Assembly (NCBI RefSeq): GCF_050320075.1
Contig: NZ_CP190018.1
Direction: 5' to 3' (one strand)
DNA from: Escherichia coli
GTDB lineage: Bacteria; Pseudomonadota; Gammaproteobacteria; Enterobacterales; Enterobacteriaceae
Length of the DNA stretch: 64,000 nucleotides
Shown: positions 1-64,000 of the stretch, piece by piece
Numbering within the stretch: the first letter of the stretch is position 1
How the letters are laid out: every line of letters begins with the position of its first letter
Translations under genes and position numbers: made by a program
The notes under the pieces: model-generated
The model's database searches: none
Seen by the model: the letters and a program-made list of their open reading frames with translations, nothing else
What the model was told of the DNA's origin: nothing

Positions 1-8
1 CTTTTTAA

Positions 9-392
<384 letters not shown>

Positions 393-401
393 GCCAGTTG
401 A

Positions 402-431
402 AAGAGGGAGCTAGTCTCCCTCTTTTCGTTT
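402..431 (+). terminator. rplT intrinsic terminator hairpin (AGAGGGAG-CTAG-CTCCCTCT plus T-rich tail)
   Basis: inverted repeat immediately after rplT stop, followed by TTTTCGTTT. Confidence 0.6.
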
Positions 432-514
432 CAACGCCATCAAAACATTGACTTTTATCGCCGTAGCCTTTTCAATAAAGGTCTTTTGAAAAGTACCAAA
501 AGGTAACGCAAGCA

Positions 515-559
515 ATGAATGCTGCTATTTTCCGCTTCTTTTTTTACTTTAGCACCTGA
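515..559 (+). CDS. pheM: pheST attenuator leader peptide (14 aa, [14 protein letters not shown], Phe-rich)
   Basis: ATG at 515, 5 Phe in 14 codons, stop at 557-559, upstream of pheS. Confidence 0.85.
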
Positions 560-605
560 CTCCAGGAGGCTAGCGCGTGAGAAGAGAAACGGAAAACAGC
601 GCCTG

Positions 606-631
606 AAAGCCTCCCAGTGGAGGCTTTTTTT
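606..631 (+). terminator. pheST attenuator terminator hairpin (AAGCCTCC...GGAGGCTT + T7)
   Basis: GC stem followed by TTTTTTT between pheM and pheS. Confidence 0.7.
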
Positions 632-655
632 GTATGCGCGTTTTGAAAAAATTAA

Positions 656-1681
<1,026 letters not shown>

Positions 1682-1692
1682 GGCAGGAATAG

Positions 1693-4083
<2,391 letters not shown>

Positions 4084-4087
4084 ACCT

Positions 4088-4387
4088 ATGGCGCTTACAA
4101 AAGCTGAAATGTCAGAATATCTGTTTGATAAGCTTGGGCTTAGCAAGCGGGATGCCAAAGAACTGGTTGAACTGTTTTTCGAAGAGATCCGTCGCGCTCT
4201 GGAAAACGGCGAACAGGTGAAACTCTCTGGTTTTGGTAACTTCGATCTGCGTGATAAGAATCAACGCCCGGGACGTAACCCGAAAACGGGCGAGGATATT
4301 CCCATTACAGCACGGCGCGTGGTGACCTTCAGACCCGGGCAGAAGTTAAAAAGCCGGGTCGAAAACGCTTCGCCCAAAGACGAGTAA
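4088..4387 (+). CDS. ihfA: integration host factor alpha subunit
   Basis: 99-aa [55 protein letters not shown]... Confidence 0.95.
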
Positions 4388-4400
4388 TCTGATCTAACTA

Positions 4401-4430
4401 AAAAGGCCGCTTTGCGGCCTTTTTTCTTTT
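4401..4430 (+). terminator. ihfA intrinsic terminator (GGCCGC-TTTG-CGGCC + T-run)
   Basis: hairpin and TTTTTTCTTTT 14 bp after ihfA stop. Confidence 0.7.
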
Positions 4431-4487
4431 CACTGTCGAAGAGTCACCGTAAAATCAACGCCATGACACTTCAGCAGAACGGATACC

Positions 4488-5468
4488 ATGCTGACACTTG
4501 CCCGCCAACAACAGCGACAAAATATTCGCTGGTTATTATGCCTGTCAGTTTTGATGCTGCTGGCGCTTCTCTTAAGCCTTTGCGCCGGTGAACAATGGAT
4601 TTCGCCCGGTGACTGGTCTACTCCTCGTGGCGAACTGTTCGTCTGGCAAATTCGCCTGCCACGTACGCTGGCTGTATTGCTGGTTGGTGCGGCGCTGGCT
4701 ATATCCGGCGCAGTAATGCAGGCGTTGTTTGAAAATCCTCTGGCAGAACCTGGACTACTTGGCGTCTCTAACGGCGCAGGCGTAGGGCTTATCGCCGCGG
4801 TGTTGCTTGGGCAAGGGCAACTCCCAAACTGGGCACTAGGGCTGTGTGCGATTGCTGGCGCGCTTATCATCACTTTAATACTCTTACGTTTCGCCCGTCG
4901 TCATCTTTCGACCAGTCGGTTATTGCTGGCTGGCGTTGCATTAGGGATTATCTGTAGCGCACTAATGACGTGGGCTATCTACTTTTCCACCTCTGTTGAT
5001 TTACGTCAGCTGATGTACTGGATGATGGGCGGTTTTGGCGGCGTAGACTGGCGGCAAAGCTGGCTGATGCTGGCATTGATCCCCGTGTTGTTGTGGATCT
5101 GTTGTCAGTCCAGGCCGATGAATATGTTAGCACTTGGCGAGATCTCGGCGCGGCAACTGGGTTTACCCCTGTGGTTCTGGCGCAATGTGCTGGTGGCAGC
5201 GACCGGCTGGATGGTTGGCGTCAGTGTGGCGCTGGCGGGTGCTATCGGCTTTATTGGTCTGGTTATCCCACATATTCTCCGGCTGTGTGGTTTAACCGAT
5301 CATCGCGTATTACTTCCCGGCTGCGCGCTGGCAGGGGCGAGCGCATTGCTGCTGGCCGATATTGTAGCGCGCCTGGCATTAGCTGCCGCAGAGCTGCCTA
5401 TTGGCGTGGTCACCGCAACGTTGGGTGCGCCGGTGTTTATCTGGTTATTGTTAAAAGCAGGACGTTAG
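4488..5468 (+). CDS. btuC: vitamin B12 ABC transporter permease
   Basis: 326-aa polytopic membrane ORF, FecCD family. Confidence 0.93.
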
Positions 5469-5530
5469 CCGCAAAAAGACGGTCTATGATTAAAAGCTAA
5501 GATTTTTACTGACCACACCCAGGAGAAACG

Positions 5531-6082
5531 ATGCAAGATTCCATTCTGACAACCGTAGTGAAAGATATCGACGGTGAAGTGACCACGCTGGAGAAGTACG
5601 CCGGTAATGTGCTGTTGATTGTCAATGTCGCCTCAAAGTGTGGCTTAACGCCGCAATATGAGCAGTTGGAGAATATTCAGAAAGCCTGGGCCGATCGTGG
5701 TTTTGTGGTGCTGGGATTCCCGTGCAACCAGTTTCTGGAGCAAGAACCGGGCAGCGATGAAGAGATTAAAACTTACTGCACCACTACATGGGGGGTGACG
5801 TTCCCGATGTTCAGTAAGATTGAAGTTAATGGCGAAGGACGCCATCCGCTGTATCAAAAATTGATTGCCGCAGCGCCGACCGCAGTCGCGCCGGAAGAGA
5901 GCGGATTCTATGCCCGTATGGTCAGCAAAGGTCGTGCACCGCTGTACCTTGATGATATTTTATGGAATTTTGAGAAATTTTTAGTTGGCAGGGACGGATT
6001 GGTCATCCAGCGTTTTTCCCCGGATATGACGCCGGAAGATCCCATTGTGATGGAAAGCATTAAACTGGCGTTGGCGAAATAA
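5531..6082 (+). CDS. btuE: glutathione peroxidase-like thioredoxin/GSH peroxidase
   Basis: 183-aa ORF with GPx motif [14 protein letters not shown]; stop overlaps btuD start (TAATG). Confidence 0.93.
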
Positions 6083-6831
6083 TGTCTATTGTGATGCAGT
6101 TACAGGATGTTGCGGAATCTACCCGCCTGGGGCCGCTTTCTGGCGAGGTTCGGGCTGGGGAGATCCTGCATCTGGTGGGGCCGAACGGCGCGGGTAAGAG
6201 TACCTTACTGGCGCGAATGGCCGGAATGACCAGCGGTAAGGGAAGCATTCAGTTCGCGGGGCAACCACTGGAAGCATGGTCCGCAACAAAACTCGCGCTG
6301 CATCGCGCCTATCTTTCACAACAACAGACGCCACCGTTTGCAATGCCGGTCTGGCACTACCTGACACTGCATCAGCACGATAAAACGCGTACCGAACTAC
6401 TGAATGATGTCGCAGGGGCGCTGGCTCTTGATGACAAACTCGGACGTAGCACCAATCAACTTTCCGGCGGCGAATGGCAACGCGTACGTCTTGCTGCGGT
6501 GGTGCTGCAAATCACACCACAAGCCAATCCCGCAGGTCAATTGCTGCTTCTTGATGAGCCGATGAACAGTCTTGATGTTGCGCAACAAAGTGCGTTAGAC
6601 AAAATTCTGAGCGCGCTGTGTCAGCAAGGACTGGCGATTGTGATGAGCAGTCACGATCTCAACCATACATTGCGTCATGCGCATCGGGCATGGTTGCTAA
6701 AAGGTGGAAAAATGCTGGCCAGTGGACGCAGGGAAGAGGTGCTCACGCCGCCAAATCTGGCGCAGGCCTATGGGATGAATTTTCGCCGTCTGGATATCGA
6801 AGGTCACAGAATGCTGATTTCGACCATCTGA
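6082..6831 (+). CDS. btuD: vitamin B12 ABC transporter ATPase
   Basis: 249-aa ORF with Walker [10 protein letters not shown] and ABC signature LSGGE. Confidence 0.93.
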
Positions 6832-6908
6832 TTTCATTAGTATCTTGAAAATCGGGTAATTACGACGCTAAATTAATGCAAGAATAAAAAACAGAGGAAC
6901 CGTACGGA

Positions 6909-7373
6909 ATGCGTTTCTGCCTTATTTTGATCACAGCACTGTTTCTGGCCGGGTGTAGCCACCATAAAGCACCGCCGCCAAATGCCAGACTTTCTGATTC
7001 GATTACCGTTATTGCCGGTTTGAACGACCAGCTACAAAGCTGGCATGGCACGCCGTATCGTTATGGTGGCATGACGCGGCGCGGTGTGGACTGTTCGGGA
7101 TTTGTGGTTGTGACGATGCGCGATCGTTTCGATTTGCAGCTGCCCCGAGAAACCAAAGAACAAGCCTCTATCGGCACGCAAATTGATAAAGACGAGTTGC
7201 TGCCTGGTGACCTGGTCTTTTTCAAAACGGGTTCCGGACAAAATGGTTTGCATGTAGGTATTTACGATACCAACAACCAATTTATCCACGCCTCTACCAG
7301 CAAGGGAGTGATGCGTTCCTCACTCGATAATGTCTATTGGCAGAAAAATTTCTGGCAGGCGAGACGAATCTAG
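6909..7373 (+). CDS. nlpC: NlpC/P60 family lipoprotein (peptidoglycan endopeptidase-like)
   Basis: 154-aa ORF with lipobox LAGC and NlpC/P60 Cys-His core. Confidence 0.9.
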   Translation: MRFCLILITALFLAGCSHHKAPPPNARLSDSITVIAGLNDQLQSWHGTPYRYGGMTRRGVDCSGFVVVTMRDRFDLQLPRETKEQASIGTQIDKDELLPGDLVFFKTGSGQNGLHVGIYDTNNQFIHASTSKGVMRSSLDNVYWQKNFWQARRI

Positions 7374-7619
7374 TATGTCGAAAAATGGACGGCGATGATA
7401 CATCTCCGTCCATTTACTCCTGAATACAGTAGTATTTTACAGACAAAAATTCCGTAAATGGATTATTCGTTTATAATCAGGATAATCTAATAAAAGGACC
7501 CCTGAAAAAGTGGTTAACATGGAACAAATGAAAGTTACTCCTTCTGTAATTGTTATGTCTTATGGCCTCATCCCTTTTAGCCGGATACTGAAAAACATCC
7601 TTCGAGAGGGACGGTTACC

Positions 7620-8333
7620 ATGAAGATTTTTTTGGAGAATCTTTATCATTCTGATTGCTATTTCCTGCCGATAAGAGATAACCAGCAAGACCTTGTCGGC
7701 GTTGAGTTAATTACCCATTTCTCCAGTGAAGATGGTACGGTTCGTATCCCGACGAGTCGGGTTATAGCGCAACTTACCGAGGAGCAACATTGGCAATTAT
7801 TTTCAGAGCAGTTGGAATTACTAAAATCATGCCAACACTTTTTTATTCAACATAAACTCTTTGCTTGGCTTAATTTAACGCCACAAGTGGCTACTTTATT
7901 ATTAGACAGGGATAATTACGCAGGCGAACTATTAAAATATCCGTTTATTGAACTGTTGATTAATGAGAATTACCCGCATCTCGATGAAGGAAAAGATAAT
8001 CGCGATCTTTTTTCCTTATCGCAAATGTATCCCCTTGTGTTAGGTAATTTGGGCGCAGGCAATAGCACAATGAAAGCGGTTTTTGATGGTCTTTTCACCC
8101 GCGTCATGCTGGATAAAAGTTTTATTCAGCAACAAATCACGCATCGCTCCTTCGAACCGTTTATTCGTGCGATCCAGGCGCAAATTTCCCCATGTTGCAA
8201 TTGCATCATCGCGGGGGGCATTGATACGCCAGAAATAATGGCACAGATTACCCCCTTTGATTTCCATGCTCTCCAGGGATGCCTGTGGCCTGCCGTTCCC
8301 ATAAATCAGATAACGACGTTGGTTCAGCGATAA
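7620..8333 (+). CDS. ydiV: anti-FlhDC factor, degenerate EAL-domain protein
   Basis: 237-aa ORF, AT-rich gene, matches YdiV. Confidence 0.88.
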   Translation: MKIFLENLYHSDCYFLPIRDNQQDLVGVELITHFSSEDGTVRIPTSRVIAQLTEEQHWQLFSEQLELLKSCQHFFIQHKLFAWLNLTPQVATLLLDRDNYAGELLKYPFIELLINENYPHLDEGKDNRDLFSLSQMYPLVLGNLGAGNSTMKAVFDGLFTRVMLDKSFIQQQITHRSFEPFIRAIQAQISPCCNCIIAGGIDTPEIMAQITPFDFHALQGCLWPAVPINQITTLVQR

Positions 8334-8356
8334 CCCTCCTGTTTGCTGGTGTTTAA

Positions 8357-9832
<1,476 letters not shown>

Positions 9833-9835
9833 AGG

Positions 9836-10027
9836 CTACTTGGTCAACAGCAGCTTGCCAGCCTGAGTTTTACGGAGCAGATATTCTTGCCCGTCATGAT
9901 CGATAATCAGTTTGCCATCCGGACCTAACAGTGTCTGGCTGGTAATTCGCCGGATGGGCTGCGGGGAAGCGGTCTTGTGATTGGCATCCGTTTCAGGCGT
10001 GAGTTTTCTGCTATCCGTATAACGCAT
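9836..10027 (-). CDS. hemP: hemin uptake protein HemP-like small protein (YdiE)
   Basis: 63-aa product from ATG at 10027 ([12 protein letters not shown]...); ORF track extends to a TTG at 10054. Confidence 0.7.
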
Positions 10028-10049
10028 AAAAATTAATAATAATTGATAT

Positions 10050-10068
10050 AACAATGATTCTTATTATC
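10050..10068. promoter_or_regulatory. candidate Fur box upstream of hemP
   Basis: AACAATGATTCTTATTATC matches 14/19 of the Fur consensus GATAATGATAATCATTATC, 23-41 bp upstream of hemP ATG. Confidence 0.45.
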
Positions 10069-10157
10069 AATATTATGGCGGCCAGAGCAAGCAGTAATTT
10101 GTTGAGAAGACAACAAGTTGCGCAGAAATGCCCATTCCGTCAGGAATGGGCACGCAT

Positions 10158-11204
10158 TCAGAAGCGGCTATCTACCGCAGAGGCGAGTTTTTCGACCAGG
10201 CGTTCGGTATCTTCCCAGCCCAGACACGGGTCGGTAATCGATTGACCGTAAGTGAGCGGCTGACCGCCGACGATTTTTTGCGTTCCTTCGCGCAGGAAAC
10301 TTTCCGCCATAATTCCAGCAATCGCCGTAGAGCCATTGCGGATTTGCTGACAAATATCCTCACAAACTTCTAACTGGCGACGGTGCTGCTTCTGGCAGTT
10401 ACCGTGGCTGAAATCCACCACCAGATGTTCAGGTAAATCAAACTCGTGCAGCGTATCGCAGGCTGCGGCGATATCATCGGCATGATAATTCGGTTTTTTG
10501 CCGCCACGCATAATAATGTGGCCATACGGGTTGCCGCTGGTCTGATAGATGGTCATCTGACCGTTTTTGTCTGGCGAGAGGAACATATGGCTGGCGCGGG
10601 CTGCGCGGATAGCATCTACGGCAATCCGCGTGTTGCCATCGGTACCATTTTTAAAACCTACCGGACAGGAGAGTGCCGAAGCCATTTCACGGTGGATCTG
10701 ACTTTCGGTAGTACGTGCGCCAATCGCGCCCCAACTGATTAAATCAGCAATAAACTGACCGGTCACCATATCGAGGAACTCAGTCGCGGTAGGGACGCCC
10801 AGCTCATTTACCTGTAAAAGTAATTTGCGCGCCAGCTCCAGACCGTGATTTACCCGATAGCTGCCGTTTAAATCTGGATCGGAGATTAGCCCTTTCCAGC
10901 CGACAACAGTTCGTGGTTTTTCAAAATAGGTGCGCATTACGATTTCCAGCCGTGACTGGTACTGGTTGCGCAGCGACTGCAGACGGGTGGCGTACTCCAT
11001 TGCAGCGGTGAGATCGTGGATCGAGCAGGGGCCAATAATGACCAACAGTCGCTTATCTTCACCATTCAGTATTTTTTCAATTCTGCGGCGGGAGTCGGTG
11101 ACATGGGTGGCGACGCTAGGCGTTACGGGATACCGTAGCGCGAGTTCGGCGGGCGTTACCAGGCTCTCAATACGCGCAGTACGGAGTTCGTCAGTTCTGT
11201 TCAT
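10158..11204 (-). CDS. aroH: DAHP synthase, Trp-sensitive
   Basis: 348-aa ORF, class I DAHP synthase. Confidence 0.95.
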   Translation of the reverse strand: MNRTDELRTARIESLVTPAELALRYPVTPSVATHVTDSRRRIEKILNGEDKRLLVIIGPCSIHDLTAAMEYATRLQSLRNQYQSRLEIVMRTYFEKPRTVVGWKGLISDPDLNGSYRVNHGLELARKLLLQVNELGVPTATEFLDMVTGQFIADLISWGAIGARTTESQIHREMASALSCPVGFKNGTDGNTRIAVDAIRAARASHMFLSPDKNGQMTIYQTSGNPYGHIIMRGGKKPNYHADDIAAACDTLHEFDLPEHLVVDFSHGNCQKQHRRQLEVCEDICQQIRNGSTAIAGIMAESFLREGTQKIVGGQPLTYGQSITDPCLGWEDTERLVEKLASAVDSRF

Positions 11205-11349
11205 TACAAGTCTCAGAAATTTGTTGCTTCTACGGCAGGACTACCGGGAAGTGATGCGCATCACGATAAACCAATCGCAGCTGATTTCAAGTGCGAGGTG
11301 TGTCACACCTCGCCGGGTGGTTAGCATGATAACAAAAAAATAAGCTAAT

Positions 11350-11368
11350 GCACTAGTTCTCTAGTACA
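11350..11368 (-). promoter_or_regulatory. TrpR operator of the aroH promoter
   Basis: minus-strand GTACTAGAGAACTAGTGC palindrome (the aroH trp-operator sequence as I recall it), about 145 bp upstream of aroH ATG, overlapping the ppsR stop. Confidence 0.55.
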
Positions 11369-12194
11369 TTCGGCGGCTAAGGCCCATGATATCGAGGATC
11401 TTGGTGGCAATCTCTTCTACCGAATAATTGGTACTGTTAATCCACGGGATCTGATTTTTACGGTACAAGGCTTCTACTTCCGCGACTTCCATCCTGCACT
11501 GACGAAGCGAGGCATAGCGACTGTTCTCCCGACGTTCTTCGCGAATCGCCGCCAGACGTTCCGGGTCGATAGTCAGGCCGAACAATTTATGCTGAAGCGG
11601 TTTGAGCGACGCGGGTAGCACCAGATTATCCATGTCGTCGGCAATAAAGGGGTAGTTTGCCGCGCGGATACCAAATTGCATTGCCAGATACAGACTGGTG
11701 GGGGTTTTACCACAGCGAGAAACACCGAGCAGGATCACCTGAGCCTGATCCAGATTGCGCAACGAAATGCCGTCATCGTGGGCGAGGGTGTAATCAATCG
11801 CCGCAATGCGCGCATCATATTTATTGAGATTATTAGGGTTAAGGCCATGGGTACGATGAGCAATCGGCGTTGGATCCAGTTTCATCTCTTGTTGTAGCGG
11901 GGCAACCAGCGCCTGAACGATATCCTGGCAAAAGCCTTCACTTTGCAAGATGATGGCGCGAATCTCCGGCAACACGATGGAGTAGAAGACCAGCGGGCGC
12001 ACGCCTGTCTGGTGATAAATTGCGTCAATCTGATCCTTCACTGCCCGTGCACGGCTCTCATTTTCGACAAACGGCAGCGTAATGCTGCTGATAGTGACGG
12101 GAAATTGTGACATTACTGCGTGTCCTAATACCTCCGCAGTTATTGCCGTACCATCAGAAATATAAAAAACGTGGCGATCAACAGCATTATCCAT
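11361..12194 (-). CDS. ppsR: PEP synthase regulatory protein (bifunctional kinase/pyrophosphorylase)
   Basis: 277-aa ORF, divergent from ppsA. Confidence 0.9.
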
Positions 12195-12424
12195 TTTGTT
12201 CTTCCCGTGATGCAGACATAATTCTATGAAAGCATAAATTAAAAACGCACAGAAGCGTAGAACGTTATGTCTGGTTTATAAAATGAACCTTCAATTTTAT
12301 TTTTTATGAAAACAGCATTTCATTTTTACGGTTTCGTTTATACCGATGGTTTATGTGGAAATTGTCGAAGAGAGCAGATTTGCGCAACGCTGGGATCAGT
12401 CTTAAAAAGTAAAAAAATATATTT

Positions 12425-12440
12425 GCTTGAACGATTCACC
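12425..12440. promoter_or_regulatory. candidate Cra (FruR) site in ppsA promoter region
   Basis: GCTTGAACGATTCACC, imperfect TGAA...TTCA palindrome about 90 bp upstream of ppsA ATG; half-site spacing is off consensus. Confidence 0.3.
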
Positions 12441-12526
12441 GTTTTTTTCATCCGGTTAAATATGCAAAGATAAATGCGCAGAAATGTGTTTCTCAAACCG
12501 TTCATTTATCACAAAAGGATTGTTCG

Positions 12527-14905
12527 ATGTCCAACAATGGCTCGTCACCGCTGGTGCTTTGGTATAACCAACTCGGCATGAATGATGTAGACAGGGTTGG
12601 GGGCAAAAATGCCTCCCTGGGTGAAATGATTACTAACCTTTCCGGAATGGGTGTTTCCGTTCCGAATGGTTTCGCCACAACCGCCGACGCGTTTAACCAG
12701 TTTCTGGACCAAAGCGGCGTAAACCAGCGCATTTATGAACTGCTGGATAAAACGGATATTGACGATGTTACCCAGCTTGCGAAAGCGGGCGCGCAAATCC
12801 GCCAGTGGATTATCGACACTCCCTTCCAGCCTGAGCTGGAAAACGCCATCCGCGAAGCCTATGCACAGCTTTCCGCCGATGACGAAAACGCCTCGTTTGC
12901 GGTGCGTTCCTCCGCTACTGCAGAAGATATGCCGGACGCTTCTTTTGCCGGTCAGCAGGAAACTTTCCTCAACGTTCAGGGTTTTGACGCCGTTCTCGTG
13001 GCAGTGAAACATGTATTTGCTTCTCTGTTTAACGATCGCGCCATCTCTTATCGTGTGCACCAGGGTTACGATCACCGTGGCGTGGCGCTCTCCGCCGGTG
13101 TTCAGCGGATGGTGCGCTCCGACCTCGCATCTTCTGGCGTGATGTTCTCCATTGATACCGAATCCGGCTTTGACCAGGTGGTGTTTATCACTTCCGCATG
13201 GGGCCTTGGTGAAATGGTCGTGCAGGGTGCGGTTAACCCGGATGAGTTTTACGTGCACAAACCGACACTGGCGGCGAATCGCCCGGCTATCGTGCGCCGC
13301 ACCATGGGGTCGAAAAAAATCCGCATGGTCTACGCGCCGACCCAGGAGCACGGCAAGCAGGTTAAAATCGAAGACGTACCGCAGGAACAGCGTGACATCT
13401 TCTCGCTGACCAACGAAGAAGTGCAGGAACTGGCAAAACAGGCCGTACAAATTGAGAAACACTACGGTCGCCCAATGGATATTGAGTGGGCGAAAGATGG
13501 CCACACCGGCAAACTGTTCATTGTGCAGGCGCGCCCGGAAACCGTGCGCTCACGCGGTCAGGTCATGGAGCGTTATACGCTGCATTCACAGGGTAAGATT
13601 ATCGCCGAAGGCCGTGCTATCGGTCATCGCATCGGCGCGGGTCCGGTGAAAGTCATCCATGACATCAGCGAAATGAACCGCATCGAACCTGGCGACGTGC
13701 TGGTTACTGACATGACTGACCCGGACTGGGAACCGATCATGAAGAAGGCATCTGCCATCGTCACCAATCGTGGCGGTCGTACCTGTCACGCGGCGATCAT
13801 CGCTCGTGAACTCGGCATTCCGGCGGTAGTGGGCTGTGGTGATGCAACAGAACGGATGAAAGACGGTGAGAACGTCACTGTTTCTTGTGCCGAAGGTGAT
13901 ACCGGTTATGTCTATGCGGAGTTGCTGGAATTTAGCGTGAAAAGCTCCAGCGTAGAAACGATGCCTGATCTGCCGTTGAAGGTGATGATGAACGTCGGTA
14001 ACCCGGACCGTGCTTTCGACTTCGCCTGCCTGCCGAACGAAGGCGTGGGCCTTGCGCGTCTGGAATTTATCATCAACCGTATGATTGGCGTCCACCCACG
14101 CGCACTGCTTGAGTTTGACGATCAGGAACCGCAGTTGCAAAACGAAATCCGCGAGATGATGAAAGGTTTTGATTCTCCGCGTGAATTTTACGTTGGGCGT
14201 CTGACTGAAGGGATCGCGACGCTGGGTGCCGCGTTTTATCCGAAGCGCGTCATTGTCCGTCTCTCTGATTTTAAATCGAACGAATATGCCAACCTGGTCG
14301 GTGGTGAGCGTTACGAGCCAGATGAAGAGAACCCGATGCTCGGCTTCCGTGGCGCGGGCCGCTATGTTTCCGACAGCTTCCGCGACTGCTTTGCGCTGGA
14401 GTGTGAAGCAGTGAAACGTGTGCGCAGCGACATGGGACTGACCAACGTTGAGATCATGATCCCGTTCGTGCGTACCGTAGATCAGGCGAAAGCGGTGGTT
14501 GACGAATTGGCGCGTCAGGGGCTGAAACGTGGTGAGAACGGGCTGAAAATCATCATGATGTGTGAAATTCCGTCCAACGCCTTGCTGGCAGAGCAGTTCC
14601 TCGAATATTTCGACGGCTTCTCAATTGGCTCAAACGACATGACACAGCTGGCGCTCGGTCTGGACCGTGACTCCGGAGTGGTGTCTGAACTGTTCGATGA
14701 GCGCAACGATGCGGTGAAAGCACTGCTGTCGATGGCGATTCGTGCCGCGAAGAAACAGGGCAAATATGTCGGGATTTGCGGTCAGGGCCCGTCCGACCAC
14801 GAAGACTTTGCCGCATGGTTGATGGAAGAAGGGATCGATAGCCTGTCTCTGAACCCGGATACCGTGGTGCAAACCTGGTTAAGCCTGGCTGAACTGAAGA
14901 AATAA
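12527..14905 (+). CDS. ppsA: phosphoenolpyruvate synthase
   Basis: 792-aa ORF with PEP-utilising enzyme domains. Confidence 0.95.
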
Positions 14906-14912
14906 AATAAAT

Positions 14913-14941
14913 CCCCGGCGGCGTTCAGTCGCCGGGTTTAT
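14913..14941. terminator. bidirectional terminator between convergent ppsA and fadK
   Basis: CCCGGCG-9nt-CGCCGGG hairpin flanked by an A-rich run upstream and TTT downstream. Confidence 0.55.
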
Positions 14942-14961
14942 GTGATCCCCGAAGATGAAAC

Positions 14962-16608
14962 TTATTCAATCTCTTCACAGACATCCTGAGTTAATCTCCG
15001 CATAATATCTTTCCTTAACAAAAACTTTTGTATTTTACCTGAGGCAGTGCGCGGTAGTTTTTCGATTACCACGATATGTTCAGGATATTTATATTTCGCG
15101 ACCCGTTTACGGCTAAAAAAAGCCACCACCTCTTCCAGCGATAATGAATGATGCGGTGCTTTCAGCACGACATAAGCGCATGAGCGTTCACCTAAACGTT
15201 CATCGGGCATCGCAACCACACAGGCATCGTGAATTTTAGGATGCTGCAATAAAATATCTTCTACTTCACGGCTGCTAATATTTTCGCCGCCGCGGACAAT
15301 AATATCTTTCTTGCGCCCGGTTATTTTTATATAGCCGGCCTCATCCATGCAGCAGAGATCGCCGCTGTAATACCAGCCTTCTTCATCCAGGGCACGGGCG
15401 GTTAATTCAGGTTCATCAAAATACCCCATAAACACATTGGGGCCACGCGAGGCTTCTTCACCTTCGCAACCTGGCGGTAAGGTCTTGCGTGCGTCATCGA
15501 CCACTTTAATCTCAACACCTGCGGCAGCGTAACCATCGGTGTGCATAAAGCGCGACAAAGGATCGTCGAGATTCACCACTGCGTGCGGCGAACTTTCTGT
15601 GGAACCATAAACACTTAATAATTTAATGCCGCGCTGCTGGCATTCACGCGCCACTTTTTTGGGGATTGTGGTCCCGCCGCAAAGAAAGAAGCGCAGCGCT
15701 GAAAGGTCAGCGGGTTGTTTCTCCAGTAAATTCAAAAGATCATAGACAAACGGCGTTGCGCCGAGCATACAGGTGCAACGCTGCTGCTCAAGCAGCGCGA
15801 GACACGCATCAGGAGTGAAAATATCTAACAACACGCTGCGAGCGCCAATTAAGAATGGTGCCGTTACGCCATGCAGAAAGCCCGTTGCATGACCAAGTGG
15901 CGCAGGCATCATAAAGACATCCTGCCAGGTCAGATTCAACCGCGCGCAATAAGCCCGCTCACTGGCGAGAATATTGTTATGCGTTAGCATCACGCCCTTT
16001 GGCAGACCCTCGGTTCCGGAGGTAAACAGCACCGCGGCTAATTCATCGCCGTGGACCGTTATCGCCGTGGTTAGAGGAGTATTGTCGGCGATAATCTGAC
16101 TTAATGAGAGAGCAGAGGTGGCGGGAGCCAGTTTGTCCACGCCGACAAGTTGTTGTAGTTGTGGAAGCTGATTTTGCAGCGGCAGGATTAAATCTACCGG
16201 ACGCGTTTGTTTAAACAACGTCGGAGCAAAGAACATTTTTGCCTGACACTTATTGAGCACCCATACTAGTTCTGCTTCCCGCCAGGAAGGCAACAGCGGT
16301 ACGGAAACCGCACCGATTTTCAGGCAGGCAAGATAGATAACGGTAAATTCACACCAGCCAGGCAGTTGAAATGCGATGCGATCGCCTGATTCAATACCCT
16401 TCGCTAACATCCAGTTTGCCAGACAGCTCGCGGCGTGATCGAGCGCGCTATAGGTGTACGATGCTCCATGATTATCGACCACGGCAATTTTGTCTGGCAT
16501 CGCACGAGCGGTCTGCTGCCAGTAATCGGCCAGCGAAGCATCGCCCCATAGCCCTTGCTGACGATACGCCGCACGACGTTGTTCGTTAAACGTTAATGTC
16601 ACTTTCAT
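14962..16608 (-). CDS. fadK: short-chain acyl-CoA synthetase (anaerobic)
   Basis: AMP-binding enzyme; start placed at MKVTLTF with GAGAG SD (548 aa); an in-frame upstream ATG at 16662 would give 566 aa. Confidence 0.8.
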   Translation of the reverse strand: MKVTLTFNEQRRAAYRQQGLWGDASLADYWQQTARAMPDKIAVVDNHGASYTYSALDHAASCLANWMLAKGIESGDRIAFQLPGWCEFTVIYLACLKIGAVSVPLLPSWREAELVWVLNKCQAKMFFAPTLFKQTRPVDLILPLQNQLPQLQQLVGVDKLAPATSALSLSQIIADNTPLTTAITVHGDELAAVLFTSGTEGLPKGVMLTHNNILASERAYCARLNLTWQDVFMMPAPLGHATGFLHGVTAPFLIGARSVLLDIFTPDACLALLEQQRCTCMLGATPFVYDLLNLLEKQPADLSALRFFLCGGTTIPKKVARECQQRGIKLLSVYGSTESSPHAVVNLDDPLSRFMHTDGYAAAGVEIKVVDDARKTLPPGCEGEEASRGPNVFMGYFDEPELTARALDEEGWYYSGDLCCMDEAGYIKITGRKKDIIVRGGENISSREVEDILLQHPKIHDACVVAMPDERLGERSCAYVVLKAPHHSLSLEEVVAFFSRKRVAKYKYPEHIVVIEKLPRTASGKIQKFLLRKDIMRRLTQDVCEEIE

Positions 16609-16664
16609 TTTGGACTCTCGAGACAGAACATCAGGCCCGAGATGCGGGCCTGTGGGATGCATGA

Positions 16665-16958
16665 TTAGCCGTAGCGAAAATCAATACCGAAGGTGCCTGC
16701 GGGATATTGCCACTGTTCGAGAATAGTGTTGCCGCACAGCACCCGACAGGTGCCGCACTCCAGACAACCGGCAGAATCAAAATGAATGTTGCCGGCGTCA
16801 TCCTGCTTATAAAGTCCGGCAGGGCAGGCTTTCATTAATTTACGGAATTCATTGATATCGGGATTTGCCGCCAAAATGATATGCGGGTGGCCCTCATCAA
16901 CATGGAATTTATTGACGCCTAATTTGATGTCGACGTTAACCGTAGCGTTCTGGCTCAT
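16665..16958 (-). CDS. ydiT: ferredoxin-like protein (FixX family)
   Basis: 97-aa ORF with Cys cluster; 4-bp overlap with ydiS. Confidence 0.88.
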   Translation of the reverse strand: MSQNATVNVDIKLGVNKFHVDEGHPHIILAANPDINEFRKLMKACPAGLYKQDDAGNIHFDSAGCLECGTCRVLCGNTILEQWQYPAGTFGIDFRYG

Positions 16959-18244
16959 AGCGCGGTTGCTCCCTTAATGCCATCTTTCAGCAAGTTGATC
17001 AGCCCAATTTTTTTCGCGTGTCCCATGATCATTTTGCGTACCGGCTGGTTTGGTTTGCCGTCAATGGTGAACATATCGTTCATGATGTCGGCGACAATGC
17101 GCGGATACTGACTAAACAGGCGCGGATTTTCCATCAGCGCCGGGATCTTGCGGAAATGCTGCATATCGCGCATAACACAACTTTGTTCCAGCTCACGTTT
17201 GTATTGCGCCAGACTGCTGGCGGAGAAATCCGCGCGTTCTTTGGCGGCAATCACTGTTGTGGCGGCAGCCTGAGCTGATGCAATGGCTAAATCCATGCCG
17301 CGAACTGTAAAACCCAAATTCAGGCAGAAGCCTGCGGCGTCACCAACGATCATCACGCCATCGTTAACCAGCTGCGGCACCATTGCCAGACCGCCTTCCG
17401 GCACCATATGCGCGGAATATTCAAGCAGTTTGCCGCCGCTAATCAGCGGGCGAATGGCGGGGTGTTGTTTAAAATCTTCCAGCATTTGCGGCACGCTTTT
17501 TTGCGCATGGGCGATATCACCCAATCCACAAACCAGCCCCAACGATATGGAATCCTTATTGGTATAGAGGAATCCGCCACCCATCAGGCCGTCAGAAGGG
17601 GAACCGGCAAACAGCCAGGCGGCACCTTCCTCGCCCGTAATATTAAAGCGATCGTTGATCTGTTCTGGTGTGAGGCCAATAACCTCTTTAACACCAACAG
17701 CGTAATGATGCGGATCGGAAGCGGAAACCATTCCCAGCGAGCGGCCAAGCATCGAGTTAACGCCATCAGCCAGAATCACCACATTCGCTTCAAGAACATC
17801 ATCCCCGGCCTGCACGCCAGTGACCTTGTTTCCTTCACGAACCAGCGCATCGACGCGTACGCCCGGGATAAACTGCGCGCCCGCCTGCTCGGCTTGTTCC
17901 ATCAACCACGGGTCCAGACGATTACGCAATACGGTATAAGACGCGTGTTGCGGAACATCTGGTTGCTCGCGGTGAAAGTCGAGGGTAACGGCGCTTTCTT
18001 CGGTTAAGAAGGAGATTTTCTCGCGTGTGACCTTGCGTTCTACCGGCGCTGATGCTGCAAAGCCTGGAATAATCGCTTCAAGTGTGTGGGCATAAAGACG
18101 CCCGCCGGTCATGTTTTTACATCCGGCACTGTCGCCGCGTTCTATCACCAGGACATCCAGCCCGGCTCGCGCCATGACCAGTGCGGCAACGCTACCGGCA
18201 ACGCCCGCACCGACCACAATGGCATCAAATTTGTCATCCGACAT
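16955..18244 (-). CDS. ydiS: FAD-dependent oxidoreductase (ETF-quinone oxidoreductase, FixC family)
   Basis: 429-aa ORF with N-terminal GAGVAG FAD fold. Confidence 0.88.
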   Translation of the reverse strand: MSDDKFDAIVVGAGVAGSVAALVMARAGLDVLVIERGDSAGCKNMTGGRLYAHTLEAIIPGFAASAPVERKVTREKISFLTEESAVTLDFHREQPDVPQHASYTVLRNRLDPWLMEQAEQAGAQFIPGVRVDALVREGNKVTGVQAGDDVLEANVVILADGVNSMLGRSLGMVSASDPHHYAVGVKEVIGLTPEQINDRFNITGEEGAAWLFAGSPSDGLMGGGFLYTNKDSISLGLVCGLGDIAHAQKSVPQMLEDFKQHPAIRPLISGGKLLEYSAHMVPEGGLAMVPQLVNDGVMIVGDAAGFCLNLGFTVRGMDLAIASAQAAATTVIAAKERADFSASSLAQYKRELEQSCVMRDMQHFRKIPALMENPRLFSQYPRIVADIMNDMFTIDGKPNQPVRKMIMGHAKKIGLINLLKDGIKGATAL

Positions 18245-18299
18245 GCGTTATGCTCCCTTCCCGCTGCGTTTACAGCGGGAGATGTGGTTGAAAGGGGAA

Positions 18300-19238
18300 T
18301 TAGCGGCTCAACTGGCTAATCAGGGCAGGGACGACTTTGTAGATATCGCCCACCAGACCGTAGTCGGCATAGTTGAAGATTGGCGCATTTTTATCTTTAT
18401 TGATGGCGACAATCACTTTTGCGCCGTTGCCGCCAACCATATGCTGGATCTGCCCGGAGATCCCCAGCGTCAGGTAGAGATCGGATTTCAGCAACACGCC
18501 GGAGACACCGATATAACGTTCACGCTCCATCCAGTTCTCGCCTTCGGCAATTGGACGTGAACAGCCGACTTCAGCATTCAGCACCGCCGCCAGTTCGTGG
18601 ACCATTTTCAGGTCATCCTGCGCTGCCAGACCACGACCGACGCCAACCACACGTTTTGCTTTGCTCAGGTCCACGCTGCTTGCCGCTTTCGCACGGCGTT
18701 CGCGACAGAGAATTTCATGACGCGGGGCAACATAAGGTACCGTTTCTGTCGGGCACTGATGAGCGGTATCACTGGTGCACGGTTCCTGAACACCGGGTGC
18801 AAGGGTAATGATCGCCAGCGGGCTGTTGATCTTTTCCTGTGCGAACGCTAACCCGCCATACATCCGGTGTTCGGCGCAAATGTGACCATCGACAATATCC
18901 ACCGCAGTGGCATCGTTCACCAGCGCCGCATTCAGTTGCACACTTAACCGTGCTGCCAGAGCTTTACCGCGTTTCGTCGCGGCCAGCAGCAACATAGAAG
19001 GATGTTTATCTTTCAGCAGGGCAGCAATGCTTTCGGCGTAATTTTCAGTACGTTGCAGCGCATCATTTTGCTCAAGAACATAAATACATTTTGGACCATA
19101 AGGCATAACTGCCTGCGCCTGGTCGGTATTTTGTACAATGGCATACACCTGTTGGCCCCATTGCTGCGCGCCGCCAAACAGTTCAGCATAACGTTCAGGA
19201 TTATCGCTAAAGACCCAGACGCTGTTTAATTGACTCAT
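18300..19238 (-). CDS. ydiR: electron transfer flavoprotein alpha subunit (FixB family)
   Basis: 312-aa ORF. Confidence 0.88.
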   Translation of the reverse strand: MSQLNSVWVFSDNPERYAELFGGAQQWGQQVYAIVQNTDQAQAVMPYGPKCIYVLEQNDALQRTENYAESIAALLKDKHPSMLLLAATKRGKALAARLSVQLNAALVNDATAVDIVDGHICAEHRMYGGLAFAQEKINSPLAIITLAPGVQEPCTSDTAHQCPTETVPYVAPRHEILCRERRAKAASSVDLSKAKRVVGVGRGLAAQDDLKMVHELAAVLNAEVGCSRPIAEGENWMERERYIGVSGVLLKSDLYLTLGISGQIQHMVGGNGAKVIVAINKDKNAPIFNYADYGLVGDIYKVVPALISQLSR

Positions 19239-19257
19239 CGTTTCTTCTCCGTAGGCT

Positions 19258-20022
19258 TCAGTTCAGGGCTTTCTTCAGATATTCCGCCAGCTCGGCAATG
19301 GCCTCCGGCGAATCGTTATCGAGAATGATGTGCTTACGTTCTGTTTGCGGCGGTACGCGAATGCCGGTCAGCTCAGCAAGTGGCGCGCTCTGGCTCCAGC
19401 CAATGTCACTTGCCTGCCACTGATTTATCGGTTTTTTACCCGCGCCGAGAATGGCTTTCATCGAAGGAATGCGTGGCATGTTAATATCGGAGGTGACGCA
19501 GAGCACGGCTGGAACAGAGAGCTCAATAACTTCAACATCATCTTCAAGCGTGCGTTCAATCACCAGTGTATTGCCCTGACGCTGAATAGCACTCACTGCA
19601 TTAATCACCGGAAGTTGCAGAATTTCTCCGACCAGCAAGCCAACCTGCTGGGCATAAAGGTCACCGCAACCTTCACCAAAGATCAGTAAATCGAAGCCGA
19701 TCTTTTCAACTGCTGCCGCCAGTGCTTTTGCGGTATCGAGAGGCAGTGCATGTTCAAGTTGCGCATCCTGCACCAAATACAGGCTATGCGGCCCGCGGGA
19801 TAGCACGTCTTTGCGTACTTTCGAGTTCTGCAACAATGAGCCGCCAACGGTCAGCGCGGCTATCTCATCGTCATCTGTTGCAATCTGGCTTGCAGCTTCA
19901 ATGGCATTGAGATCGAACTGGCTGATTTTGGCGTCGGCATTGTCGAAATTCAGGGTATATTCTGGAGTGACAACAATGTCCTGTTCTTCAGGCACCAGCT
20001 TAAAGCAGGTTATTATTTTCAT
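19258..20022 (-). CDS. ydiQ: electron transfer flavoprotein beta subunit (FixA family)
   Basis: start at ATG 20022 (MKIITCFKLVPEEQD, 254 aa); ORF track extends upstream. Confidence 0.85.
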   Translation of the reverse strand: MKIITCFKLVPEEQDIVVTPEYTLNFDNADAKISQFDLNAIEAASQIATDDDEIAALTVGGSLLQNSKVRKDVLSRGPHSLYLVQDAQLEHALPLDTAKALAAAVEKIGFDLLIFGEGCGDLYAQQVGLLVGEILQLPVINAVSAIQRQGNTLVIERTLEDDVEVIELSVPAVLCVTSDINMPRIPSMKAILGAGKKPINQWQASDIGWSQSAPLAELTGIRVPPQTERKHIILDNDSPEAIAELAEYLKKALN

Positions 20023-20337
20023 GATTTCTCCTGTGAGTCGCATACGGAACCATCTCCGATGGAAGATAAAAATGGCCTGAAAATAGTGTGCGATAGCGGT
20101 GCGGGGTTTTCGACGGAGCAAGCTGTTTTCCTTGCCAACAATCTTGCAAAAAAAATGCGATCGCTAAAACAAAAGTGCAATTTGCGGCAATATAGTTATT
20201 CCATGACCGTACAATCTTGCATTCAGTGTAAATAATCTTGTTTAGCTCTCGCTAAACGCGGTTGTATAACCGCAATACACGCCGTATTTTATCCGGCATA
20301 TATTGTTTTTGCTTGCTCATGGAATAGGGAGGTTGTC

Positions 20338-21249
20338 ATGTATCAACGCTGTTTTGATAACGCCAGCGAAACGCTGTTTGTCGCCGGTAAAACGCCACGG
20401 CTTTCACGTTTTGCATTTAGCGATGATCCAAAATGGGAGTCCGGACATCACGTTCATGACAATGAAACCGAGTTGATTTACGTCAAGAAAGGGGTAGCAA
20501 GGTTTACCATCGATTCTTCGTTATATGTCGCGCACGCCGATGACATTGTGGTGATAGAACGTGGCAGGCTGCATGCGGTGGCCTCTGACGTTAACGATCC
20601 GGCAACGACGTGTACCTGTGCGCTGTACGGCTTTCAGTTTCAGGGGGCTGAGGAAAATCAGCTACTGCAACCGCATTCTTGCCCGGTAATTGCCGCAGGG
20701 CAGGGAAAAGAAGTTATTAAAACCTTATTTAATGAGCTAAGTGTGATTTTGCCGCAAAGTAAAAATAGCCAAACATCTTCGTTATGGGACGCATTTGCCT
20801 ATACGTTAGCAATTCTTTACTATGAAAACTTTAAAAATGCTTATCGTTCGGAGCAGGGATATATTAAAAAAGATGTTCTGATAAAAGATATTCTTTTCTA
20901 TCTGAATAATAACTATCGCGAAAAAATCACTTTAGAGCAGTTATCGAAAAAGTTTCGTGCCAGCGTCAGTTATATTTGCCATGAATTTACCAAAGAGTAT
21001 CGTATTTCCCCTATTAACTATGTTATTCAACGGCGTATGACGGAAGCGAAATGGTCACTCACTAATACTGAATTATCACAGGCAGAGATCTCCTGGCGTG
21101 TGGGTTATGAAAATGTCGATCACTTTGCCAAACTGTTTTTGCGCCATGTCGGCTGTTCGCCCAGCGATTACCGCAGGCAATTTAAAAACTGTTTTGCGGA
21201 ACAAGAAATCTTATCTGAATTTCCTCAACCGGTAAGTCTTGCCGGATAA
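20338..21249 (+). CDS. ydiP: AraC-family transcriptional regulator
   Basis: 303-aa ORF with C-terminal AraC HTH; divergent from ydiQ. Confidence 0.85.
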   Translation: MYQRCFDNASETLFVAGKTPRLSRFAFSDDPKWESGHHVHDNETELIYVKKGVARFTIDSSLYVAHADDIVVIERGRLHAVASDVNDPATTCTCALYGFQFQGAEENQLLQPHSCPVIAAGQGKEVIKTLFNELSVILPQSKNSQTSSLWDAFAYTLAILYYENFKNAYRSEQGYIKKDVLIKDILFYLNNNYREKITLEQLSKKFRASVSYICHEFTKEYRISPINYVIQRRMTEAKWSLTNTELSQAEISWRVGYENVDHFAKLFLRHVGCSPSDYRRQFKNCFAEQEILSEFPQPVSLAG

Positions 21250-21252
21250 ATC

Positions 21253-21286
21253 TGGCGGCGCAGTTTGTTAAGAAGCTGCGCCGCCT
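21253..21286. terminator. hairpin between convergent ydiP and ydiO
   Basis: GGCGGCGCAG-loop-CTGCGCCGCC perfect 10-bp stem. Confidence 0.5.
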
Positions 21287-21291
21287 GCAGA

Positions 21292-22443
21292 TTATTTGTT
21301 CTGATAATCTTTCAGGATCTGCCGACCCGCTACGTAAATCATAATTTCGTCTGTACCGCCGCCGATACGTTCACAACGGACATCACGCCAGAAGCGAGAG
21401 ACGCGCGCCTCATCGGTATAGCCCAGACCGCCCATGATTTGAATCGCATCATCAATAACTTCCATTGCGGTACGTGCGCAGTACAGTTTTGCCAGCGCCG
21501 CGCTGGTGCGCAGTGACTGATGCTGATCGGCTTGCCATGCCACTTTCAGCACCATGTTGCGCATGTTGTCGATCTTAATCGCCATCAGCGCCAGTTTTTC
21601 CTGGATCATCTGGTTATGACCAATGGGCTTACCAAAAGCGATACGTTGGTTGGCATAGCGGGCGGCATCTTCAAAGGCACACTCGGCAAAGCCGGTGCTG
21701 CGCGCGGCGTTGATCAGGCGCTCCATCTCAAAGTTGTACATCACATTGAGGAAACCCATTCCTTCTTCGCCCACCATGTCGCTCTCTTCAACTTCCACGT
21801 TGTCGAGATAGACTTCGCAGGTGCTGAGCATATGCCAGCCGATTTTATGCAGCGGGTTAATCTTAATGCCGGGCTTACTGGAGTCGACCCACCACAGGGT
21901 GAAGGCTTTTTTGGGATCTTTCGGTTCTGGATCGCGCGCCAGCACCAGCATATACGGGTACTCTTTCGCGCCGGTAATAAAGGTTTTCTGGCCGTTGATG
22001 TAAACCTTGCCGTTTTTACGCGTGTAAGTGGTGGTGGCGCTGTTGTTATCTGAGCCTGCGCCTGGTTCCGTCAATGCCAGGGCATAGGCGGGATCACCCG
22101 TTTCCAGGGTGCTCTCTGCCGTTTTACGTAGCTGCTCTGCAGAACCGAAACGGCGCATACTGTGAATACATTGACCGTTGGTGATCAAAAATGCCGGGGC
22201 ACCGCATTTTGACACTTCCATCAGCGCCAGCATTTGGGTGACGTAATCCGCAGGGATACCACCAAATTCTTCCGGCACGCCAAGCATGGAAATACCGTTA
22301 TCCGCCAGTGCCCGCATAAATTCACGCGGGTATGTCCCGTTTTGATCGCAGGTGCGGAAATACTCTTCCGGAAAGTTAGTCGTAATCAGTTCGCGAATAC
22401 TGGCCAGCAGCAGTTCTTGTTCTTCAGTTAAAGAAAAATCCAT
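21292..22443 (-). CDS. ydiO: acyl-CoA dehydrogenase
   Basis: start at ATG 22443 (MDFSLTEEQELL, 383 aa). Confidence 0.88.
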   Translation of the reverse strand: MDFSLTEEQELLLASIRELITTNFPEEYFRTCDQNGTYPREFMRALADNGISMLGVPEEFGGIPADYVTQMLALMEVSKCGAPAFLITNGQCIHSMRRFGSAEQLRKTAESTLETGDPAYALALTEPGAGSDNNSATTTYTRKNGKVYINGQKTFITGAKEYPYMLVLARDPEPKDPKKAFTLWWVDSSKPGIKINPLHKIGWHMLSTCEVYLDNVEVEESDMVGEEGMGFLNVMYNFEMERLINAARSTGFAECAFEDAARYANQRIAFGKPIGHNQMIQEKLALMAIKIDNMRNMVLKVAWQADQHQSLRTSAALAKLYCARTAMEVIDDAIQIMGGLGYTDEARVSRFWRDVRCERIGGGTDEIMIYVAGRQILKDYQNK

Positions 22444-22456
22444 CGTGATACTCCTG

Positions 22457-24052
22457 TTAATGAGCCGCTTCAGGCAGGACAAAACCCATCGCCGCATCGA
22501 TAAATAATCTTTCGTCCATCAGTTTGAGTTCTGGCGAAATCACTGGGGTGAAATCCATTTTGTCGAGAATATCTTTTTGTAAATCGACGCCAGGGGCGAT
22601 TTCGATTAAATGCAGGCCGTCTTCTTTCAGCGTGAATACTGCGCGCTCAGTGATATAACGAACATCCAGCCCTCGCTCGAGAGCGATTTTTCCGCTGAAA
22701 GTAATTTCCGGTAGTTCCCGAATAAATTTCTTCACCCGTCCTTCCTGGACGATATTTAATTTGCCGTCGGTAATTTCTGTTTTTAAACTGCCCGCAGTTA
22801 ATGTGCCGCAGAAAACGATTTTCTTCGAAGTGGCACTGATATCAATAAATCCACCGGTGCCCATGATTTTACCATTGAATTTATGCACGCCGACGTTACC
22901 GTGCTGGTCGACTTCAGCAAAACTCAAATAACAAACATCCAGACCGCCACCGTGATAAAAATCAAACTGGGACGTCATATCCAGAATGGCACGGGTATTC
23001 ACGTTCGCGCCAAAGGCGATCCCCTGTGAAGTAATTCCGCCAATCGGACCTGTTTCTACCGTCAGAATAAAGTCATCAGCACAACCTTCTTCTCGGGCGA
23101 CCAGGCCAATGCCGTCAGCAATACCGACGCCGACATTCCCCACCGCGCCTTTACGCATTTCGAATAATGCGCGCCGTGCAACTAATTTACGTTGGTTTAG
23201 GGGCAGGCTAAGTTTGGTGCTGTCATCAAGGGTGAAGTCACCAGAAATAAAGCGGTTAACCGGCGCACCGCCATACAGTTGGGTTTGATCCGGATCGACC
23301 ACCACAATATCCACCAGATAACCCGGAATACGGACAGATTTAGGATGCAGCGTGGCTTTCTTAACCATTTTCTGCACCTGCATCATCACAATACCGCCGT
23401 TATTGTGCACCGCCTGGGCAATAACCAATGCGTCGAGATACATCACCTCATCTTCAAAAGTGGCGTAGCCTTCGCTGTCGCAGGTGGTAGCGCGAATGAA
23501 GGCGATATCTGGCGCAATCGCTTTGTAATAGAGATATTCTTGGTTATCAAACTCGACCAGTTTAATCAGGTCTTCTTTAGTGACTTCATTCAGTTTGCCG
23601 CCTTGCTGGCGTGGATCAACAAATGTCCCGATGCCAATATCACTAATAATACCAGGCTGGTGGGCTGCGGCGGCGCGTAAGGTTTGTGTAAGTACACCTT
23701 GTGGATAGTTATAAGCAATAATTTTATTTTGTTCTGCGAGATCAGAAATACGCGGCGATTGTCCCCAGTGACCGCATAATGCCCATTTCACCAGACCTTC
23801 TTGTGCCAGCGGACTAATACCACGGTCGGCGCGATCGCCAAGCCCTGTTGGACTAATAATCGATAAATTACGTGGTGTTTGAGTCTGTTTATATTTATCA
23901 GCAAGAGCAGTAATTAACGTGGTGGCTTCCAGAATACCGCCGCCAGCGCCTAACACACAAAGTGTTGCTTCGTCGGGAATATAATTCACCGCTTCCTGTG
24001 CCGACAGGACCGGCACTCGTCCATTAATACGAGGTGGTTTTACAGGTTTCAT
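22457..24052 (-). CDS. ydiF: acetate/short-chain acyl-CoA transferase (fused alpha/beta)
   Basis: 531-aa ORF, CoA-transferase family I. Confidence 0.88.
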   Translation of the reverse strand: MKPVKPPRINGRVPVLSAQEAVNYIPDEATLCVLGAGGGILEATTLITALADKYKQTQTPRNLSIISPTGLGDRADRGISPLAQEGLVKWALCGHWGQSPRISDLAEQNKIIAYNYPQGVLTQTLRAAAAHQPGIISDIGIGTFVDPRQQGGKLNEVTKEDLIKLVEFDNQEYLYYKAIAPDIAFIRATTCDSEGYATFEDEVMYLDALVIAQAVHNNGGIVMMQVQKMVKKATLHPKSVRIPGYLVDIVVVDPDQTQLYGGAPVNRFISGDFTLDDSTKLSLPLNQRKLVARRALFEMRKGAVGNVGVGIADGIGLVAREEGCADDFILTVETGPIGGITSQGIAFGANVNTRAILDMTSQFDFYHGGGLDVCYLSFAEVDQHGNVGVHKFNGKIMGTGGFIDISATSKKIVFCGTLTAGSLKTEITDGKLNIVQEGRVKKFIRELPEITFSGKIALERGLDVRYITERAVFTLKEDGLHLIEIAPGVDLQKDILDKMDFTPVISPELKLMDERLFIDAAMGFVLPEAAH

Positions 24053-24196
24053 TGTTAATTCCTGATTCAGATGTGATTTTCCCTACGCCAGATGGAGAAT
24101 TAGCGCACAGAGACTCACGAAATATTTTTATTAAATACGGTTAAATATATTTTTTTAGTTCGGCGGGGGAGGATGTTCCCGCCGAAATATTATTGC

Positions 24197-24955
24197 TTAT
24201 GCCTGATGTAAAATAGTTAATACTGTGCGCAAATCATTTACCGAGATTTGCCCTGGTGCAGAGGCCTTTTTTACCGCACCAAAAGTTGCCGCCGAGCCAA
24301 ATACTTCACCAGCCAGACGAGAAATTACGCCAGTTTTTGCCATTGACATCGTGATGATTGGACGATCGGCATACTGCTCCTGCATCTCCAGGGTCGCGGC
24401 AAGCAACGTCAGCACATCGCTGGTACTTTGCGGCATCAGCGCAATCTTAGGAATATCGGCGTCGAAGGACTGCATTTTGCGCAGACGGGCAATGATTTCT
24501 TCGGCTTCCGGCGTTTTATGGAAGTCATGGTTGGACATGACAACTTTCACATCATGCGCGTGGGCGTAGGCGACGGTTTCTTTAACCTGATCATCGCCGG
24601 TAAATAACTCCAGATCGATCATATCAACCAGGCCGCTGTCGATGGCTGCACGATTGAGTGCAATATAAGCCTCGGTGGAAATCGCCTGCTCGCCGCCTTC
24701 TTTGGCACTGCGGAAGGTAAACAGCAGCGGTTTTTCTGGCATGGTTTCACGGAGAATTTTTGCCGCCGCCATGACAGAATCCACATTGGAGAGGTCGGCA
24801 TAGTGGTCAACACGCCATTCCAGAATATCAAAGTCCGCTTCACGATAGGCGAGAGCTTCAGATTTCACGCTGGCGATATCTTTCGCCATCAGCGAGACGA
24901 TGATTTTAGGTGCGCCCGTACCAATGACGAGATCTTTTACAGTTACGGTTTTCAT
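24197..24955 (-). CDS. aroD: 3-dehydroquinate dehydratase (type I)
   Basis: 252-aa ORF. Confidence 0.95.
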
Positions 24956-24985
24956 TTTTTACCCTTTCTGCACGCGGTCAGCCTG

Positions 24986-25852
24986 TCAGGCACCGAACCC
25001 CATGACCTGTTTAACATATTCCAGAGGGAAATCTTTGCCAGTCCATAACGTGAACTGTTCAGCCCCTTGCCACAACAACATGCCGTATCCATCAATCGTT
25101 TTGCAACCAGCTTGTTGCGCCTGCTGCAATAACTTCGTCATATGCGGGTTATACACGCATTCAGTGACCAGAAGTCCCGGATGTAACAGACTGATATCAT
25201 TAACCAATGATTCATTCTCAAGGGGTTTCATACCCACTTTTGTGCCATTGGTTAAAATGTCGGCGGAAGCCAGGGCTTCAGCAAAGGCTTGCTGATCGGC
25301 GAGATCGGTAACCGTGACGACACAATCGGTGTTTTCGTTAACCCGCTGCGCGAAGGCGAGGGCTTTATCGAAGAACTCATCCCGACGGTTAAAGAGTTTA
25401 ATTTCTTTTAAACCTTCAATTGCCCCCTGCGCGCCAATCGCCGTTGAGGCACCTCCGGCCCCTAACAGCACCATCGTTTTGCCTTTGATATCAAAACCGC
25501 TCTCTTTAATGGCGCGAATATGGCCCGTGCCGTCGGTGTTATAGCCACGCAGATAGCCATCATCATTAACGATGGTGTTGATGGCACCCACCAGTTTGGC
25601 CGCTGGCGTTAATTCATCAACATATTCACACGCCAGTTGTTTGTTCGGCATTGATACACCAGTTCCGCGCATTTTGAGGGCTTTTAATCCTTCAATTGCT
25701 CCGGGAAAACTATCGTTATCCACTTCAAAAGCCATATAGGTAAATGGCAATCCCGCTTTTTCTAAGGCTTTATTCTGCATTTCAGGCGATAAACTGTGGC
25801 GGATGGGATATGCCATCAGCCCAATCAATTCGTATTTTGCGGTAACATCCAT
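24986..25852 (-). CDS. ydiB: quinate/shikimate dehydrogenase
   Basis: 288-aa ORF, AroE paralogue. Confidence 0.9.
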
Positions 25853-25863
25853 AATTAACTCCT

Positions 25864-27129
25864 TTAACCTCTATGCTTAATTGTGTTTAACCGGGTGCTA
25901 AATTTACGCTCGCCAAACCGCACATCATTTTCAGGAATAATGAAAACGCGGTAATAGCGGATAAAGACAATAATTGCGGTAATCAGGGCCAGCAGCGCGA
26001 AAGTAAAATCGAGAGCAATGATATATTGCAGGCCGATGTTCGACAGATAACCGGTAATCAGCGGAATAACAAAATTAGCCAGTCCACCCATCATCATATA
26101 TATACTGGTGACTTTGGCTTTGCTTTTTGGGAAAAACTCTGACATGACCGAAACGCCGAGCTGTAAAATGCCGCCAGCTGCTGAGAAACCGATAACAAAG
26201 GCTCCGGCATTACACACCAATGGAGAAGGGTACAGGTAGATAATGGCAGCTGTTATTGTTGCCAGTGCAGAGTTAAATACATTAGCCCAGATGGGCCGGA
26301 CCATTTTTTTCAGCAGTGCGGCAAAAATAAAGACACAGACCAACGAGCCCATACTGTAATAAGAGATGGTTTTTAATGCCTCAGCTTCTGACATACCAGC
26401 AAAAGCCATCGCATATTTGGGCATCCACACCACAATCACATAAAAGGTCGAGAATGCGGCTACACCGAACAGTACTGATGAAACACCTTCCAGCCAGACT
26501 AACGGTTTGCTGTTCATTTGCGGTAATTCATTAGCTACGCTGGCGTCCACCAACTGGCTGGGGAATTTGCTTTTCAACAGCATCAGTGTGATCAGTACAA
26601 ACAGAATACCCGGAATAATCAGCCCATAGCCGTACCAGATGTTATTGAGCAACATATAGCTCACCAGCATTGGGTAGAACATTTGCCCGAATGACACCAT
26701 CGCTTTAACCAGTATGACCGCCGAACCAGAGGCTTTCGGAAAGCATTCCATGAGCGCGGGGTAGCCACCCGTATCCAGCGCTGAGTTAGCGATACCTACG
26801 CACACTGCCAGACAGTAGGCGAGAGTTAAATTCGGGCAAGCGGGAATACCAAAGAAGAATAGCAGATACATTATTACTGCCATTAATATCACCGCCCGAC
26901 GACCAAACTTATCGGAGATCACACCGAAGAATAAAATACTGATCAATCGCCCCAAACCGATACCGGAAATTAAATAGGCAATGCCCGCGTTGTCAGTGGA
27001 AAACTTTTCTGCCAGAGATGACATATTTTGGGCAAGCGTAATAACACTAATGCCGTGCAGGAAATAGCTGAAGTAAATACAAAGAACAGCCAGGATAAAT
27101 GGCGTGCTGAAAGCCTTATTTTGAGACAT
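25864..27129 (-). CDS. ydiN: MFS transporter
   Basis: polytopic membrane ORF; ATG at 27129 (MSQNKAF); GTG two codons upstream also possible. Confidence 0.85.
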
Positions 27130-27355
27130 TTTCACAGCTCCTTGCTGAAAGATAATTTCGTTACCGTACGTATTGTTCTCCGACGGTTCACATAATTACT
27201 ATACTGAAGATGATTTTCCCTGGGTACATGGCATAAAGTTTATGTTTCCAGGAATATTGCATGTCATAGTTTGTTTTTTATCGCGATTTTCGTTAGTTGG
27301 CGCAGAAAGAGTTATTTATCCGTAAGATCTTGCATGACCTGAAAAGAATATTGCA

Positions 27356-28570
27356 TTACCCACCCGGAGCGACATTTTCCTTTAGCGAGTGATGCCGCGT
27401 TTCTTTGCGGCTGCGTAAGCCGATAAACAGTGCCAGTAAAAAGCCGATGGCAGCGATGGCGGTATCGAACCACATAATATCGGCAATACTTCTTTGGGAC
27501 AGATGAGCCGTAATCAACGGAATAGTAAAGGTCGCAATACTGCCCGCACTGTAATAGATCCCTGTAGCTTTACCTTTAGCGTAGGGGAAACGTTCAGCCA
27601 TTAATGTCAGGCCAATTTGCACAACACCTCCAGCAGAGGTAAAACCAATGACAAAAGCAAATATTATCACCACATAAAATGTGGGATGCAGGCAGACGGT
27701 AAACAGAGCAGTAAATGAGATAAAGGTGTACAGCATGAGTAATGTTGTTGCTCGAACGGTATTACGAATGAGTGGAGCGGTAATAAATACACAAAGCAGC
27801 GAACCCACGGTGTAGATACTGAGTAGTTTGATCGACATAGTGTATGACATGCCTGCAACAAATTGTCCGTACTGTGCCAGCCACTGGCTAACCAGATAAA
27901 ACGTTGCCATTGAGATATAGCCATATAAGGTATAACTGGCTAAATCGATTATTGAGCAGCGATGTTCCGTAGAGCTGGTGGTTTTCTTTATGACAGGTAA
28001 GCGACGACCCGGATGGGGTGGGAACGTACAACGGTATAAAAACAGAGCGTTAATAAACATAATGCCTGCGGCAATCATAAAGGACCAACCGAACCACAGT
28101 TCAGCCCACACTAACAGGCTAATGATTAGCGGTAATAAAAATTGCCCGCTGGAAACAAATGCTTTAATTAAAATATTGGCTGTACCCGGTGAGCGTGGAA
28201 AAGCTTCCATCAAACTGGGATAGGTGCCTGCATCGAGAAAACTGTTTGCCATTCCCGCCAGAAAGCCAAAAACATAAGCGATAATGATGTTATTGGTGTG
28301 CAGGATGCCAAAAAAGAAGGCCATATAGCAACACATCCCGAGCATGATAAAAGGGCGGCGACCAAAGCGATCGGATAATAATCCTGCAAAAAGCAAGACA
28401 CTTAATCGACCAATACCCAGCGATGAGATAACTATTGAGACGCCTGCGGCATTAGTCTGCCAAAGCGTCTCCAGCGAGGCCATATTCAGGCTCATCAAAA
28501 TGACGCCCATACCATGCACCAGGTAATTAAAATACAACCCCAGTGCGGTAGGGAAATAGGGATTTTTCAT
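27356..28570 (-). CDS. ydiM: MFS transporter
   Basis: 404-aa polytopic membrane ORF. Confidence 0.85.
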   Translation of the reverse strand: MKNPYFPTALGLYFNYLVHGMGVILMSLNMASLETLWQTNAAGVSIVISSLGIGRLSVLLFAGLLSDRFGRRPFIMLGMCCYMAFFFGILHTNNIIIAYVFGFLAGMANSFLDAGTYPSLMEAFPRSPGTANILIKAFVSSGQFLLPLIISLLVWAELWFGWSFMIAAGIMFINALFLYRCTFPPHPGRRLPVIKKTTSSTEHRCSIIDLASYTLYGYISMATFYLVSQWLAQYGQFVAGMSYTMSIKLLSIYTVGSLLCVFITAPLIRNTVRATTLLMLYTFISFTALFTVCLHPTFYVVIIFAFVIGFTSAGGVVQIGLTLMAERFPYAKGKATGIYYSAGSIATFTIPLITAHLSQRSIADIMWFDTAIAAIGFLLALFIGLRSRKETRHHSLKENVAPGG

Positions 28571-28668
28571 AGGTTCTACTTAGCAAAGGTGCTTTAAAAA
28601 GTGAAGCGATGTTGTGTCAGCATCCGTTCATTATTGTTGTAACAACGACAATTCCTTTCTTTGGAAAA

Positions 28669-29025
28669 TTAACAAAGGCGCTCCAGATCGTGTGCATATA
28701 ATTCAGCGGCTACCGATTGATAGATCTTCCAGTCAATAAAATTGCCATCAGGGTAGACTTGTTGAAACGCGGTTAAGTCGGGGAAAAAACGCATGGTGTT
28801 GTTGCCGATGCGGTTATTTATTTTCTCTATGATGGCATGAAGATGTTTTTTTCTTTGCTGACGCATAGCCAACAGTTGCTCGACTACACGATCAGGAATG
28901 GCGTATTTGCCATTTTCCCACTGACGCCAGCTTTCACTGTCACCGGTCTGGGCAATCCAGGTCGCGCATTCATCAATAGTCATGGCAAAAATATGGCGGA
29001 GTGCCTGGAGTTCATAAGCGTTCAT
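28669..29025 (-). CDS. ydiL: DUF1870 HTH-like protein
   Basis: start at ATG 29025 (MNAYELQALRHIF, 118 aa); track ORF begins at upstream TTG. Confidence 0.8.
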   Translation of the reverse strand: MNAYELQALRHIFAMTIDECATWIAQTGDSESWRQWENGKYAIPDRVVEQLLAMRQQRKKHLHAIIEKINNRIGNNTMRFFPDLTAFQQVYPDGNFIDWKIYQSVAAELYAHDLERLC

Positions 29026-29163
29026 CGTGTAATGGCTGCATGAAATAAACAATAAAATATAAATAACATTATCAGCCTGCTGACGGCTTGAAGAGAGTCA
29101 CAGTATCTTGTGCAACATTATTGGAAAGCGTGAGGGGCGAGGTAGCGAAGCGGAAAAATGTTA

Positions 29164-29268
29164 AAAAAAAGCCCATCGTGGGAGATGGGCAAAGACTACA
29201 CACAGCAATTCGTTGTTTCACTCAGGGGATTTCCATGCTTATAAATCAATATGTTGATTTATAACCGT
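29164..29268 (-). ncRNA. rprA: RprA small RNA (RpoS translational activator)
   Basis: minus-strand sequence ACGGTTATAAATCAACATATTGATTTATAAGCATGGAAATCCCCTGAGTG...CCCATCTCCCACGATGGGCTTTTTTT matches my recollection of rprA, including the terminator. Confidence 0.85.
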
Positions 29269-29453
29269 GAGCTAATAGTAGGCATACGGACTTTTTGCGT
29301 CGATCAGATTCGTCTCATTAGTTTAAAAACTGTAAAGAATTTGCGACAGGTACTACCAGCTGAATGGCGGTAAGCAGGAAAATATGGGGAAGAGCAAGCA
29401 AATATCAATTAGCAGGGGTTAACAATCAGGCGGCAGAGCCGCCTGATGAGAAA

Positions 29454-30566
29454 TTACTTATTCGGTTTCTCGATTTCGCCAAGTTCTTCGAGAACTTCTT
29501 CCGGTTGGTCAGTCGGCGGTGGGACTTCTTCCACCCACGCGGCAAAAAGACGCCAGGAAACGGCTAACAGAACCGGACCAATAAACAGGCCGATCATCCC
29601 GAAAGCAATCAAACCACCAATAACGCCAGAGAGAATCAGGATCAGCGGTAAATCGGCACCCATGCGAATTAACATTGGGCGGATGACGTTATCCAGCGTG
29701 CCAACCACACCGCTCCACACTAACAATACCGTTCCCCAGGTGGTATCGCCAGTCCAGTAGAGCCAGATAATCGCCGGAATCAGTACCGGCAACGGTCCAA
29801 GCTGGACAAGGCAGGAGAGGATCATTAACACCGTGAGCAAAGTTGCATAAGGTACGCCGGATACGGCGAGGCCGATACCGCCAAGCACTGCCTGTACTAA
29901 CGCTGTCACCACAACACCCAGCGCCACCGCGCGGATAGCTTGTGCCGCCAGCAGCACGGCGGCATCTCCACGAACGCCTGCCAGACGGGTTGCAAAATGG
30001 CGAATGCCTTGCGCCACTTGTTCACCGCGCCAGTACAGCAGGGCGCTGAAGAGAAGCATCAGCGCACAATGCACCATAAAGCGCCCGATATGCGCCGCCT
30101 GCCCAACGAACCAGGTGGTGGTGGTGCCAATATAAGGACGGACTTTTGCCATGATCGCCGTCCCCCCCATATCCAGCAAGTTGTGCCAGCCTGCATACAG
30201 CTTCGCGCCAATCACCGGAATGGTATTAAGCCACGCCAGATCGGGTAACGTCATGTCACCGCTGGAAATGGCTTTAATTAGCGGGCCGCTGCCGTCGACG
30301 ATACTGTTAACCAGCAAGGCAATAGGGATGATAAACACCATCACTAATAACAGCGTCATCACCAGAACGGCGAGAGAGCGGCGACCAAACATGATCTTTT
30401 GCAAACGTAACAATACCGGCCAGGTGGCGATAACCACCGTACCAGCCCATGCAAAGCCGAGAATAAAGGGTTGTACAATCCACAGACATGCCACAATCAT
30501 GATGGCTAAAAAAAGCACCGAAAGCAGAATTTGTGCGACATCCCTGGGCTGACGAACATTTACCAT
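29454..30566 (-). CDS. ydiK: AI-2E/PerM family membrane transporter
   Basis: 370-aa polytopic membrane ORF. Confidence 0.88.
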   Translation of the reverse strand: MVNVRQPRDVAQILLSVLFLAIMIVACLWIVQPFILGFAWAGTVVIATWPVLLRLQKIMFGRRSLAVLVMTLLLVMVFIIPIALLVNSIVDGSGPLIKAISSGDMTLPDLAWLNTIPVIGAKLYAGWHNLLDMGGTAIMAKVRPYIGTTTTWFVGQAAHIGRFMVHCALMLLFSALLYWRGEQVAQGIRHFATRLAGVRGDAAVLLAAQAIRAVALGVVVTALVQAVLGGIGLAVSGVPYATLLTVLMILSCLVQLGPLPVLIPAIIWLYWTGDTTWGTVLLVWSGVVGTLDNVIRPMLIRMGADLPLILILSGVIGGLIAFGMIGLFIGPVLLAVSWRLFAAWVEEVPPPTDQPEEVLEELGEIEKPNK

Positions 30567-30739
30567 AACTACTTTTCACCTTTTTTGTGCGTCAAATCGT
30601 CGACGCGACGTGAACACGCGAAACTCACCTGCATAATGATGAGCAATTTCAGCGGTTTTTAACAGGCCGATTCTGCCCTTAATTCTGATGGGCGTGTTAG
30701 AAAAAAATGTGGTACAACAACTCAGGCAACACGCAAACG

Positions 30740-30868
30740 ATTTACTCGTCGTATTTCAAGTTGCATGTGCTGCGGCTACGTTCGTTCACCCCAGTCACTT
30801 ACTATTGTAAGCTCCTGGAGTTCACTCGCTTGCCGCCTTCCTGCAACTCGAAATCCATAGAGTAAATA
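30740..30868. repeat. ERIC (IRU) enterobacterial repetitive intergenic consensus element
   Basis: contains TCACCCCAGTCACTTACT and TGTAAGCTCCTGGAGTTCAC, near-matches to the ERIC2 and ERIC1R primer sites as recalled. Confidence 0.7.
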
Positions 30869-30954
30869 AACATCACCTTTCAGTGCGCTATTGCAGCAGC
30901 CTGAAAGAATAGTGTATCGACCTACATCACAGACCGCAGGAAAGGGTCAATATA

Positions 30955-33900
30955 ATGATTCCACAGATTTCCCAGGCACCCGGCGTCGTTCAACTGGTGC
31001 TTAATTTTTTGCAAGAGCTGGAGCAACAAGGTTTTACCGGCGATACGGCGACAAGTTATGCCGATCGTCTGACAATGTCGACCGACAACAGTATTTACCA
31101 ACTTCTCCCCGATGCGGTGGTATTTCCGCGTTCAACCGCAGATGTGGCGCTGATCGCCCGTCTTGCCGCGCAGGAACGCTATTCATCGCTGATCTTTACC
31201 CCCCGCGGCGGCGGCACCGGCACTAACGGTCAGGCGCTCAACCAGGGGATTATTGTTGATATGTCCCGCCATATGAACCGCATCATCGAAATTAACCCTG
31301 AAGAGGGCTGGGTGCGCGTTGAGGCCGGGGTGATAAAAGATCAACTCAATCAGTACCTGAAACCGTTCGGCTACTTTTTTGCGCCGGAACTTTCGACCAG
31401 CAACCGGGCAACGCTCGGTGGGATGATCAATACCGATGCATCCGGTCAGGGATCGCTGGTCTATGGCAAAACGTCAGATCACGTACTTGGCGTACGCGCG
31501 GTGTTGTTGGGGGGCGATATTCTCGATACGCAACCTTTACCCGTCGAACTGGCAGAAACGCTGGGTAAAACCAATACCGCAATCGGGCGAATTTATAACA
31601 CGGTTTATCAACGTTGCCGTCAGCAACGCCAGTTAATCATCGACAACTTCCCCAAACTTAACCGCTTTCTTACCGGTTACGATCTGCGTCATGTCTTTAA
31701 CGATGAGATGACCGAGTTCGACCTGACGCGCATTCTGACGGGTTCAGAAGGGACGCTGGCCTTTATTACCGAAGCGCGGCTGGATATTACGCGCTTGCCT
31801 AAAGTGCGGCGTCTGGTGAACGTCAAATATGACTCTTTTGACTCCGCGCTGCGTAACGCGCCGTTTATGGTTGAGGCGCGGGCGCTTTCGGTAGAGACGG
31901 TGGACTCAAAAGTGCTGAATCTGGCGCGGGAAGATATTGTCTGGCATTCCGTCAGCGAGTTGATTACCGATGTGCCTGACAAAGAGATGCTCGGGCTGAA
32001 CATTGTGGAATTTGCTGGTGATGATGAGGCGCTGATTGACGAGCGAGTTAATGCACTCTGTGTGCGGCTTGATGAGCTGATTGCCAGCCAACAGGCGGGG
32101 GTGATTGGCTGGCAGGTGTGCCGCGATCTGGCGGGTGTTGAACGTATCTATGCGATGCGCAAAAAAGCTGTCGGCCTGCTCGGTAATGCCAAAGGAGCAG
32201 CCAAGCCAATTCCGTTTGCTGAGGATACCTGCGTACCGCCGGAACATCTGGCCGATTATATTGCTGAATTTCGCGCGCTGCTCGACAGCCACGGCTTAAG
32301 CTACGGTATGTTCGGTCACGTCGACGCAGGTGTCTTGCACGTCCGTCCTGCGCTGGATATGTGCGATCCGCAACAAGAGATTTTGATGAAGCAAATCTCT
32401 GATGACGTAGTGGCGCTTACCGCGAAATACGGTGGTTTGTTGTGGGGCGAGCACGGCAAAGGTTTTCGCGCTGAATACAGCCCGGCGTTTTTCGGTGAGG
32501 AACTTTTTGCAGAACTGCGCAAAGTGAAAGCGGCATTTGACCCGCATAACCGACTCAACCCAGGGAAGATTTGCCCGCCAGAAGGTCTCGATGCGCCGAT
32601 GATGAAAGTGGACGCGGTGAAGCGCGGTACATTCGATCGGCAGATCCCCATTGCGGTACGCCAGCAGTGGCGCGGTGCGATGGAGTGTAACGGCAACGGT
32701 TTATGCTTCAACTTTGATGTCCGTAGTCCGATGTGTCCGTCGATGAAGATCACCCAGAACCGGATTCATTCACCGAAAGGGCGCGCAACGCTGGTGCGTG
32801 AATGGCTGCGCTTGTTGGCGGATCGCGGCGTTGACCCACTCAAACTAGAACAAGAACTGCCTGAATCCGGCGTCAGTTTGCGGACGTTAATTGCCCGCAC
32901 GCGCAATAGCTGGCATGCGAATAAAGGCGAATACGACTTCTCACACGAAGTCAAAGAGGCAATGTCGGGCTGTCTGGCCTGTAAAGCGTGTTCGACCCAG
33001 TGCCCCATCAAAATTGATGTGCCGGAGTTTCGCTCTCGTTTTCTGCAGCTCTATCACACCCGTTATTTACGCCCGCTTCGCGACCACCTCGTTGCTACGG
33101 TCGAGAGCTACGCACCGCTGATGGCACGCGCGCCGAAAACCTTTAACTTCTTCATTAACCAGCCGCTGGTGCGCAAACTCTCGGAAAAACATATCGGCAT
33201 GGTTGATTTGCCACTGCTGTCAGTCCCCTCGCTACAACAACAAATGGTGGGGCATCGCTCGGCGAATATGACGCTGGAACAGCTTGAAGCTCTCAATGCA
33301 GAGCAGAAAGCGCGCACGGTGTTGGTGGTGCAGGACCCCTTTACCAGCTATTACGATGCACAAGTGCTGGCGGATTTTGTCCGTCTGGTTGAAAAATTAG
33401 GATTCCAGCCTGTGTTACTGCCATTTTCGCCAAATGGCAAAGCCCAGCATATCAAAGGCTTTCTTAATCGTTTTGCGAAGACGGCGAAAAAGACGGCGGA
33501 TTTCCTCAACCGTATGGCGAAGCTGGGGATGCCAATGGTGGGCGTCGATCCGGCGCTGGTACTTTGTTATCGCGATGAATATAAACTGGCGCTGGGCGAG
33601 GAACGTGGCGAGTTTAACGTCTTACTGGCGAATGAATGGCTGGCAAGCGCACTTGAGTCACAGCCAGTGGCTACAGTCAGCGGTGAATCATGGTATTTCT
33701 TTGGTCACTGTACCGAAGTTACCGCTTTGCCGGGCGCGCCAGCACAATGGGCCGCGATATTTGCCCGTTTTGGCGCGAAACTGGAAAATGTCAGCGTGGG
33801 TTGCTGCGGCATGGCAGGGACTTACGGACATGAAGCGAAAAACCATAAAAATTCGCTCGGGATCTATGAGTTATCCTGGCATCAGGCGATGCAGCGACTG

Positions 33901-34011
33901 CCGCGTAATCGCTGTCTGGCGACCGGATATTCCTGCCGTAGCCAGGTAAAACGGGTCGAAGGCACGGGGGTACGCCATCCTGTGCAGGCTTTACTGGAGA
34001 TTATTAAATGA
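30955..34011 (+). CDS. ydiJ: FAD-linked oxidase fused to 4Fe-4S/CCG domains (reported D-2-hydroxyglutarate dehydrogenase)
   Basis: 1018-aa ORF with N-terminal FAD-binding domain and C-terminal Cys clusters. Confidence 0.9.
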   Translation: MIPQISQAPGVVQLVLNFLQELEQQGFTGDTATSYADRLTMSTDNSIYQLLPDAVVFPRSTADVALIARLAAQERYSSLIFTPRGGGTGTNGQALNQGIIVDMSRHMNRIIEINPEEGWVRVEAGVIKDQLNQYLKPFGYFFAPELSTSNRATLGGMINTDASGQGSLVYGKTSDHVLGVRAVLLGGDILDTQPLPVELAETLGKTNTAIGRIYNTVYQRCRQQRQLIIDNFPKLNRFLTGYDLRHVFNDEMTEFDLTRILTGSEGTLAFITEARLDITRLPKVRRLVNVKYDSFDSALRNAPFMVEARALSVETVDSKVLNLAREDIVWHSVSELITDVPDKEMLGLNIVEFAGDDEALIDERVNALCVRLDELIASQQAGVIGWQVCRDLAGVERIYAMRKKAVGLLGNAKGAAKPIPFAEDTCVPPEHLADYIAEFRALLDSHGLSYGMFGHVDAGVLHVRPALDMCDPQQEILMKQISDDVVALTAKYGGLLWGEHGKGFRAEYSPAFFGEELFAELRKVKAAFDPHNRLNPGKICPPEGLDAPMMKVDAVKRGTFDRQIPIAVRQQWRGAMECNGNGLCFNFDVRSPMCPSMKITQNRIHSPKGRATLVREWLRLLADRGVDPLKLEQELPESGVSLRTLIARTRNSWHANKGEYDFSHEVKEAMSGCLACKACSTQCPIKIDVPEFRSRFLQLYHTRYLRPLRDHLVATVESYAPLMARAPKTFNFFINQPLVRKLSEKHIGMVDLPLLSVPSLQQQMVGHRSANMTLEQLEALNAEQKARTVLVVQDPFTSYYDAQVLADFVRLVEKLGFQPVLLPFSPNGKAQHIKGFLNRFAKTAKKTADFLNRMAKLGMPMVGVDPALVLCYRDEYKLALGEERGEFNVLLANEWLASALESQPVATVSGESWYFFGHCTEVTALPGAPAQWAAIFARFGAKLENVSVGCCGMAGTYGHEAKNHKNSLGIYELSWHQAMQRLPRNRCLATGYSCRSQVKRVEGTGVRHPVQALLEIIK

Positions 34012-34418
34012 TATGGAAACGAAAAATCACCCTGGAAGCACTGAATGCCATGGGTGAAGGAAACATGGTGGGGTTGCTGGATATTCGCTTTGAACATATT
34101 GGTGATGACACCCTTGAAGCGACAATGCCAGTAGACTCGCGGACAAAGCAGCCTTTCGGGTTGCTGCATGGAGGGGCATCCGTGGTACTGGCCGAAAGTA
34201 TCGGTTCCGTTGCCGGTTATTTATGTACCGAAGGTGAGCAAAAGGTGGTTGGTCTGGAAATCAATGCTAACCACGTCCGCTCGGCACGAGAAGGGCGGGT
34301 GCGCGGCGTATGCAAACCGTTGCATCTCGGTTCGCGTCACCAGGTCTGGCAGATTGAAATCTTCGATGAGAAAGGGCGTTTGTGCTGTTCGGCACGATTG
34401 ACGACCGCCATTTTGTGA
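34008..34418 (+). CDS. menI: 1,4-dihydroxy-2-naphthoyl-CoA hydrolase (hotdog thioesterase)
   Basis: 136-aa ORF, PaaI-type fold; ATGA overlap with ydiJ. Confidence 0.9.
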   Translation: MIWKRKITLEALNAMGEGNMVGLLDIRFEHIGDDTLEATMPVDSRTKQPFGLLHGGASVVLAESIGSVAGYLCTEGEQKVVGLEINANHVRSAREGRVRGVCKPLHLGSRHQVWQIEIFDEKGRLCCSARLTTAIL

Positions 34419-34517
34419 CGTTGTCACCAGAAAAGTGTGACGCATATTGCTTTTGGTCATTATCTGCACAGTAAACGGTGGTATACTGTGCAGGTCTTGT
34501 CTAAAAGCGAGGATGCT

Positions 34518-34706
34518 ATGTCTACTCAACTTGATCCCACCCAGCTGGCCATTGAATTTTTACGCCGTGACCAAAGCAATCTTTCACCTGCCCAATATCT
34601 CAAACGTCTGAAACAACTAGAACTTGAATTTGCTGACCTGCTTACTCTCTCTTCTGCTGAATTAAAAGAAGAAATCTACTTTGCCTGGCGTCTGGGCGTG
34701 CATTGA
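34518..34706 (+). CDS. ydiH: small uncharacterised protein YdiH
   Basis: 62-aa product from ATG 34518 with GAGGA SD; track ORF extends upstream. Confidence 0.7.
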   Translation: MSTQLDPTQLAIEFLRRDQSNLSPAQYLKRLKQLELEFADLLTLSSAELKEEIYFAWRLGVH

Positions 34707-34904
34707 TCCTGACTTGATGCCGCAATTTCGCCAAATCGACCTTGATTAACCTCCGTCCAGGTTCGATGGCCTTCTTAATACTGCTTATCTACCCGCCTGA
34801 TATTGTTCAAAAATAATACTAATCGCAGTTTGTGTTAAAACGGCGGGTTAGCTTTATGAGATTATTCTTATCGCCCCTTCAAGAGCTAAGCCACTGAGAG
34901 TGCC

Positions 34905-34975
34905 GGAGATAAGCGCCGGATGGGGTAGAAACCCTTAAGCCTGTGTCGCACAGACTTAAGGGTTTTCTTATTTCT
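34905..34975 (+). ncRNA. rydB: candidate RydB small RNA
   Basis: ydiH-sufA intergenic position where rydB is annotated in K-12; hairpin ACCCTTAAGCCTGTG/CACAGACTTAAGGGT followed by TTTTCTTATTT; 5' end and identity not verifiable from memory. Confidence 0.35.
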
Positions 34976-35193
34976 GAACGCTGCACTTTTTTACCTATCT
35001 CTTAAATAGTCATTTTCAATACAACTTTTTCTTTTTCATCACAGCCTTAATGCTCCTTAGATAATAATCATTATCTAACAATGAGATACCTAATTCTTAG
35101 CGTGCCTGTTAACCCACACATCAGGGTCTATGCTTATTAAAAGCAGGAAAAAAGCATGTTTTACGGTAAAGCCCCTGCGTTTGCTGGGTTGAA

Positions 35194-35212
35194 CTGATAA
35201 TCATTATCACTA
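35194..35212. promoter_or_regulatory. Fur box in suf operon promoter
   Basis: TGATAATCATTATCAC, close match to the Fur consensus core, 45-60 bp upstream of sufA ATG. Confidence 0.65.
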
Positions 35213-35254
35213 ACATGCTGTTATACGCTGAAAGCGATGAAGTGAGGTAAATCG

Positions 35255-35623
35255 ATGGACATGCATTCAGGAACCTTTAATCCACAGGATTTCGCCTGGC
35301 AGGGCTTAACGCTGACACCCGCAGCCGCTGTCCACATCCGCGAGCTGGTGGCAAAGCAGCCGGGTATGGTCGGCGTGCGCTTAGGCGTGAAGCAAACGGG
35401 CTGCGCGGGCTTTGGCTATGTGCTCGACAGTGTTAGCGAGCCGGACAAAGACGATCTGCTGTTTGAACACGACGGCGCGAAGCTGTTTGTCCCGCTGCAA
35501 GCGATGCCGTTTATTGATGGCACGGAAGTCGATTTTGTTCGTGAAGGACTTAATCAGATATTCAAATTTCACAACCCTAAAGCCCAGAATGAATGTGGCT
35601 GTGGCGAAAGCTTTGGGGTATAG
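35255..35623 (+). CDS. sufA: Fe-S cluster A-type carrier
   Basis: 122-aa ORF with C-terminal CGCGESF motif. Confidence 0.95.
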
Positions 35624-35631
35624 GCGGTACT

Positions 35632-37119
35632 ATGTCTCGTAATACTGAAGCAACTGACGATGTCAAAACCTGGACCGGCGGCCCGCTGAATTATAAAGAA
35701 GGATTCTTCACCCAGTTAGCCACCGATGAGCTGGCAAAGGGGATAAACGAAGAGGTGGTGCGCGCAATTTCGGCGAAGCGTAATGAGCCGGAGTGGATGC
35801 TGGAGTTTCGTCTCAACGCCTATCGCGCATGGCTGGAGATGGAAGAACCGCACTGGTTGAAAGCGCACTACAACAAGCTGAATTATCAGGATTACAGCTA
35901 CTACTCAGCACCATCGTGCGGTAATTGTGACGACACTTGTGCGTCTGAACCCGGCGTGGTGCAGCAAACTGGCGCGAACGCCTTTTTAAGTAAAGAGGTG
36001 GAGGCGGCGTTTGAGCAGTTGGGCGTTCCCGTGCGGGAAGGCAAAGAGGTGGCGGTGGACGCCATTTTCGACTCTGTTTCGGTTGCCACCACTTATCGCG
36101 AAAAACTGGCGGAGCAGGGAATTATTTTCTGTTCCTTTGGCGAGGCGATCCACGATCACCCGGAACTGGTGCGTAAATATCTCGGCACCGTGGTGCCGGG
36201 GAATGACAACTTCTTTGCCGCACTTAATGCGGCGGTAGCCTCTGACGGTACGTTTATTTATGTGCCTAAAGGCGTGCGCTGCCCGATGGAACTTTCCACC
36301 TATTTTCGTATTAACGCGGAAAAAACCGGGCAGTTTGAGCGCACCATTCTGGTGGCCGACGAAGACAGCTACGTTAGCTACATTGAAGGCTGTTCCGCTC
36401 CGGTGCGTGACAGCTATCAGTTACACGCGGCGGTGGTGGAAGTCATCATCCATAAAAACGCCGAGGTGAAATATTCCACGGTACAAAACTGGTTCCCTGG
36501 CGATAACAACACCGGCGGTATTCTCAACTTCGTCACCAAGCGTGCTTTGTGCGAAGGCGAAAACAGCAAAATGTCATGGACGCAATCAGAAACCGGGTCA
36601 GCGATTACGTGGAAATATCCCAGCTGTATTTTGCGCGGCGATAACTCCATTGGTGAGTTTTACTCAGTGGCGCTGACCAGCGGTCATCAGCAAGCGGATA
36701 CCGGCACCAAGATGATCCACATCGGTAAAAACACTAAATCGACCATTATCTCGAAAGGGATCTCTGCCGGACATAGTCAGAACAGTTATCGCGGCTTAGT
36801 GAAAATCATGCCGACGGCAACCAATGCGCGCAATTTCACTCAGTGCGACTCAATGCTGATTGGCGCTAATTGTGGGGCGCATACCTTCCCGTATGTCGAA
36901 TGTCGCAATAACAGCGCACAACTGGAGCACGAGGCAACAACATCACGTATTGGTGAAGATCAACTGTTTTACTGCCTGCAACGCGGGATCAGCGAAGAAG
37001 ACGCCATCTCGATGATTGTTAACGGTTTCTGCAAAGACGTGTTCTCAGAACTGCCGCTGGAATTTGCCGTTGAAGCACAAAAACTCCTCGCCATCAGTCT
37101 TGAACACAGCGTCGGATAA
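35632..37119 (+). CDS. sufB: Fe-S cluster assembly scaffold SufB
   Basis: start at ATG 35632 ([16 protein letters not shown], 495 aa). Confidence 0.95.
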
Positions 37120-37128
37120 GGAATAAAC

Positions 37129-37875
37129 ATGTTAAGTATTAAAGATTTACACGTCAGCGTGGAAGATAAAGCTATCCTGCGTGGATTAAGCCTCGACGTT
37201 CGTCCCGGCGAAGTTCACGCCATTATGGGGCCAAACGGTTCTGGCAAAAGTACCTTATCGGCAACGCTTGCCGGGCGAGAAGATTATGAGGTGACGGGCG
37301 GCACGGTTGAGTTCAAAGGCAAAGATTTGCTTGCGCTGTCGCCGGAAGATCGTGCAGGTGAAGGCATCTTTATGGCCTTCCAGTATCCGGTGGAAATTCC
37401 CGGCGTCAGTAACCAGTTTTTCCTGCAAACGGCACTTAATGCGGTGCGCAGCTATCGCGGCCAGGAAACGCTCGACCGCTTTGATTTTCAGGATTTGATG
37501 GAAGAGAAAATCGCTCTCCTGAAGATGCCGGAAGATTTATTAACCCGTTCGGTAAACGTTGGTTTTTCCGGCGGCGAGAAAAAGCGCAACGATATTTTTC
37601 AAATGGCGGTGCTGGAACCGGAGTTATGCATTCTTGATGAGTCGGACTCCGGGCTGGATATTGACGCATTAAAAGTGGTTGCCGATGGCGTGAACTCGCT
37701 GCGTGACGGCAAGCGCTCATTCATCATTGTTACGCACTACCAACGCATTCTCGACTACATCAAGCCTGATTACGTCCATGTGCTGTATCAGGGACGAATT
37801 GTGAAATCCGGAGATTTCACGTTGGTCAAACAACTGGAGGAGCAGGGTTATGGCTGGCTTACCGAACAGCAGTAA
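37129..37875 (+). CDS. sufC: Fe-S cluster assembly ATPase
   Basis: 248-aa ABC-type ATPase with Walker A GPNGSGKST. Confidence 0.95.
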   Translation: MLSIKDLHVSVEDKAILRGLSLDVRPGEVHAIMGPNGSGKSTLSATLAGREDYEVTGGTVEFKGKDLLALSPEDRAGEGIFMAFQYPVEIPGVSNQFFLQTALNAVRSYRGQETLDRFDFQDLMEEKIALLKMPEDLLTRSVNVGFSGGEKKRNDIFQMAVLEPELCILDESDSGLDIDALKVVADGVNSLRDGKRSFIIVTHYQRILDYIKPDYVHVLYQGRIVKSGDFTLVKQLEEQGYGWLTEQQ

Positions 37876-39121
37876 CGCGCTGCAACAGTGGCATCACTTG
37901 TTTGAAGCTGAAGGGACAAAACGCTCACCGCAAGCACAGCAGCATTTACAACAATTGCTGCGTACCGGACTGCCGACACGGAAACATGAAAACTGGAAAT
38001 ATACGCCGCTGGAAGGGCTGACCAATAGCCAGTTTGTCAGCATTGCGGGAGAGATATCCCCACAGCAGCGTGATGCCTTAGCGTTAACGTTAGACGCCGT
38101 GCGGCTGGTGTTTGTTGATGGACGTTACGTGCCCGCGCTGAGCGATGCAACTGAAGGCAGCGGATATGAAGTGAGCATTAACGACGACCGTCAGGGGTTA
38201 CCCGACGCTATTCAGGCGGAAGTGTTTCTGCATTTGACGGAAAGCCTGGCACAAAGCGTGACGCATATCGCCGTGAAGCGCGGTCAACGACCGGCAAAGC
38301 CATTGCTGTTAATGCATATAACCCAGGGCGTGGCAGGTGAAGAGGTGAACACTGCCCATTACCGACATCATCTGGATCTGGCGGAAGGTGCCGAAGCAAC
38401 GGTGATCGAACATTTTGTCAGCCTTAATGATGCTCGTCATTTTACTGGGGCACGGTTCACTATCAATGTCGCAGCGAACGCCCACTTGCAGCATATCAAG
38501 CTGGCGTTTGAAAACCCGCTCAGTCACCACTTTGCCCATAACGATTTGTTGCTGGCAGACGATGCCACCGCATTTAGCCACAGTTACCTGCTGGGTGGCG
38601 CAGTGTTACGACACAACACCAGTTCGCAACTCAATGGCGAAAACAGCACGCTGCGGATCAATAGCCTGGCGATGCCGGTGAAAAACGAGGTGTGTGATAC
38701 CCGTACCTGGCTGGAACACAATAAAGGTTTTTGTAACAGCCGACAGTTGCACAAAACTATCGTCAGCGACAAAGGCCGCGCGGTATTTAACGGTTTGATC
38801 AACGTCGCGCAGCACGCCATCAAAACGGATGGTCAGATGACCAACAATAATCTGCTGATGGGCAAACTGGCGGAAGTGGATACGAAACCACAGCTGGAAA
38901 TCTATGCAGATGATGTGAAATGCAGCCACGGCGCGACGGTGGGGCGTATTGATGACGAACAGATGTTTTATCTGCGCTCGCGCGGGATCAATCAGCAAGA
39001 TGCCCAGCAGATGATCATCTACGCCTTTGCTGCTGAACTGACGGAAGCACTGCGTGATGAGGGGCTTAAACAGCAGGTGCTGGCCCGAATCGGTCAACGA
39101 CTGCCAGGAGGTGCAAGATGA
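37850..39121 (+). CDS. sufD: Fe-S cluster assembly protein SufD
   Basis: 423-aa ORF; 26-nt overlap with sufC. Confidence 0.93.
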
Positions 39122-40338
39122 CTTTTTCCGTCGACAAAGTGCGGGCCGACTTTCCGGTGCTTTCGCGTGAGGTAAACGGTTTGCCGCTGGCTTATCTCGA
39201 CAGCGCCGCCAGTGCACAGAAACCGAGCCAGGTGATTGACGCCGAGGCCGAGTTTTATCGTCATGGCTACGCGGCGGTGCATCGCGGTATTCATACCTTA
39301 AGCGCCCAGGCGACCGAGAAAATGGAGAACGTGCGCAAGCGGGCATCGCTGTTTATTAATGCCCGTTCGGCGGAAGAGCTGGTGTTCGTCCGCGGCACGA
39401 CGGAAGGGATCAATCTGGTCGCCAATAGCTGGGGTAACAGCAATGTGCGGGCGGGCGATAACATCATCATCAGTCAGATGGAGCACCACGCTAACATTGT
39501 TCCCTGGCAGATGCTTTGCGCACGCGTTGGCGCAGAGCTGCGTGTGATCCCGCTCAATCCCGACGGTACGTTGCAACTGGAGACGCTACCTACGCTGTTT
39601 GATGAGAAAACTCGCCTGCTGGCAATTACTCATGTCTCCAACGTGCTGGGAACGGAAAATCCGCTGGCGGAAATGATCACGCTTGCGCATCAGCATGGCA
39701 CAAAAGTACTGGTGGATGGCGCTCAGGCGGTGATGCATCATCCGGTGGACGTTCAGGCGCTGGATTGCGATTTTTACGTGTTCTCCGGGCATAAACTGTA
39801 TGGCCCCACTGGGATTGGCATTCTTTATGTCAAAGAAGCCTTGTTGCAGGAGATGCCGCCGTGGGAAGGGGGCGGTTCTATGATCGCCACCGTCAGCCTG
39901 AGTGAAGGCACTACCTGGACCAAAGCACCTTGGCGGTTTGAAGCCGGTACACCCAATACCGGGGGCATCATTGGTCTTGGCGCGGCGCTGGAGTATGTGT
40001 CGGCGCTGGGGCTTAATAATATAGCCGAGTATGAACAGAATCTGATGCACTACGCGCTATCACAGCTGGAATCTGTACCGGATCTCACTCTCTATGGTCC
40101 CCAGAACAGACTTGGCGTTATTGCTTTTAATCTTGGTAAACACCACGCCTATGATGTTGGCAGTTTTCTCGATAATTACGGCATTGCTGTGCGTACCGGA
40201 CATCACTGCGCTATGCCATTAATGGCCTATTACAACGTTCCTGCCATGTGTCGGGCGTCGCTGGCTATGTATAACACCCATGAAGAAGTGGATCGTCTGG
40301 TGACCGGCCTGCAACGTATTCACCGTCTGCTGGGATAA
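39118..40338 (+). CDS. sufS: cysteine desulfurase (group II)
   Basis: 406-aa PLP-dependent aminotransferase class V ORF; ATGA overlap with sufD. Confidence 0.95.
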
Positions 40339-40350
40339 CAGGGAGGCACT

Positions 40351-40767
40351 ATGGCTTTATTGCCGGATAAAGAAAAATTGCTGCGTAATTTTTTACGCTG
40401 CGCCAACTGGGAAGAGAAATATCTCTACATTATTGAGCTGGGCCAGCGTCTGCCAGAATTACGCGACGAAGACAGAAGCTCACAAAATAGCATTCAGGGC
40501 TGCCAGAGTCAGGTGTGGATTGTCATGCGCCAGAATGCGCAGGGAATTATTGAATTGCAGGGCGACAGCGATGCGGCGATTGTGAAAGGGCTTATTGCGG
40601 TCGTCTTTATTCTCTACGATCAGATGACGCCGCAGGATATTGTCAATTTCGATGTGCGTCCGTGGTTTGAAAAAATGGCGCTCACTCAACATCTCACCCC
40701 ATCTCGTTCACAAGGTCTGGAAGCGATGATTCGCGCAATTCGCGCCAAAGCCGCTGCACTTAGCTAA
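40351..40767 (+). CDS. sufE: cysteine desulfuration sulfur acceptor
   Basis: 138-aa ORF. Confidence 0.95.
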
Positions 40768-40915
40768 ACTAAAGGAACAGCTTTCATCCGGTTGGCTCAC
40801 ATTGCCGGATGGTCAATGTTTACACTGACCTGCACAGGAGTGTTTTGGTTTCAGGTGAACATAAGCGCCATCCGACGTTTCAGCGTGAGTCTCCGGCAAA
40901 TACAGGAGGTTTACA

Positions 40916-41920
40916 ATGAAACGCGCGTCTTTGCTTACACTCACGCTTATCGGCGCTTTTAGCGCCATCCAGGCTGCCTGGGCGGTTGATTATCCGCTAC
41001 CTCCAACCGGAAGCCGACTGGTTGGGCAAAATCAAACGTATACGGTGCAAGAAGGGGATAAAAACCTTCAGGCCATCGCCCGACGTTTTGATACTGCGGC
41101 AATGTTGATCCTTGAAGCCAATAACACTATCGCCCCGGTGCCAAAACCTGGTACGACGATAACTATTCCTTCGCAACTGTTATTACCTGATGCGCCGCGT
41201 CAGGGGATTATCGTTAACCTGGCAGAGCTGCGCCTTTATTATTATCCGCCGGGAGAAAATATCGTGCAGGTCTATCCGATAGGTATTGGTTTGCAGGGGC
41301 TGGAAACGCCAGTGATGGAAACGCGTGTGGGGCAGAAAATCCCTAACCCAACCTGGACGCCTACGGCGGGCATTCGTCAGCGTTCGCTGGAGCGTGGCAT
41401 TAAATTACCGCCAGTCGTTCCTGCCGGGCCAAATAACCCGCTAGGACGTTACGCACTGCGCCTCGCGCATGGTAATGGCGAATACCTCATTCATGGCACC
41501 AGTGCGCCGGACAGCGTCGGTTTGCGCGTCAGTTCGGGCTGTATTCGCATGAATGCGCCGGATATTAAAGCCTTATTCTCCAGCGTGCGGACGGGAACGC
41601 CGGTGAAAGTGATCAACGAACCGGTGAAATATTCCGTGGAACCGAACGGGATGCGTTATGTTGAAGTACATCGACCACTATCAGCAGAAGAACAGCAGAA
41701 CGTTCAGACAATGCCATACACACTGCCAGCAGGCTTTACGCAATTTAAAGACAATAAGGGTGTAGATCAGAAATTAGTCGATAAAGCGTTGTATCGTCGG
41801 GCAGGGTATCCGGTTGCGGTGAGCAGTGGAGCAACTCCCGCAGCCAGCAATGCGCCTTCAGTAGAGTCAGCGCAGAATGGTGAACCAGAGCAAGGGAATA
41901 TGTTACGCGCGACGCAGTAG
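40916..41920 (+). CDS. ldtE: L,D-transpeptidase with LysM domain
   Basis: 334-aa ORF with signal peptide, LysM and YkuD catalytic motif ([20 protein letters not shown]). Confidence 0.9.
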
Positions 41921-41934
41921 CGGTAAATGGCAGG

Positions 41935-41967
41935 CAAAAAAATGGCGCACAATGTGCGCCATTTTTC
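41935..41967. terminator. bidirectional intrinsic terminator shared by ldtE and lpp
   Basis: A-run, TGGCGCACA-A-TGTGCGCCA perfect hairpin, T-run. Confidence 0.8.
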
Positions 41968-41982
41968 ACTTCACAGGTACTA

Positions 41983-42231
<249 letters not shown>

Positions 42232-42469
42232 CTAGATTGAGTTAATCTCCATGTAGCGTTACAAGTATTACACAAACTTTTTTATGTTGAGAATATTTTT
42301 TTGATGGGAAGGCACTTATTTTTGATCGTTCGCTCAAAGAAGCATCGAACGCTGGGTTTTAGATAAAAAAATTGAGAGAAAACAGGATGCTTCCATCGGA
42401 TTCATCTTAGATAAAGTGAGATTATATAGTGAAATCCGATTTGATTTTTTATTGCTTCTGGTTATCGAT

Positions 42470-42498
42470 TAAATAAAAAAAGCGCCCATCAGGGCGCT
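42470..42498 (-). terminator. pykF intrinsic terminator
   Basis: minus-strand AGCGCCC-UGAU-GGGCGCU hairpin followed by U-run, 30 nt after pykF stop. Confidence 0.7.
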
Positions 42499-42529
42499 TC
42501 GATATACAAATTAATTCACAAAAGCAATA

Positions 42530-43942
42530 TTACAGGACGTGAACAGATGCGGTGTTAGTAGTGCCGCTCGGTACCAGTGCACCAGAAACCATAACTACGA
42601 CGTCACCTTTGTGTGCCAGACCGCTCTGCAGAGCCAGTTCTTTACCCAGACGGTAGAAATCATCAGTAGAAGTGATCTCTTTAACCAGCTGCGGCACAAC
42701 GCCTTTGCTCAGTACCAACTGATGAGCCGTTTTTTCGTTGGTGGTCAGTGCCAGGATGGTGGCATCCGGGAAGTATTTACGTACTGCGCGAGCAGATTTA
42801 CCGCCCTGGGTAGCAACCACGATCAGCGGGGCATCCAGTTTTTCAGCAGTTTCAACGGCACCACGGCATACCGCTTCGGTAATGCGCAGTTTACGGTTGT
42901 CATTGTTGAACTCGAGACGGCTGTTCATCACGCGGTCGGTACGTTCGCAGATGGTCGCCATGATAGAAACCGCTTCCAGCGGGTATTTACCTTTTGCGGA
43001 TTCACCAGACAGCATCACTGCGTCAGTACCGTCGAGGATGGCGTTTGCAACGTCACCGGCTTCTGCGCGAGTCGGGCGTGGGTTTTTGATCATGGAATCC
43101 AGCATCTGGGTCGCAGTGATAACGACTTTACGTGCACGGATACATTTTTCGATCATCATCTTCTGGGCGAAGATAACTTCTTCTACCGGGATTTCTACAC
43201 CCAGGTCGCCACGCGCAACCATGATGCCGTCAGAGGCTTCGAGGATTTCGTCGAAGTTGTTGAGGCCTTCCTGGTTTTCGATTTTGGAGATGATGTGGAT
43301 GTTTTCGCCGCCGTGCGCTTTCAGGTGCTCACGGATTTCGATAACGTCAGAACGCTTACGAATAAAGGAAGCAGCGACAAAGTCTACGCCTTGTTCGCAA
43401 CCAAAGATCAGGTCCTGTTTGTCTTTTTCAGCCAGTGCTGGCAGGGCAATGGAAACGCCAGGCAGGTTCACACCTTTGTTTTCACCCAGGTCGCCGTTGT
43501 TCAGCACTTTACAGATAACTTTGTTACCTTCAATGGCAGTAACTTCCATACCGATCAGACCATCGTCAACCAGTACGGTGTTGCCAACAGACAGGTCAGT
43601 AGTGAAACCTTCATACGTTACCGCAACCATTTCGCTGTTGCCGATAACAGATTTATCAGTGGTGAAAGTAAAGGTCTGACCCGCTTTCAGAGAAACGTCG
43701 TTACCGCCTTCCAGTTTCATGGTGCGGATTTCCGGACCTTTGGTATCAAGCAGGATAGCGGCGGTTTTACCAGTTTTGCTCATCACGTTGCGCAGATTCT
43801 GAATGCGCTGACCGTGTTCTGCATAGTCACCATGAGAGAAGTTCAGACGCATAACGTTCATGCCAGCGTCCAGCATTTTAGCTAACATCTCTTCAGATTC
43901 GGTTTTCGGTCCGATGGTGCAAACAATTTTGGTCTTTTTCAT
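42530..43942 (-). CDS. pykF: pyruvate kinase I
   Basis: 470-aa product from ATG 43942 ([19 protein letters not shown]); track ORF has an in-frame 72-codon upstream extension. Confidence 0.95.
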
Positions 43943-44498
43943 GACAGTCTTAGTCTTTAAGTTGAGAAGGATGGGAGAAACTTGCTTTCTGGGCGCACTG
44001 CCGGAAAGCGAATCCGGTATTACGAAAGTGGTGGTGCCTCGCTCTAAGGATAGGTGACATCGAAAAAGCGTGCAGAGGAATGTGTGCTTGTGTCTCAGCC
44101 CAACGTGAGTGCCTGTTTTTGAGTCGTTGAGTTCTACAGTCCAAAGTGCTGAAACCATTCAAGAGTCAATTGGCGCGCATTATACGCTGAAATTAATCCA
44201 AAAGGAAAACAAAAACAGCGTTTCAAAAAATATACAACTTGTAAGACAATAAATTGTTATCAAAGATTTAACGTTCCAGGGAAAAGGTTACGCAAAAACT
44301 TCGCTGTTTGCGCAACGTCTGGTGCCGGGGTTGTCACTGTGAAGATAAGTGAAAGTTCATCCGGTGTATAAATACATCATCGCTCAATTGCTACAGTTAA
44401 AATAATTTATCGCGTTATTTGTCTGATTTTGTTTGATTTTTGTCTAATTGGTTAGATTGATATATGCTGATAGTTGGCATGATAAATAGGTATAAAGA

Positions 44499-44708
44499 AT
44501 GGGAAATCGGACAAAAGAGGATGAACTGTACCGAGAAATGTGCAGAGTTGTCGGTAAAGTTGTGCTGGAAATGCGCGATCTGGGGCAGGAACCAAAGCAT
44601 ATTGTTATCGCAGGCGTATTACGTACAGCATTAGCCAATAAACGCATTCAGCGCAGTGAGCTGGAAAAGCAGGCGATGGAAACCGTCATTAACGCACTGG
44701 TAAAATGA
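44499..44708 (+). CDS. ydhZ: small fumarase D-like protein
   Basis: 69-aa ORF matching YdhZ/FumD. Confidence 0.8.
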   Translation: MGNRTKEDELYREMCRVVGKVVLEMRDLGQEPKHIVIAGVLRTALANKRIQRSELEKQAMETVINALVK

Positions 44709-44948
44709 CCATTCAGGATGAGGCGATAAGCTTCATCCTGATATTCTTGCTTCAGTTGCGGTCCAGTTAATCATTCTAAATAACAACTGCTGAAATTATA
44801 CGAATTTCGGTATGTATTTTAATTTATAGCGATAATGTTATTTTTATTTTCTGCAATGAACGTCACAAATAATTGTCGCTTAAGTTAAATTTATTTCAAA
44901 TGATAATAAATATCAGTTCACTTATAATTTCTTGCTTTGTAATTTTAA

Positions 44949-44962
44949 TTGATAACGATCAA
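44949..44962. promoter_or_regulatory. FNR-type site (TTGAT-N4-ATCAA) upstream of ydhY
   Basis: perfect TTGATAACGATCAA in the AT-rich ydhZ-ydhY intergenic region; ydhY operon is reported FNR-activated. Confidence 0.55.
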
Positions 44963-45163
44963 TGTTAAGGGCTCAGAATAATCACATTATTTTTTCTCCT
45001 AATCATAAAGGATTAGTTTATCGGCGTTAAATCTTTTCTCATACACTATCGGGTTAGGGAAAATATCTGGTGTTGGGGACAGAGTCAGCAGCGTATTAGT
45101 TGAATGCTTAATATCAGACTGCTGAATTGTCAGCACTGTGTTTGCGAAGAGGATGCGAAATAA

Positions 45164-47913
<2,750 letters not shown>

Positions 47914-47916
47914 GGA

Positions 47917-48564
47917 ATGGGTGAGATGAACCATCAGGATGAATTGCCGTTAGCGAAAGTCAGCGAAGTTGATGAGGCGAAGCGGCAATGGTTGCAGGGG
48001 ATGCGTCACCCCGTTGATACGGTAACCGAACCAGAACCTGCTGAAATCCTGGCAGAGTTCATTCGTCAGCATTCTGCGGCTGGGCAGCTGGTGGCGCGCG
48101 CCGTGTTTCTTTCGCCACCCTATTCGGTTGCAGAAGAGGAACTGTCAGTTTTGCTGGAAAGCATTAAGCAGAACGGAGACCACGCGGATATCGCTTGTTT
48201 GACGGGAAGCCAGGATGATTACTATTACTCAACTCAGGCCATGAGTGAAAACTACGCGGCGATGTCTTTGCAAGTTGTGGAGCAGGACATTTGTCGCGCC
48301 ATTGCACACGCCGTTCGTTTTGAGTGCCAGACGTATCCTCGTCCTTACAAAGTCGCCATGCTGATGCAAGCGCCATATTACTTCCAGGAAGCGCAGATCG
48401 AATCCGCGATCGCCGCGATGGATATTGCACCTGAATATGCTGATATACGGCAGGTGGAGTCATCGACGGCGGTGTTGTACTTGTTTAGCGAGCGATTTAT
48501 GACCTATGGCAAGGCGTATGGCTTATGCGAATGGTTCGAGGTAGAGCAGTTTCAGAACCCCTGA
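47917..48564 (+). CDS. ydhW: uncharacterised protein YdhW
   Basis: 215-aa ORF within ydhYVWXUT. Confidence 0.85.
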   Translation: MGEMNHQDELPLAKVSEVDEAKRQWLQGMRHPVDTVTEPEPAEILAEFIRQHSAAGQLVARAVFLSPPYSVAEEELSVLLESIKQNGDHADIACLTGSQDDYYYSTQAMSENYAAMSLQVVEQDICRAIAHAVRFECQTYPRPYKVAMLMQAPYYFQEAQIESAIAAMDIAPEYADIRQVESSTAVLYLFSERFMTYGKAYGLCEWFEVEQFQNP

Positions 48565-48627
48565 AATTTCAGGGAGATGTCATGGATAGGGTGGACAGTT
48601 GCAGCCACTGCATTAGGGGATAATCAG

Positions 48628-49296
48628 ATGTCCTTCACTCGACGCAAATTTGTTCTGGGGATGGGAACAGTAATCTTTTTTACTGGTTCTGCGTCTTCTC
48701 TGTTAGCGAACACGAGGCAAGAAAAGAAAGTTCGGTATGCCATGATTCATGACGAGTCACGGTGCAATGGCTGTAATATTTGCGCCCGCGCATGCCGTAA
48801 AACTAACCACGTCCCCGCTCAGGGAAGCCGTTTATCGATAGCACACATTCCAGTCACCGATAACGACAACGAAACGCAGTATCACTATTTTCGCCAGTCA
48901 TGCCAGCACTGTGAAGATGCTCCTTGCATCGACGTATGCCCGACAGGGGCGTCGTGGCGTGATGAGCAGGGGATCGTGCGGGTAGAAAAATCGCAGTGCA
49001 TCGGCTGCAGTTATTGCATTGGCGCTTGTCCTTACCAGGTTCGCTACCTTAACCCTGTCACTAAAGTGGCAGATAAATGTGATTTCTGCGCTGAGTCCCG
49101 ACTGGCAAAAGGCTTTCCGCCCATTTGCGTCAGCGCCTGTCCGGAACACGCATTGATCTTTGGTCGCGAAGATAGCCCAGAAATTCAGGCGTGGTTGCAG
49201 GAAAATAAATACTATCAATATCAGCTACCTGGTGCCGGGAAACCGCACCTGTATCGCCGGTTCGGTCAACATTTGATTAAAAAGGAAAATGTATGA
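48628..49296 (+). CDS. ydhX: Tat-signal 4Fe-4S ferredoxin-like protein
   Basis: start at ATG 48628 (MSFTRRKFVLG twin-arginine motif, 222 aa); four Cys clusters. Confidence 0.85.
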   Translation: MSFTRRKFVLGMGTVIFFTGSASSLLANTRQEKKVRYAMIHDESRCNGCNICARACRKTNHVPAQGSRLSIAHIPVTDNDNETQYHYFRQSCQHCEDAPCIDVCPTGASWRDEQGIVRVEKSQCIGCSYCIGACPYQVRYLNPVTKVADKCDFCAESRLAKGFPPICVSACPEHALIFGREDSPEIQAWLQENKYYQYQLPGAGKPHLYRRFGQHLIKKENV

Positions 49297-50078
49297 ACCC
49301 GTCGCAACATGCTGAACAGTTTCAGAGCCAGTTGGCGAACTATGTGCCACAGTTCACTCCCCAATTTTGGCCGGTGTGGTTGATCATTGCCGGACTATTG
49401 CTGGTAGGGATGTGGTTTGTGCTGGGGCTGCATGCCTTGCTTCGTGCTCGTGGCGTGAAGAAATCAGCCACCGACCATGGTGAGAAGGTTTATCTTTACA
49501 GCAAAGCGGTCAGATTATGGCACTGGTCGAATGCGTTACTCTTTGTATTGTTGCTGGCAAGTGGGCTGATAAATCACTTTGCGCTGGTGGGCGCAACTGC
49601 GGTTAAAAGTCTGGTTGCGGTGCATGAAGTTTGCGGATTTTTGTTACTGGCATGTTGGCTCGGCTTTGTTCTGATCAATGCCGTTGGGGGTAATGGTCAC
49701 CATTATCGCATTCGTCGTCAGGGGTGGCTGGAGCGAGCGGCAAAACAAACGCGATTCTATTTGTTTGGCATTATGCAGGGGGAAGAACATCCTTTCCCGG
49801 CAACAACACAGTCTAAATTTAATCCCTTACAGCAGGTTGCCTATATTGGTGTCATGTATGGATTGCTGCCGTTGTTACTATTGACGGGGCTGCTGTGTCT
49901 CTATCCGCAAGCCGTGGGAGATGTGTTTCCTGGCGTAAGATACTGGTTATTGCAGGCGCATTTTGCTCTGGCATTTATAAGCCTCTTTTTTATCTTCGGT
50001 CATCTTTATCTTTGCACCACGGGGCGTACGCCACACGAAACCTTTAAAAGCATGGTCGATGGCTATCACCGGCACTAA
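49293..50078 (+). CDS. ydhU: membrane cytochrome b-like subunit (PhsC/NrfD-like)
   Basis: 261-aa polytopic membrane ORF, ATGA overlap with ydhX. Confidence 0.85.
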   Translation: MNPSQHAEQFQSQLANYVPQFTPQFWPVWLIIAGLLLVGMWFVLGLHALLRARGVKKSATDHGEKVYLYSKAVRLWHWSNALLFVLLLASGLINHFALVGATAVKSLVAVHEVCGFLLLACWLGFVLINAVGGNGHHYRIRRQGWLERAAKQTRFYLFGIMQGEEHPFPATTQSKFNPLQQVAYIGVMYGLLPLLLLTGLLCLYPQAVGDVFPGVRYWLLQAHFALAFISLFFIFGHLYLCTTGRTPHETFKSMVDGYHRH

Positions 50079-50081
50079 CGA

Positions 50082-50894
50082 ATGATCATTACACGAGCAG
50101 ACCTGCGAGAATGGCGTATCGGAGCGGTGATGTATCGCTGGTTCCTGCGCCATTTCCCACGCGGCGGTAGTTATGCCGATATTCATCATGCACTGATTGA
50201 GGAAGGATATACGGACTGGGCGGAGAGTCTGGTTGAGTATGCGTGGAAAAAATGGCTGGCGGATGAAAACTTCGCGCATCAGGAAGTTTCCTCTATGCAA
50301 AAATTGGCCACAGATCCCGGAGAGAGACCATTTTGCAGTCAGTTTGCCCGCAGCGACGATCATGCTCGCATCGGCTGTTGTGAGGATAATGCCAGAATCG
50401 CAACCGCTGGGTATGCCGCGCAAATTGCCAGTATGGGTTATAGCGTGCGGATTGGAAGTGTCGGCTTTAACAGTCACATTGGCAGCTCCGGTGAACGCGC
50501 ACGGGTTGCTGTAACCGGTAATTCTTCGCGGATAAGCAGCGCTGGAGATAGTAGTCGGATTGCGAATACCGGAATGCGAGTACGCGTTTGTACATTGGGT
50601 GAACGGTGTCATGTCGCCAGTAATGGTGACCTGGTGCAAATCGCCAGCTTTGGCGCAAACGCCAGAATTGCCAACAGCGGCGACAATGTACACATCATTG
50701 CCAGCGGTGAAGATTCAACAATAGTGAGCACGGGCGTGGTCGACTCAATTATTCTCGGGCCAGGGGGAAGCGCCGCACTGGCATATCATGACGGCGAAAG
50801 AGTTCGCTTCGCCGTCGCCATTGAAGGTGAAAACAATATTCGAGCCGGAGTCCGCTATCGTCTTAATGAACAGCATCAGTTTGTTGAGTGCTGA
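50082..50894 (+). CDS. ydhT: uncharacterised protein YdhT with about 15 tandem 9-residue repeats
   Basis: 270-aa ORF; residues about 93-228 form repeats of pattern x-x-R-I-A-x-x-G-x. Confidence 0.85.
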   Translation: MIITRADLREWRIGAVMYRWFLRHFPRGGSYADIHHALIEEGYTDWAESLVEYAWKKWLADENFAHQEVSSMQKLATDPGERPFCSQFARSDDHARIGCCEDNARIATAGYAAQIASMGYSVRIGSVGFNSHIGSSGERARVAVTGNSSRISSAGDSSRIANTGMRVRVCTLGERCHVASNGDLVQIASFGANARIANSGDNVHIIASGEDSTIVSTGVVDSIILGPGGSAALAYHDGERVRFAVAIEGENNIRAGVRYRLNEQHQFVEC

Positions 50895-50905
50895 TAGCTT
50901 TACCT

Positions 50906-52510
50906 TTAATCAAACGAAAGACGCCTACGTGCACGGGAGGCAGGTTTTACGACAGCCCGAGCCATCGCCTCACCAATTTCTGCACATGCCGTAAGTCCCT
51001 GAACGAAAGGCTGGTCGTGCATTAACCAGGGCAACGCGCCGAACGCTACGCGCCCACGAATATCTTCGGGTTGCTGTAACGTATAATCTTCGCCAACATC
51101 AGGGTTTTTATCCCCTGTTTTCTGTAATTGTTCGCGTAGTCCAGGGAAAGGAATATCTTTCACTTTAAGCGGACGCTGCCCACGGGCATCAATAAAAACG
51201 TCAAACGAGTAGCTGTTGTCTTCCGTTTTCAGGACGGTGCGCGACTCATTAATTTCCATTTCGTAGTCTTCACCGAGGGCGAGAATATGAATGATTCCCG
51301 CTTCACGTAAGGCCAGTAGTCGACGAATAGACTCTGAAGGGATTGCCGCATAATTATCGATGAAAACCCGGGCAAGGCCTTTACTGAACCGTTTATGGTC
51401 GTGTTCATTCAGATGTGGAACAATTTCCTGTACTGCTTCATGCAGGCGCAGAATGACATAACGCCAGGGAACAGTATGTTTTTCTCGTTTATTGCGTTCG
51501 ACTTCCTGGAGATTTTTTTCTGCCCAGTCAAATGGGTCGCGTTGTTTGCGCTCGGCAAACCAGGCTTGAGCAAAGGAATCGACATTCAGGCTCTCTAAGG
51601 CTATGCGTTGGCTCCAGCCTGGATCAGCAAACTTGATTTCCTCTACTATCAATCTAAATACCCGATCCAAAAGGCCATATTCGCCTTTTTGAATCTCAGC
51701 ATTTAATGCTTGATCAGTGACGATGTGTAAGGGCTCGTAGGGAATAGGGCAATAGAAATCGGCTTCGGGTAAAATACCCGTGCGCGACATTAACGTAATA
51801 TTTAGCTTTTCACTTGCGTTATCGCGGTGAAAAATGACGTGTTGTTTATCATCTTCAATGAACGAACCATGCTGAATAGCCACTGCCATTGCCGCATCCA
51901 GTCCGCTCAAGGATGTTCCCATAATACCCACGTTACACGCATCGACCTTTGCTTCCATCAGGCCTGACCACGGGCTGGGAAAGTACGTTCTGGTTGCTTC
52001 TTCTTCATCAGGCCAGACGTGACCCGTGGCAATCACCGCTAAATCAAACGTCTCGCTGGGTAAATCCTGATTTGTAGCGAGCATGACGCCAGCATTTGTA
52101 ATTTGCAGATCGGTAACCTGGCATGATTCATAAACAGCCACCGCAAATTTTTGCTGTCGTGCCTGGTCTACTAATCGTAAAAATTGATCGCGGAAATATT
52201 CGCCCAGCAGAATTCGCGGTAAAAACTGACGATCGTGCAAGGTTTCTTTTTTAACGCCATAACGCTGGAGATGGCTGGCTTCTTGCTTTTGTAGCCATTC
52301 GAGATACGTACAATAAATCGGCGGTATTTCAATACTGGCAATATTTGCCAGCATCAGTTTTGAGTTTTCCTCATCACTGTATGGCATCCCGACACCGGCT
52401 TCGTCAGCCTGCTCGAAGATAGAAATAGAAAGTGGAGTTTGTTGCTGTAGAAGCGAGAATAAGGTGTAGATCCCCGTAGGCCCGGCACCCACAATAGCAA
52501 TTTTTTTCAT
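50906..52510 (-). CDS. ydhS: FAD/NAD(P)-binding protein
   Basis: 534-aa ORF with N-terminal GAGPTG dinucleotide-binding motif. Confidence 0.85.
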   Translation of the reverse strand: MKKIAIVGAGPTGIYTLFSLLQQQTPLSISIFEQADEAGVGMPYSDEENSKLMLANIASIEIPPIYCTYLEWLQKQEASHLQRYGVKKETLHDRQFLPRILLGEYFRDQFLRLVDQARQQKFAVAVYESCQVTDLQITNAGVMLATNQDLPSETFDLAVIATGHVWPDEEEATRTYFPSPWSGLMEAKVDACNVGIMGTSLSGLDAAMAVAIQHGSFIEDDKQHVIFHRDNASEKLNITLMSRTGILPEADFYCPIPYEPLHIVTDQALNAEIQKGEYGLLDRVFRLIVEEIKFADPGWSQRIALESLNVDSFAQAWFAERKQRDPFDWAEKNLQEVERNKREKHTVPWRYVILRLHEAVQEIVPHLNEHDHKRFSKGLARVFIDNYAAIPSESIRRLLALREAGIIHILALGEDYEMEINESRTVLKTEDNSYSFDVFIDARGQRPLKVKDIPFPGLREQLQKTGDKNPDVGEDYTLQQPEDIRGRVAFGALPWLMHDQPFVQGLTACAEIGEAMARAVVKPASRARRRLSFD

Positions 52511-52635
52511 TGTTACTTACCTGTACGCATTCTTTCGAATTTAGTGTTATCAGATAAGTTTGGTTGAAATTTTTAGAATTTGAGAAATTTCAGACAGGGA
52601 TGAAAAGGGCGCTAACCGCCCTTGGTTAAAATCTG

Positions 52636-52941
52636 TCAGGCGAGTTTTGCCTGATTGATTTGACTCAGTGGCTCATTGACATCGAAAACTTTGGCGACAA
52701 CTTCCTCAACGCCGAGATTTTTCAGTCGGGCAGTATGTTTTTCCAGATAGGCAAGGGCGCTTTTTTCATCAGTGAAAAGGTAGATCCCACCGGCTTCGTG
52801 GTTCTTTTCACTTTCTGTCCATACCTTCCACAGAAAACCAGGTTCCTGATTAATCGACTCAGCAAGCGGTTCAAGCTGCTCAGCCATTGCGTCGCCAAAT
52901 GGGCCATTAAAAGCAAAATGAAGTTGTAACAAAGTTGCCAT
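52636..52941 (-). CDS. ydhR: putative monooxygenase (dimeric alpha/beta barrel)
   Basis: 101-aa ORF. Confidence 0.85.
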
Positions 52942-53048
52942 AGCGATTCTCCTTCTGATAACGCATACGAAGACAGTGTAAATCTTTTAATGTATTGGAT
53001 ACAGAGAAGAAACAGAGGGAAAAAGGAGAAGACCAGATTAAGAAAATC

Positions 53049-53125
53049 TGGTGCGTCCGAGTGGACTCGAACCACCGACCCCCACCATGTCAAGGTGGTG
53101 CTCTAACCAACTGAGCTACGGACGC
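53049..53125 (-). tRNA. valW: tRNA-Val (anticodon GAC)
   Basis: minus-strand GCGTCCGTAGCTCAGTTGGTTAGAGCACCACCTTGACATGGTGGGGGTCGGTGGTTCGAGTCCACTCGGACGCACCA. Confidence 0.95.
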
Positions 53126-53129
53126 AGGA

Positions 53130-53206
53130 TGGTGCGTTCAATTGGACTCGAACCAACGACCCCCACCATGTCAAGGTGGTGCTCTAACCAACTGAGCTAT
53201 GAACGC
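53130..53206 (-). tRNA. valV: tRNA-Val (anticodon GAC)
   Basis: minus-strand GCGTTCATAGCTCAGTTGGTTAGAGCACCACCTTGACATGGTGGGGGTCGTTGGTTCGAGTCCAATTGAACGCACCA. Confidence 0.95.
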
Positions 53207-53232
53207 AACGTTGTAGGTGACAACGGGGACGA

Positions 53233-53261
53233 ATATTAGCGGCAGAGTGGGAAGGTGGCAA
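53233..53261 (-). promoter_or_regulatory. candidate sigma70 promoter of valVW
   Basis: minus-strand TTGCCA-17bp-TAATAT followed by GC-rich discriminator, about 20-30 nt upstream of tRNA 5' end. Confidence 0.45.
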
Positions 53262-53513
53262 GAGGCAAAACGTATTTTTCTGCGGTATTTCGACCGTTTG
53301 CAGAGCTTTTAAGCAAATTGGCTATATTTTGTTGATTTGCAAGGGCGATTTTTATTCAGGATCGCATTTACATCTGACACAACCCAATAATCTGTGTATC
53401 AGAGTTTAAACAGAGTTGTTTGCCACCATCTCAAATCTGTCGTGGATAAATCCTTCGTAGCCTTTACACTTAGGTAGCAATAAAGGCACACAGATGCAGC
53501 AAAGGAATAAATC

Positions 53514-54770
53514 ATGGGATCTGATGCGAAAAACTTGATGAGCGACGGGAACGTGCAAATTGTTAAGACCGGCGAGGTCATTGGCGTGACGCAACTTACT
53601 GAAGGTGAGTTAATTGTTGAAGCTGGCGGAAGAGCCGAAAATACCGTGGTCACGGGGGCTGGCTGGTTGAAAGTGGCAACCGGTGGGATCGCCAAATGCA
53701 CACAGTACGGCAACAATGGCACGCTATCGGTCAGCGACGGTGCCATTGCCACAGATATTGTTCAGTCCGAGGGAGGCGCAATTAGTCTCTCTACGCTCGC
53801 TACGGTTAATGGCCGCCATCCCGAAGGTGAATTCAGCGTTGATAAAGGTTATGCCTGCGGTTTGTTGCTGGAAAATGGCGGTAACCTGCGTGTACTGGAA
53901 GGCCATCGCGCGGAAAAAATTATTCTCGATCAAGAGGGTGGCCTGTTGGTCAATGGGACAACCTCAGCGGTCGTGGTAGATGAAGGTGGTGAATTGTTGG
54001 TGTATCCAGGTGGGGAAGCCAGCAATTGTGAGATTAATCAGGGCGGCGTTTTTATGCTGGCGGGGAAAGCCAGTGATACATTGCTTGCTGGTGGCACCAT
54101 GAATAATCTCGGTGGTGAAGACTCTGACACTATTGTTGAGAATGGATCCACTTATCGTCTGGGGACGGATGGTCTTCAGCTCTACAGTTCCGGTAAGACG
54201 CAAAACCTGTCCGTTAATGTGGGTGGTCGGGCTGAAGTGCATGCCGGTACGCTGGAAAATGCGGTAATACAAGGTGGGACAGTGATCCTGTTGTCACCCA
54301 CCAGCGCGGACGAAAATTTTGTCGTAGAGGAAGATCGCGTACCGGTTGAACTGACCGGTAGTGTTGCATTACTGGACGGCGCTTCAATGATTATTGGCTA
54401 TGGCGCAGATCTGCAACAATCAACGATTACTGTACAGCAGGGCGGTGTGTTGATTCTCGACGGCAGTACGGTAAAAGGTGACAGTGTCACTTTCAGTGTT
54501 GGTAACATCAATCTCAATGGCGGAAAACTGTGGCTGATCACTGATGCGGCAACGCAGGTGCATCTGAAAGTGAAACGCCTGCGTGGAGAGGGAGCCATTT
54601 GCCTGCAAACCAGTGCGAAAGAAATTTCACCTGACTTCATCAATGTGAAAGGGGAAGTTACCGGGGATATACACGTTGAGATAACAGATGCCAGTCGGCA
54701 AACTCTGTGTAACGCACTGAAACTACAGCCAGACGAAGACGGGATTGGCGCAACGCTCCAGCCTGCGTAA
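53514..54770 (+). CDS. ydhQ: autotransporter passenger-like beta-helix repeat protein (no obvious signal peptide or beta-barrel)
   Basis: 418-aa Gly/Val/Asn-rich repeat ORF resembling AIDA-type passenger domains. Confidence 0.85.
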   Translation: MGSDAKNLMSDGNVQIVKTGEVIGVTQLTEGELIVEAGGRAENTVVTGAGWLKVATGGIAKCTQYGNNGTLSVSDGAIATDIVQSEGGAISLSTLATVNGRHPEGEFSVDKGYACGLLLENGGNLRVLEGHRAEKIILDQEGGLLVNGTTSAVVVDEGGELLVYPGGEASNCEINQGGVFMLAGKASDTLLAGGTMNNLGGEDSDTIVENGSTYRLGTDGLQLYSSGKTQNLSVNVGGRAEVHAGTLENAVIQGGTVILLSPTSADENFVVEEDRVPVELTGSVALLDGASMIIGYGADLQQSTITVQQGGVLILDGSTVKGDSVTFSVGNINLNGGKLWLITDAATQVHLKVKRLRGEGAICLQTSAKEISPDFINVKGEVTGDIHVEITDASRQTLCNALKLQPDEDGIGATLQPA

Positions 54771-54776
54771 AAACAC

Positions 54777-54809
54777 AGGCGCAACCCGTGAAGGTTGCGC
54801 CTTGTCTTT
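54777..54809. terminator. terminator between convergent ydhQ and mdtK
   Basis: AGGCGCAACC-CGTGAA-GGTTGCGCCT hairpin followed by TTGTCTTT. Confidence 0.65.
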
Positions 54810-54810
54810 A

Positions 54811-56205
<1,395 letters not shown>

Positions 56206-56398
56206 TTATATGAGAGACTAAAAAGCCGCCTGAATGGGCAGCAAAAAGAAGAAGCAGGGGAAATTCAGTCTATTGTAGCGAGGATTTATTAATTCTCCAG
56301 TGAAAAAATAGCCATTCTTGCCCCTTCACTGGTAAGGGCGTTTTCCACCTGCTATTGTGCTGAACAGAATGTCTTAACTGATTTCAGGAGTTGTAAGT

Positions 56399-57040
56399 AT
56401 GTTTACGGGGATTGTACAGGGCACCGCAAAACTGGTGTCGATTGACGAGAAACCAAATTTTCGCACGCATGTGGTGGAGTTACCCGACCACATGCTGGAC
56501 GGCCTGGAAACCGGTGCGTCCGTGGCGCATAACGGTTGCTGCCTGACCGTAACGGAAATTAACGGCAACCATGTCAGTTTTGACCTCATGAAAGAAACGT
56601 TACGCATTACCAATCTTGGCGATTTAAAAGTGGGGGATTGGGTAAACGTTGAGCGTGCGGCGAAATTCAGCGATGAAATTGGCGGACACTTAATGTCAGG
56701 TCATATTATGACCACCGCTGAAGTCGCGAAAATATTAACCTCGGAAAATAATCGCCAGATCTGGTTTAAAGTCCAGGATAGTCAGTTGATGAAATATATC
56801 CTGTACAAAGGATTTATTGGCATCGACGGTATTAGCCTGACCGTCGGCGAAGTCACGCCAACGCGTTTTTGCGTCCATTTAATTCCGGAAACACTGGAAC
56901 GCACGACTCTTGGGAAGAAAAAACTCGGCGCACGCGTCAACATTGAAATCGATCCACAAACTCAGGCAGTGGTAGATACGGTAGAACGAGTGCTGGCGGC
57001 ACGAGAAAATGCCATGAATCAACCAGGTACAGAAGCCTGA
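56399..57040 (+). CDS. ribC: riboflavin synthase
   Basis: 213-aa [19 protein letters not shown]..., lumazine-binding repeat. Confidence 0.93.
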
Positions 57041-57046
57041 TCTGAA

Positions 57047-57069
57047 ATCGCCCCCGGAGAGGGGGCGAT
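57047..57069. terminator. hairpin between convergent ribC and cfa
   Basis: ATCGCCCCC-GGAGA-GGGGGCGAT perfect 9-bp stem; weak U-tract. Confidence 0.45.
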
Positions 57070-57079
57070 AGAATAGCCT

Positions 57080-58228
57080 TTAGCGAGCCACTCGAAGGCC
57101 GTTTTCAACACCGCGTGAGAACACGACCTGCCAGAGCTGAATATCACGGGCGCGGAAAGCACCTGCACAGGCATTCAGATAATAGGTAAACATCCGTTTA
57201 AAGCGTTCACTGTAGTTATCCGCAATTTCTGGCCATGCGGCGAGGAATCGTTCATACCACGCCATCAACGTAGTATCGTAATCAGCACCGAAGTTATGCC
57301 AGTCTTCCATCACAAAGTGGGGTTCGCTGGACTGAGCAATCTGGCGTACAGAGGGCAGGCAACCGTTCGGAAAAATATATTTATTAATCCAGGGATCAAC
57401 ATTCAGATCGGTTTTTTTCGAACCGATAGTATGGAGCAGGAATATGCCTTCCGGTTTCAAATTACGATCCACCACCGCAAAATAAGTATCGTAATTTTTC
57501 GGTCCGACGTGCTCGAACATCCCCACAGAAACAATACGATCAAACTGGTCGTTCAGGTCACGATAATCTTGCAGCAAAATGGTGACATCCAGGCCTTCGC
57601 AGCGTTCCTGAGCCATTTTTTGCTGTTCGGCAGAAATGGTGACGCCAACCACGCTTACGTCATAATTAGATGCCATGTAGTGCGCCAGTCCGCCCCAGCC
57701 GCAGCCAATATCCAGTACGCGCATCCCTGGTTTTAACTGCAATTTTTCACAAATCATTTTGAGCTTCGCCTGCTGGGCAGATTCCAGATTATCGGCATCT
57801 TTCCAGTAAGCGCAGGAATATTGCATGAAGGGATCAAGCATGCGGCTGAACAAGTCATTACCCAAATCGTAATGCTCTTTGCCGACTATCCAGGCACGTT
57901 TTTTACTCTGCAGATTGAAGAGACGAGCGCCGGCAATACGCAGCGTGTCTTTGAAATGATGGGGGAGTTGGTTCTCGAGACCTGCGCGTAAGACTTTGCT
58001 AAAAAACATATCCAGTCGGTCACATTCCCACCAGCCATCCATATAACTTTCGCCTAACCCCAACGATCCTTCCTGCAGAACGCGTTTAAAAAAATCGGGG
58101 TTTTTCACATGAATATCCGCCGGGGCAGAACCGTTAATGGCTATACCGGCACGGCTAAGTAATTCGTTGGCGATACGGTACCAGTTGTCATCCGGTACAC
58201 TGACTTCTTCTATACACGATGAACTCAT
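57080..58228 (-). CDS. cfa: cyclopropane fatty acyl phospholipid synthase
   Basis: 382-aa SAM-dependent methyltransferase ORF. Confidence 0.93.
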   Translation of the reverse strand: MSSSCIEEVSVPDDNWYRIANELLSRAGIAINGSAPADIHVKNPDFFKRVLQEGSLGLGESYMDGWWECDRLDMFFSKVLRAGLENQLPHHFKDTLRIAGARLFNLQSKKRAWIVGKEHYDLGNDLFSRMLDPFMQYSCAYWKDADNLESAQQAKLKMICEKLQLKPGMRVLDIGCGWGGLAHYMASNYDVSVVGVTISAEQQKMAQERCEGLDVTILLQDYRDLNDQFDRIVSVGMFEHVGPKNYDTYFAVVDRNLKPEGIFLLHTIGSKKTDLNVDPWINKYIFPNGCLPSVRQIAQSSEPHFVMEDWHNFGADYDTTLMAWYERFLAAWPEIADNYSERFKRMFTYYLNACAGAFRARDIQLWQVVFSRGVENGLRVAR

Positions 58229-58518
58229 AGTTTCTCCATCACTGGTCGGTGATCAGAACCTTAAAACAGCGTAGACGCTTTTTGGGCTTTGTGAGAAATC
58301 TCGCAGAAAAAACCGCGAGTCTATAATCCGACGTAGAACAGAGGGAAAGGAGGAACCCTTGCCGAAATGACCATCCATAGCGAGTCGGGAACGATCCTGT
58401 CCCCGTAAAAACATAATATTTATCGTAGCTTTAACAACTCGAAATTAGTATAGGCCGCTAATTTCAATCATACAACAAAATTTTGTTAGCAGCCTAAGTA
58501 TAAGCATATCGATATAGA

Positions 58519-59730
58519 TCAGTGTGATTCGCTATGAGCGACTTCGGCATTGCCATGATTCTGGCAGTCTACTTCTTCACAACGTTGCATCATGTAACCC
58601 AGAGCAACCAGCACTACTGTTGATAACATCACGCTGGTGGTGGTGAGCAATGGCGTGCTGATACTGATAAGCCAGGAAACTACCAGACTTGCGAGGAAGC
58701 ACAGACCCAGTTGTAGAGTGTTCTGCAACGCTGCGGCGCGACCAGTTGCATGTGGGAAGGGACGCAGCGCCTGGGCGACAACAATCGGGTAGATCGCGCC
58801 ATTGGCAATCGCCATCACACAGAATGGGATCAGGATTTCGACTAGCGACACATGGCTAATGAAGCCCGCAGCCCAGGTCGCAATGACGCTGACAGCAAAC
58901 AGTACCAGCAACCACGGTAATAACTGCTTGCCTTGCCATTTCTGCAGTGCGGCGCGACAGCCATAACCACCAATCAGAAACGCGATAGTTTGCGGGACAT
59001 AACTTAAACCAATAACTGCCGGGCTGTAGCCCATTTCACTAAGGATGAACGGTGAGCCGGTCAGCCATGCAAAAAAACTGGCTGAACAGGCCGCATATAT
59101 CAGCACGTTGCCGCGATAGGTTTTAGAACGTAGCAGGTCGGTAAAGGTCAGACCATCCTGACTATTGTTACGGGCCTTCGTCGTGGGTTTGAGCCAGAAA
59201 ATAGGCAGAATCAGCACCACGGTAATGGCAAACAGGGTGGCGAAAATCGCCTGCCAGGAAAAATGGACCAGCAGCCAGCTTCCTAACAGAGGAGCCAGTG
59301 CCGGAGATAGACCCACCAGCGGCATGATGGTCGCAAAAATACGGTTAACTTTCTGTGAAGGATAATAATCCGTCACTAACGCTTGCCAGATAACCGCCGC
59401 GGCGCAGACACCCACAGCCTGTACAAAACGCAATACCAGCAGCGTAGCGGCGTTTTCTACCCACAGCATCCCCAGACTACCTAACGCAAAAATTGTCAGG
59501 CCGATTAATAATACCGGTTTACGACCATAACGGTCGGAGAGCGGCCCCCACAGAAGCTGGGCTGCGGCAAAACCGGCAAGGAACAGACTAAGGCTGGCAC
59601 TGACAGCAGACGCAGGCGTTTGCAGGTCGGCCTGTATGGCGGCGAAAGCAGGCAGATACATATCGGTTGCCAGAAAACCGAGTACGCTCAAACCCGCCAG
59701 CCAGACTAAAAATCTTTTCCCAGGTTGCAT
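58519..59730 (-). CDS. punC: MFS transporter (purine nucleoside importer PunC / YdhC)
   Basis: 403-aa polytopic membrane ORF. Confidence 0.85.
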
Positions 59731-59842
59731 GTATATTCTCTAAATCTCTCAATTAAACACCGCCGCAAAGTGTAGGGAGTGAAATTAGTGTTGTGAAACG
59801 GTAATATTTGATGACTGGTTTCAAAAATTTTGCAGGCAGACT

Positions 59843-60775
59843 ATGTGGTCAGAATATTCACTCGAAGTTGTTGATGCGGTAGCGCGTAATGGTAGTTTTA
59901 GCGCTGCGGCACAGGAGTTGCATCGCGTTCCTTCTGCGGTCAGCTATACCGTGCGTCAGCTGGAAGAGTGGCTGGCGGTGCCGCTGTTTGAACGACGTCA
60001 CCGTGATGTGGAACTGACCGCTGCCGGGGCGTGGTTTCTCAAAGAAGGGCGCTCTGTTGTCAAAAAAATGCAGATCACCCGGCAGCAATGTCAGCAGATA
60101 GCGAACGGCTGGCGCGGTCAGTTAGCTATCGCAGTGGATAATATTGTCAGGCCGGAACGTACACGGCAGATGATCGTTGATTTTTATCGCCATTTTGATG
60201 ATGTCGAACTCCTTGTCTTTCAGGAAGTGTTCAACGGTGTCTGGGATGCGCTTTCCGACGGGCGCGTGGAACTGGCGATTGGCGCAACACGCGCGATTCC
60301 GGTAGGCGGTCGTTATGCCTTCCGCGATATGGGGATGCTAAGCTGGAGTTGCGTTGTTGCCAGTCACCACCCGCTGGCGTTGATGGATGGCCCGTTCAGC
60401 GATGATACGTTGCGCAACTGGCCGTCGTTGGTGCGCGAAGACACCTCGCGAACGCTACCTAAACGTATTACCTGGTTGCTGGATAACCAAAAAAGACTTG
60501 TCGTGCCTGACTGGGAATCATCGGCAACCTGTATCTCTGCAGGATTATGCATAGGGATGGTGCCAACACATTTCGCCAAACCGTGGCTTAATGAGGGGAA
60601 GTGGGTGGCACTAGAACTGGAAAACCCCTTCCCGGATTCGGCATGTTGTCTGACATGGCAGCAAAATGATATGTCGCCTGCGTTAACCTGGTTGCTTGAG
60701 TATCTCGGCGATAGTGAGACGCTGAATAAGGAGTGGCTGCGGGAGCCGGAAGAGACTCCCGCAACGGGTGATTAA
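59843..60775 (+). CDS. punR: LysR-family transcriptional regulator (PunR / YdhB)
   Basis: 310-aa ORF with N-terminal HTH, divergent from punC. Confidence 0.85.
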
Positions 60776-61797
60776 CGACGATAGTCGCGGAACGGGCCGT
60801 CAGCCACGGAGCGGCGTTCAATCAACCGCGGATGCACTTCAATGGATTGCGGTTCTTCGCGTTTATTGACGATACGATCCAACAGCATATTGAACGCAGT
60901 TTCGCCCAGCGAATCTTTTGGCTGATGGATCGTGGTCAGCGCCGGCGTAAAATAGCGGGCGTTGCGCACGTTATCATACCCGATCAGCGAAACATCCTGC
61001 GGGACGCGCAGACCCATTTCATCAGCAGCACAAAGTGCGCCCATTGCCATGATATCGCCACCACAGAAGACGGCAGTAGGGCGATGCGGCTGCGACAGGA
61101 TTTGCTGCATGGCGCGATAACCGGATTCAGGTTCAAAGTCACCCTGCACAATCCAGCTTTCCGGCACTTTGATCATCGCTTCTTCCATCGCCTTCATAAA
61201 ACCGGCAAGGCGGCCTGCGCCGGTGTTACGTTCCAGTGGGCCAGGGATAACGCCGATTTCGCGGTGACCGCGTTCAATCAGATAACGCCCGGCCATGTAG
61301 CCGCCTTCGAACGCGTTATCAATGACCGCATCGGTGAAGTCAGCTTTTGCTTCACCCCAGTCCATCACCACCATCGGGATATGGCGATACTCTTCCAGCA
61401 TCGCCAGCAACGGCTCTGGGTACTCAGAACACATCACCAGCAGACCATCGACGCGTTTTTGCGCCATCATCGACAGATAAGCCCGCTGTTTCTCAAGATT
61501 GTTCCACGCATTGCCCAGAATCAGGGTGTAACCTTTCTGGAAGCAATTTTTTTCAACCGCTTCAATGATCTCGGCAAAATAGGCCGCTTCGCTGCTGGTC
61601 GCCAGCAAACCGATAGACTTGGTGTGGTTAACCTTCAGACTACGCGCCACCGCGCTAGGGGAGTAGTGTAATTCTTTGATCGCTGCCCACACGGCGTTGC
61701 GCGTTTCTTCAGCGACGAAACGTGTTTTGTTGATCACGTGTGACACAGTTGTAGTGGAAACGTTTGCTCGTTTCGCTACATCTTTTATTGTTGCCAT
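60772..61797 (-). CDS. purR: purine repressor
   Basis: 341-aa LacI-family [39 protein letters not shown]... Confidence 0.95.
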
Positions 61798-61840
61798 TCC
61801 ATTTCACTCCAGACCCTAACTTCAGCTCCTGCAAAATCGC

Positions 61841-61858
61841 AAGGTAAACGTTTGCCTT
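61841..61858. promoter_or_regulatory. PurR operator (autoregulation) in purR leader
   Basis: AAGGTAAACGTTTGCCTT, good match to the PurR box ACGCAAACGTTTGCGT; a second box-like site GAAACGTTTGCTCG lies in the first codons (61756-61771). Confidence 0.6.
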
Positions 61859-62066
61859 TACACACCTTACGCACAACAAAAGTGTTGCGGTACGCCGGAA
61901 AAACGACACGGAGCGTCAGGAAGGGGTCAATGGCCAGTACGCAAATAGTGTAAGCGTGGAATTTTGGCCGATCTTGACGAAAAGGGGAAGTGGTAAAAAC
62001 ACTTATCATTATAAATGACGGGAGATTTTTTCATCACAGTGTGTAAAAATGCGTAATATCACTTTT

Positions 62067-62075
62067 TGTGTGGTA
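62067..62075. repeat. IS1 target-site duplication, left copy (TGTGTGGTA)
   Basis: identical 9-mer at 62844-62852. Confidence 0.9.
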
Positions 62076-62130
62076 GGTGATGCTGCCAACTTACTGATTT
62101 AGTGTATGATGGTGTTTTTGAGGTGCTCCA

Positions 62131-62406
62131 GTGGCTTCTGTTTCTATCAGCTGTCCCTCCTGTTCAGCTACTGACGGGGTGGTGCGTAACGGCAAAAGCA
62201 CCGCCGGACATCAGCGCTATCTCTGCTCTCACTGCCGTAAAACATGGCAACTGCAGTTCACTTACACCGCTTCTCAACCCGGTACGCACCAGAAAATCAT
62301 TGATATGGCCATGAATGGCGTTGGATGCCGGGCAACTGCCCGCATTATGGGCGTTGGCCTCAACACGATTTTCCGCCATTTAAAAAACTCAGGCCGCAGT
62401 CGGTAA
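62131..62406 (+). CDS. insA: IS1 InsA (transposition repressor / N-terminal part of transposase)
   Basis: 91-aa [46 protein letters not shown]... Confidence 0.95.
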
Positions 62407-62828
62407 CCTCGCGCATACAGCCGGGCAGTGACGTCATCGTCTGCGCGGAAATGGACGAACAGTGGGGATACGTCGGGGCTAAATCGCGCCAGCGCTGGCT
62501 GTTTTACGCGTATGACAGGCTCCGGAAGACGGTTGTTGCGCACGTATTCGGTGAACGCACTATGGCGACGCTGGGGCGTCTTATGAGCCTGCTGTCACCC
62601 TTTGACGTGGTGATATGGATGACGGATGGCTGGCCGCTGTATGAATCCCGCCTGAAGGGAAAGCTGCACGTAATCAGCAAGCGATATACGCAGCGAATTG
62701 AGCGGCATAACCTGAATCTGAGGCAGCACCTGGCACGGCTGGGACGGAAGTCGCTGTCGTTCTCAAAATCGGTGGAGCTGCATGACAAAGTCATCGGGCA
62801 TTATCTGAACATAAAACACTATCAATAA
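62325..62828 (+). CDS. insB: IS1 InsB frame (expressed as InsAB' transposase by -1 frameshift at the A6C motif)
   Basis: 167-aa ORF in -1 frame relative to insA, with AAAAAAC slippery run near 62383. Confidence 0.9.
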
Positions 62829-62843
62829 GTTGGAGTCATTACC

Positions 62844-62852
62844 TGTGTGGTA
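62844..62852. repeat. IS1 target-site duplication, right copy (TGTGTGGTA)
   Basis: identical 9-mer at 62067-62075. Confidence 0.9.
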
Positions 62853-62872
62853 ATAAAAAAGGAGAAAACTTG

Positions 62873-62962
62873 ATGAGCACCGACCTTAAATTTTCACTGG
62901 TAACAACGATTATCGTCCTCGGTTTGATCGTGGCCGTGGGTTTGACTGCCGCGCTGCACTGA
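62873..62962 (+). CDS. ynhF: small membrane protein YnhF (29 aa)
   Basis: ATG with GGAGAAAA SD; product MSTDLKFSLVTTIIVLGLIVAVGLTAALH, single TM helix. Confidence 0.75.
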   Translation: MSTDLKFSLVTTIIVLGLIVAVGLTAALH

Positions 62963-63127
62963 TTTCCTCTCGAGGGAGCGCGTTCTCCCTCGCATCTCCT
63001 TCCTGTTTGTTAGCAAAATGGCAAAAGTGTTTTCTCTTTTTGTTATTTTCATTTTTTTGTGATTGCTGTCATGCTTTCGCCACTTTAATGAATATCGCGT
63101 AATGACGCGAAGAGGTGGAGATAAGGC

Positions 63128-64000
63128 ATGAAAATTAACTATCCGTTGCTGGCGCTGGCGATTGGCGCGTTTGGTATCGGGACAACGGAGTTCTCGCCAA
63201 TGGGCTTGTTGCCCGTCATTGCGCGCGGTGTGGATGTCTCGATTCCCGCTGCCGGAATGTTAATCAGTGCCTATGCAGTTGGCGTAATGGTTGGCGCGCC
63301 GCTGATGACGCTTCTACTTTCTCATCGTGCCCGCCGCAGTGCGTTGATTTTCCTGATGGCGATTTTCACGCTCGGCAATGTACTTTCCGCCATCGCGCCG
63401 GATTATATGACTCTGATGCTTTCACGCATTTTGACCAGCCTGAATCACGGAGCATTTTTTGGTTTGGGTTCAGTTGTGGCCGCAAGCGTGGTGCCAAAAC
63501 ATAAACAGGCCAGCGCAGTTGCCACTATGTTTATGGGGTTAACCCTGGCAAATATCGGTGGCGTGCCGGCGGCGACCTGGTTGGGTGAAACCATCGGCTG
63601 GCGGATGTCATTTCTGGCAACGGCGGGGCTGGGAGTGATTTCAATGGTAAGTCTGTTCTTCTCATTACCTAAAGGTGGCGCAGGGGCGCGACCTGAAGTG
63701 AAAAAAGAGCTGGCGGTATTAATGCGTCCGCAGGTGCTGTCTGCATTGCTGACGACGGTACTGGGAGCTGGTGCAATGTTTACCCTCTACACCTATATCT
63801 CTCCGGTACTGCAAAGTATTACCCACGCAACGCCGGTGTTCGTTACGGCAATGCTGGTGCTGATTGGTGTCGGATTCTCTATTGGTAACTATCTCGGCGG
63901 CAAACTGGCAGATCGTTCAGTTAACGGCACGTTGAAAGGCTTTTTGTTGCTGCTGATGGTGATTATGCTGGCAATCCCGTTCCTGGCCCGCAATGAGTTC
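63128..64000 (+). CDS. ydhP: MFS transporter, 5' partial (runs off window end)
   Basis: ORF begins MKINYPLLALAIGAFGIGTTEFSPMGLLP..., open to the window end. Confidence 0.85.
   Translation, partial: MKINYPLLALAIGAFGIGTTEFSPMGLLPVIARGVDVSIPAAGMLISAYAVGVMVGAPLMTLLLSHRARRSALIFLMAIFTLGNVLSAIAPDYMTLMLSRILTSLNHGAFFGLGSVVAASVVPKHKQASAVATMFMGLTLANIGGVPAATWLGETIGWRMSFLATAGLGVISMVSLFFSLPKGGAGARPEVKKELAVLMRPQVLSALLTTVLGAGAMFTLYTYISPVLQSITHATPVFVTAMLVLIGVGFSIGNYLGGKLADRSVNGTLKGFLLLLMVIMLAIPFLARNEF

Follow-up and report, generated by a model that had tools for sequence, protein, structure and literature searches.

The window, the 64,000-nucleotide stretch of Escherichia coli chromosome analysed here, carries the gene order ydiJ-menI-ydiH-sufA-sufB-sufC-sufD-sufS-sufE-ldtE (RefSeq). 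The order sufA-B-C-D-S-E and the matching protein families in RefSeq identify a sufABCDSE operon. SufD and SufB have matches in the PDB, and related loci show the same order and the same Pfam families. The RefSeq annotation of E. coli strain 746 was used as the reference. A 3.3-kb query around the overlaps is 99.97% identical to that strain (one mismatch), and comparison of the window with strain 746 revealed 8 SNPs up to position 41942, followed by an indel of 1 bp between ldtE and lpp. Because the window is near-identical to strain 746, the RefSeq coordinates carry over directly to the suf region. Among complete E. coli genomes, the same 3.3-kb query has a match in all but five (5421 of 5426). 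The genes and signals at the two junctions considered here are as follows.

37129 to 37875, plus strand: sufC coding sequence, 248 aa, Fe-S cluster assembly ATPase (ORF list, translation and RefSeq annotation)
37836 to 37842, plus strand: Shine-Dalgarno sequence GGAGGAG of sufD, 7 nt 5' of the ATG, in the sufC codons Leu236 (last base)-Glu237-Glu238
37850 to 39121, plus strand: sufD coding sequence, 423 aa, whose start ATG lies within the sufC codons TAT-GGC (Tyr241-Gly242)
37850 to 37875, plus strand: dual-coding overlap of sufC and sufD, 26 nt, phase 1, shared by codons 241-248 and the stop codon of sufC and by codons 1-9 of sufD
39106 to 39111, plus strand: Shine-Dalgarno sequence AGGAGG of sufS, 6 nt 5' of the ATG, in the final sufD codons
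39118 to 39121, plus strand: ATGA stop/start overlap formed by the sufD TGA and the sufS ATG
39118 to 40338, plus strand: sufS coding sequence, 406 aa, cysteine desulfurase (ORF list, RefSeq and translation)

In both sufC/sufD and sufD/sufS, the two genes share one strand and are read in different frames, and they are thus co-directional overlapping pairs. At the first junction (CTGGAGGAGCAGGGTTATGGCTGGCTTACCGAACAGCAGTAA), the sufD ATG (37850-37852) is situated 26 nt ahead of the end of the sufC stop codon TAA (37873-37875), and the sufD frame is +1 relative to that of sufC. At the second junction (CCAGGAGGTGCAAGATGACT), the sufD stop codon TGA (39119-39121) and the sufS ATG (39118-39120) together make up the tetranucleotide ATGA. 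The first-pass annotation had reported both overlaps and named the genes concerned. The ORF list, the sequence and the RefSeq boundaries agree on the 26-nt overlap, and the sequence and RefSeq likewise confirm the ATGA overlap and the identities of both of its genes. Overlaps had also been listed for btuE/btuD (TAATG), ydiJ/menI (ATGA) and ydiT/ydiS (ATGA); each of these is present in the sequence and in the annotation, and one further pair, ydhX/phsC, can be added to the list.

6080 to 6084, plus strand: TAATG of btuE/btuD, a 1-nt overlap with 6082 as the shared base (sequence and annotation)
16955 to 16958, minus strand: ATGA overlap of ydiS/ydiT, with ydiS upstream (sequence and annotation)
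34008 to 34011, plus strand: ATGA overlap of ydiJ/menI (sequence and annotation)
49293 to 49296, plus strand: ATGA overlap of ydhX/phsC (ydhU)

Counted from the annotation, the window has 43 co-directional CDS pairs; six of them overlap, once by 1 nt, four times by 4 nt and once by 26 nt. The overlaps in the window are more than chance, and 24% of the E. coli gene pairs that are unidirectional are reported to be spaced between -8 and +6 nt (PMC10666635). A convergent 4-nt overlap, punR/purR, is also found in the window and was absent from the earlier list.

SufC has a conserved C-terminal motif, LEEQGYGW, whose codons accommodate both the start codon and the Shine-Dalgarno sequence of sufD: the stretch CTG-GAG-GAG-CAG-GGT-T[ATG]-GC encodes SufC L-E-E-Q-G-Y-G. 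Because the residues of this motif are constrained, the ribosome-binding site of sufD is anchored within them. No prior literature was found on the embedding of the sufD start or Shine-Dalgarno sequence in the LEEQGYGW codons, or on the extent of its conservation. This embedding is a descriptive refinement and not a new kind of element.

The arrangement is conserved among close relatives. Nearly all complete E. coli genomes (5416 of 5426) carry the 26-nt sufC/sufD overlap, and the positions of the sufD ATG and the sufC stop codon are identical in 80/80 Enterobacteriaceae species, in which SufD is 74-97% identical. In 77 species, the entropy at the third codon positions of sufC is 1.08 bit outside the overlap and 0.175 bit inside it, and the value for the overlap, which is based on seven degenerate sufC codons, is the lowest of 235 sufC windows. 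Tyr241 of SufC is encoded by TAT, never by TAC, in 77/77 species, and this TAT gives the AT of the sufD ATG; Glu237-Glu238 is encoded by GAG-GAG, again in 77/77 species, and gives the sufD Shine-Dalgarno sequence GGAGGAG. The third positions of sufD codons 1-8 coincide with first positions of sufC codons and, for that reason, are invariant; starting with codon 9 they vary by ~0.6-1.3 bit where the codon is degenerate. In codons 9-16 (NALQQWHH/R), compared in 74 species, the protein is conserved and the third positions vary; SufD residues 9-19 stay conserved while the third positions are free. In either frame, then, synonymous sites are frozen inside the overlap and nowhere else, and both frames are protein-coding through it, as indicated by the conserved tail of SufC and the coding signature of sufD. 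These observations bear out the earlier proposal that the overlaps constrain sequence evolution at the junctions.

The two frames do not share the constraint equally. Variation inside the overlap is conservative in SufC (Thr245 to Ser, or silent) and more radical in SufD (Pro5 to Ala, Val or Gln), and SufD residues 2-4 of distant species do no more than follow the G-W-L codons of SufC. From these substitution patterns, the constraint seems to act more strongly on SufC, which largely dictates the first residues of SufD. At the sufD/sufS junction, the ATGA is retained in 79/81 Enterobacteriaceae sequences, the two exceptions having spacers of 1-2 nt, and the last SufD codons diverge widely. The retention of ATGA amid diverging neighbouring codons suggests selection on the sufD/sufS spacing itself.

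Since the homologue search gave only close relatives, distant SufD homologues were collected by a search of 50%-identity representatives combined with contig look-ups. Ten distant sufABCDSE operons were obtained, in which SufD is 33-52% identical and the GC content ranges from 19 to 43%; small-genome symbionts are included. All ten have the pattern ggNT[ATG]G in the SufC G-Y-(G/A/E) codons with GAGGAG or GAGGAA upstream. Their sufC/sufD overlaps measure 20, 23, 26 or 29 nt and are always in phase 1, the length shifting only in whole codons with the SufC tail that follows GYGW. The embedded sufD start is absent from two more distant outgroup operons of the type Rrf2-sufBCDS. In the first of these, sufC and sufD are separated by a 42-nt spacer (+42) and the Tyr codon is TAC; in the second, they are joined by ATGA (-4), although SufC still ends LEEKGYGWLEDL. 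The difference of the sufBCDS outgroups implies that the embedded sufD start is a trait of the sufABCDSE lineage and, judged from the operons compared, the arrangement has persisted throughout that lineage. The spacing of sufD and sufS in the distant operons runs from -29 nt (an overlap) to +6 nt (a spacer), and this junction is therefore much more labile than sufC/sufD.

It is concluded with high confidence that these are genuine, annotated co-directional overlaps and that sufD starts at the ATG at 37850, embedded in the codons of the SufC motif; translational coupling across the junctions is something that we only infer. The first-pass annotation had held that the overlaps imply coupling. 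This holds only in part: for the -4 and -1 junctions it has support from literature on other, tested pairs, but for the -26 junction it has not, as long overlaps are seen as typically uncoupled in the literature. Spacings of -8 to +10 nt are taken as predictive of efficient reinitiation, and long overlaps are described as rarer, mostly in phase 1 and typically uncoupled (PMC10666635). The pairs sufD/sufS, ydiJ/menI, ydiS/ydiT and ydhX/phsC (-4) and btuE/btuD (-1) are inside this range of spacings, and sufC/sufD, at -26 nt, is outside it. The -4 and -1 spacings are the commonest in prokaryotes (PMC6728339, PMC10666635, PMC12548453) and the tested pairs that have them are tightly coupled by termination-reinitiation (PMC6728339, PMC10666635). 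By analogy with those pairs, coupling at the -4 and -1 junctions is likely; at sufC/sufD it is plausible, and is not implied by the overlap. A search for literature on suf and translational coupling returned only an unrelated review, and no upstream-dependence experiment for sufD or sufS.

The following scheme can be proposed for the two junctions. For sufD/sufS it is probably termination-reinitiation coupling: after terminating on the TGA, ribosomes would start again at the AUG that overlaps it. At sufC/sufD, ribosome geometry suggests that a ribosome translating any of the ~15 final sufC codons would cover the ribosome-binding site of sufD, and that a ribosome positioned on the sufC stop codon would leave the Shine-Dalgarno sequence and the AUG of sufD just free behind its trailing edge. 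With its ribosome-binding site first covered and then freed, SufD initiation would be tied to the translation of sufC and probably capped by it. Initiation might then follow either of two routes: reinitiation after a backward move of ~24 nt that is caught by the Shine-Dalgarno sequence, or entry of a fresh 30S subunit in the gaps between ribosomes. By both routes SufD would be made in smaller amounts than SufC, in keeping with the SufB1C2D1 complex. SufBC2D, with a stoichiometry of 1:2:1, assembles when the intact operon is expressed (PMC6006206). In Salmonella, which has the same 26-nt sufC/sufD overlap (locus L055), ribosome profiling reportedly shows that SufB, SufC and SufD are made to this 1:2:1 stoichiometry, set mainly by translation efficiency (bioRxiv 10.1101/2023.05.25.542305), and SufD is therefore not made 1:1 with SufC.

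Alternatively, the overlaps may be real but functionally neutral, with sufD and sufS initiating independently and the 26-nt overlap being a frozen accident in constrained SufC codons. We regard this as possible, though doubtful. Independent initiation would fit the strong, well-spaced Shine-Dalgarno sequences of both genes (GGAGGAG and AGGAGG, 7 and 6 nt upstream), the usual lack of coupling at long overlaps in the literature (PMC10666635), the absence of significant occluding structure at either junction and the report that SufD is made at a rate other than that of SufC (bioRxiv 10.1101/2023.05.25.542305). However, ribosomes elongating on sufC must cover the ribosome-binding site of sufD, and the translation of sufC and of sufD is therefore not fully independent. 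At sufD/sufS, neutrality also has to accommodate the retention of ATGA in 79 of 81 sequences despite diverging neighbour codons, and PMC10666635, citing Huber 2019, describes -4 overlaps as strictly coupled in tested native pairs. In another reading, selection could have made the ribosome-binding site within the LEEQGYGW codons a device for stoichiometry, and the overlap would not be passive: ribosomes finishing sufC would first occlude the sufD start and then hand over to it, which would set SufD output at about one half of SufC for SufB1C2D1. This idea is put forward tentatively and is considered unlikely. If true, it would explain why the arrangement is fixed across the sufABCDSE lineage, AT-rich endosymbionts included, while the sufD/sufS junction drifts (-29 to +6 nt).

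Coupling by RNA unfolding would require a structure that holds the sufD start closed, and one candidate is predicted at the sufC/sufD junction.

37847 to 37876, plus strand: predicted candidate hairpin, in which GUUAU-G-GCUG (containing the sufD AUG) pairs with CAGC-A-GUAAC (containing the sufC UAA)

In the minimum-free-energy fold of the E. coli sequence, GUUAUGGCUG, with the sufD AUG, pairs with CAGCAGUAAC, with the sufC stop codon. Such a hairpin would block initiation of sufD until a ribosome translating sufC melts it, a mechanism that seems quite improbable here. The fold of a 121-nt window has z = -3.4, but this window includes an unrelated upstream hairpin inside sufC that inflates the value; in a 76-nt window z is only -1.7, a value matched by 10 of 200 shuffles, and is not significant. 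Across 59 distinct sequences, 93% of cells are paired and one pair changes in a compensatory manner. The inner stem is nevertheless invariant, the base pair at the foot of the stem is broken in 47/59 sequences, and the sole compensatory change, G-C to A-U, is confined to a single clade. The bases of this conserved inner stem are fixed in any case by dual coding, and covariation is therefore uninformative there. Moreover, the ten distant loci have no consistent or significant structure at this junction (z from -1.1 to +0.6). No structure was detected at sufD/sufS (z = +1.35), and a search of Rfam gave no match at either junction.

A different objection concerns the start of SufD itself, which might lie downstream of the overlap, at the TTG of codon 17 (37898), the next in-frame start after the ATG; the overlap would then be an annotation artefact. 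Between the upstream in-frame stop codon (ending at 37804) and the ATG at 37850, no canonical in-frame sufD start exists. Direct data on the N-terminus or the initiation site of SufD were not found: SufD is absent from the TRAINSPOTTER N-terminomics table (PMC13245402 Table S1, which is sorted by locus and has b1680), and the TetRP supplements contain no suf genes and thus no evidence on the SufD start. For SufS, by contrast with SufD, the 2026 N-terminomics study provides the N-terminal peptide MIFSVDKVR at the annotated ATG together with a Ribo-RET signal in K-12 (PMC13245402 Table S1). The PDB entries 1vh4, 2zu0, 5awf and 11mp use a 423-aa SufD, which shows the sequence that was cloned and not the native N-terminus; the SufD encoded here has five amino-acid differences from the K-12 sequence in the PDB.

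The downstream start is, however, extremely improbable on comparative grounds. Codons 9-16 of sufD are conserved as protein with synonymous variation, and this coding signature means that translation starts upstream of codon 9. Codon 17 is TTG in some species only and CTG in most. In five of the ten distant loci (L089, L090, L091, L093 and L094), the first 40 sufD codons contain no other in-frame ATG, GTG or TTG. A downstream start would, in addition, leave the frozen TAT and GAG-GAG codons of sufC unexplained. The conserved ATG and the coding signature of codons 9-16 thereby exclude, by comparison, the downstream, non-overlapping SufD start that had been named at the outset as what would refute the overlap. 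A programmed +1 frameshift that makes a SufC-SufD fusion protein can be dismissed almost entirely: the few fusions of 590-663 aa in the protein database (P0002, P0004, P0006 and P0008) are all singletons (one member, one contig), as expected of sequencing or assembly indels, no known slippery motif was seen in the overlap, and structures and biochemistry show SufC and SufD as separate chains.

The reading of sufD as starting at the embedded ATG has consequences of modest practical value. The overlap confirms the start of SufD, a point relevant to annotation and to the building of expression constructs. Deletion or tagging of sufC must spare its last ~40 nt, or SufD will be lost, and an indel anywhere in the overlap leaves both SufC and SufD fused or truncated. 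The junction also offers handles that are silent in SufC (TAT to TAC, and GAG-GAG to GAA-GAA) on the effect of a long overlap on the subunit ratios of a 1:2:1 complex.

The overlaps are already known, being annotated in RefSeq and tabulated, and are an ordinary feature of operons rather than a new kind of element. A table of K-12 gene pairs gives sufC-sufD as -26 (flagged as a complex), sufD-sufS, ydiJ-menI and ydiS-ydiT as -4 and btuE-btuD as -1 (PMC10666635). The sufC-sufD and sufD-sufS pairs described here have the same genes, spacing and frames as those tabulated; there is no structural difference, and only the strain differs. Unlike SufC and SufD, SufD and SufS are not listed in that table as subunits of one complex. 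The pairs sufD/sufS, ydiJ/menI, ydiS/ydiT, ydhX/phsC and btuE/btuD carry exactly the motifs of coupled -4 (ATGA) and -1 (TAATG/TGATG) pairs, although the published coupling (PMC6728339, PMC10666635, PMC12548453) concerns native pairs other than those in the window. The models of coupling, which are not mutually exclusive, are RNA unfolding and ribosome scanning or reinitiation, and the enriched spacings are -4, -1 and -8 (PMC12548453).

Among longer overlaps, those of coat and lysis in the RNA phages MS2 and fr (-50 and -38 nt, respectively) are coupled by unfolding or by back-scanning of the ribosome (PMC12548453). Coupling in these phages rests on experiments and a defined inhibitory structure, whereas sufC/sufD is compared with them by sequence and its structure is not significant. 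The likeness lies in the position of the sufD start, tens of nucleotides ahead of the upstream stop codon, so that a terminating ribosome could reach or expose it. Among long overlaps, those of the phase-1 series (-8, -11, -14 and so on) are several-fold commoner than those of phase 2, and no single mutation shrinks them to -4 or -1 (PMC10666635); sufC/sufD, at -26, belongs to this series. The long overlaps of PMC10666635 are proposed to arise mostly by stop-codon loss and to be uncoupled. The sufC/sufD overlap is instead anchored by a start codon within a conserved SufC motif, and is stable across its lineage.

Several database proteins join neighbouring Suf products across the overlapping junctions, SufC to SufD in P0002, P0004, P0006 and P0008, and SufD to SufS in P0016, P0023 and P0091. 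These entries have a single member each and are 590-690 aa in size. The fusions are most likely the product of 1-nt indel errors; within a gene overlap, such an indel joins the two reading frames. Among the suf loci of related bacteria, those of Citrobacter amalonaticus AUH_CA_2023_1 (L008) and Leclercia adecarboxylata NCTC13032 (L035) have a sufC frame with internal stops or frameshifts, reflecting either an assembly error or a pseudogene; the junction and sufD are intact in both despite the broken frame.

The fold signal of the 121-nt segment around the sufC/sufD junction (z = -3.4) comes mainly from a hairpin inside sufC:

37801-37820, + strand, perfect 8-bp hairpin GUGAAAUC-CGGA-GAUUUCAC, within sufC codons 225-231

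An A·C mismatch is found in this hairpin in six species, indicating that it is not kept by covariation.

The longest ORF of sufB starts at ATG 35593 (+) and would overlap sufA by 31 nt; the start in RefSeq and in the PDB SufB (495 aa) is ATG 35632 (+), 8 nt past the sufA stop. For fadK (-), sources disagree: the longest ORF starts at 16662, the PGAP annotation of the near-identical E. coli strain 746 places the start at 16608, leaving a 56-nt gap after ydiT, and a published K-12 table gives a ydiT-fadK spacing of +2 (PMC10666635). Across the 64 kb, the sole length difference from strain 746 is a single-base indel at 41943 in the ldtE-lpp spacer, which offsets annotation coordinates downstream of it by 1.

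Two other gene overlaps are present in the window, the first being its fifth short stop/start overlap, which the first-pass annotation did not list:

49293-49296, + strand, ATGA overlap of ydhX and phsC (ydhU)
60772-60775, convergent 4-nt overlap of the 3' ends of punR (+, 59843-60775) and purR (-, 60772-61797)

Rfam matches in the window are as follows:

509-633, + strand, Phe leader
4329-4487, + strand, STnc540
29161-29268, - strand, RprA
34873-34933, + strand, rydB sRNA, between ydiH and sufA
52925-53087, + strand, HPnc0260 antisense RNA, adjoining two tRNA-Val genes
61798-62177, + strand, STnc550

Two ATG-initiated ORFs lie antisense to genes of the window:

38606-39346, - strand, unannotated 246-aa ORF over the sufD/sufS junction
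41745-42041, - strand, 98-aa ORF downstream of lpp, opposite the 3' end of ldtE

The first of these, a long antisense frame, is probably spurious. The second corresponds to 'ano', published in E. coli O157:H7 as a candidate overlapping gene; that publication includes a 98-aa ATG variant but prefers a CTG start further downstream (PMC5960689).

Follow-up and report, generated by a model that had tools for sequence, protein, structure and literature searches.

The described systems closest to the repeat reported here are the RTX beta-roll, the two-sheet beta-solenoids of MpAFP region IV and curli CsgA, the pentapeptide-repeat proteins Qnr and MfpA, and phage proteins of the phrog_4433 and phrog_27197 families. 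RTX proteins are defined by glycine- and aspartate-rich, calcium-binding repeats and by T1SS export (PMC3034196). YdhT is the product of a conserved Escherichia coli gene of unknown function, in a class V WOR/AFOR system of unknown physiological role. The ydhYVWXUT operon is regulated by FNR (PMC10845959), and a 2026 review gives no known function for the Ydh enzyme class (PMC13328260); in the literature that we searched on this operon, the regulation by FNR was found but a function of YdhT was not. The ydhT gene, its annotation and the presence of its N-terminal domain in Pfam are already known. The repeat region has no family in the Pfam versions used, and our literature search (DUF7666, phrog_4433, YdhT_N, PF27195) returned no description of the YdhT repeat, its fold or its phage family.

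In the window, the whole 64,000-nucleotide stretch of E. coli DNA that was analysed, the ydhT coding sequence occupies positions 50082..50894 on the plus strand (270 codons plus stop), as given by the open reading frame list, the NCBIfam model NF007410 and the K-12 annotation. The protein matches the NF007410 equivalog, 'protein YdhT', with 490.5 bits (E 1.3e-147; curated cut-off, 300 bits) over residues 2-270, aligned to model positions 1-269, and the DNA is 98.9% identical to that of the K-12 gene annotated as ydhT. The gene closes the operon ydhY-ydhV-ydhW-ydhX-ydhU(phsC)-ydhT, in the same order as in K-12. The stop codon of ydhU, which encodes a phsC-type cytochrome b subunit (49293..50078, plus strand), lies 3 nt upstream of the ydhT ATG. 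On the other side ydhS (50906..52510, minus strand) converges on ydhT, with the two stop codons 11 bp apart, and the ydhS-ydhT pair appears in a published list of transcriptional overlaps (PMC12288877). M17 was considered as the true start and rejected, since residues 1-16 are conserved, phage homologues included.

YdhT has three parts. The N-terminal helical domain, a putative YdhT_N (Pfam PF27195), covers residues 1-76 (50082..50309) and was delimited from the helices of an AF2 model and the Pfam label on homologues. A Pfam scan of YdhT itself, with a model set that lacks PF27195, gave no match better than E 0.09, and a scan of ten N-terminal domains from the family gave no match; the PF27195 label is precomputed on P0001, the cluster representative 98% identical to YdhT, and on all orthologues. 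Residues L8, R19, W20, R23, F25, P26, G28 and G29 are invariant in this domain in the orthologue alignment. A linker of residues 77-84 (50310..50333), of low confidence in the model and variable in length among the orthologues, leads to the nonapeptide array, with 16 in-register units over residues 85-228 (50334..50765) and a predicted beta-solenoid fold. The C-terminal beta domain or cap (residues 229-270; 50766..50891), assigned from AF2 strands and invariant residues, is the best-conserved part of YdhT across the wider family; the invariant positions at this end are G228, G229, A231, Y235, D237, G238, R240, R242, F243, E248, G249 and E250.

The initial annotation had described a strict nine-residue period in the YdhT translation, and the autocorrelation bears this out, with the units as it had listed them. 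Scored with BLOSUM62 over residues 91-235 against 1000 shuffles, the z values for lags 9, 18, 27, 36 and 45 were 11.7, 9.9, 9.7, 9.2 and 8.5, respectively, and no lag other than a multiple of 9 exceeded 0.9. Depending on whether the first unit is taken as CSQFARSDD at residue 85 or HARIGCCED at residue 94 (nucleotide 50361), the array has 15-16 units, the last of which, VDSIILGPG, runs to residue 228 and ends at nucleotide 50765. CSQFARSDD and HARIGCCED on the N-terminal side and VDSIILGPG on the C-terminal side are degenerate, and a strict rule of a hydrophobic residue, any three residues and glycine fits 13 units (residues 103-219; 50388-50738, plus strand). In these 13 units, position 8 is Gly and position 4 is Ile or Val in every case, and the YdhT consensus reads x-[A/S/V]-[R/H/Q]-[I/V]-[A/G/S]-[S/T/N]-x-G-x. 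The broader form x-[A/S/V]-[R/H/Q/K]-[I/L/V]-[A/G/S]-S-x-G-x is common to the 13 E. coli units, 226 units from orthologues and 1600 units from about 130 distant relatives, all taken in exact nine-residue register; those of the distant relatives chain in exact multiples of nine residues.

The reading of this periodicity as a solenoid or beta-helix-like fold, also made in the initial annotation, is upheld as a prediction. The AF2 model, which rests on a 17-orthologue alignment, has a mean pLDDT of 85.4, with values of 86-97 across the repeats and below 50 at residues 71-75 and 77-83. It places N-terminal helices at residues 5-10, 15-24, 31-41, 44-60 and 63-76, and then 15 strands from residue 87 to residue 216 that are spaced exactly nine residues apart, each of four residues except the fourteenth, which has five. 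Further strands are predicted at residues 220-225, 230-236, 241-247, 258-261 and 267-269. AF2 is prone to return solenoid models for any regular repeat. The exact nine-residue register across the distant relatives is an independent argument for structural constraint. Searches of PDB sequences with YdhT alone and with the orthologue profile gave no significant match, CyaA being the sole PDB entry that the profile reached, at a non-significant E of 0.12, and a Foldseek search of the model against the PDB found nothing below E 0.1 (best, a CAP/CARP beta-helix at E 0.13). On the model, we consider it highly probable that the repeat region folds as a beta-solenoid. Among known folds, the predicted one comes nearest to a nonapeptide beta-roll or solenoid, in a calcium-free variant not described in the literature searched.

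In the arrangement that we propose, each unit would supply one four-residue strand and a five-residue Ser/Gly turn, and about 15 such strands would stack. A coil of 18 residues, built from two units, is the most likely arrangement, so that the array would resemble an RTX beta-roll without its calcium site. The small or hydrophobic residues at positions 2 and 4 would point toward the core and the invariant Gly 8 would lie in the turn, while the Arg, His, Gln and Lys side chains of position 3 would line up as solvent-exposed ladders on both sheets. The product would be a rigid rod of about 35 Å that joins the YdhT_N helical domain to the small, conserved C-terminal beta domain. The charge of the solenoid (12 D+E vs 12 K+R) sums to about zero, on which ground DNA mimicry by YdhT was rejected. 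Fe-S or metal binding through cysteines was rejected as well, with zero invariant Cys in the orthologue alignment. The N-terminus, read by eye without a predictor, has neither a twin-arginine motif nor a signal-peptide-like hydrophobic stretch; a Tat signal was rejected on the same reading, and the lack of a signal peptide argues for a cytoplasmic YdhT.

At the DNA level the array looks different. The claim of about fifteen tandem 27-bp repeats stands for the protein units, of which there are 15-16, but it does not stand for a recognisable DNA tandem repeat: Tandem Repeats Finder (TRF), run on the window with a minimum score of 30, reported no period-27 array here and only a chance 14-bp pair. 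Identity within the array DNA at lag 27 was 0.447 (0.23-0.31 at other lags), and the units shared on average 42% of nucleotides in register vs 24-30% out of register. By codon position, the in-register identity was 52% at the first, 45% at the second and 28%, a random level, at the third, and the longest exact direct repeat in the array is 8 bp. The weak unit identity and the missing TRF array indicate that the repeat is a periodicity of the protein, and because the protein period has been kept while the DNA has decayed, selection on YdhT must be what maintains it. DNA decayed to this degree leaves nothing for slipped-strand mispairing or homologous unequal recombination to act on; with the similarity lost, the unit number in E. 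coli should be genetically stable.

The initial annotation had also judged a 248-residue antisense ORF (49947..50693, minus strand) to be spurious and had ascribed its openness to the repeat; the first judgement holds, and the explanation does not. This ORF reads the sense codons exactly in reverse complement, and its only possible stops are therefore the sense codons TTA, CTA and TCA. None of these occurs in the first 211 codons of E. coli ydhT, against an expectation of about 4.5 from the local codon usage (P ~0.01). The orthologues have 3-16 antisense stops, the frame being closed in Edwardsiella, Jinshanibacter, the operon-linked loci L010 and L012 and the phage homologues, and phage GF-2 carries a TCA in every unit. 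As these stops fall at non-conserved places, the antisense ORF lacks conservation and is judged to be spurious. The open frame reflects the choice of Ser and Leu codons in E. coli ydhT, not the repeat.

That the repeat number could vary between strains, as had been suggested, was not borne out in E. coli, with a change of unit number in 0 of 5417 complete genomes. ydhT is carried by 5417 of 5426 complete E. coli genomes, 5412 of which have at least 80% of the gene at a single site, and each of 39 records, picked at even intervals along the ranking, spans exactly 813 bp. The array was tiled with three 135-bp queries that were searched against the 5417 genomes at a threshold of at least 80% coverage. 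Units 6-10 and units 11-15 were covered in all 5417 (weakest matches, 98% and 97%, respectively) and units 1-5 in 5414 (weakest match, 65%). The disruption of units 1-5 in the other three genomes was examined in two, which have an IS3 insertion and a 1.8-kb deletion that fuses ydhX to ydhT. In a collection of 5.8 billion proteins, the 270-residue form has 6294 member sequences, and the in-frame internal deletions of the E. coli type are four singletons, known from metagenome data, that lack 72 residues (8 units), 90 residues (10 units), 30 residues and 82 residues; the last two are not multiples of nine. A fifth deletion allele, of 45 residues (5 units), belongs to a more distant orthologue. 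Between genera the operon-type orthologues have 13-17 units per protein, and the wider family ranges from about 5 to 36.

Outside the orthologues, the nearest relatives of YdhT are uncharacterised phage proteins. A HMMER search with the orthologue profile against 1.84 billion cluster representatives retrieved 1188 clusters at E <= 1e-3, of which 495 reached E <= 1e-10, with phage proteins reaching E values down to 1e-58. Ranked after the operon-type orthologues are proteins with the three-part YdhT architecture that are encoded on phage contigs. One of them (P0058) is encoded between a polynucleotide kinase-phosphatase (PNKP) gene on one side and, on the other, small genes that precede terminase, and another (P0062) next to genes for a cI-like HTH protein and a DNA methylase. 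Two more with this architecture, gp55 of Edwardsiella phage GF-2 and the homologue in Komagataeibacter phage phiKX1, follow directly after an N-like antiterminator and an antirepressor, respectively. Farther out in the family, the array and the C-terminal domain are retained and the N-terminus is replaced by DUF7666, a DarG-like macro domain with DUF7666, a PcfJ-like domain or the A1S_2505 'phage non-structural' domain. These more distant relatives belong to phrog_4433 and phrog_27197, two families without an assigned function; YdhT residues 100-270 match phrog_4433 at positions 154-310 of 312 (E 1.7e-6), with the DUF7666 part at the N-terminus of the model unmatched. Foldseek against BFVD returned 14 proteins at E <= 1e-3, each an uncharacterised phage protein.

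In these phages the repeat is present in the DNA as well. Scans of viral_contigs with patterns from the orthologue alignment, which are biased toward the operon type, gave four loci, and those with an exact 27-mer gave four more, many ending inside the array at contig ends. Of 11 distinct phage loci, 10 have genuine 27-bp arrays by TRF, with 7-22 copies and 89-96% matches; the remaining one, the pair L004/L005, has a degenerate array with 66-74% matches. Among the chromosomal, operon-linked ydhT genes, TRF found no 27-bp array in E. coli, Edwardsiella, Jinshanibacter and L010, and in L012 an array of only 2.4 copies with 67% matches. A published evolution experiment reported a deletion of 54 bp, exactly two units, in 'ydhT_1' of Serratia symbiotica (PMC12505973), and the site, at 782,372, lies inside a mitomycin-inducible prophage that starts at 771,733 and spans 48 kb (PMC12505973). 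The idea of a variable array thus fits the phage branch and not E. coli ydhT.

The E. coli array may derive from an ancient 27-bp DNA tandem array, of the kind still present in the phage homologues, and have since become 'frozen'. We put the odds that YdhT is of phage origin, with transfer in the direction from phage to chromosome, at about even. More tentatively, and as a possibility that we hold to be somewhat less probable than its opposite, the YdhT-type unit could define a calcium-free nonapeptide beta-roll of its own. More than 1000 clusters of phage non-structural proteins would use it as a length-tunable stalk that, together with the cap, carries interchangeable N-terminal effectors (DUF7666, DarG-like macro, PcfJ and YdhT_N), the number of units in phages being tuned by recombination-prone 27-bp arrays. 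In this scenario a single copy would have been taken up by Enterobacterales and, its length then frozen, would have become a fixed part of an anaerobic AFOR/WOR-type operon.

The placement of ydhT in this operon is conserved. It ends ydhY-V-W-X-(U) in five divergent lineages (39-100% identity) in which the flanking genes are all different. Beyond E. coli these are Edwardsiella, where ydhU is missing, Jinshanibacter and two metagenome lineages (39-45% identity), with ydhT after ydhY-AFOR-ydhW-ydhX-(cytochrome b), and across these operons the ydhT start and the upstream stop codon abut or overlap. Within E. coli, omega was 0.15-0.23 for ydhT, 0.10-0.27 for ydhW, ydhX and ydhU and 0.01-0.02 for ydhV; ydhT is under purifying selection. 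We propose that YdhT would be a fixed-length scaffold or accessory factor of the AFOR/WOR-type oxidoreductase system that was recruited from a phage non-structural family. The accessory role in the Ydh system, taken by itself, may or may not be real with roughly equal probability. Taken as a whole, the reading of YdhT as an old, frozen beta-solenoid, phage-derived and now a fixed-length scaffold or accessory factor of the Ydh system, has in our estimate a probability of about 0.6.

The main rival to this reading holds that YdhT is unrelated to the Ydh oxidoreductase: a domesticated or hitch-hiking phage gene that still serves a phage function, for instance in exclusion, counter-defence or host takeover, would borrow the operon promoter. 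Phage ancestry could equally argue for such a function, and the nearest non-orthologous relatives are indeed phage non-structural proteins encoded in early or lysogeny-control regions, some of the relatives carrying, as a fusion, a DarG-like macro domain or the phage non-structural domain A1S_2505. A machine-learning study, moreover, lists ydhT as a predictor of susceptibility to one phage (PMC12579225). However, a hitch-hiking gene is difficult to reconcile with ydhT coming last, after ydhY-V-W-X-(U), in five lineages despite their differing flanks, and the omega of ydhT equals that of the neighbouring subunits; a search of PADLOC-DB with YdhT also returned no family at E <= 0.01. We therefore regard a phage-related role as unlikely, though it deserves more weight than any other rival. 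The other functional alternative, that the solenoid self-associates like curli or bactofilin and forms filaments by end-to-end or edge stacking instead of a monomeric rod, appears improbable. Conserved globular domains cap both ends of the array, the Pfam models Curlin_rpt and Bactofilin are unmatched by YdhT at E <= 1, and the N-terminus, with no signal-peptide-like stretch by eye, argues for a cytoplasmic protein.

The remaining alternatives concern the repeat itself. Its nonapeptide period would suit a calcium-binding beta-roll of the RTX type, yet each unit has one Gly where RTX has GGxGxD, the conserved Asp is absent and HemolysinCabind (PF00353) is unmatched by YdhT at E <= 1. The context is also that of a cytoplasmic operon, with redox subunits and ydhS as neighbours and no ABC, MFP or TolC genes, so that we give calcium binding very little credence. 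A collagen-like or low-complexity disordered segment is suggested by the periodic Gly, by weak matches of relatives to the Pfam Collagen and Scl collagen-like adhesin models and by the GenBank label of GF-2 gp55, 'putative collagen-like protein'; the regular Gly accounts for both the matches and the label. YdhT itself has no Collagen match in the Pfam scan, and the relatives' matches stay below the curated cut-offs bar that of P0062 (30.6 vs 27.2 bits), in which no single stretch passes alone. Gly recurs at every ninth residue and not every third, the only Pro of the units sits in the last of them, which is also the most degenerate, and the alternating hydrophobic and polar strand pattern with its invariant Ile/Val/Leu, together with AF2 beta strands at pLDDT >86, leaves this explanation scarcely credible. 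A contingency locus, that is, a slippage-prone 27-bp repeat with length variants among E. coli strains, would find precedent in the near-identical 27-bp arrays of the phage homologues, the prophage copy that lost 54 bp in the laboratory and the E. coli-type singletons short of 72 or 90 residues in databases. This idea is largely refuted by the 8-bp limit on exact repeats and the missing TRF array, by the constant unit number in the 5417 complete genomes and by the two of four singleton deletions (30 and 82 residues) that do not respect the nine-residue unit.

A three-part architecture with a fixed-length, calcium-free rod would turn a 'hypothetical protein' into testable questions: whether YdhT binds Ydh subunits, what the length of the rod does and whether the Arg/His/Gln ladder is a binding surface. 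The frozen chromosomal array, set beside the live 27-bp arrays of phages, offers a clean example of tandem-repeat ageing after domestication. Two annotations are corrected as well: the GF-2 protein should not be called 'collagen-like', nor should YdhT be taken for a redox 'subunit'.

Among the known systems, the RTX beta-roll (HemolysinCabind; the RTX blocks of CyaA, alkaline protease) shares the nonapeptide period with YdhT, but it has the GGxGxD Ca2+ motif and a T1SS, whereas YdhT has one Gly per unit, no conserved Asp, no Ca2+ site and neither a T1SS signal nor T1SS genes. The two-sheet beta-solenoids of MpAFP region IV (3p4g) and curli CsgA (8c50, 8enq) differ from YdhT in their coils of 19-23 residues; both are extracellular, MpAFP binding Ca2+ and CsgA forming amyloid polymers, whereas YdhT is read as cytoplasmic, and their 8-10% identity to YdhT is no evidence of homology. 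Pentapeptide-repeat proteins such as Qnr and MfpA are alike in concept, a short periodic unit building a cytoplasmic beta-helix rod that acts by its shape and surface. Their period is five, however, with a four-sided helix of 20 residues per coil and an acidic surface that mimics DNA, whereas the YdhT solenoid has a charge of about zero, and no homology was found. The phage proteins of phrog_4433 and phrog_27197, in contrast, are homologous to YdhT over the array and the C-terminal domain and have the same unit consensus. They differ in that most have other N-termini (DUF7666, PF24703; DarG-like macro; PcfJ), that their 27-bp repeats are near-identical and number 7-22 or more copies, and that their genes lie in early or accessory regions of phages, whereas ydhT lies in a redox operon.

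The ydhT gene contains an internal ATG (Met17) with a Shine-Dalgarno-like GGAG motif 5 nt upstream (window 50115-50132); counted from the first base of the motif, the distance to the ATG is 9 nt. A number of gene callers place the start at Met17, giving the clusters of 253-254-aa proteins P0002 (467 members) and P0005. Since residues 1-16 of YdhT are conserved in orthologues and phage homologues alike, sequence conservation argues that Met1 is the likelier start of the two.

At its other end, the gene is overlapped by a 68-aa ORF in the +1 frame (50788-50994). The 287-aa YdhT variant P0006 (169 member sequences) departs from the YdhT frame near codon 235 and then follows this overlapping ORF, producing a tail (...MTAKEFASPSPLKV...) whose reading continues across the 3' end of ydhS. 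P0006 is a lineage-specific frameshift allele in which the conserved C-terminal domain is lost. A second frameshift truncates YdhT after residue 183, yielding the 197-aa proteins of clusters P0028 (56 members) and P0029 (46 members). We also found two natural ydhT knock-outs in E. coli. In O157:H7 strain TT12A (locus L022, 1446-1988), a deletion of ~1.8 kb has removed ydhU and left a fusion between the 5' end of ydhX and the 3' part of ydhT; in strain KFu023 (locus L002, 1412-3449), an IS3-family element (ISSen4) is inserted at about nt 369 of ydhT.

Only 11 bp (50892-50908, with the flanking gene ends) separate ydhT from the convergent ydhS, and therefore separate terminators cannot fit between them. 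The transcriptional-overlap ("excludon") pairs of E. coli include ydhT-ydhS (PMC12288877). In Edwardsiella tarda (locus L003, CP100802.1, 3690-8954), the ydh operon adjoins a nap nitrate-reductase cluster and is without the cytochrome b gene ydhU; ydhT is retained directly 3' of ydhX and encodes a 317-aa protein with ~15 units.

A full-length YdhT homologue with 33% identity is encoded by Edwardsiella phage GF-2 as gp55 (locus L007, 6001-7047), immediately preceded by an N-like antiterminator. This gene carries 20.9 copies of a 27-bp repeat, and its annotation as a "putative collagen-like protein" looks like a mis-annotation. The record "Escherichia phage 503046" (GenBank CP025887.1), 23 kb long and unannotated, also contains ydhT (18751-19560), at 98.5% protein identity; this copy is probably not a phage gene but sequence from the E. 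coli chromosome that was either transduced or wrongly labelled. Several viral contigs from IMG/VR (L015, L018 and L020) terminate within the 27-bp array, indicating that such arrays evidently break short-read assemblies, and the copy numbers of metagenomic phage homologues are therefore lower bounds.

YdhT-type nonapeptide units also occur in long proteins. P0073 (743 aa), P0178 (647 aa) and P0184 (3263 aa) contain 14-36 such units with the consensus ...A-x-I-[ST]-T-x-G..., together with collagen-like Gly-X-Y N-termini or giant size, and may be phage fibre-like proteins built on the YdhT-type solenoid unit. In the metagenomic proteins P0068 (546 aa) and P0103 (490 aa), YdhT-type repeats and the C-terminal domain are fused to DUF7666 and a DarG-like macro domain. 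In P0068, this macro domain matches the DarG antitoxin model (E 1e-20), and in P0103 it is putative, judged from N-terminal sequence similarity to P0068. Both are candidate phage counter-defence proteins against DNA ADP-ribosylation by DarT.

Follow-up and report, generated by a model that had tools for sequence, protein, structure and literature searches.

The genes ydhS and ydhR lie next to each other in Escherichia coli, raising the question of what their products do and whether the two form a functional pair. Both are among the E. coli core genes that still await characterization. We analyzed the locus within a 64,000-nucleotide stretch of E. coli DNA (contig NZ_CP190018.1, assembly GCF_050320075.1), hereafter the window, whose positions are used throughout. 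On balance, we favor a reading in which ydhS and ydhR are independent, separately transcribed Escherichia core genes, YdhS being a class B monooxygenase, probably an N-oxygenase, and YdhR an α+β barrel protein.

Identity and conservation of the two genes

The coding and tRNA features of the locus are as follows:

50082..50894, plus strand: ydhT, last gene of ydhYVWXUT (open reading frame and annotation), convergent with ydhS, the two stop codons lying 11 bp apart
50906..52510, minus strand: ydhS coding sequence, 534 aa (open reading frame); FAD/NAD(P)-binding protein, predicted class B flavoprotein monooxygenase
52636..52941, minus strand: ydhR coding sequence, 101 aa (open reading frame); ferredoxin-like, dimeric α+β barrel superfamily
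53049..53206, minus strand: valW and valV, a tRNA-Val(GAC) pair (ARAGORN, Rfam tRNA, and cross-genus comparison)

The individual tRNA-Val(GAC) genes, as delimited by ARAGORN, occupy 53049-53125 and 53130-53206 on the minus strand. In RefSeq, an identical stretch is annotated in the order ydhY-ydhV-ydhW-ydhX-phsC(ydhU)-ydhT on the plus strand, followed by ydhS, ydhR, and two tRNA-Val genes on the minus strand, and then ydhQ and mdtK. The original prediction had placed a 534-residue FAD/NAD(P)-binding protein and a 101-residue protein on the minus strand between the ydhY operon and the tRNA-Val pair, 125 bp apart, and all of this agrees with the open reading frames, the tRNA scan, and the annotation, the gap running from 52511 to 52635. 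The larger protein scores 1107.9 bits against NCBIfam PRK09897, the YdhS equivalog (cut-off 783), over its full length (res. 1–534), and 108.3 bits against Pfam PF13454 (NAD_binding_9; cut-off 21.8, E = 5e-31). The smaller one scores 142.2 bits against Pfam PF08803 (ydhR; cut-off 27.1, E = 5e-42) and 169.6 bits against NCBIfam PRK11118 (cut-off 103), and matches PDB entries 2ASY/1WD6/2HIQ (E = 1e-63).

Of 5426 complete E. coli genomes, 5400 hold at least 80% of a 2.6-kb query spanning both genes (50700-53300) at one place. Comparison with a divergent Escherichia yielded dN/dS values of 0.077 for ydhS and 0.082 for ydhR, which mark both as real, constrained genes under strong purifying selection. 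They are core genes of E. coli, already known under these names. A literature search that included PF13454/COG4529, locus tags, and accessions found no paper giving a physiological function for YdhS or YdhR, as had been anticipated, and YdhS is still entered as ‘unknown’ in recent papers. PMC3521201 was rejected as a ydhS paper because ‘YDHS’ there is a yield symbol.

The YdhR barrel and its monooxygenase label

YdhR is a small ferredoxin-like α+β barrel protein that makes up a very strongly conserved orphan family. Its structure model displays the β-α-β-β-α-β order of the ferredoxin-like fold, bearing out the α/β-barrel type first assigned to it, and we take the protein to be a homodimer in its published structures. 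Across 19 homologues, which range from Escherichia to Neisseria and Photobacterium, 46 of the 101 residues never vary, Trp, Tyr, His, Arg, and Asn being among them. The only solved relative of the YdhR family profile in the PDB is YdhR itself.

The earlier description of YdhR as a small putative monooxygenase holds for the fold but not for sequence membership in the ABM family, as PF08803 is the sole Pfam family matched at E ≤ 0.01. The cofactor-independent ABM oxygenases ActVA-Orf6, SnoaB, and YgiN resemble YdhR in fold type yet have no sequence-level match to it, and the fold scores of YdhR are equal for non-oxygenases and ABM-type oxygenases. The ‘monooxygenase’ label comes solely from a weak fold resemblance and, lacking an experimental or strong structural basis, is an over-annotation that has spread through thousands of genomes. 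YdhR could well be no monooxygenase at all but an isomerase/tautomerase, a binding protein for small molecules, or a stress protein, with nothing beyond the ferredoxin-like barrel fold in common with oxygenases, a reading we take seriously while giving it less than even weight. Against it stands the extreme conservation described above, which suits an active site; the invariant residue types presumably resemble those of ActVA-Orf6. Going by the fold, YdhR may catalyze a cofactor-independent reaction on a redox-active aromatic compound; our literature search found no reported activity for the protein.

Fold, flavin motifs, and predicted chemistry of YdhS

The AF2 model of YdhS (mean pLDDT 95.1, pTM 0.93) contains a run of helices (res. 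~266–403) inserted after the strands of the NADPH domain, forming a large helical domain between the nucleotide domains. The top Foldseek match of this model is FzmM (8cp5/8cp2; E = 1e-22, TM 0.75), followed by KtzI and PvdA with TM values of about 0.5. In both programs used, the best structural matches are class B monooxygenases, and FzmM is the only structure that aligns to YdhS over 473 residues and the only one that covers the helical domain. All of the best solved matches are N-hydroxylases, with ornithine, lysine, and diamine N-hydroxylases coming after FzmM. By sequence, the YdhS family profile matches class B FMOs and 8cp2.

The nucleotide-binding motifs are retained in the YdhS family, as counted in 82 members. 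In the FAD motif, G8 and G10 are present in 82/82 members and position 13 is Ala or Gly in 68/82, while the end of the second strand carries E33 in 74/82 and Asp in 5 more. The ATGH linker (res. 161–164) is conserved at T162 (73/82), G163 (82/82), and H164 (77/82), and the second Rossmann motif at G198 (82/82), S200 (78/82), L201 (82/82), and D205 (81/82). S242 (78/82) and R243 (63/82) sit at a strand end, as in NADPH-specific enzymes, and a D441-A/C442-x-G444-Q445 motif is kept at G444 (82/82) and Q445 (75/82). Every member has Asn56 (82/82), 12 residues beyond a conserved aromatic residue, Y44; the putative FzmM counterparts of the two, by inferred position and not by alignment, are Asn62 and Trp51. 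In FzmM, Asn62 is placed above C4a of the flavin, and the substrate domain is described as large and helical (PMC10404684). No redox-active Cys pair exists in the family, the best Cys position being occupied in 47/82 members and every other in at most 27/82.

YdhS has the FAD motif and the second Rossmann motif with an ATG-type linker, and among solved structures its fold is closest to class B enzymes. Since an FzmM-like fold is combined with intact FAD and NADPH motifs, an invariant Asn56, and no redox Cys pair, YdhS is most likely a single-component FAD/NADPH class B monooxygenase. The N-terminal Rossmann domain would bind FAD and the second Rossmann domain NADPH, which would reduce the flavin; the reduced flavin would react with O2 to give a C4a-hydroperoxyflavin. 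This intermediate would then transfer one of its oxygen atoms to a small substrate bound by the large helical domain wedged between the nucleotide domains. The structural tie to FzmM, whose structure dates from 2023, turns the entry ‘FAD/NAD(P)-binding protein’ into a concrete, testable hypothesis.

The predicted chemistry is most likely N-oxygenation of an amine, as suggested by the architecture of FzmM/CreE and by the ornithine, lysine, and diamine N-hydroxylases that form the next-best matches. FzmM/CreE is a nitrosuccinate-forming L-aspartate N-hydroxylase (PDB 8CP2, 8CP5) that resembles YdhS in overall architecture, including the helical domain common to both, but the two proteins are only 17-18% identical, and their helical and C-terminal parts have no detectable sequence similarity. 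A profile search of the PDB found no similarity between the C-terminal 300 residues of YdhS, helical domain included, and FzmM or any other solved structure; P0348, a YdhS relative with 28% identity, also has no PDB relative by sequence. The aspartate entry chamber of FzmM is built from Arg13, 266, 276, 409, 412, 416, and 577 together with Asn413; in YdhS, R321 and R374 are the only conserved basic residues of the helical region, where the conserved charges are mixed (D282, D296, R321, D371, and R374), and family position 12-13 is Thr, Ser, Ala, or Gly, not Arg. FzmM/CreE also has an adjacent lyase and a biosynthetic cluster, neither of which accompanies YdhS, a lone housekeeping-type gene: no CreD/FzmL-type nitrosuccinate lyase is annotated near ydhS, whose neighbors in E. 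coli are ydhT, ydhR, tRNA-Val, and ydhQ. L-aspartate is probably not the substrate. The siderophore-type N-hydroxylating monooxygenases (SidA, PvdA, KtzI, DesB, NbtG, and lysine 6-monooxygenase) differ from YdhS in being ~100-130 residues shorter and in having a small substrate domain, so that only 330-360 residues align, and no siderophore-biosynthesis genes neighbor the YdhS genes in 80 loci or in the E. coli annotation.

These 80 loci, one per species, each hold a YdhS relative and came from a genome scan seeded with a 17-sequence alignment. No neighbor family recurs in more than 15 of them, and no lyase is among the families identified. Around relatives ~40% identical to YdhS, a catalase gene is found in 7/80 loci from several taxa, a DUF1543 gene overlaps the gene of the YdhS relative by 4 bp in six sphingomonad loci, and a MOSC-domain gene abuts it in nine Rhizobiales loci. 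The contexts of two distant relatives, P0339 and P0348, were uninformative.

A different target atom has to be weighed. The urate hydroxylase HpyO of Xanthomonas falls in the domain family PF13454 / IPR038732, and YdhS matches PF13454; this presumed kinship would fit a YdhS that C-hydroxylates a heteroaromatic compound instead of oxygenating nitrogen. HpyO is described as FAD- and NAD(P)H-dependent and as coming from a distinct, paralogue-rich family (PMC4562309). We consider C-hydroxylation unlikely, as the best solved structural matches are all N-hydroxylases; moreover, HpyO genes lie beside urate-catabolism genes, whereas the recurrent neighbor families identified at YdhS relatives (each in ≤15/80 loci) are not purine-catabolic, urate-catabolic genes not having been specifically sought. 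Slightly less probable still is that YdhS does not oxygenate at all and works as an NAD(P)H-dependent reductase or oxidase, acting on disulfides, quinones, or ferredoxin or as an NADPH oxidase. Such an enzyme is at odds with the missing Cys pair, with the class B matches returned by both programs and the coverage of the helical domain by FzmM only, and with the invariance of Asn56 where class B enzymes have Asn, Asp, or Glu above the flavin, a position that is inferred and not aligned.

If YdhS is the N-oxygenase we favor, N–O chemistry would join E. coli primary metabolism. Such an activity might explain why a ydhS mutant is less susceptible to type VI secretion attack by Agrobacterium and why AZT strongly represses ydhS. 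A bolder and quite doubtful extension makes YdhS the founder of a third FzmM/PcxL-like branch of N-oxygenases, widespread in Enterobacterales and Alphaproteobacteria with about 1000 clusters at 50% identity and nearly always a lone gene; in E. coli it would be a housekeeping enzyme that N-hydroxylates or further oxidizes an endogenous amine. E. coli would thereby have an unrecognized aerobic route to N-hydroxy compounds, nitro compounds, or nitrite, and the MOSC-domain neighbors in Rhizobiales would be the matching N-hydroxy reductases. By eye, Rhizobiales genes beside the MOSC gene look tdh- and kbl-like, and they are probably unrelated.

Linkage and transcription of ydhS and ydhR

The two genes had been presented as a pair, and their linkage was examined with a tblastn search of YdhR against the 80 species' loci, 8 kb on each side of the YdhS relative. 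A ydhR gene was found in one of the 80, the Escherichia locus L013, so that the pairing is only positional and ydhS-ydhR is not a conserved pair, a finding that is new here. The adjacency exists because ydhR sits between valW and ydhS only in Escherichia; in Enterobacter, Lelliottia, Citrobacter werkmanii, and C. youngae, ydhS follows valW directly, at 120-230 bp, with no ydhR in between. Elsewhere, orthologues of both genes stand alone in unrelated contexts, those of YdhS in Yersinia, Klebsiella oxytoca, and Leminorella, and those of YdhR in Citrobacter, Neisseria, Photobacterium, and Raoultella. The two families share few of their listed taxa. Cooperation between the proteins, as a flavin-reducing component with a small oxygenase or in consecutive pathway steps, might be suggested by their adjacency on the same strand, their oxidoreductase or ‘monooxygenase’ labels, and their shared core status, but it is highly improbable and already largely refuted: the conserved adjacency or co-occurrence of a two-component system is absent, YdhS by itself has the full architecture of a single-component enzyme, NADPH domain included, and a terminator-like hairpin lies between the genes. 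Recognizing the two neighbors as unrelated guards against a misleading two-component-oxygenase annotation.

The noncoding elements around the two genes, all read on the minus strand, are as follows:

52511..52635, minus strand: ydhR-ydhS intergenic region, 125 bp, the presumed site of the ydhR terminator and the ydhS promoter
52516..52522, minus strand: Shine-Dalgarno-like AGGTAAG upstream of the ydhS ATG, read from the sequence
52605..52623, minus strand: candidate intrinsic terminator of ydhR, hairpin AAGGGCG-GTTAG-CGCCCTT, then TTCATCC
52942..53048, minus strand: valW-ydhR spacer, 107 bp, which must contain the ydhR promoter unless ydhR is transcribed together with the tRNAs
52949..52954, minus strand: strong Shine-Dalgarno AAGGAG, read from the sequence, 7 nt ahead of the ATG of ydhR

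Immediately past the ydhR stop codon, the candidate terminator combines a GC-rich hairpin with a short T run; a 61-nt RNA stretch containing the hairpin folds at -17 kcal/mol (z -2.3 versus shuffles), and in the divergent Escherichia locus L013 the stem is conserved and the loop changed. A terminator pattern scan missed the hairpin because its T run is short. Also in the gap, the block TCAACCAAACTTATCTGATAACACT is identical in L013, whereas an inverted repeat, TTATC-T-GATAA, is conserved only within Escherichia; the CAGGT..TAA context right before the ydhS start codon recurs in Citrobacter and the divergent Escherichia. When the regions upstream of ydhS were aligned across four genera, no convincing common regulatory motif emerged, and a promoter pattern scan found neither a sigma-70-like promoter in the 125-bp gap nor a promoter upstream of ydhR. 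A published list of sigma-S SELEX peaks has a weak one between the two genes (PMC5493296). This peak, the hairpin after ydhR, and the stand-alone ydhS of other genera together favor separate transcription, and the separate promoters originally proposed for the two genes are plausible. At the outer borders of the locus, ydhR was stated, as data not shown, not to be co-transcribed with valV valW (PMC2190699), and ydhS-ydhT is among listed transcript-overlap pairs (PMC12288877). A match to Rfam HPnc0260 was rejected as evidence for a real antisense RNA. A hairpin-like site at 53052-53032, returned by the pattern scan, overlaps the 3′ end of valW.

Organization of the ydhS-ydhR locus

Open reading frames and RefSeq annotation confirmed every detail of the predicted layout, in which minus-strand genes of 534 and 101 codons, 125 bp apart, lie between the ydhY operon and a tRNA-Val pair. 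In the annotation of an identical stretch, the plus strand carries ydhY, ydhV, ydhW, ydhX, phsC (ydhU), and ydhT, and the minus strand carries ydhS, ydhR, and both tRNA genes, with ydhQ and mdtK next.

Genes of the locus (window positions)
50906-52510, minus: ydhS, 534-aa ORF; NCBIfam equivalog PRK09897 (1108 bits), Pfam NAD_binding_9 at residues 5-164
52636-52941, minus: ydhR, 101-aa ORF; Pfam PF08803, NCBIfam PRK11118; matches structures 1WD6, 2ASY, and 2HIQ
53049-53125 and 53130-53206, minus: two tRNA-Val(GAC) genes, beyond ydhR

A 2.6-kb query taking in both genes (50700-53300) was covered to at least 80% at a single place in 5400 of 5426 complete E. coli genomes. Relative to a divergent Escherichia locus (L013), ydhS has a dN/dS of 0.077 and ydhR one of 0.082. 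The dS values from the same comparison (L013, 7566-9605) are 1.03 for ydhS and 0.37 for the adjoining ydhR, a ~3-fold contrast that could reflect codon bias, short-gene sampling noise, or recombination. A 404-aa 'partial' YdhS with 99% identity (P0019) represents 496 Shigella sonnei sequences, so the gene may be truncated in that lineage. Only 11 bp (50895-50905) lie between the stop codons of the convergent ydhT (plus) and ydhS (minus), and separate terminators therefore do not fit; the pair is among the overlapping-transcript ('excludon') pairs of a 2025 study (PMC12288877).

The claim that neither protein has an assigned function held up: a full-text literature search found no functional assignment for YdhS or YdhR, which are known, annotated genes that are still uncharacterised. 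YdhS is given as 'unknown' in papers from 2020 and 2024. The Keio ydhS mutant shows lowered susceptibility to Agrobacterium type VI secretion attack, reversed by complementation; Prc cleaves YdhS, probably a cytoplasmic protein, in vitro; and AZT represses ydhS 16-fold. A ydhS point mutation emerged during lactic-acid adaptation of Klebsiella, where deletion of the gene had no phenotype. YdhR, along with WrbA, accumulates 3.4-fold in response to uranyl and acid stress.

Predicted fold and chemistry of YdhS

The positive addition of this analysis is the likeness of YdhS to FzmM-type N-hydroxylases, which points to a direct biochemical test. A high-confidence AlphaFold2 model built from 82 diverse relatives (pLDDT 95.1, pTM 0.93) best matched, in a Foldseek search of the PDB, the aspartate N-hydroxylase FzmM (8cp5/8cp2; E 1e-22, TM 0.75), followed by the ornithine hydroxylases KtzI and PvdA at TM ~0.5. 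The YdhS family profile picks up class B flavin-containing monooxygenases and 8cp2 by sequence, and the class B motif set is conserved across the 82 family members, among which a conserved cysteine pair is absent.

Class B motifs conserved in 82 YdhS family members
FAD motif: GxGxxG/A, with E33
Other: invariant Asn56; ATGH at 161-164; second dinucleotide motif G198-x-S200-L-S/T-x-x-D205; S242-R243; D441-A/C-x-G444-Q445

YdhS is predicted with high likelihood to be a single-component FAD/NADPH monooxygenase and with moderate likelihood an N-oxygenase; it is probably not an aspartate hydroxylase. FzmM is described as a monomer in which a large helical substrate domain sits between the domains for FAD and NADPH; Asn62 is placed above flavin C4a, and a cluster of arginines holds aspartate (PMC10404684). 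The YdhS model shares this interposed helical domain, but its C-terminal 300 residues have no similarity to FzmM detectable by profile search, and the conserved charged residues of this region are mixed (D282, D296, R321, D371, R374). Unlike the FzmM system, ydhS has no lyase partner nearby in the E. coli annotation.

Scanning genomes yielded 80 species carrying a YdhS relative at 40-86% identity, whose loci were taken with 8 kb to either side. The neighbourhoods of distant relatives (~40% identity) lend weak support to N-oxygenation. The MOSC family reduces N-hydroxylated compounds, and in nine Rhizobiales loci a MOSC-domain gene abuts the YdhS-like gene at its 3' end, convergent in seven of the nine; the two genes overlap by ~15 nt in five of the seven loci inspected and are co-directional with a 4-bp overlap in L080. 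In six sphingomonad loci, the YdhS-like gene runs at its end 4 bp into a DUF1543 (PF07566) gene on the same strand, likely forming a two-gene operon, with catalase HPII at most 3 kb away in three of them. A catalase gene is present in 7 of the 80 loci, from several taxa.

Neighbours of distant YdhS relatives (locus positions)
~9660-10500: MOSC-domain gene in L066, L069, L070, L073, L074, L078, L079, L080, and L084
~9650-10190: DUF1543 gene in L077, L081, L085, L086, L087, and L089

YdhR and its relation to ydhS

The negative additions are that ydhS and ydhR are not a functional pair and that the name given to YdhR is over-confident. Among the loci of the 80 species, ydhR lies near a YdhS relative only in Escherichia, and each neighbour family is confined to at most 15 of these loci. 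Lone ydhS orthologues (68-69% identity) occupy three differing neighbourhoods in Yersinia massiliensis, Klebsiella oxytoca, and Leminorella, and lone ydhR orthologues (66-77%) four in Citrobacter amalonaticus, Neisseria zoodegmatis, Photobacterium, and Raoultella. In Enterobacter, Lelliottia, Citrobacter werkmanii, and C. youngae, valW is followed by ydhS at 120-230 bp, without ydhR.

Direct valW-ydhS junction
~7780-8000 in L026, L028, L036, L037, L060, L061, L012, and L017; compared with window 52942-53048

The ~450 bp comprising ydhR, its own leader, and a hairpin are at the valW site in Escherichia only, as against Enterobacter, Lelliottia, and the two Citrobacter. Because valW directly precedes ydhS in these genera, the segment would be either an Escherichia-specific insertion beside the tRNA or one lost elsewhere.

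The original prediction called YdhR a small putative monooxygenase, a term that papers use solely by citing a 2005 structure paper. The YdhR model has the ferredoxin-like beta-alpha-beta-beta-alpha-beta order, without a sequence link to the ABM family in a Pfam scan or a search of the family profile against the PDB, so the label is an unverified guess at fold level. Conservation is extraordinary: 46 of 101 positions, many of them Trp, Tyr, His, Arg, or Asn, are invariant among 19 gamma- and betaproteobacterial homologues, which argues for a precise molecular function.

Two YdhR proteins (P0193, P0222) carry the labels Naegleria gruberi (74% identity) and Vagococcus (64%), and YdhS genes of 66% identity occur on contigs of 3-4 kb under the labels Brucella tritici and a Hyphomicrobiales MAG (L023, L033). 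Their source is either horizontal transfer or contamination with enterobacterial contigs.

Transcription and intergenic signals

Separate promoters for the two genes, as predicted, are likely because a hairpin follows ydhR, a weak sigma-S holoenzyme peak lies between ydhR and ydhS in a genomic SELEX study (PMC5493296), and ydhR is reported, as data not shown, to be transcribed apart from valV valW (PMC2190699). Against this, a simple sigma-70 scan found no promoter before either gene, its sole match being the known valVW promoter region. The hairpin (AAGGGCG-GTTAG-CGCCCTT, then TTCATCC) directly follows the ydhR stop, within a 61-nt stretch folding at -17 kcal/mol (z -2.3); in L013 the stem is conserved and the loop differs.

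Rfam RF02194, 'HPnc0260 antisense RNA', scores 112 bits against a gathering score of 59 at 52925-53087 (plus), a stretch antisense to the start and leader of ydhR and to the 3' part of valW; a weak second match falls at 53129-53165 (plus). A real HPnc0260 RNA in E. coli is improbable: the match is probably a model artefact, as the 3' third of the model just complements the conserved tRNA T-arm and acceptor and the remainder is AU-rich.

The ydhR-ydhS gap holds an inverted repeat, TTATC-T-GATAA (52545-52557, minus). Other genera have not kept the repeat upstream of ydhS; it sits inside a 25-nt block identical in L013 and is a possible regulator site.

What the first reader, a model, noticed from the sequence alone, without database searches (positions are those of the whole stretch)
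53514..54770. ydhQ: orphan autotransporter-passenger-like beta-helix protein without a translocator
The 418-aa product is built from Gly/Asn/Val-rich repeats typical of AIDA-type passenger domains. I see no obvious N-terminal signal peptide and no C-terminal beta-barrel, and no partner gene nearby. It may be a remnant adhesin or a protein with a repurposed cytoplasmic or periplasmic role.
Basis: partly seen in the sequence, partly recalled or inferred. Interest (0 to 1): 0.3.

Follow-up and report, generated by a model that had tools for sequence, protein, structure and literature searches.

The report
ydhQ: barrel-less autotransporter-like protein, known
This is the already-annotated E. coli gene ydhQ, whose protein looks like the stalk of a surface adhesin but lacks both the export signal and the membrane pore, is conserved in this short form across the genus Escherichia, and most likely stays inside the cell doing an unknown job.

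Summary
ORF 53514-54770 (+) encodes a 418-aa Gly/Leu/Val-rich protein with 4 AIDA repeats and two thirds of a Pertactin/autochaperone domain. It has no signal peptide (in-frame TAA two codons upstream), no linker, no beta-barrel and no translocator gene nearby.

It is E. coli ydhQ. It matches its own NCBIfam equivalog (PRK09945), is present in 5424 of 5426 complete E. coli genomes, and its lack of a signal peptide is already in the literature.

What I add:
- The 418-aa form is the ancestral form of the family. E. albertii, E. marmotae, E. ruysiae and others carry it syntenically and without indels.
- It is under purifying selection (dN/dS 0.09-0.13 at dS about 1), so it is not a decaying remnant.
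- It lies in a ~1.5-kb Escherichia-specific segment between mdtK and tRNA-Val. Salmonella and Enterobacter have only ~150 bp there.
- No full-length orthologue or second barrel-less family was found among 1.84 billion representative proteins.
- A confident model (pLDDT 89) is an acidic beta-helix closest to Ag43 and TibA.

Published data point to a cytoplasmic location. Function remains unknown. The gene is already known and of modest interest.

The parts
53514..54770 (+). ydhQ coding sequence, 418 aa (42.9 kDa, pI 4.42, net charge -27)
   Evidence: ORF list. NCBIfam NF007409/PRK09945 equivalog, 932 bits against a cut-off of 830, covering 1-418 of 418. RefSeq annotation 'ydhQ: AIDA repeat-containing protein'. 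Charge and pI.
53502..53506 (+). Shine-Dalgarno-like AAGGA, 7 nt before the ATG
   Evidence: Read directly from the sequence. Conserved in E. albertii, E. marmotae, MOD1-EC7003 and the P0018 contig.
53508..53510 (+). In-frame TAA two codons upstream of the start, which excludes a longer N-terminus or a hidden signal peptide
   Evidence: The sequence around it is conserved in the orthologous loci.
53586..54203 (+). AIDA-repeat beta-helix region (about aa 25-230), homologous to the middle of Ag43 passengers
   Evidence: Pfam AIDA in 4 stretches. NCBIfam Ag43 model positions 249-456 of 948. PDB sequence hits: aa 26-142 aligns to Ag43 7ko9 residues 201-317, and aa 26-212 to 4kh3 residues 202-392.
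53769..53933 (+). Most constrained segment (aa 86-140, GGAISLSTLATVNGRHPEGEFSVDKGYACGLLLENGGNLRVLEGHRAEKIILDQ)
   Evidence: Identity to the window sequence, averaged over the window sequence and 8 relatives, is 0.93-0.98 across aa 81-140. Segment dN/dS is 0.02-0.04 between species.
54294..54353 (+). YdhQ-specific conserved acidic loop (aa 261-280, SPTSADENFVVEEDRVPVEL)
   Evidence: It falls in a gap in the Ag43-type relatives in alignment A1. 16 of its 20 positions are invariant across the window sequence and 8 relatives. Segment omega is about 0.08. pLDDT is below 50 for residues 264-274.
54498..54722 (+). Partial autochaperone/Pertactin-like domain (aa 329-403); the protein ends about 25 residues before that domain's final hairpin
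   Evidence: Pfam PF03212 profile positions 1-78 of 121. Alignment A1 against Ag43-like proteins that continue with '...GGFVDLGTYEYVLKSDGNSNWNLT'. Omega is 0.14-0.24.
54777..54802 (.). GC-rich hairpin with T-runs on both strands: a bidirectional terminator shared by the convergent genes ydhQ and mdtK
   Evidence: Terminator scan found it on both strands. Sequence.
53284..54810 (.). Escherichia-specific ~1.5-kb segment in the mdtK to tRNA-Val spacer: ydhQ plus 230 bp of 5' region and 40 bp of 3' region
   Evidence: In Salmonella (L009) and Enterobacter (L010), mdtK is followed after ~150 bp by the two tRNA-Val genes. Homology to the window runs from the tRNA to ~53283 at 85% identity and resumes only inside mdtK.
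53298..53350 (+). Block conserved in all Escherichia loci, including the 71%-identity orthologue. It contains TTGCAG-19 nt-TATATT (53298-53328), a candidate ydhQ promoter (inference only)
   Evidence: Alignment A2 and sequence. The consensus promoter scan did not call it.
53049..53206 (-). Context: two tRNA-Val(GAC) genes (valV, valW) flanking the insert
   Evidence: ARAGORN. Same pair in E. albertii, E. marmotae, Salmonella and Enterobacter.
54811..56184 (-). Context: mdtK (MATE efflux pump), convergent with ydhQ and flanking the insert
   Evidence: ORF list, annotation, orthologues.

Best explanation
The feature is ydhQ, a known core gene restricted to the genus Escherichia.

Shown here:
- It encodes an acidic, 418-aa, right-handed beta-helix.
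- The protein is collinear with the last ~420 passenger residues of Ag43/AIDA-type (type Va) autotransporters, running from mid-helix to two thirds of the way through the autochaperone domain.
- It lacks the signal peptide, the N-terminal part of the passenger, the alpha-helical linker and the beta-barrel.
- It sits in a ~1.5-kb segment between mdtK and the valV/valW tRNA genes that is absent from Salmonella and Enterobacter. It has its own ribosome-binding site and terminator.
- It has kept exactly this length under purifying selection in every Escherichia species sampled here.

Inferred:
- Without any export signal or translocator it cannot use the type V pathway.
- It is made and folds in the cytoplasm. 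The retained autochaperone core probably serves as the C-terminal folding nucleus and cap of the helix.
- It acts there as a soluble, non-essential binding scaffold. The likely working surfaces are its most constrained rungs (aa 86-140) and a family-specific conserved acidic loop (aa 261-280).
- Published screens hint at partners in RNA-protein or translation complexes, but the actual ligand and physiological role are unknown.
For: Identity and distribution:
- NCBIfam PRK09945 full-length match above its cut-off.
- Present in 5424 of 5426 complete E. coli genomes.
- Orthologues occur only in Escherichia and are all 418-419 aa.
- In the exhaustive HMMER search, the only non-fragment family hit was the Escherichia cluster representative. 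The next hit was a 1534-aa autotransporter at 38% identity.

Architecture:
- Pfam AIDA x4 plus Pertactin positions 1-78 of 121, and no barrel.
- Collinear alignment with Ag43-type proteins, ending inside the autochaperone domain.
- AlphaFold model with pLDDT 89.4 and pTM 0.87, all beta-helix.
- Best structural neighbours are Ag43 (7koh, 7ko9, 7kob, 4kh3) and TibA (4q1q).

No export signal:
- TAA two codons upstream of the start and no hydrophobic N-terminal core.
- SignalP 6.0 negative, and fusions without a signal peptide are fluorescent and cytoplasmic (PMC13101318).

Selection:
- dN/dS 0.09-0.13 at dS 0.76-1.2, with zero indels among the named species.
- All segments have omega below 0.25.

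Origin:
- Synteny in E. albertii and E. marmotae.
- The segment is absent from Salmonella and Enterobacter, and its boundaries are mapped.

Expression and intracellular contacts:
- Quantified in proteomes (PMC6561319).
- Recovered in the UV-crosslink OOPS RNA-interface proteome (bioRxiv 10.1101/2023.07.03.547468).
- Copurified with EF-Tu (PMC2672614).
Against: - No localisation of native YdhQ has been read here. Cytoplasmic residence rests on absence of signals, on overexpressed fusions and on proteome-scale screens.
- A protein with pI 4.4 is an unlikely direct RNA binder, and EF-Tu is a frequent contaminant of pull-downs.
- Delta-ydhQ is routinely used as a neutral control with no reported effect on phage T7 infection (PMC6962156; GMT preprint), so there is no phenotype to anchor a function.
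- Secondary sources cite Roux et al. 2005 for a role in early adhesion (PMC9110714). I could not read that paper.
- PMC13101318 reports apparent surface display when a signal peptide is added.
- YDHQ is listed in a COG cluster from extracellular-vesicle proteomes (PMC10458587).
- dN is about ten times that of the neighbouring genes, and one scan reported positively selected sites. Such a pattern is more usual for exposed proteins.
Confidence: 0.7

Rival explanations
1. YdhQ is still an extracellular adhesin or biofilm factor. It leaves the cell by a non-classical route (lysis, vesicles, or piggy-backing on another system). Outside the cell it contributes to early adhesion or modulates aggregation by binding Ag43-type helices.
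For: - PMC9110714 cites Roux 2005 in saying that ydhQ is required for early stages of adhesion, and reports positively selected sites.
- YDHQ appears in a COG3468 cluster from vesicle proteomes.
- With an added signal peptide, reporter-YdhQ fusions gave more external activity than fusions without an anchor (PMC13101318).
- dN is about ten times that of neighbouring genes, as is often seen for exposed proteins.
Against: - There is no signal peptide, barrel, linker or partner gene.
- Without a signal peptide the fusion stays in the cytoplasm.
- A text search of the display paper found no mention of proteinase K or trypsin, and the paper does not address the absent barrel. Periplasmic leakage could explain its result.
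- Vesicle proteomes commonly contain cytoplasmic proteins.
- YdhQ aligns to Ag43 from about passenger residue 200 onward. From memory of Heras et al. 2014, not tested here, the Ag43 self-association interface lies mostly in the region N-terminal to that.
Confidence: 0.13
2. ydhQ is a non-functional relic: a gene fragment left over from a degraded autotransporter or island, transcribed and translated by accident.
For: - The architecture is that of an internal fragment cut at both ends.
- The location is next to tRNA genes in a slot where other genera carry islands.
- The deletion has no known phenotype.
- Rare alleles carry in-frame deletions of whole rungs.
Against: - dN/dS is 0.09-0.13 with dS about 1 and no indel, frameshift or stop in 418 codons across species.
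- Omega is below 0.25 in every segment.
- The start codon, Shine-Dalgarno sequence and an upstream block are conserved.
- The gene is present in 5424 of 5426 E. coli genomes.
- The protein is detected in proteomes.
Confidence: 0.04
3. The gene model is wrong or incomplete. Either a signal peptide is encoded upstream, or YdhQ is one half of a split autotransporter whose barrel is encoded elsewhere.
For: E. coli K-12 carries several disrupted or split autotransporter genes (my own knowledge, not tested here).
Against: - An in-frame TAA lies two codons upstream of the start.
- All three upstream reading frames are full of stops and show no ESPR-like peptide.
- The 230-bp 5' region is AT-rich, unlike AIDA-coding DNA.
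- Only 40 bp, mostly terminator, lie downstream.
- No barrel gene lies within about 7 kb on either side.
- Without a signal peptide a separate barrel could not help.
Confidence: 0.02

Closest known systems
Antigen 43 (Flu/Cah) and the self-associating autotransporters AIDA-I and TibA (type Va secretion)
   Same: - The same AIDA strand-loop-strand repeats form a right-handed beta-helix, followed by a Pertactin-type autochaperone region.
- They are the best sequence and structure matches (4kh3, 7ko9, 7koh, 7kob, 4q1q).
- Alignment is collinear over about 420 residues, at 34% identity to the Ag43-like P0041.
   Different: - YdhQ has no signal peptide, lacks the first ~200 passenger residues, lacks the end of the autochaperone domain, and has no linker or beta-barrel.
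- It scores 89 bits against the Ag43 equivalog, whose cut-off is 1200.
- It carries a conserved acidic loop that the relatives lack.
- It is probably cytoplasmic.
YdhQ family itself (NCBIfam NF007409 / PRK09945; UniProt P77552; RefSeq 'AIDA repeat-containing protein')
   Same: Full-length match above the curated cut-off. It is 96% identical to the main E. coli/Shigella cluster of 8778 sequences.
   Different: Nothing. The window's gene is an ordinary allele, 100% identical at DNA level to E. coli strain 746.
P0026, a 1534-aa Ag43/AIDA-like autotransporter (ESPR signal, 11 AIDA repeats, AC_1/Pertactin): the best non-orthologous hit
   Same: Shares the repeat unit containing the YdhQ core motif (…VxGxHxxxxxFSVxxGxAxxLLLENGGxLxVLxGHxA…) several times over.
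   Different: It is a full-size secreted protein. Local identity is only 29-38%, the similarity arises from 8 repeated stretches, and it is not syntenic.
Frameshifted autotransporter fragments (P0061 of 422 aa, P0102 of 503 aa)
   Same: Similar size and the same Pfam picture: AIDA repeats plus a truncated Pertactin match.
   Different: They end in nonsense tails, occur on single contigs, and are not conserved. They are accidents, whereas YdhQ is a maintained family.

Membership tests
Classical (type Va) autotransporter | N-terminal Sec signal peptide (often with an ESPR extension) | tested here: not met
   No hydrophobic core (maximum KD over 12 residues is 1.1). An in-frame TAA at 53508 blocks any extension, and there is no ESPR hit. 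SignalP 6.0 is negative in PMC13101318.
Classical (type Va) autotransporter | Beta-helical passenger domain | tested here: met
   AIDA x4. AlphaFold beta-helix with pLDDT 89. Foldseek finds Ag43 and TibA at E 1e-10 to 1e-7.
Classical (type Va) autotransporter | Complete autochaperone (Pertactin/AC) domain at the end of the passenger | tested here: inconclusive
   Only profile positions 1-78 of 121 of PF03212 are matched, and there is no AC_1 hit. The protein ends about 25 residues before the domain's last hairpin.
Classical (type Va) autotransporter | Alpha-helical linker plus C-terminal 12-stranded beta-barrel (PF03797 / TIGR01414) | tested here: not met
   No hit at E<=1. The model has no helix or barrel. 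Only 40 bp lie between the stop codon and mdtK.
Ag43/Cah family (NCBIfam NF033177 equivalog) | Full-length score at or above the curated cut-off of 1200 bits | tested here: not met
   88.8 bits, matching only aa 25-230 to profile positions 249-456 of 948.
YdhQ family (NCBIfam NF007409 / PRK09945 equivalog) | Full-length score at or above the curated cut-off of 830 bits | tested here: met
   932.4 bits, covering 1-418 of 418.
YdhQ family (NCBIfam NF007409 / PRK09945 equivalog) | Conserved genomic position between valV/valW and mdtK | tested here: met
   Same order in E. coli strain 746, E. albertii and E. marmotae, and the same upstream flank in the P0018 contig.
Two-partner secretion exoprotein (type Vb, TpsA) | N-terminal TPS domain and an adjacent TpsB (Omp85-type) transporter gene | tested here: not met
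   No such Pfam hit in YdhQ, and no Omp85-type gene among the annotated neighbours.
Anti-phage defence protein (PADLOC models) | Match to any PADLOC-DB model | tested here: not met
   0 families at E<=0.01.

The most novel reading that the evidence does not exclude
An adhesin stalk has been exapted for an intracellular job. On this reading YdhQ is a cytoplasmic, strongly acidic beta-solenoid that binds a component of the translation or RNA-protein machinery, or acts as a nucleic-acid-like decoy in the way pentapeptide-repeat beta-helices mimic DNA. It would do so through its invariant rungs (aa 86-140) and conserved acidic loop (aa 261-280). That would make it the first autotransporter-passenger fold with a dedicated cytoplasmic function.
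Probability: 0.2. Interest if true: 0.6.

Novelty: already known. Interest (0 to 1): 0.25.

Why it matters
As it stands, this is a correct re-description of an annotated y-gene. Its oddities, homology to Ag43 and no predicted signal peptide, are already in databases and papers.

The residual value is threefold:
- It removes the 'pseudogene' reading. The short form is old, fixed and selectively maintained across Escherichia, so the protein does something.
- It cautions against treating YdhQ as a 'leaderless autotransporter' display anchor, since no translocator domain exists.
- It offers a clean, dispensable test case of whether an autotransporter beta-helix can fold and function in the cytoplasm. 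That bears on the long-running debate about how passenger folding and secretion are coupled.

Tried and rejected
- Species distribution. The genome-contig scan with YdhQ used exact peptide patterns and returned a single locus, so it was useless for this purpose. I used orthologue look-ups and MdtK-anchored contexts instead.
- A second barrel-less family. P0061 (422 aa) and P0102 (503 aa) have the same Pfam picture, but I rejected them. Both end in frameshift nonsense and are single-contig observations.
- Remnants of a signal peptide or passenger upstream. All three frames of 53207-53516 are broken by stops, and I saw no ESPR-like peptide on reading the three translations.
- Barrel remnants downstream. 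There is no room: 40 bp, mostly terminator.
- Sequence-level repeats. Self-BLAST and TRF found nothing; the repeats are structural only.
- Defence or phage origin. PADLOC gave nothing. PHROGs hit only two families of unknown function, one a 947-position profile matching the AIDA-repeat half.
- The primary adhesion paper (Roux, Beloin & Ghigo 2005, PMID 15659678) is not held. Its result for ydhQ is known to me only through secondary citation.
- E. fergusonii was not examined, and the organism behind the 71%-identity orthologue P0018 was not identified.
Full report
**1. Observation**

Composition is Gly 15.1%, Leu 10.5%, Val 9.6%, Thr 8.1%, Ala 7.7% and Asn 5.5%.

Pfam finds four AIDA (PF16168) stretches (E 7e-29). 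It also finds a Pertactin (PF03212) match covering only profile positions 1-78 of 121, at aa 329-403.

NCBIfam has a dedicated equivalog, NF007409/PRK09945, named only 'hypothetical protein'. The protein matches it end to end at 932 bits, above the cut-off of 830. The Ag43 equivalog is hit at only 89 bits against a cut-off of 1200, over aa 25-230.

The repeats are degenerate structural ones. Self-BLAST and Tandem Repeats Finder report nothing.

**2. Missing parts**

No signal peptide:
- The N-terminus (MGSDAKNLMSDGNVQIVKTG…) has no hydrophobic core.
- An in-frame TAA at 53508 lies two codons before the ATG.
- A Shine-Dalgarno-like AAGGA sits at 53502-53506.
- The three upstream frames are full of stops.

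No barrel or linker:
- No PF03797 or TIGR01414 hit appears even at E<=1.
- The stop codon is followed after 6 nt by a GC-rich hairpin (54777-54802) with T-runs on both strands. That hairpin is a bidirectional terminator shared with convergent mdtK, whose coding region ends at 54811.

Neighbouring genes are ydhV/W/X, phsC, ydhT, ydhS, ydhR, two tRNA-Val(GAC) genes, mdtK, ribE, cfa, punC and punR. None is an outer-membrane translocator.

**3. Identity and what is already known**

The 3.7-kb stretch around the gene is present in 5424 of 5426 complete E. coli genomes, where the gene is annotated 'ydhQ: AIDA repeat-containing protein'. The literature already treats YdhQ as an Ag43 homologue.

- A 2026 paper (PMC13101318) reports that SignalP 6.0 predicts no signal peptide and that reporter-YdhQ fusions without a signal peptide are fluorescent and cytoplasmic. 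It calls YdhQ a 'leaderless autotransporter' that displays cargo when given a foreign signal peptide. A text search of that paper found no mention of proteinase K or trypsin. It never addresses the absence of a barrel.
- Delta-ydhQ is used as a neutral control strain and integration site (PMC6962156; GMT preprint).
- The protein has been quantified in a proteome (PMC6561319) and copurified with EF-Tu (PMC2672614).
- It is listed among 17 unannotated proteins recovered at the UV-crosslink-dependent RNA interface by OOPS (bioRxiv 10.1101/2023.07.03.547468).
- A positive-selection scan flags ydhQ and cites Roux et al. 2005 for a role in early adhesion (PMC9110714). I could not obtain the Roux paper.

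**4. Is it a truncation?**

Close relatives are confined to Escherichia: E. coli/Shigella, E. ruysiae, E. marmotae, E. albertii, sp. E4742 and MOD1-EC7003. A 71%-identical protein from an unidentified sample also belongs here. All are 418 aa, or 419 in that one case.

I searched 1.84 billion representative proteins exhaustively with HMMER. The only non-fragment family hit was the Escherichia cluster representative. The next hit is a 1534-aa Ag43/AIDA-like autotransporter at 38% identity over 8 repeated stretches, followed by giant AIDA-repeat proteins at about 30%.

Two short proteins with the same Pfam picture (P0061, P0102) turned out to be frameshifted fragments with nonsense tails.

The gene is syntenic in E. 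albertii and E. marmotae, in the order ydhR, tRNA-Val x2, ydhQ, mdtK, ribE, cfa. The divergent orthologue's contig shares the same upstream flank.

So the 418-aa form is the ancestral state of this family.

**5. Selection**

I computed Nei-Gojobori estimates between E. coli, E. albertii, E. marmotae and MOD1-EC7003.

| Gene | dN | dS | dN/dS |
|---|---|---|---|
| ydhQ (between the named species) | ~0.10 | 0.76-1.2 | 0.09-0.13 |
| ydhQ (E. coli vs MOD1-EC7003, a shallow comparison) | 0.03 | 0.23 | 0.125 |
| mdtK, ribE, cfa | 0.006-0.026 | 0.58-0.80 | 0.01-0.03 |
| ydhR | 0.04-0.05 | 0.51-0.67 | 0.07-0.09 |

ydhQ has no indel in 418 codons. It therefore evolves fast for a core gene but under clear purifying selection.

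Every segment is constrained:
- aa 86-140 most strongly, with omega 0.02-0.04 between species (0.105 in the shallow E. coli vs MOD1-EC7003 comparison)
- the partial autochaperone region least, with omega 0.14-0.24.

Rare E. coli alleles carry in-frame deletions of 16-48 residues that keep the frame and the C-terminus. These are consistent with loss of whole rungs. All are singletons, against 8778 sequences in the 418-aa cluster.

**6. Origin**

In Salmonella and Enterobacter, mdtK is followed after ~150 bp by the two tRNA-Val genes. Beyond these lie SPI-2-type type III secretion genes in Salmonella, and HSP20, GlgS, YdcA and T6SS genes in Enterobacter.

In the window, homology to those spacers extends from the tRNA to about 53283 at 85% identity and resumes only within mdtK. 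The Escherichia-specific segment is therefore about 53284-54810. It comprises ydhQ, 230 bp of AT-rich 5' region and the terminator.

Inside the 5' region, a block at 53298-53350 is nearly invariant in all Escherichia loci. It contains TTGCAG-19 nt-TATATT, which I propose, as inference only, to be the ydhQ promoter. An in vitro FlhDC SELEX peak maps just beside it (PMC9962212).

**7. Structure and homology**

Alignment with Ag43-type proteins is collinear, from mid-passenger to within the autochaperone domain. YdhQ stops about 25 residues before the final 'G-Y-x-Y-x-L…W-x-L' hairpin that precedes the linker and barrel.

The AlphaFold2 model is confident (mean pLDDT 89.4, pTM 0.87). It is beta-helix throughout, with low confidence only at residues 1-7 and 264-274.

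By sequence, the nearest solved proteins are Ag43 variants and TibA. Foldseek gives the same answer at E 1e-10 to 1e-7.

The low-confidence loop belongs to a segment (aa 261-280, SPTSADENFVVEEDRVPVEL) that is absent from the Ag43-type relatives yet highly conserved among orthologues.

The protein is strongly acidic, with pI 4.42 and net charge -27.

**8. Interpretation**

Shown:
- It is a known, expressed, genus-restricted and selectively maintained protein.
- It has an autotransporter-passenger fold and none of the three elements needed for type V secretion.

Inferred:
- It folds and stays in the cytoplasm.
- The retained autochaperone core probably serves as the folding nucleus or cap.
- It acts as a non-essential binding scaffold through its invariant rungs and acidic loop.
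- Links to EF-Tu and RNA come from proteome-scale screens and are weak, given the protein's acidity.

Rivals:
- An extracellular adhesin role by a non-classical route is not excluded (about 0.13).
- A relic (about 0.04) is contradicted by the selection data.
- A mis-modelled or split gene (about 0.02) is contradicted by the sequence data.

**9. Verdict**

The gene and its peculiar architecture are already known. Function is still open, so interest is modest (0.25).

The most novel reading still allowed is a true intracellular exaptation of an adhesin beta-helix (probability about 0.2).

Noticed in passing
L009 7523-13371 (Salmonella); L010 7528-13374 (Enterobacter); window 53049-53206: The region beside the valV/valW tRNA-Val pair varies by lineage. 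Salmonella carries SPI-2-type T3SS genes (SsaP/SsaO/SepQ and export apparatus) beyond the tRNAs. Enterobacter carries HSP20, GlgS, YdcA and a T6SS cluster. Escherichia has ydhR/ydhS on that side, and ydhQ inserted on the other (promoter) side of the tRNAs.
   Followed up: partly
window 50082-50894 (+), ydhT: The 270-aa YdhT translation, about 2.6 kb upstream of ydhQ, shows its own run of short degenerate repeats (…ARIATAGYAAQIASMGYSVRIGSVGFNSHIGSSGERARVAVTGNSSRISSAGDSSRIANTG…). This suggests another small solenoid-like protein of unknown function. Pfam knows only a YdhT_N family.
   Followed up: no
window 53298-53350: A block in the ydhQ 5' region is almost invariant in every Escherichia locus, including the 71%-identity orthologue, whereas the 150 bp after it are much more variable. 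It contains TTGCAG-19 nt-TATATT. Possible readings are a ydhQ promoter or operator, or upstream elements of the divergent tRNA promoter (TTGCCA-17-TAATAT at 53261-53233, - strand). A published FlhDC SELEX peak maps to about 53256-53297.
   Followed up: partly
ydhQ aa 98-145, 166-215 and 283-323 (window about 53805-54482): Single E. coli records carry in-frame deletions of 16-48 residues (proteins of 370-402 aa) that preserve the frame and C-terminus. These look like loss of whole beta-helix rungs. All are singletons and could be real rare alleles or assembly collapses.
   Followed up: partly
L004 1-1636 (Logan SRR31578456): A 419-aa orthologue only 71% identical to E. coli YdhQ (dS saturated), with the same tRNA-proximal flank. 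It comes from an unidentified organism, possibly a deep Escherichia lineage, and would help date the insertion.
   Followed up: partly
literature: PMC13101318: This paper treats YdhQ as a 'leaderless autotransporter' anchor and reports surface display once a signal peptide is added. Yet the protein has no linker or barrel, and a text search found no proteinase K or trypsin mention. Either the result reflects periplasmic leakage, or there is an unexplained barrel-independent route.
   Followed up: partly
hit H7 (NZ_CP128926.1, strain TUM9812), ydhR region: In this strain the match is split by an IS3-family transposase, and ydhR is annotated as two 'YdhR family protein' pieces. This is an IS insertion next to the tRNA-Val pair.
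   Followed up: no
window 53514-54770 compared with neighbouring genes: ydhQ has higher dS than its neighbours in the same genome pairs (for example 1.10 against 0.62-0.80 for E. coli vs E. albertii) and lower GC3 than mdtK (0.49 against 0.58). This suggests weaker codon bias or a different recombination history.
   Followed up: no

Follow-up and report, generated by a model that had tools for sequence, protein, structure and literature searches.

The locus between purR and cydH (formerly ynhF) in this Escherichia coli genome raises two questions: how an IS1 element came to lie there, and what its position means for the genes on either side. We examined the whole 64-kb stretch of DNA that contains the element, referred to below as the window. 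IS1 is the archetypal bacterial insertion sequence. The element and the repeats that border it were laid out as follows.

62067 to 62075, no strand: left copy of the 9-bp target-site duplication, TGTGTGGTA
62076 to 62843, plus strand: IS1 element, 768 bp, insA followed by insB', oriented as cydH
62076 to 62098, plus strand: left terminal inverted repeat (IRL), GGTGATGCTGCCAACTTACTGAT, located with a degenerate IS1-end pattern
62083 to 62110, plus strand: promoter-like CTGCCA-16-TATGAT within IRL, from a consensus scan
62131 to 62406, plus strand: insA, 91 aa, GTG start, with zinc-ribbon and HTH domains (PF03811, PF12759)
62325 to 62828, plus strand: insB' reading frame, open, a 167-aa ORF
62382 to 62388, plus strand: A6C slippery motif, site of the -1 programmed frameshift yielding the InsAB' transposase
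62821 to 62843, minus strand: right terminal inverted repeat (IRR), GGTAATGACTCCAACTTATTGAT, located with the same pattern
62844 to 62852, no strand: right copy of the 9-bp target-site duplication, TGTGTGGTA

The IS1-end pattern found each end only once in the 64-kb window, where the chance expectation was 0.01. On the plus strand the right end reads ...ATCAATAAGTTGGAGTCATTACC, and IRL and IRR match at 18 of 23 positions, as imperfect inverted repeats of about 23 bp that begin with GGT. From established knowledge of IS1, we take the CTGCCA-16-TATGAT site, by its position, to be pIRL, the element's own insA promoter. The slippery TTTAAAAAAC motif occupies 62379-62388, the last seven bases being the A6C part, and a -1 shift there gives a fused InsAB' of 232 aa (62131-62828) without an internal stop. 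This product scored 243.8 bits against the NCBIfam IS1 transposase equivalog NF033558 (cut-off 100). Within it, PF03400 (DDE_Tnp_IS1) was covered from 1 to 131 of 131 positions with E = 7.5e-78, and the three Pfam IS1 domains (PF03400, PF12759 and PF03811) were all full-length with E values of at most 1e-20. The identical DNA in RefSeq record NZ_CP123240.1 carries the PGAP label 'IS1-like element IS1B family transposase, programmed frameshift'.

We compared the element with IS1A, IS1B and IS1R of E. coli K-12 and plasmid R100. The results showed that it is like them in its 768 bp and 23-bp imperfect inverted ends, in the arrangement of insA and insB' with an A6C -1 frameshift and a 232-aa InsAB', and in its 9-bp target duplication in AT-rich DNA; its identity to the best K-12 copy is 99.6%. 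The sole difference from these known elements is the insertion site, at which a single one of 5,426 complete genomes carries IS1. Of these E. coli genomes, 4,950 contained full-length IS1; the median number of matching places in a genome was 11, and other genomes hold copies 100% identical to the purR-cydH copy. By every feature that can be tested from sequence, the element belongs to the IS1 family.

The 9-mer TGTGTGGTA occurs exactly two times in the 64-kb window, each copy abutting one IS1 end, and the duplication is exactly 9 bp long because the bases outside it differ. MG1655 (NC_000913.3) holds a single TGTGTGGTA at 1737566-1737574, as do the nearest relatives of the window in their own sequences, and the MG1655 purR-cydH spacer is 298 bp long and lacks IS1. 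Removal of IS1 and one repeat from the window restored this 298-bp spacer with 0 mismatches, and the reconstructed empty site matched strains 746 and MS14384 at 2,452 of 2,452 positions. The target of the insertion is AT-rich, with 33% GC over 60 bp compared with 50% for the window.

An earlier note on this DNA had described a 768-bp IS1 with canonical termini and intact insA/insB, flanked by identical 9-mers, at a place where MG1655 was expected to have no IS1 and to show the 9-mer once. Direct reading, the reading frames and the profile matches bore out the description of the element, the two copies of TGTGTGGTA proved to be perfect, and the 298-bp MG1655 spacer, with its one 9-mer there and one in the nearest relatives, agreed with the expected empty site. 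The distances held as well: the left end of IS1 lies 278 nt from the purR start codon (ATG at 61797), given earlier as about 275 bp, and the right end lies 29 nt from the cydH start codon (ATG at 62873), given as 29 bp upstream of ynhF. The further claim of a real, fairly recent transposition, not an assembly artefact, is supported by the perfect duplication together with the restored empty site.

To place the insertion among other strains, complete E. coli genomes were searched with a query consisting of flank, IS1 and flank. Coverage of at least 80% was found in one genome of 5,426, that of YZLc1-3 (NZ_CP123240.1), a strain from chicken faeces in Yangzhou; the other records among the matches listed had both flanks 791 bp apart, which corresponds to the empty site. 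With a 300-bp empty-site probe, 5,423 of the 5,426 genomes gave an uninterrupted match, and in 5,421 the identity was 99% or more; two genomes lacked the probe sequence, and the sole split match was again YZLc1-3. These counts support the earlier proposal that the insertion is probably strain-specific. An insertion hotspot was also considered and rejected, as the 300-bp site is interrupted in no other of the 5,426 genomes. As an observation in its own right, conservation of the reconstructed empty site (61926-62075 joined to 62853-63002, 300 bp) is unusually strong for mostly non-coding DNA.

The nearest relatives were ranked using a flank query without IS1. They include strains 746, MS14384 and SCU-109, for which the bit scores imply about 1 difference from the window over the 24 kb of flank, and the annotation of strains 746 and MS14384 shows the empty 298-bp spacer. 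Among contigs encoding the identical PurR (578 read), all ten distinct neighbourhoods shown had the empty site. A 35-mer across the left junction had 0 matches in JGI metagenomes, and a literature search on strain YZLc1-3 found nothing. By these comparisons the insertion is real, simple, recent and private to one lineage, and the copy itself is ordinary. The copy is already known, being annotated in RefSeq record NZ_CP123240.1, and the event is a textbook transposition signature of low novelty.

We compared the window with NZ_CP123240.1 over window positions 779-64000, and three differences were found in total. The largest is a second IS1 in NZ_CP123240.1, on the minus strand inside ydiV and 100% identical to the purR-cydH copy, which is missing from the window. 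It has the target duplication GACAGGGAT, corresponding to window positions 7905-7913, and splits ydiV; in the window ydiV (7620-8333) is intact and encodes 237 aa. YdiV is an EAL-domain anti-FlhD4C2 factor. The other two differences are a T/G SNP at window position 37599, in the sufB-sufC region by annotated coordinates, and an A7 versus A8 homopolymer at about 41936-41942, just upstream of the lpp stop region, which looks like a polishing or assembly difference. Since NZ_CP123240.1 carries the extra ydiV IS1, the window comes from a sibling isolate or from another assembly version relative to that record. In both cases IS1 content is polymorphic within the YZLc1-3 lineage, which fits recent transposition.

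On the left of the element lies purR. We infer that the purR promoter is TTCCCC-17-CAAAAT with a start near 61954, on the basis of the purR operator positions that Rolfes and Zalkin are said to have reported in 1990; IS1 lies about 120 bp upstream of this start site. The features on this side were as follows.

60772 to 61797, minus strand: purR, intact, 341 aa, ATG at 61797
61754 to 61769: PurR/GalR operator O2, from a motif scan with the sequence per PMC5110547 Table 3
61842 to 61857: PurR/GalR operator O1, from the same scan and source
62003 to 62012, minus strand: Fur-box-like ATAATGATAA, from a motif scan

Because the promoter region, O1, O2 and the Fur-box-like site all stay contiguous with purR, and because the element stands that far upstream of the putative start, purR is probably little affected by the insertion.

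The gene on the right, cydH, stands much closer to the element, and the following features are needed for this side.

61798 to 62075, plus strand: left 278 nt of the purR-cydH spacer, cut off from cydH, equivalent to RF02081 model positions of about 1-274
62033 to 62059, plus strand: candidate cydH promoter ATCACA-15-TAATAT, from a motif scan, the only promoter-like site in the empty spacer
62853 to 62965, plus strand: right part of the split RF02081 (STnc550) region, a 20-nt leader remnant plus cydH
62873 to 62962, plus strand: cydH (formerly ynhF), 29 aa, coding sequence intact (NF033411)

The ribosome-binding site of cydH, AGGAG at 62860-62864, is intact, and CydH matched NF033411 over 1-29 of 29 positions with 50.2 bits (cut-off 30); its place between purR and ydhP agrees by synteny. 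CydH, named after ynhF was renamed cydH and also called cydY, is a 29-aa single-helix fourth or accessory subunit of cytochrome bd-I; it is made at low oxygen and blocks an alternative oxygen channel toward heme b595 (PMC6853902, PMC8951039).

The DNA interrupted by IS1 coincides with an Rfam family. The 388-nt model RF02081 (STnc550) equals the purR-cydH spacer plus the cydH coding sequence, and its consensus is strongly conserved right up to the cydH start codon. Intact E. coli sites scored 396 bits against this model, whereas the window scored 261 bits (gathering score 48). The window match (61798-62177) breaks at about model position 274, where IS1 begins, and the 3' third of the alignment is misaligned into IS1; a second, sub-threshold match at 62836-62879 scored 23.6 bits over model positions 260-302. 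The family is contiguous at intact sites and split by IS1 in the window. STnc550 was proposed as an 'enterobacterial sRNA' candidate in a Salmonella Hfq co-IP study, where it spans the entire purR/sodB intergenic region and was represented by 6 and 10 reads, with no Northern blot signal from a probe within the ynhF ORF. We considered STnc550 as a genuine sRNA disrupted by IS1 and rejected this as a strong claim, given the composition of the model, the low read numbers and the negative Northern blot. STnc550 is probably the cydH mRNA region rather than a validated sRNA.

Other Rfam matches in the window were noted in passing. K-12-like elements are intact at 509-633 (pheST leader), 4329-4487 (STnc540, in the ihfA-btuC region), 29161-29268 (RprA) and 34873-34933 (RydB). 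An HPnc0260 'antisense RNA' match of 112 bits at 52925-53087 (plus strand) and 53052-53206 (minus strand) faces two neighbouring tRNA genes, whose sequence probably accounts for it, rather than a real antisense RNA.

We then considered how cydH is controlled. A consensus scan of the empty site gave no strong sigma-70 promoter for cydH, and no cydH transcription start site was found in the accessible literature. The candidate ATCACA-15-TAATAT has a short spacer and agrees with the consensus at only 8 of 12 positions. If this promoter is real, IS1 sits at about +9 to +17 of the cydH transcript, and the promoter would now fire into IS1 in the insA direction. Coordinates in U00096.2 presumably convert to the current MG1655 sequence by a shift of +1976, and with this assumed shift an FNR ChIP peak falls within 15-50 bp of the insertion on its cydH side, at about 62867-62900 in the window. 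Tables S5 and S9 of Myers 2013 attribute the peak to ynhF/purR and give its centre as 1735542/1735575 in U00096.2; the same study lists the target as 'indistinguishable', without an FNR-dependent expression change there. With 8 of 10 positions matching, TTGATGAGCACCGA at 62870-62883 is the best FNR-like motif in the region. It lies over the cydH start codon, to the cydH side of IS1, and the gene may therefore have kept at least part of its control region. This half-palindrome also coincides with the centre of the ChIP-seq peak, an odd position for an activator site. The ArcA ChIP supplements contain no entry for the purR-cydH locus.

The junctions themselves were also scanned for promoters. 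Toward cydH from the right end of IS1, no -10-like hexamer with a -7 T was found at a spacing of 15-19 bp, and a stricter scan gave no outward promoter at either junction. A hybrid promoter leading from the IS1 right end into cydH was rejected on these two results. Inside IS1, no intrinsic terminator was detected on the plus strand, which leaves room for some read-through into cydH, and the gene may still be expressed.

We are nearly certain that the locus records a recent and simple transposition event, in which an intact IS1 entered the purR-cydH region in a single lineage of E. coli, YZLc1-3 or a sibling. A -1 frameshift at A6C would fuse InsA to InsB' and yield the DDE transposase, which would bind the two 23-bp inverted ends and join them to a 9-bp staggered cut in the AT-rich target; repair of the stagger would then leave the TGTGTGGTA duplication. 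These steps are established IS1 biology. An assembly artefact would instead have an IS1 copy misplaced during long-read or hybrid assembly of a genome with more than 20 copies. The material for such an error exists, as the junction query matches 22 places in the chromosome record, one of them purR-cydH, leaving about 20 other copies. The window and the RefSeq record also disagree in the ydiV IS1, one SNP and one homopolymer, and nearby IS1 content therefore varies by assembly or isolate. However, a repeat set down in the wrong place would not bring with it a perfect duplication of 9 bp that all other genomes have in single copy, and the window and the independent RefSeq version share identical junctions, which makes an artefact very improbable. 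We give even less weight, close to none, to an old or ancestral insertion, or to a breakpoint of an IS1-mediated rearrangement or composite transposon. IS1 is known to bring about deletions and inversions and to form composite transposons such as Tn9 (PMC9330008), but rearrangement endpoints lose the duplication, which here is intact. Both flanks are collinear with the relatives, the empty site is restored exactly, and no second IS1 lies in the 64-kb window, while relatives about 1 base different in 24 kb are without the insertion.

Selection offers another account of the same event, in which the insertion was fixed through changed expression of cydH or purR, by a hybrid promoter or by loss of low-oxygen control of cydH. 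An outward -35 box in an IS1 end can combine with a -10 box into a hybrid promoter (PMC8764528, PMC9330008). At the left junction a TTGGCA (from IS1)-17-AAAAGT arrangement faces purR with 8 of 12 matches, a weak possibility, and elsewhere in E. coli the interrupted region hardly varies. Against this account, the insertion is a singleton without parallel insertions in 5,426 genomes, the opposite of a hotspot or convergent signature, and the promoter scans described above found neither an outward promoter at a junction nor a properly spaced -7 T hexamer toward cydH. We therefore regard a selected regulatory mutation as unlikely.

With a simple, recent transposition as the preferred explanation, the effect on cydH can be considered. 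The element, 29 nt from the start codon, cuts off cydH, together with its ribosome-binding site, from some 278 nt of highly conserved upstream DNA, which most likely holds the cydH promoter and leader. In that case cydH would be transcribed only by read-through, either from IS1 or from the displaced upstream promoter, and both routes would be subject to the classical polarity of IS1. For this reason we lean toward cydH expression being reduced or otherwise deregulated, a prediction drawn from the arrangement of the locus. Measurements in other systems show that IS1 just upstream of a gene can leave transcription raised, lowered or unchanged, depending on spacing and on whether the -35 box that points out of an IS1 end is joined by a -10 box (PMC8764528, PMC9330008). 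The closest comparison is with IS1 upstream of afaA, osmB and ugd in E. coli ST131. There too the copies are lineage-specific and stand just upstream of a start codon, from where polarity or a hybrid promoter can change transcription (PMC8764528). Transcript changes have been measured in the ST131 cases, some of which are found in several strains, whereas the purR-cydH insertion lacks a convincing hybrid promoter toward cydH and has a single carrier lineage.

A stronger version, which we put forward tentatively and hold to be possible but somewhat doubtful, is that the strain is a natural cydH regulatory mutant. In such a strain cydH would have escaped low-oxygen control or been shut down by the polarity of IS1, and cytochrome bd-I would contain little or no CydH or would carry it constitutively. 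If this is true, the lineage would provide a ready-made chicken-gut strain for asking what the fourth bd-I subunit does in vivo.

Beyond strain typing the insertion matters little, although it marks the lineage of YZLc1-3-like isolates cleanly. Taken with the polymorphic ydiV copy, it suggests that IS1 is moving at present in the YZLc1-3 lineage. Its one point of biological interest is that it lies 29 nt before cydH, in a region interrupted in no other complete E. coli genome. With this strain one could test, in a natural setting, how cydH is transcribed and whether cytochrome bd-I needs normally regulated CydH.

Follow-up and report, generated by a model that had tools for sequence, protein, structure and literature searches.

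In Escherichia coli YZLc1-3, an intact copy of IS1 has inserted by transposition within the cydH (ynhF) 5′ leader, between positions +19 and +20, and we propose that the gene can now be expressed only by transcription that reads through the element. Within the window, by which we mean the whole stretch of 64,000 nucleotides that was analysed, IS1 lies inside the transcribed leader: the cydH promoter and its start site remain intact and now fire into the element, and the ribosome-binding site and coding sequence follow on its far side. We expect CydH to be markedly reduced, not necessarily abolished, and give this reading a probability of about 0.68; the cydH allele of YZLc1-3 is probably a hypomorph.

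The element, the gene and its orthologues

The features that define the insertion and the gene behind it are as follows.

62076-62843, plus strand: intact IS1, IS1B-like, 768 bp, with insA and insB′ running in the direction of cydH
62076-62098: left inverted repeat (IRL) of IS1, an exact match to the canonical 23-mer
62821-62843: right inverted repeat (IRR) of IS1, ATCAATAAGTTGGAGTCATTACC
62083-62110, plus strand: pIRL-like promoter within IS1, CTGCCA-16-TATGAT
62131-62406, plus strand: insA of IS1, 91 aa
62325-62828, plus strand: insB′ frame of IS1, 167 aa
62382: A6C frameshift motif of IS1, AAAAAAC
62067-62075: target-site duplication, left copy, 9 bp, TGTGTGGTA
62844-62852: target-site duplication, right copy, 9 bp, TGTGTGGTA
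62860-62864, plus strand: cydH Shine-Dalgarno sequence, AGGAG, 8 nt before the ATG and kept 3′ of IS1
62873-62962, plus strand: cydH (ynhF), encoding a cytochrome bd-I accessory subunit of 29 aa with one transmembrane helix

The element has the properties by which the IS1 family is recognized, namely a length of about 768 bp with 23-bp inverted repeats, two frames joined by -1 frameshifting, and a target duplication. The IRL pattern would be expected 0.00 times by chance in shuffled sequence, the InsB′ part reaches 143.7 bits with family model NF033558 (cut-off 100), and the RefSeq annotation records an intact transposase with a programmed frameshift. About 20 copies of IS1 are present in the genome (22 matching places).

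The distance from the end of IS1 to the cydH ATG is exactly 29 nt (62844-62872), as the initial annotation had stated, and the 29-codon frame that it described as retaining a Shine-Dalgarno sequence does so. The sequence and the list of open reading frames agree on an ATG at 62873, 29 codons, and a TGA at 62960-62962. The translated product, MSTDLKFSLVTTIIVLGLIVAVGLTAALH, is identical at 29/29 residues to chain H of PDB 6RKO (YnhF/CydH); 6rko_H and seven other structure entries align over residues 1-29 of 29 with an E value of 4.5e-13, and the NCBIfam equivalog NF033411 scores 50.2 bits over the same 1-29 of 29 residues against a cut-off of 30 bits. RefSeq record NZ_CP123240.1 names this 29-codon frame cydH and shows around it, in this order, punC, punR, purR (minus strand), IS1 transposase (plus), cydH (plus), ydhP (plus) and sodB (minus). 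In the annotation of both this strain and K-12 the gene has purR and ydhP as its neighbours and is not part of the cydABX operon, and it has been described as an orphan gene in this sense (PMC6853902). CydH, also called CydY, is the fourth subunit of cytochrome bd-I; it sits between TM1 and TM9 of CydA and closes the membrane-side route to haem b595 by which oxygen enters the Geobacillus enzyme, and the protein is reportedly produced at low oxygen (PMC6853902, PMC8951039, PMC8585947, PMC12648545). Our literature search found no phenotype for a CydH knockout. The YZLc1-3 gene encodes the protein seen in 6RKO, in the purR-cydH-ydhP neighbourhood of K-12, with one synonymous change from K-12 at 62932; its leader alone is disrupted.

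Orthologous loci were retrieved by a degenerate DNA pattern scan with one genome per species, which gave 60 loci representing 59 other species of Enterobacteriaceae and Erwiniaceae. The genera include Escherichia, Salmonella, Citrobacter, Enterobacter, Leclercia, Lelliottia, Kosakonia, Pluralibacter, Atlantibacter, Phytobacter, Silvania, Erwinia, Pantoea and others, so that the CydH family reaches into the Erwiniaceae with Erwinia and Pantoea. CydH is exactly 29 aa long in 60/60 loci, which hold 29 distinct sequences; the scan pattern itself fixed the first nine residues, MSTDLKFSL, and required GGAG, so the 60 loci do not count as independent evidence for conservation of those residues or of the Shine-Dalgarno sequence.

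Native promoter and transcription start site

Three further features place the start of cydH transcription relative to the element.

62057, plus strand: native cydH transcription start, with a leader of 39 nt at the empty site; 19 nt upstream of the left end of IS1
62042-62050, plus strand: extended -10 of the cydH promoter, TGtAAAAAT (TGTAAAAAT), with a canonical +7 start at 62057
62023-62030, plus strand: block of conserved sequence, AGATTTTT, spanning -34 to -27 relative to the cydH start and unlike a -35 hexamer

When IS1 and one copy of the repeat are removed, the reconstructed intergenic region is that of K-12 MG1655, with no differences; over about 800 bp, the reconstructed locus carries 2 substitutions relative to K-12, one in purR and the synonymous one in cydH already mentioned. 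The K-12 start is RVS-1735608 on the reverse strand of U00096.2, listed as a Class I site by dRNA-seq (Romero et al. 2014, PMC4681348 Table S2), a class defined in that work by enrichment upon TAP treatment and a position at the leading edge of transcription; the companion paper also mentions this ynhF start site (PMC4191395). By alignment, this position corresponds to 1,737,584 in NC_000913.3 and to 62057 in the window, and it describes K-12 in aerobic exponential growth, not YZLc1-3 and not low oxygen. The ROSE supplement and the Salmonella MarA supplement, where independent data were sought, have no entry for a cydH/ynhF start.

TGtAAAAAT is the only extended -10 on the plus strand within 61990-62870. 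Since this element and the dRNA-seq data agree independently on 62057, the promoter and start lie upstream of IS1. The same pattern, TGnnAnAAT, is found in 60/60 loci, of which 59 have it 39-45 nt from the ATG and the other has a single outlier match at 69 nt; in YZLc1-3, 822 nt separate the -10 element from the ATG. The Shine-Dalgarno sequence and the reading frame have been moved 777 bp further from a promoter and start that are themselves untouched. The order of start site (62057), IS1 (62076-62843) and Shine-Dalgarno sequence (62860) is that of a polar leader insertion, with the start taken from K-12, whose sequence is identical here. The initial annotation had proposed that IS1 separates ynhF from its native promoter region, and had named a transcription start within 62844-62872, with unchanged expression, as the observation that would overturn this. 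The start mapped in K-12, which lies outside that interval, and the extended -10 conserved at every orthologous locus bear out the proposal and refine it, in that transcription begins before the element and runs into it.

Upstream of the extended -10, the AGATTTTT block is near-invariant in an alignment of 26 species, and ATTTT[TC] is found in 54/60 loci. A second block conserved across genera, TATCAaT.TAAAT, lies at approximately -53 to -39, both blocks falling within 62004-62030. As neither looks like a sigma-70 -35, the two may serve as sites for regulators relevant to the reported low-oxygen induction. Inspection by eye of the -53 to -39 block gave no convincing match to FNR, ArcA or CRP sites. 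A candidate 5′-terminal hairpin in the native leader (UAUCAC/GUGGUA) was set aside, with a z score of 0.2 against shuffles and arms that by eye show no clean covariation.

Expected effect on cydH expression

From the sequence, neither the 29 bp before the ATG nor the right end of IS1 offers a usable promoter, and with no promoter near the ATG, cydH would have to depend on read-through of IS1. A translatable cydH mRNA would have to start upstream of about 62855, at the cydH promoter or at pIRL, and cross the 768 bp of the element. IS1 is classically polar in both orientations, through Rho, and its InsA protein binds the IS1 inverted repeats. At this locus, InsA supplied by the roughly 20 genomic copies would bind IRL just 3′ of the start, at approximately +20 to +43, and so attenuate read-through; the insB′ RNA beyond the insA stop codon, largely untranslated over about 440 nt, should permit Rho-dependent polarity; and the chimeric leader would grow to about 800 nt, which should be a further attenuating factor. 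Cytochrome bd-I would then be assembled mostly without CydH and its shielding of haem b595. A by-product of the insertion is that this copy of IS1 is now transcribed from the host cydH promoter.

Comparable insertions are known. In the polar IS1 insertions of gal and lac, and in that of osmB in ST131, as here, a full IS1 with its 9-bp duplication lies between the start site and the ribosome-binding site; what sets the present case apart is that IS1 has entered the short leader of an orphan gene, 29 codons long, for a subunit of a respiratory oxidase. Measured outcomes in ST131 differ among genes: with IS1 upstream, the osmB transcript fell about 4-fold, that of ugd was unchanged, and afaA rose strongly only where a good hybrid promoter was formed (PMC8764528). 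Reduced expression of cydH is what we would expect by analogy with osmB.

The ugd result would fit a different outcome, a nearly neutral insertion, in which the cydH promoter, alone or together with pIRL, would read efficiently through IS1, and translation from the long-leader mRNA or a processed form of it would be near normal. Several observations are consistent with this. No intrinsic terminator is predicted on the plus strand of IS1. The untranslated insB′ RNA, 3′ of insA, contains more G than C (C/G 0.6-0.9) and is not rut-like; because it is G-rich rather than C-rich, Rho loading there is not obviously favoured, and by composition read-through could be efficient. The Shine-Dalgarno sequence is predicted to be about as accessible in the chimeric leader as in the native one. 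Finally, host transcription from upstream has been found to cross IS1 in experiments that positioned lacZ as a reporter at its right end and inserted terminators upstream (PMC12428005), although these reporters carried a frameshift-fixed, fully translated transposase gene, so that polarity in the native, untranslated insB′ was outside their test. Against near-neutrality stand the InsA binding and the classical polarity described above, together with two facts about the locus itself: the promoter-to-ATG spacing is tightly kept at 39-45 nt across the family, and none of the other 5,425 E. coli genomes has an insertion here. We regard near-normal expression as rather unlikely. Prediction of Rho sites from C/G composition was tried and proved ambiguous, the only C-rich stretch (62217-62296) lying inside the translated insA; how strong the polarity would be is not predictable from the sequence.

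It is also conceivable that the element brings its own promoter. The inverted repeats of IS1 carry an outward -35, and a hybrid promoter forms if the flanking DNA supplies a suitably spaced -10 (PMC8764528, PMC9330008); such a promoter at the right end, with its -35 in IRR and its -10 in the flank, might drive cydH, perhaps with altered regulation or raised expression. The right end does offer TTGGAG (62830-62835), followed at 16-18 bp by the A/T-rich candidates AATAAA and TAAAAA. However, TTGGAG matches the -35 consensus at 3/6 positions, the best of the -10 candidates at 4/6 and without the T at -7, and the pair together at no more than 7/12. Predicted starts would fall at 62863-62868, at or past the Shine-Dalgarno sequence, leaving an mRNA with a leader of 5-10 nt and no Shine-Dalgarno sequence. 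A promoter scan called nothing at the right-end junction; on the plus strand inside IS1, no site other than pIRL reached 9/12, and none in the right 500 bp reached 8/12. The stronger outward -35 of IS1 (TTGGCA, 5/6) is in IRL, at the opposite end, and faces purR. An outward IS1 promoter for cydH is unlikely because its -35 is weak, its total match is at most 7/12, and its transcripts would begin at or after the Shine-Dalgarno sequence; that a hybrid promoter of this kind actually drives the gene seems to us very improbable. The initial annotation had suggested read-through, an outward-facing IS1 promoter, or silencing. The promoter is disfavoured on these figures, and read-through or strong reduction still stands.

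Comparison with the known IS1 hybrid promoters of blaTEM, acrEF and afaA leads in the same direction. Element and principle are shared, an outward -35 in the inverted repeat joined to a -10 in the flank, whereas the cydH junction has a weak right-end TTGGAG, no good -10 at the proper spacing, and a start that leaves out the Shine-Dalgarno sequence. We do not interpret the insertion as hybrid-promoter activation, because the two features that define it, a -35/-10 pair at 16-18 bp and a transcript that includes the downstream ribosome-binding site, were looked for and are absent. On this comparison, the cydH junction would behave like a polar insertion and not an activating one.

Rarity, significance and neighbouring features

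Among 5,426 complete E. coli genomes, searched with a query across both junctions at a coverage of at least 80%, the insertion is carried by 1. The sole carrier is the chromosome of YZLc1-3 (NZ_CP123240.1), a strain from chicken faeces in Yangzhou, with 100% identity over the 1,331 bases queried. The reconstructed empty site, 392 bp long, runs without interruption in 5,423/5,426 genomes; 5,419 have it at 99% identity or more, and YZLc1-3 alone has it split. The insertion is thus a singleton at a locus that is otherwise extremely conserved. These counts fit an event that is rare, recent and probably not beneficial, and the intact target duplication is likewise consistent with recency. That the finished genome simply has an IS1 copy misplaced in assembly is scarcely credible: the insertion is a singleton and some 20 copies of IS1 may confuse assemblers, but a full-length element with both inverted repeats is flanked here by a perfect 9-bp duplication of a kind that misassembly does not make, the flanks rejoin seamlessly to K-12 sequence once IS1 and one repeat are taken out, and the source record is a complete, revised RefSeq assembly. 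Because a perfect target duplication is the signature of transposition, we take the insertion, as judged from its sequence, to be genuine and not a misassembly.

The insertion in itself matters little. It is an ordinary polar IS insertion in one strain, a single strain-specific IS1 event of a well-understood type; protein and element are textbook members of their families, and what is new is another instance of the classical polar leader insertion. The locus is of more use in other respects, in that it pins the cydH promoter to the extended -10 at 62042-62050 and offers YZLc1-3 as a natural candidate CydH hypomorph. We can further speculate that, since the cydH promoter, which as reported responds to low oxygen, fires into IS1 19 nt before IRL, transcription of insA and insAB′, and with it transposition, has become coupled to microaerobiosis, and that the strain is a natural CydH-depleted mutant whose cytochrome bd-I lacks the haem b595 shield; we consider this combined proposal distinctly doubtful.

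On either side of the insertion, the following features concern the neighbouring genes.

60772-61797, minus strand: purR, the divergent neighbour
61953, minus strand: purR transcription start known from K-12, FWD-1735712 (1,735,712, U00096.2), PMC4681348 Table S2
62971-62992, plus strand: stem-loop after cydH, CGAGGGAG-CGCGTT-CTCCCTCG, with an 8-bp GC-rich stem and no U-tract, not a canonical terminator

The outward TTGGCA of IRL that faces purR is followed, after a 17-bp spacer, by AAAAGT, which has the A at -11 and the T at -7 (62054-62089, minus strand). The predicted start directed towards purR is at about 62054 on the minus strand, approximately 100 nt upstream of the native start. From its sequence, this pair could act as a hybrid promoter of low strength and contribute transcription towards purR that runs antisense to the cydH promoter.

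Downstream, ydhP, which encodes an MFS transporter, begins at 63129, 166 nt past the cydH stop codon. No terminator was called on the plus strand between 62962 and 63129, and the K-12 table lists no ydhP start near that position (PMC4681348). Because the stem-loop lacks a U-tract and does not form a canonical terminator, some cydH transcripts may extend into ydhP, which might then share in any polarity caused by IS1.

The insertion also interrupts a match to an Rfam family. STnc550 (RF02081, 'Enterobacterial sRNA', 388 nt) scores 261.4 bits here against a gathering threshold of 48, with the 3′ third of the alignment running spuriously into IS1 and a second fragment at 62836-62879. Its length of 388 nt is the sum of two stretches, 278 nt between the purR start codon and the insertion point and 110 nt between that point and the cydH stop (61798-62075 and 62853-62962), so that the cydH start falls at about model position 260 and IS1 splits the model at about 278. 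The model thus covers the purR-cydH intergenic region and the cydH frame. Because it contains the promoter, the start site and a coding ORF, we take STnc550 to represent the promoter and mRNA region of cydH and not a demonstrated sRNA; it is named as an sRNA, whereas here it spans a coding ORF and in YZLc1-3 is split by IS1. Our literature search found no mention of STnc550. That an 'sRNA' family appears in effect to be a promoter and mRNA region is a further point of interest of the locus. The other Rfam matches above gathering in the window are the Phe leader, STnc540, RprA (minus strand), rydB (plus strand), HPnc0260 antisense and two tRNAs (minus strand), with coordinates 509-633, 4329-4487, 29161-29268, 34873-34933 and 52925-53206, all of them expected for this region of E. 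coli.
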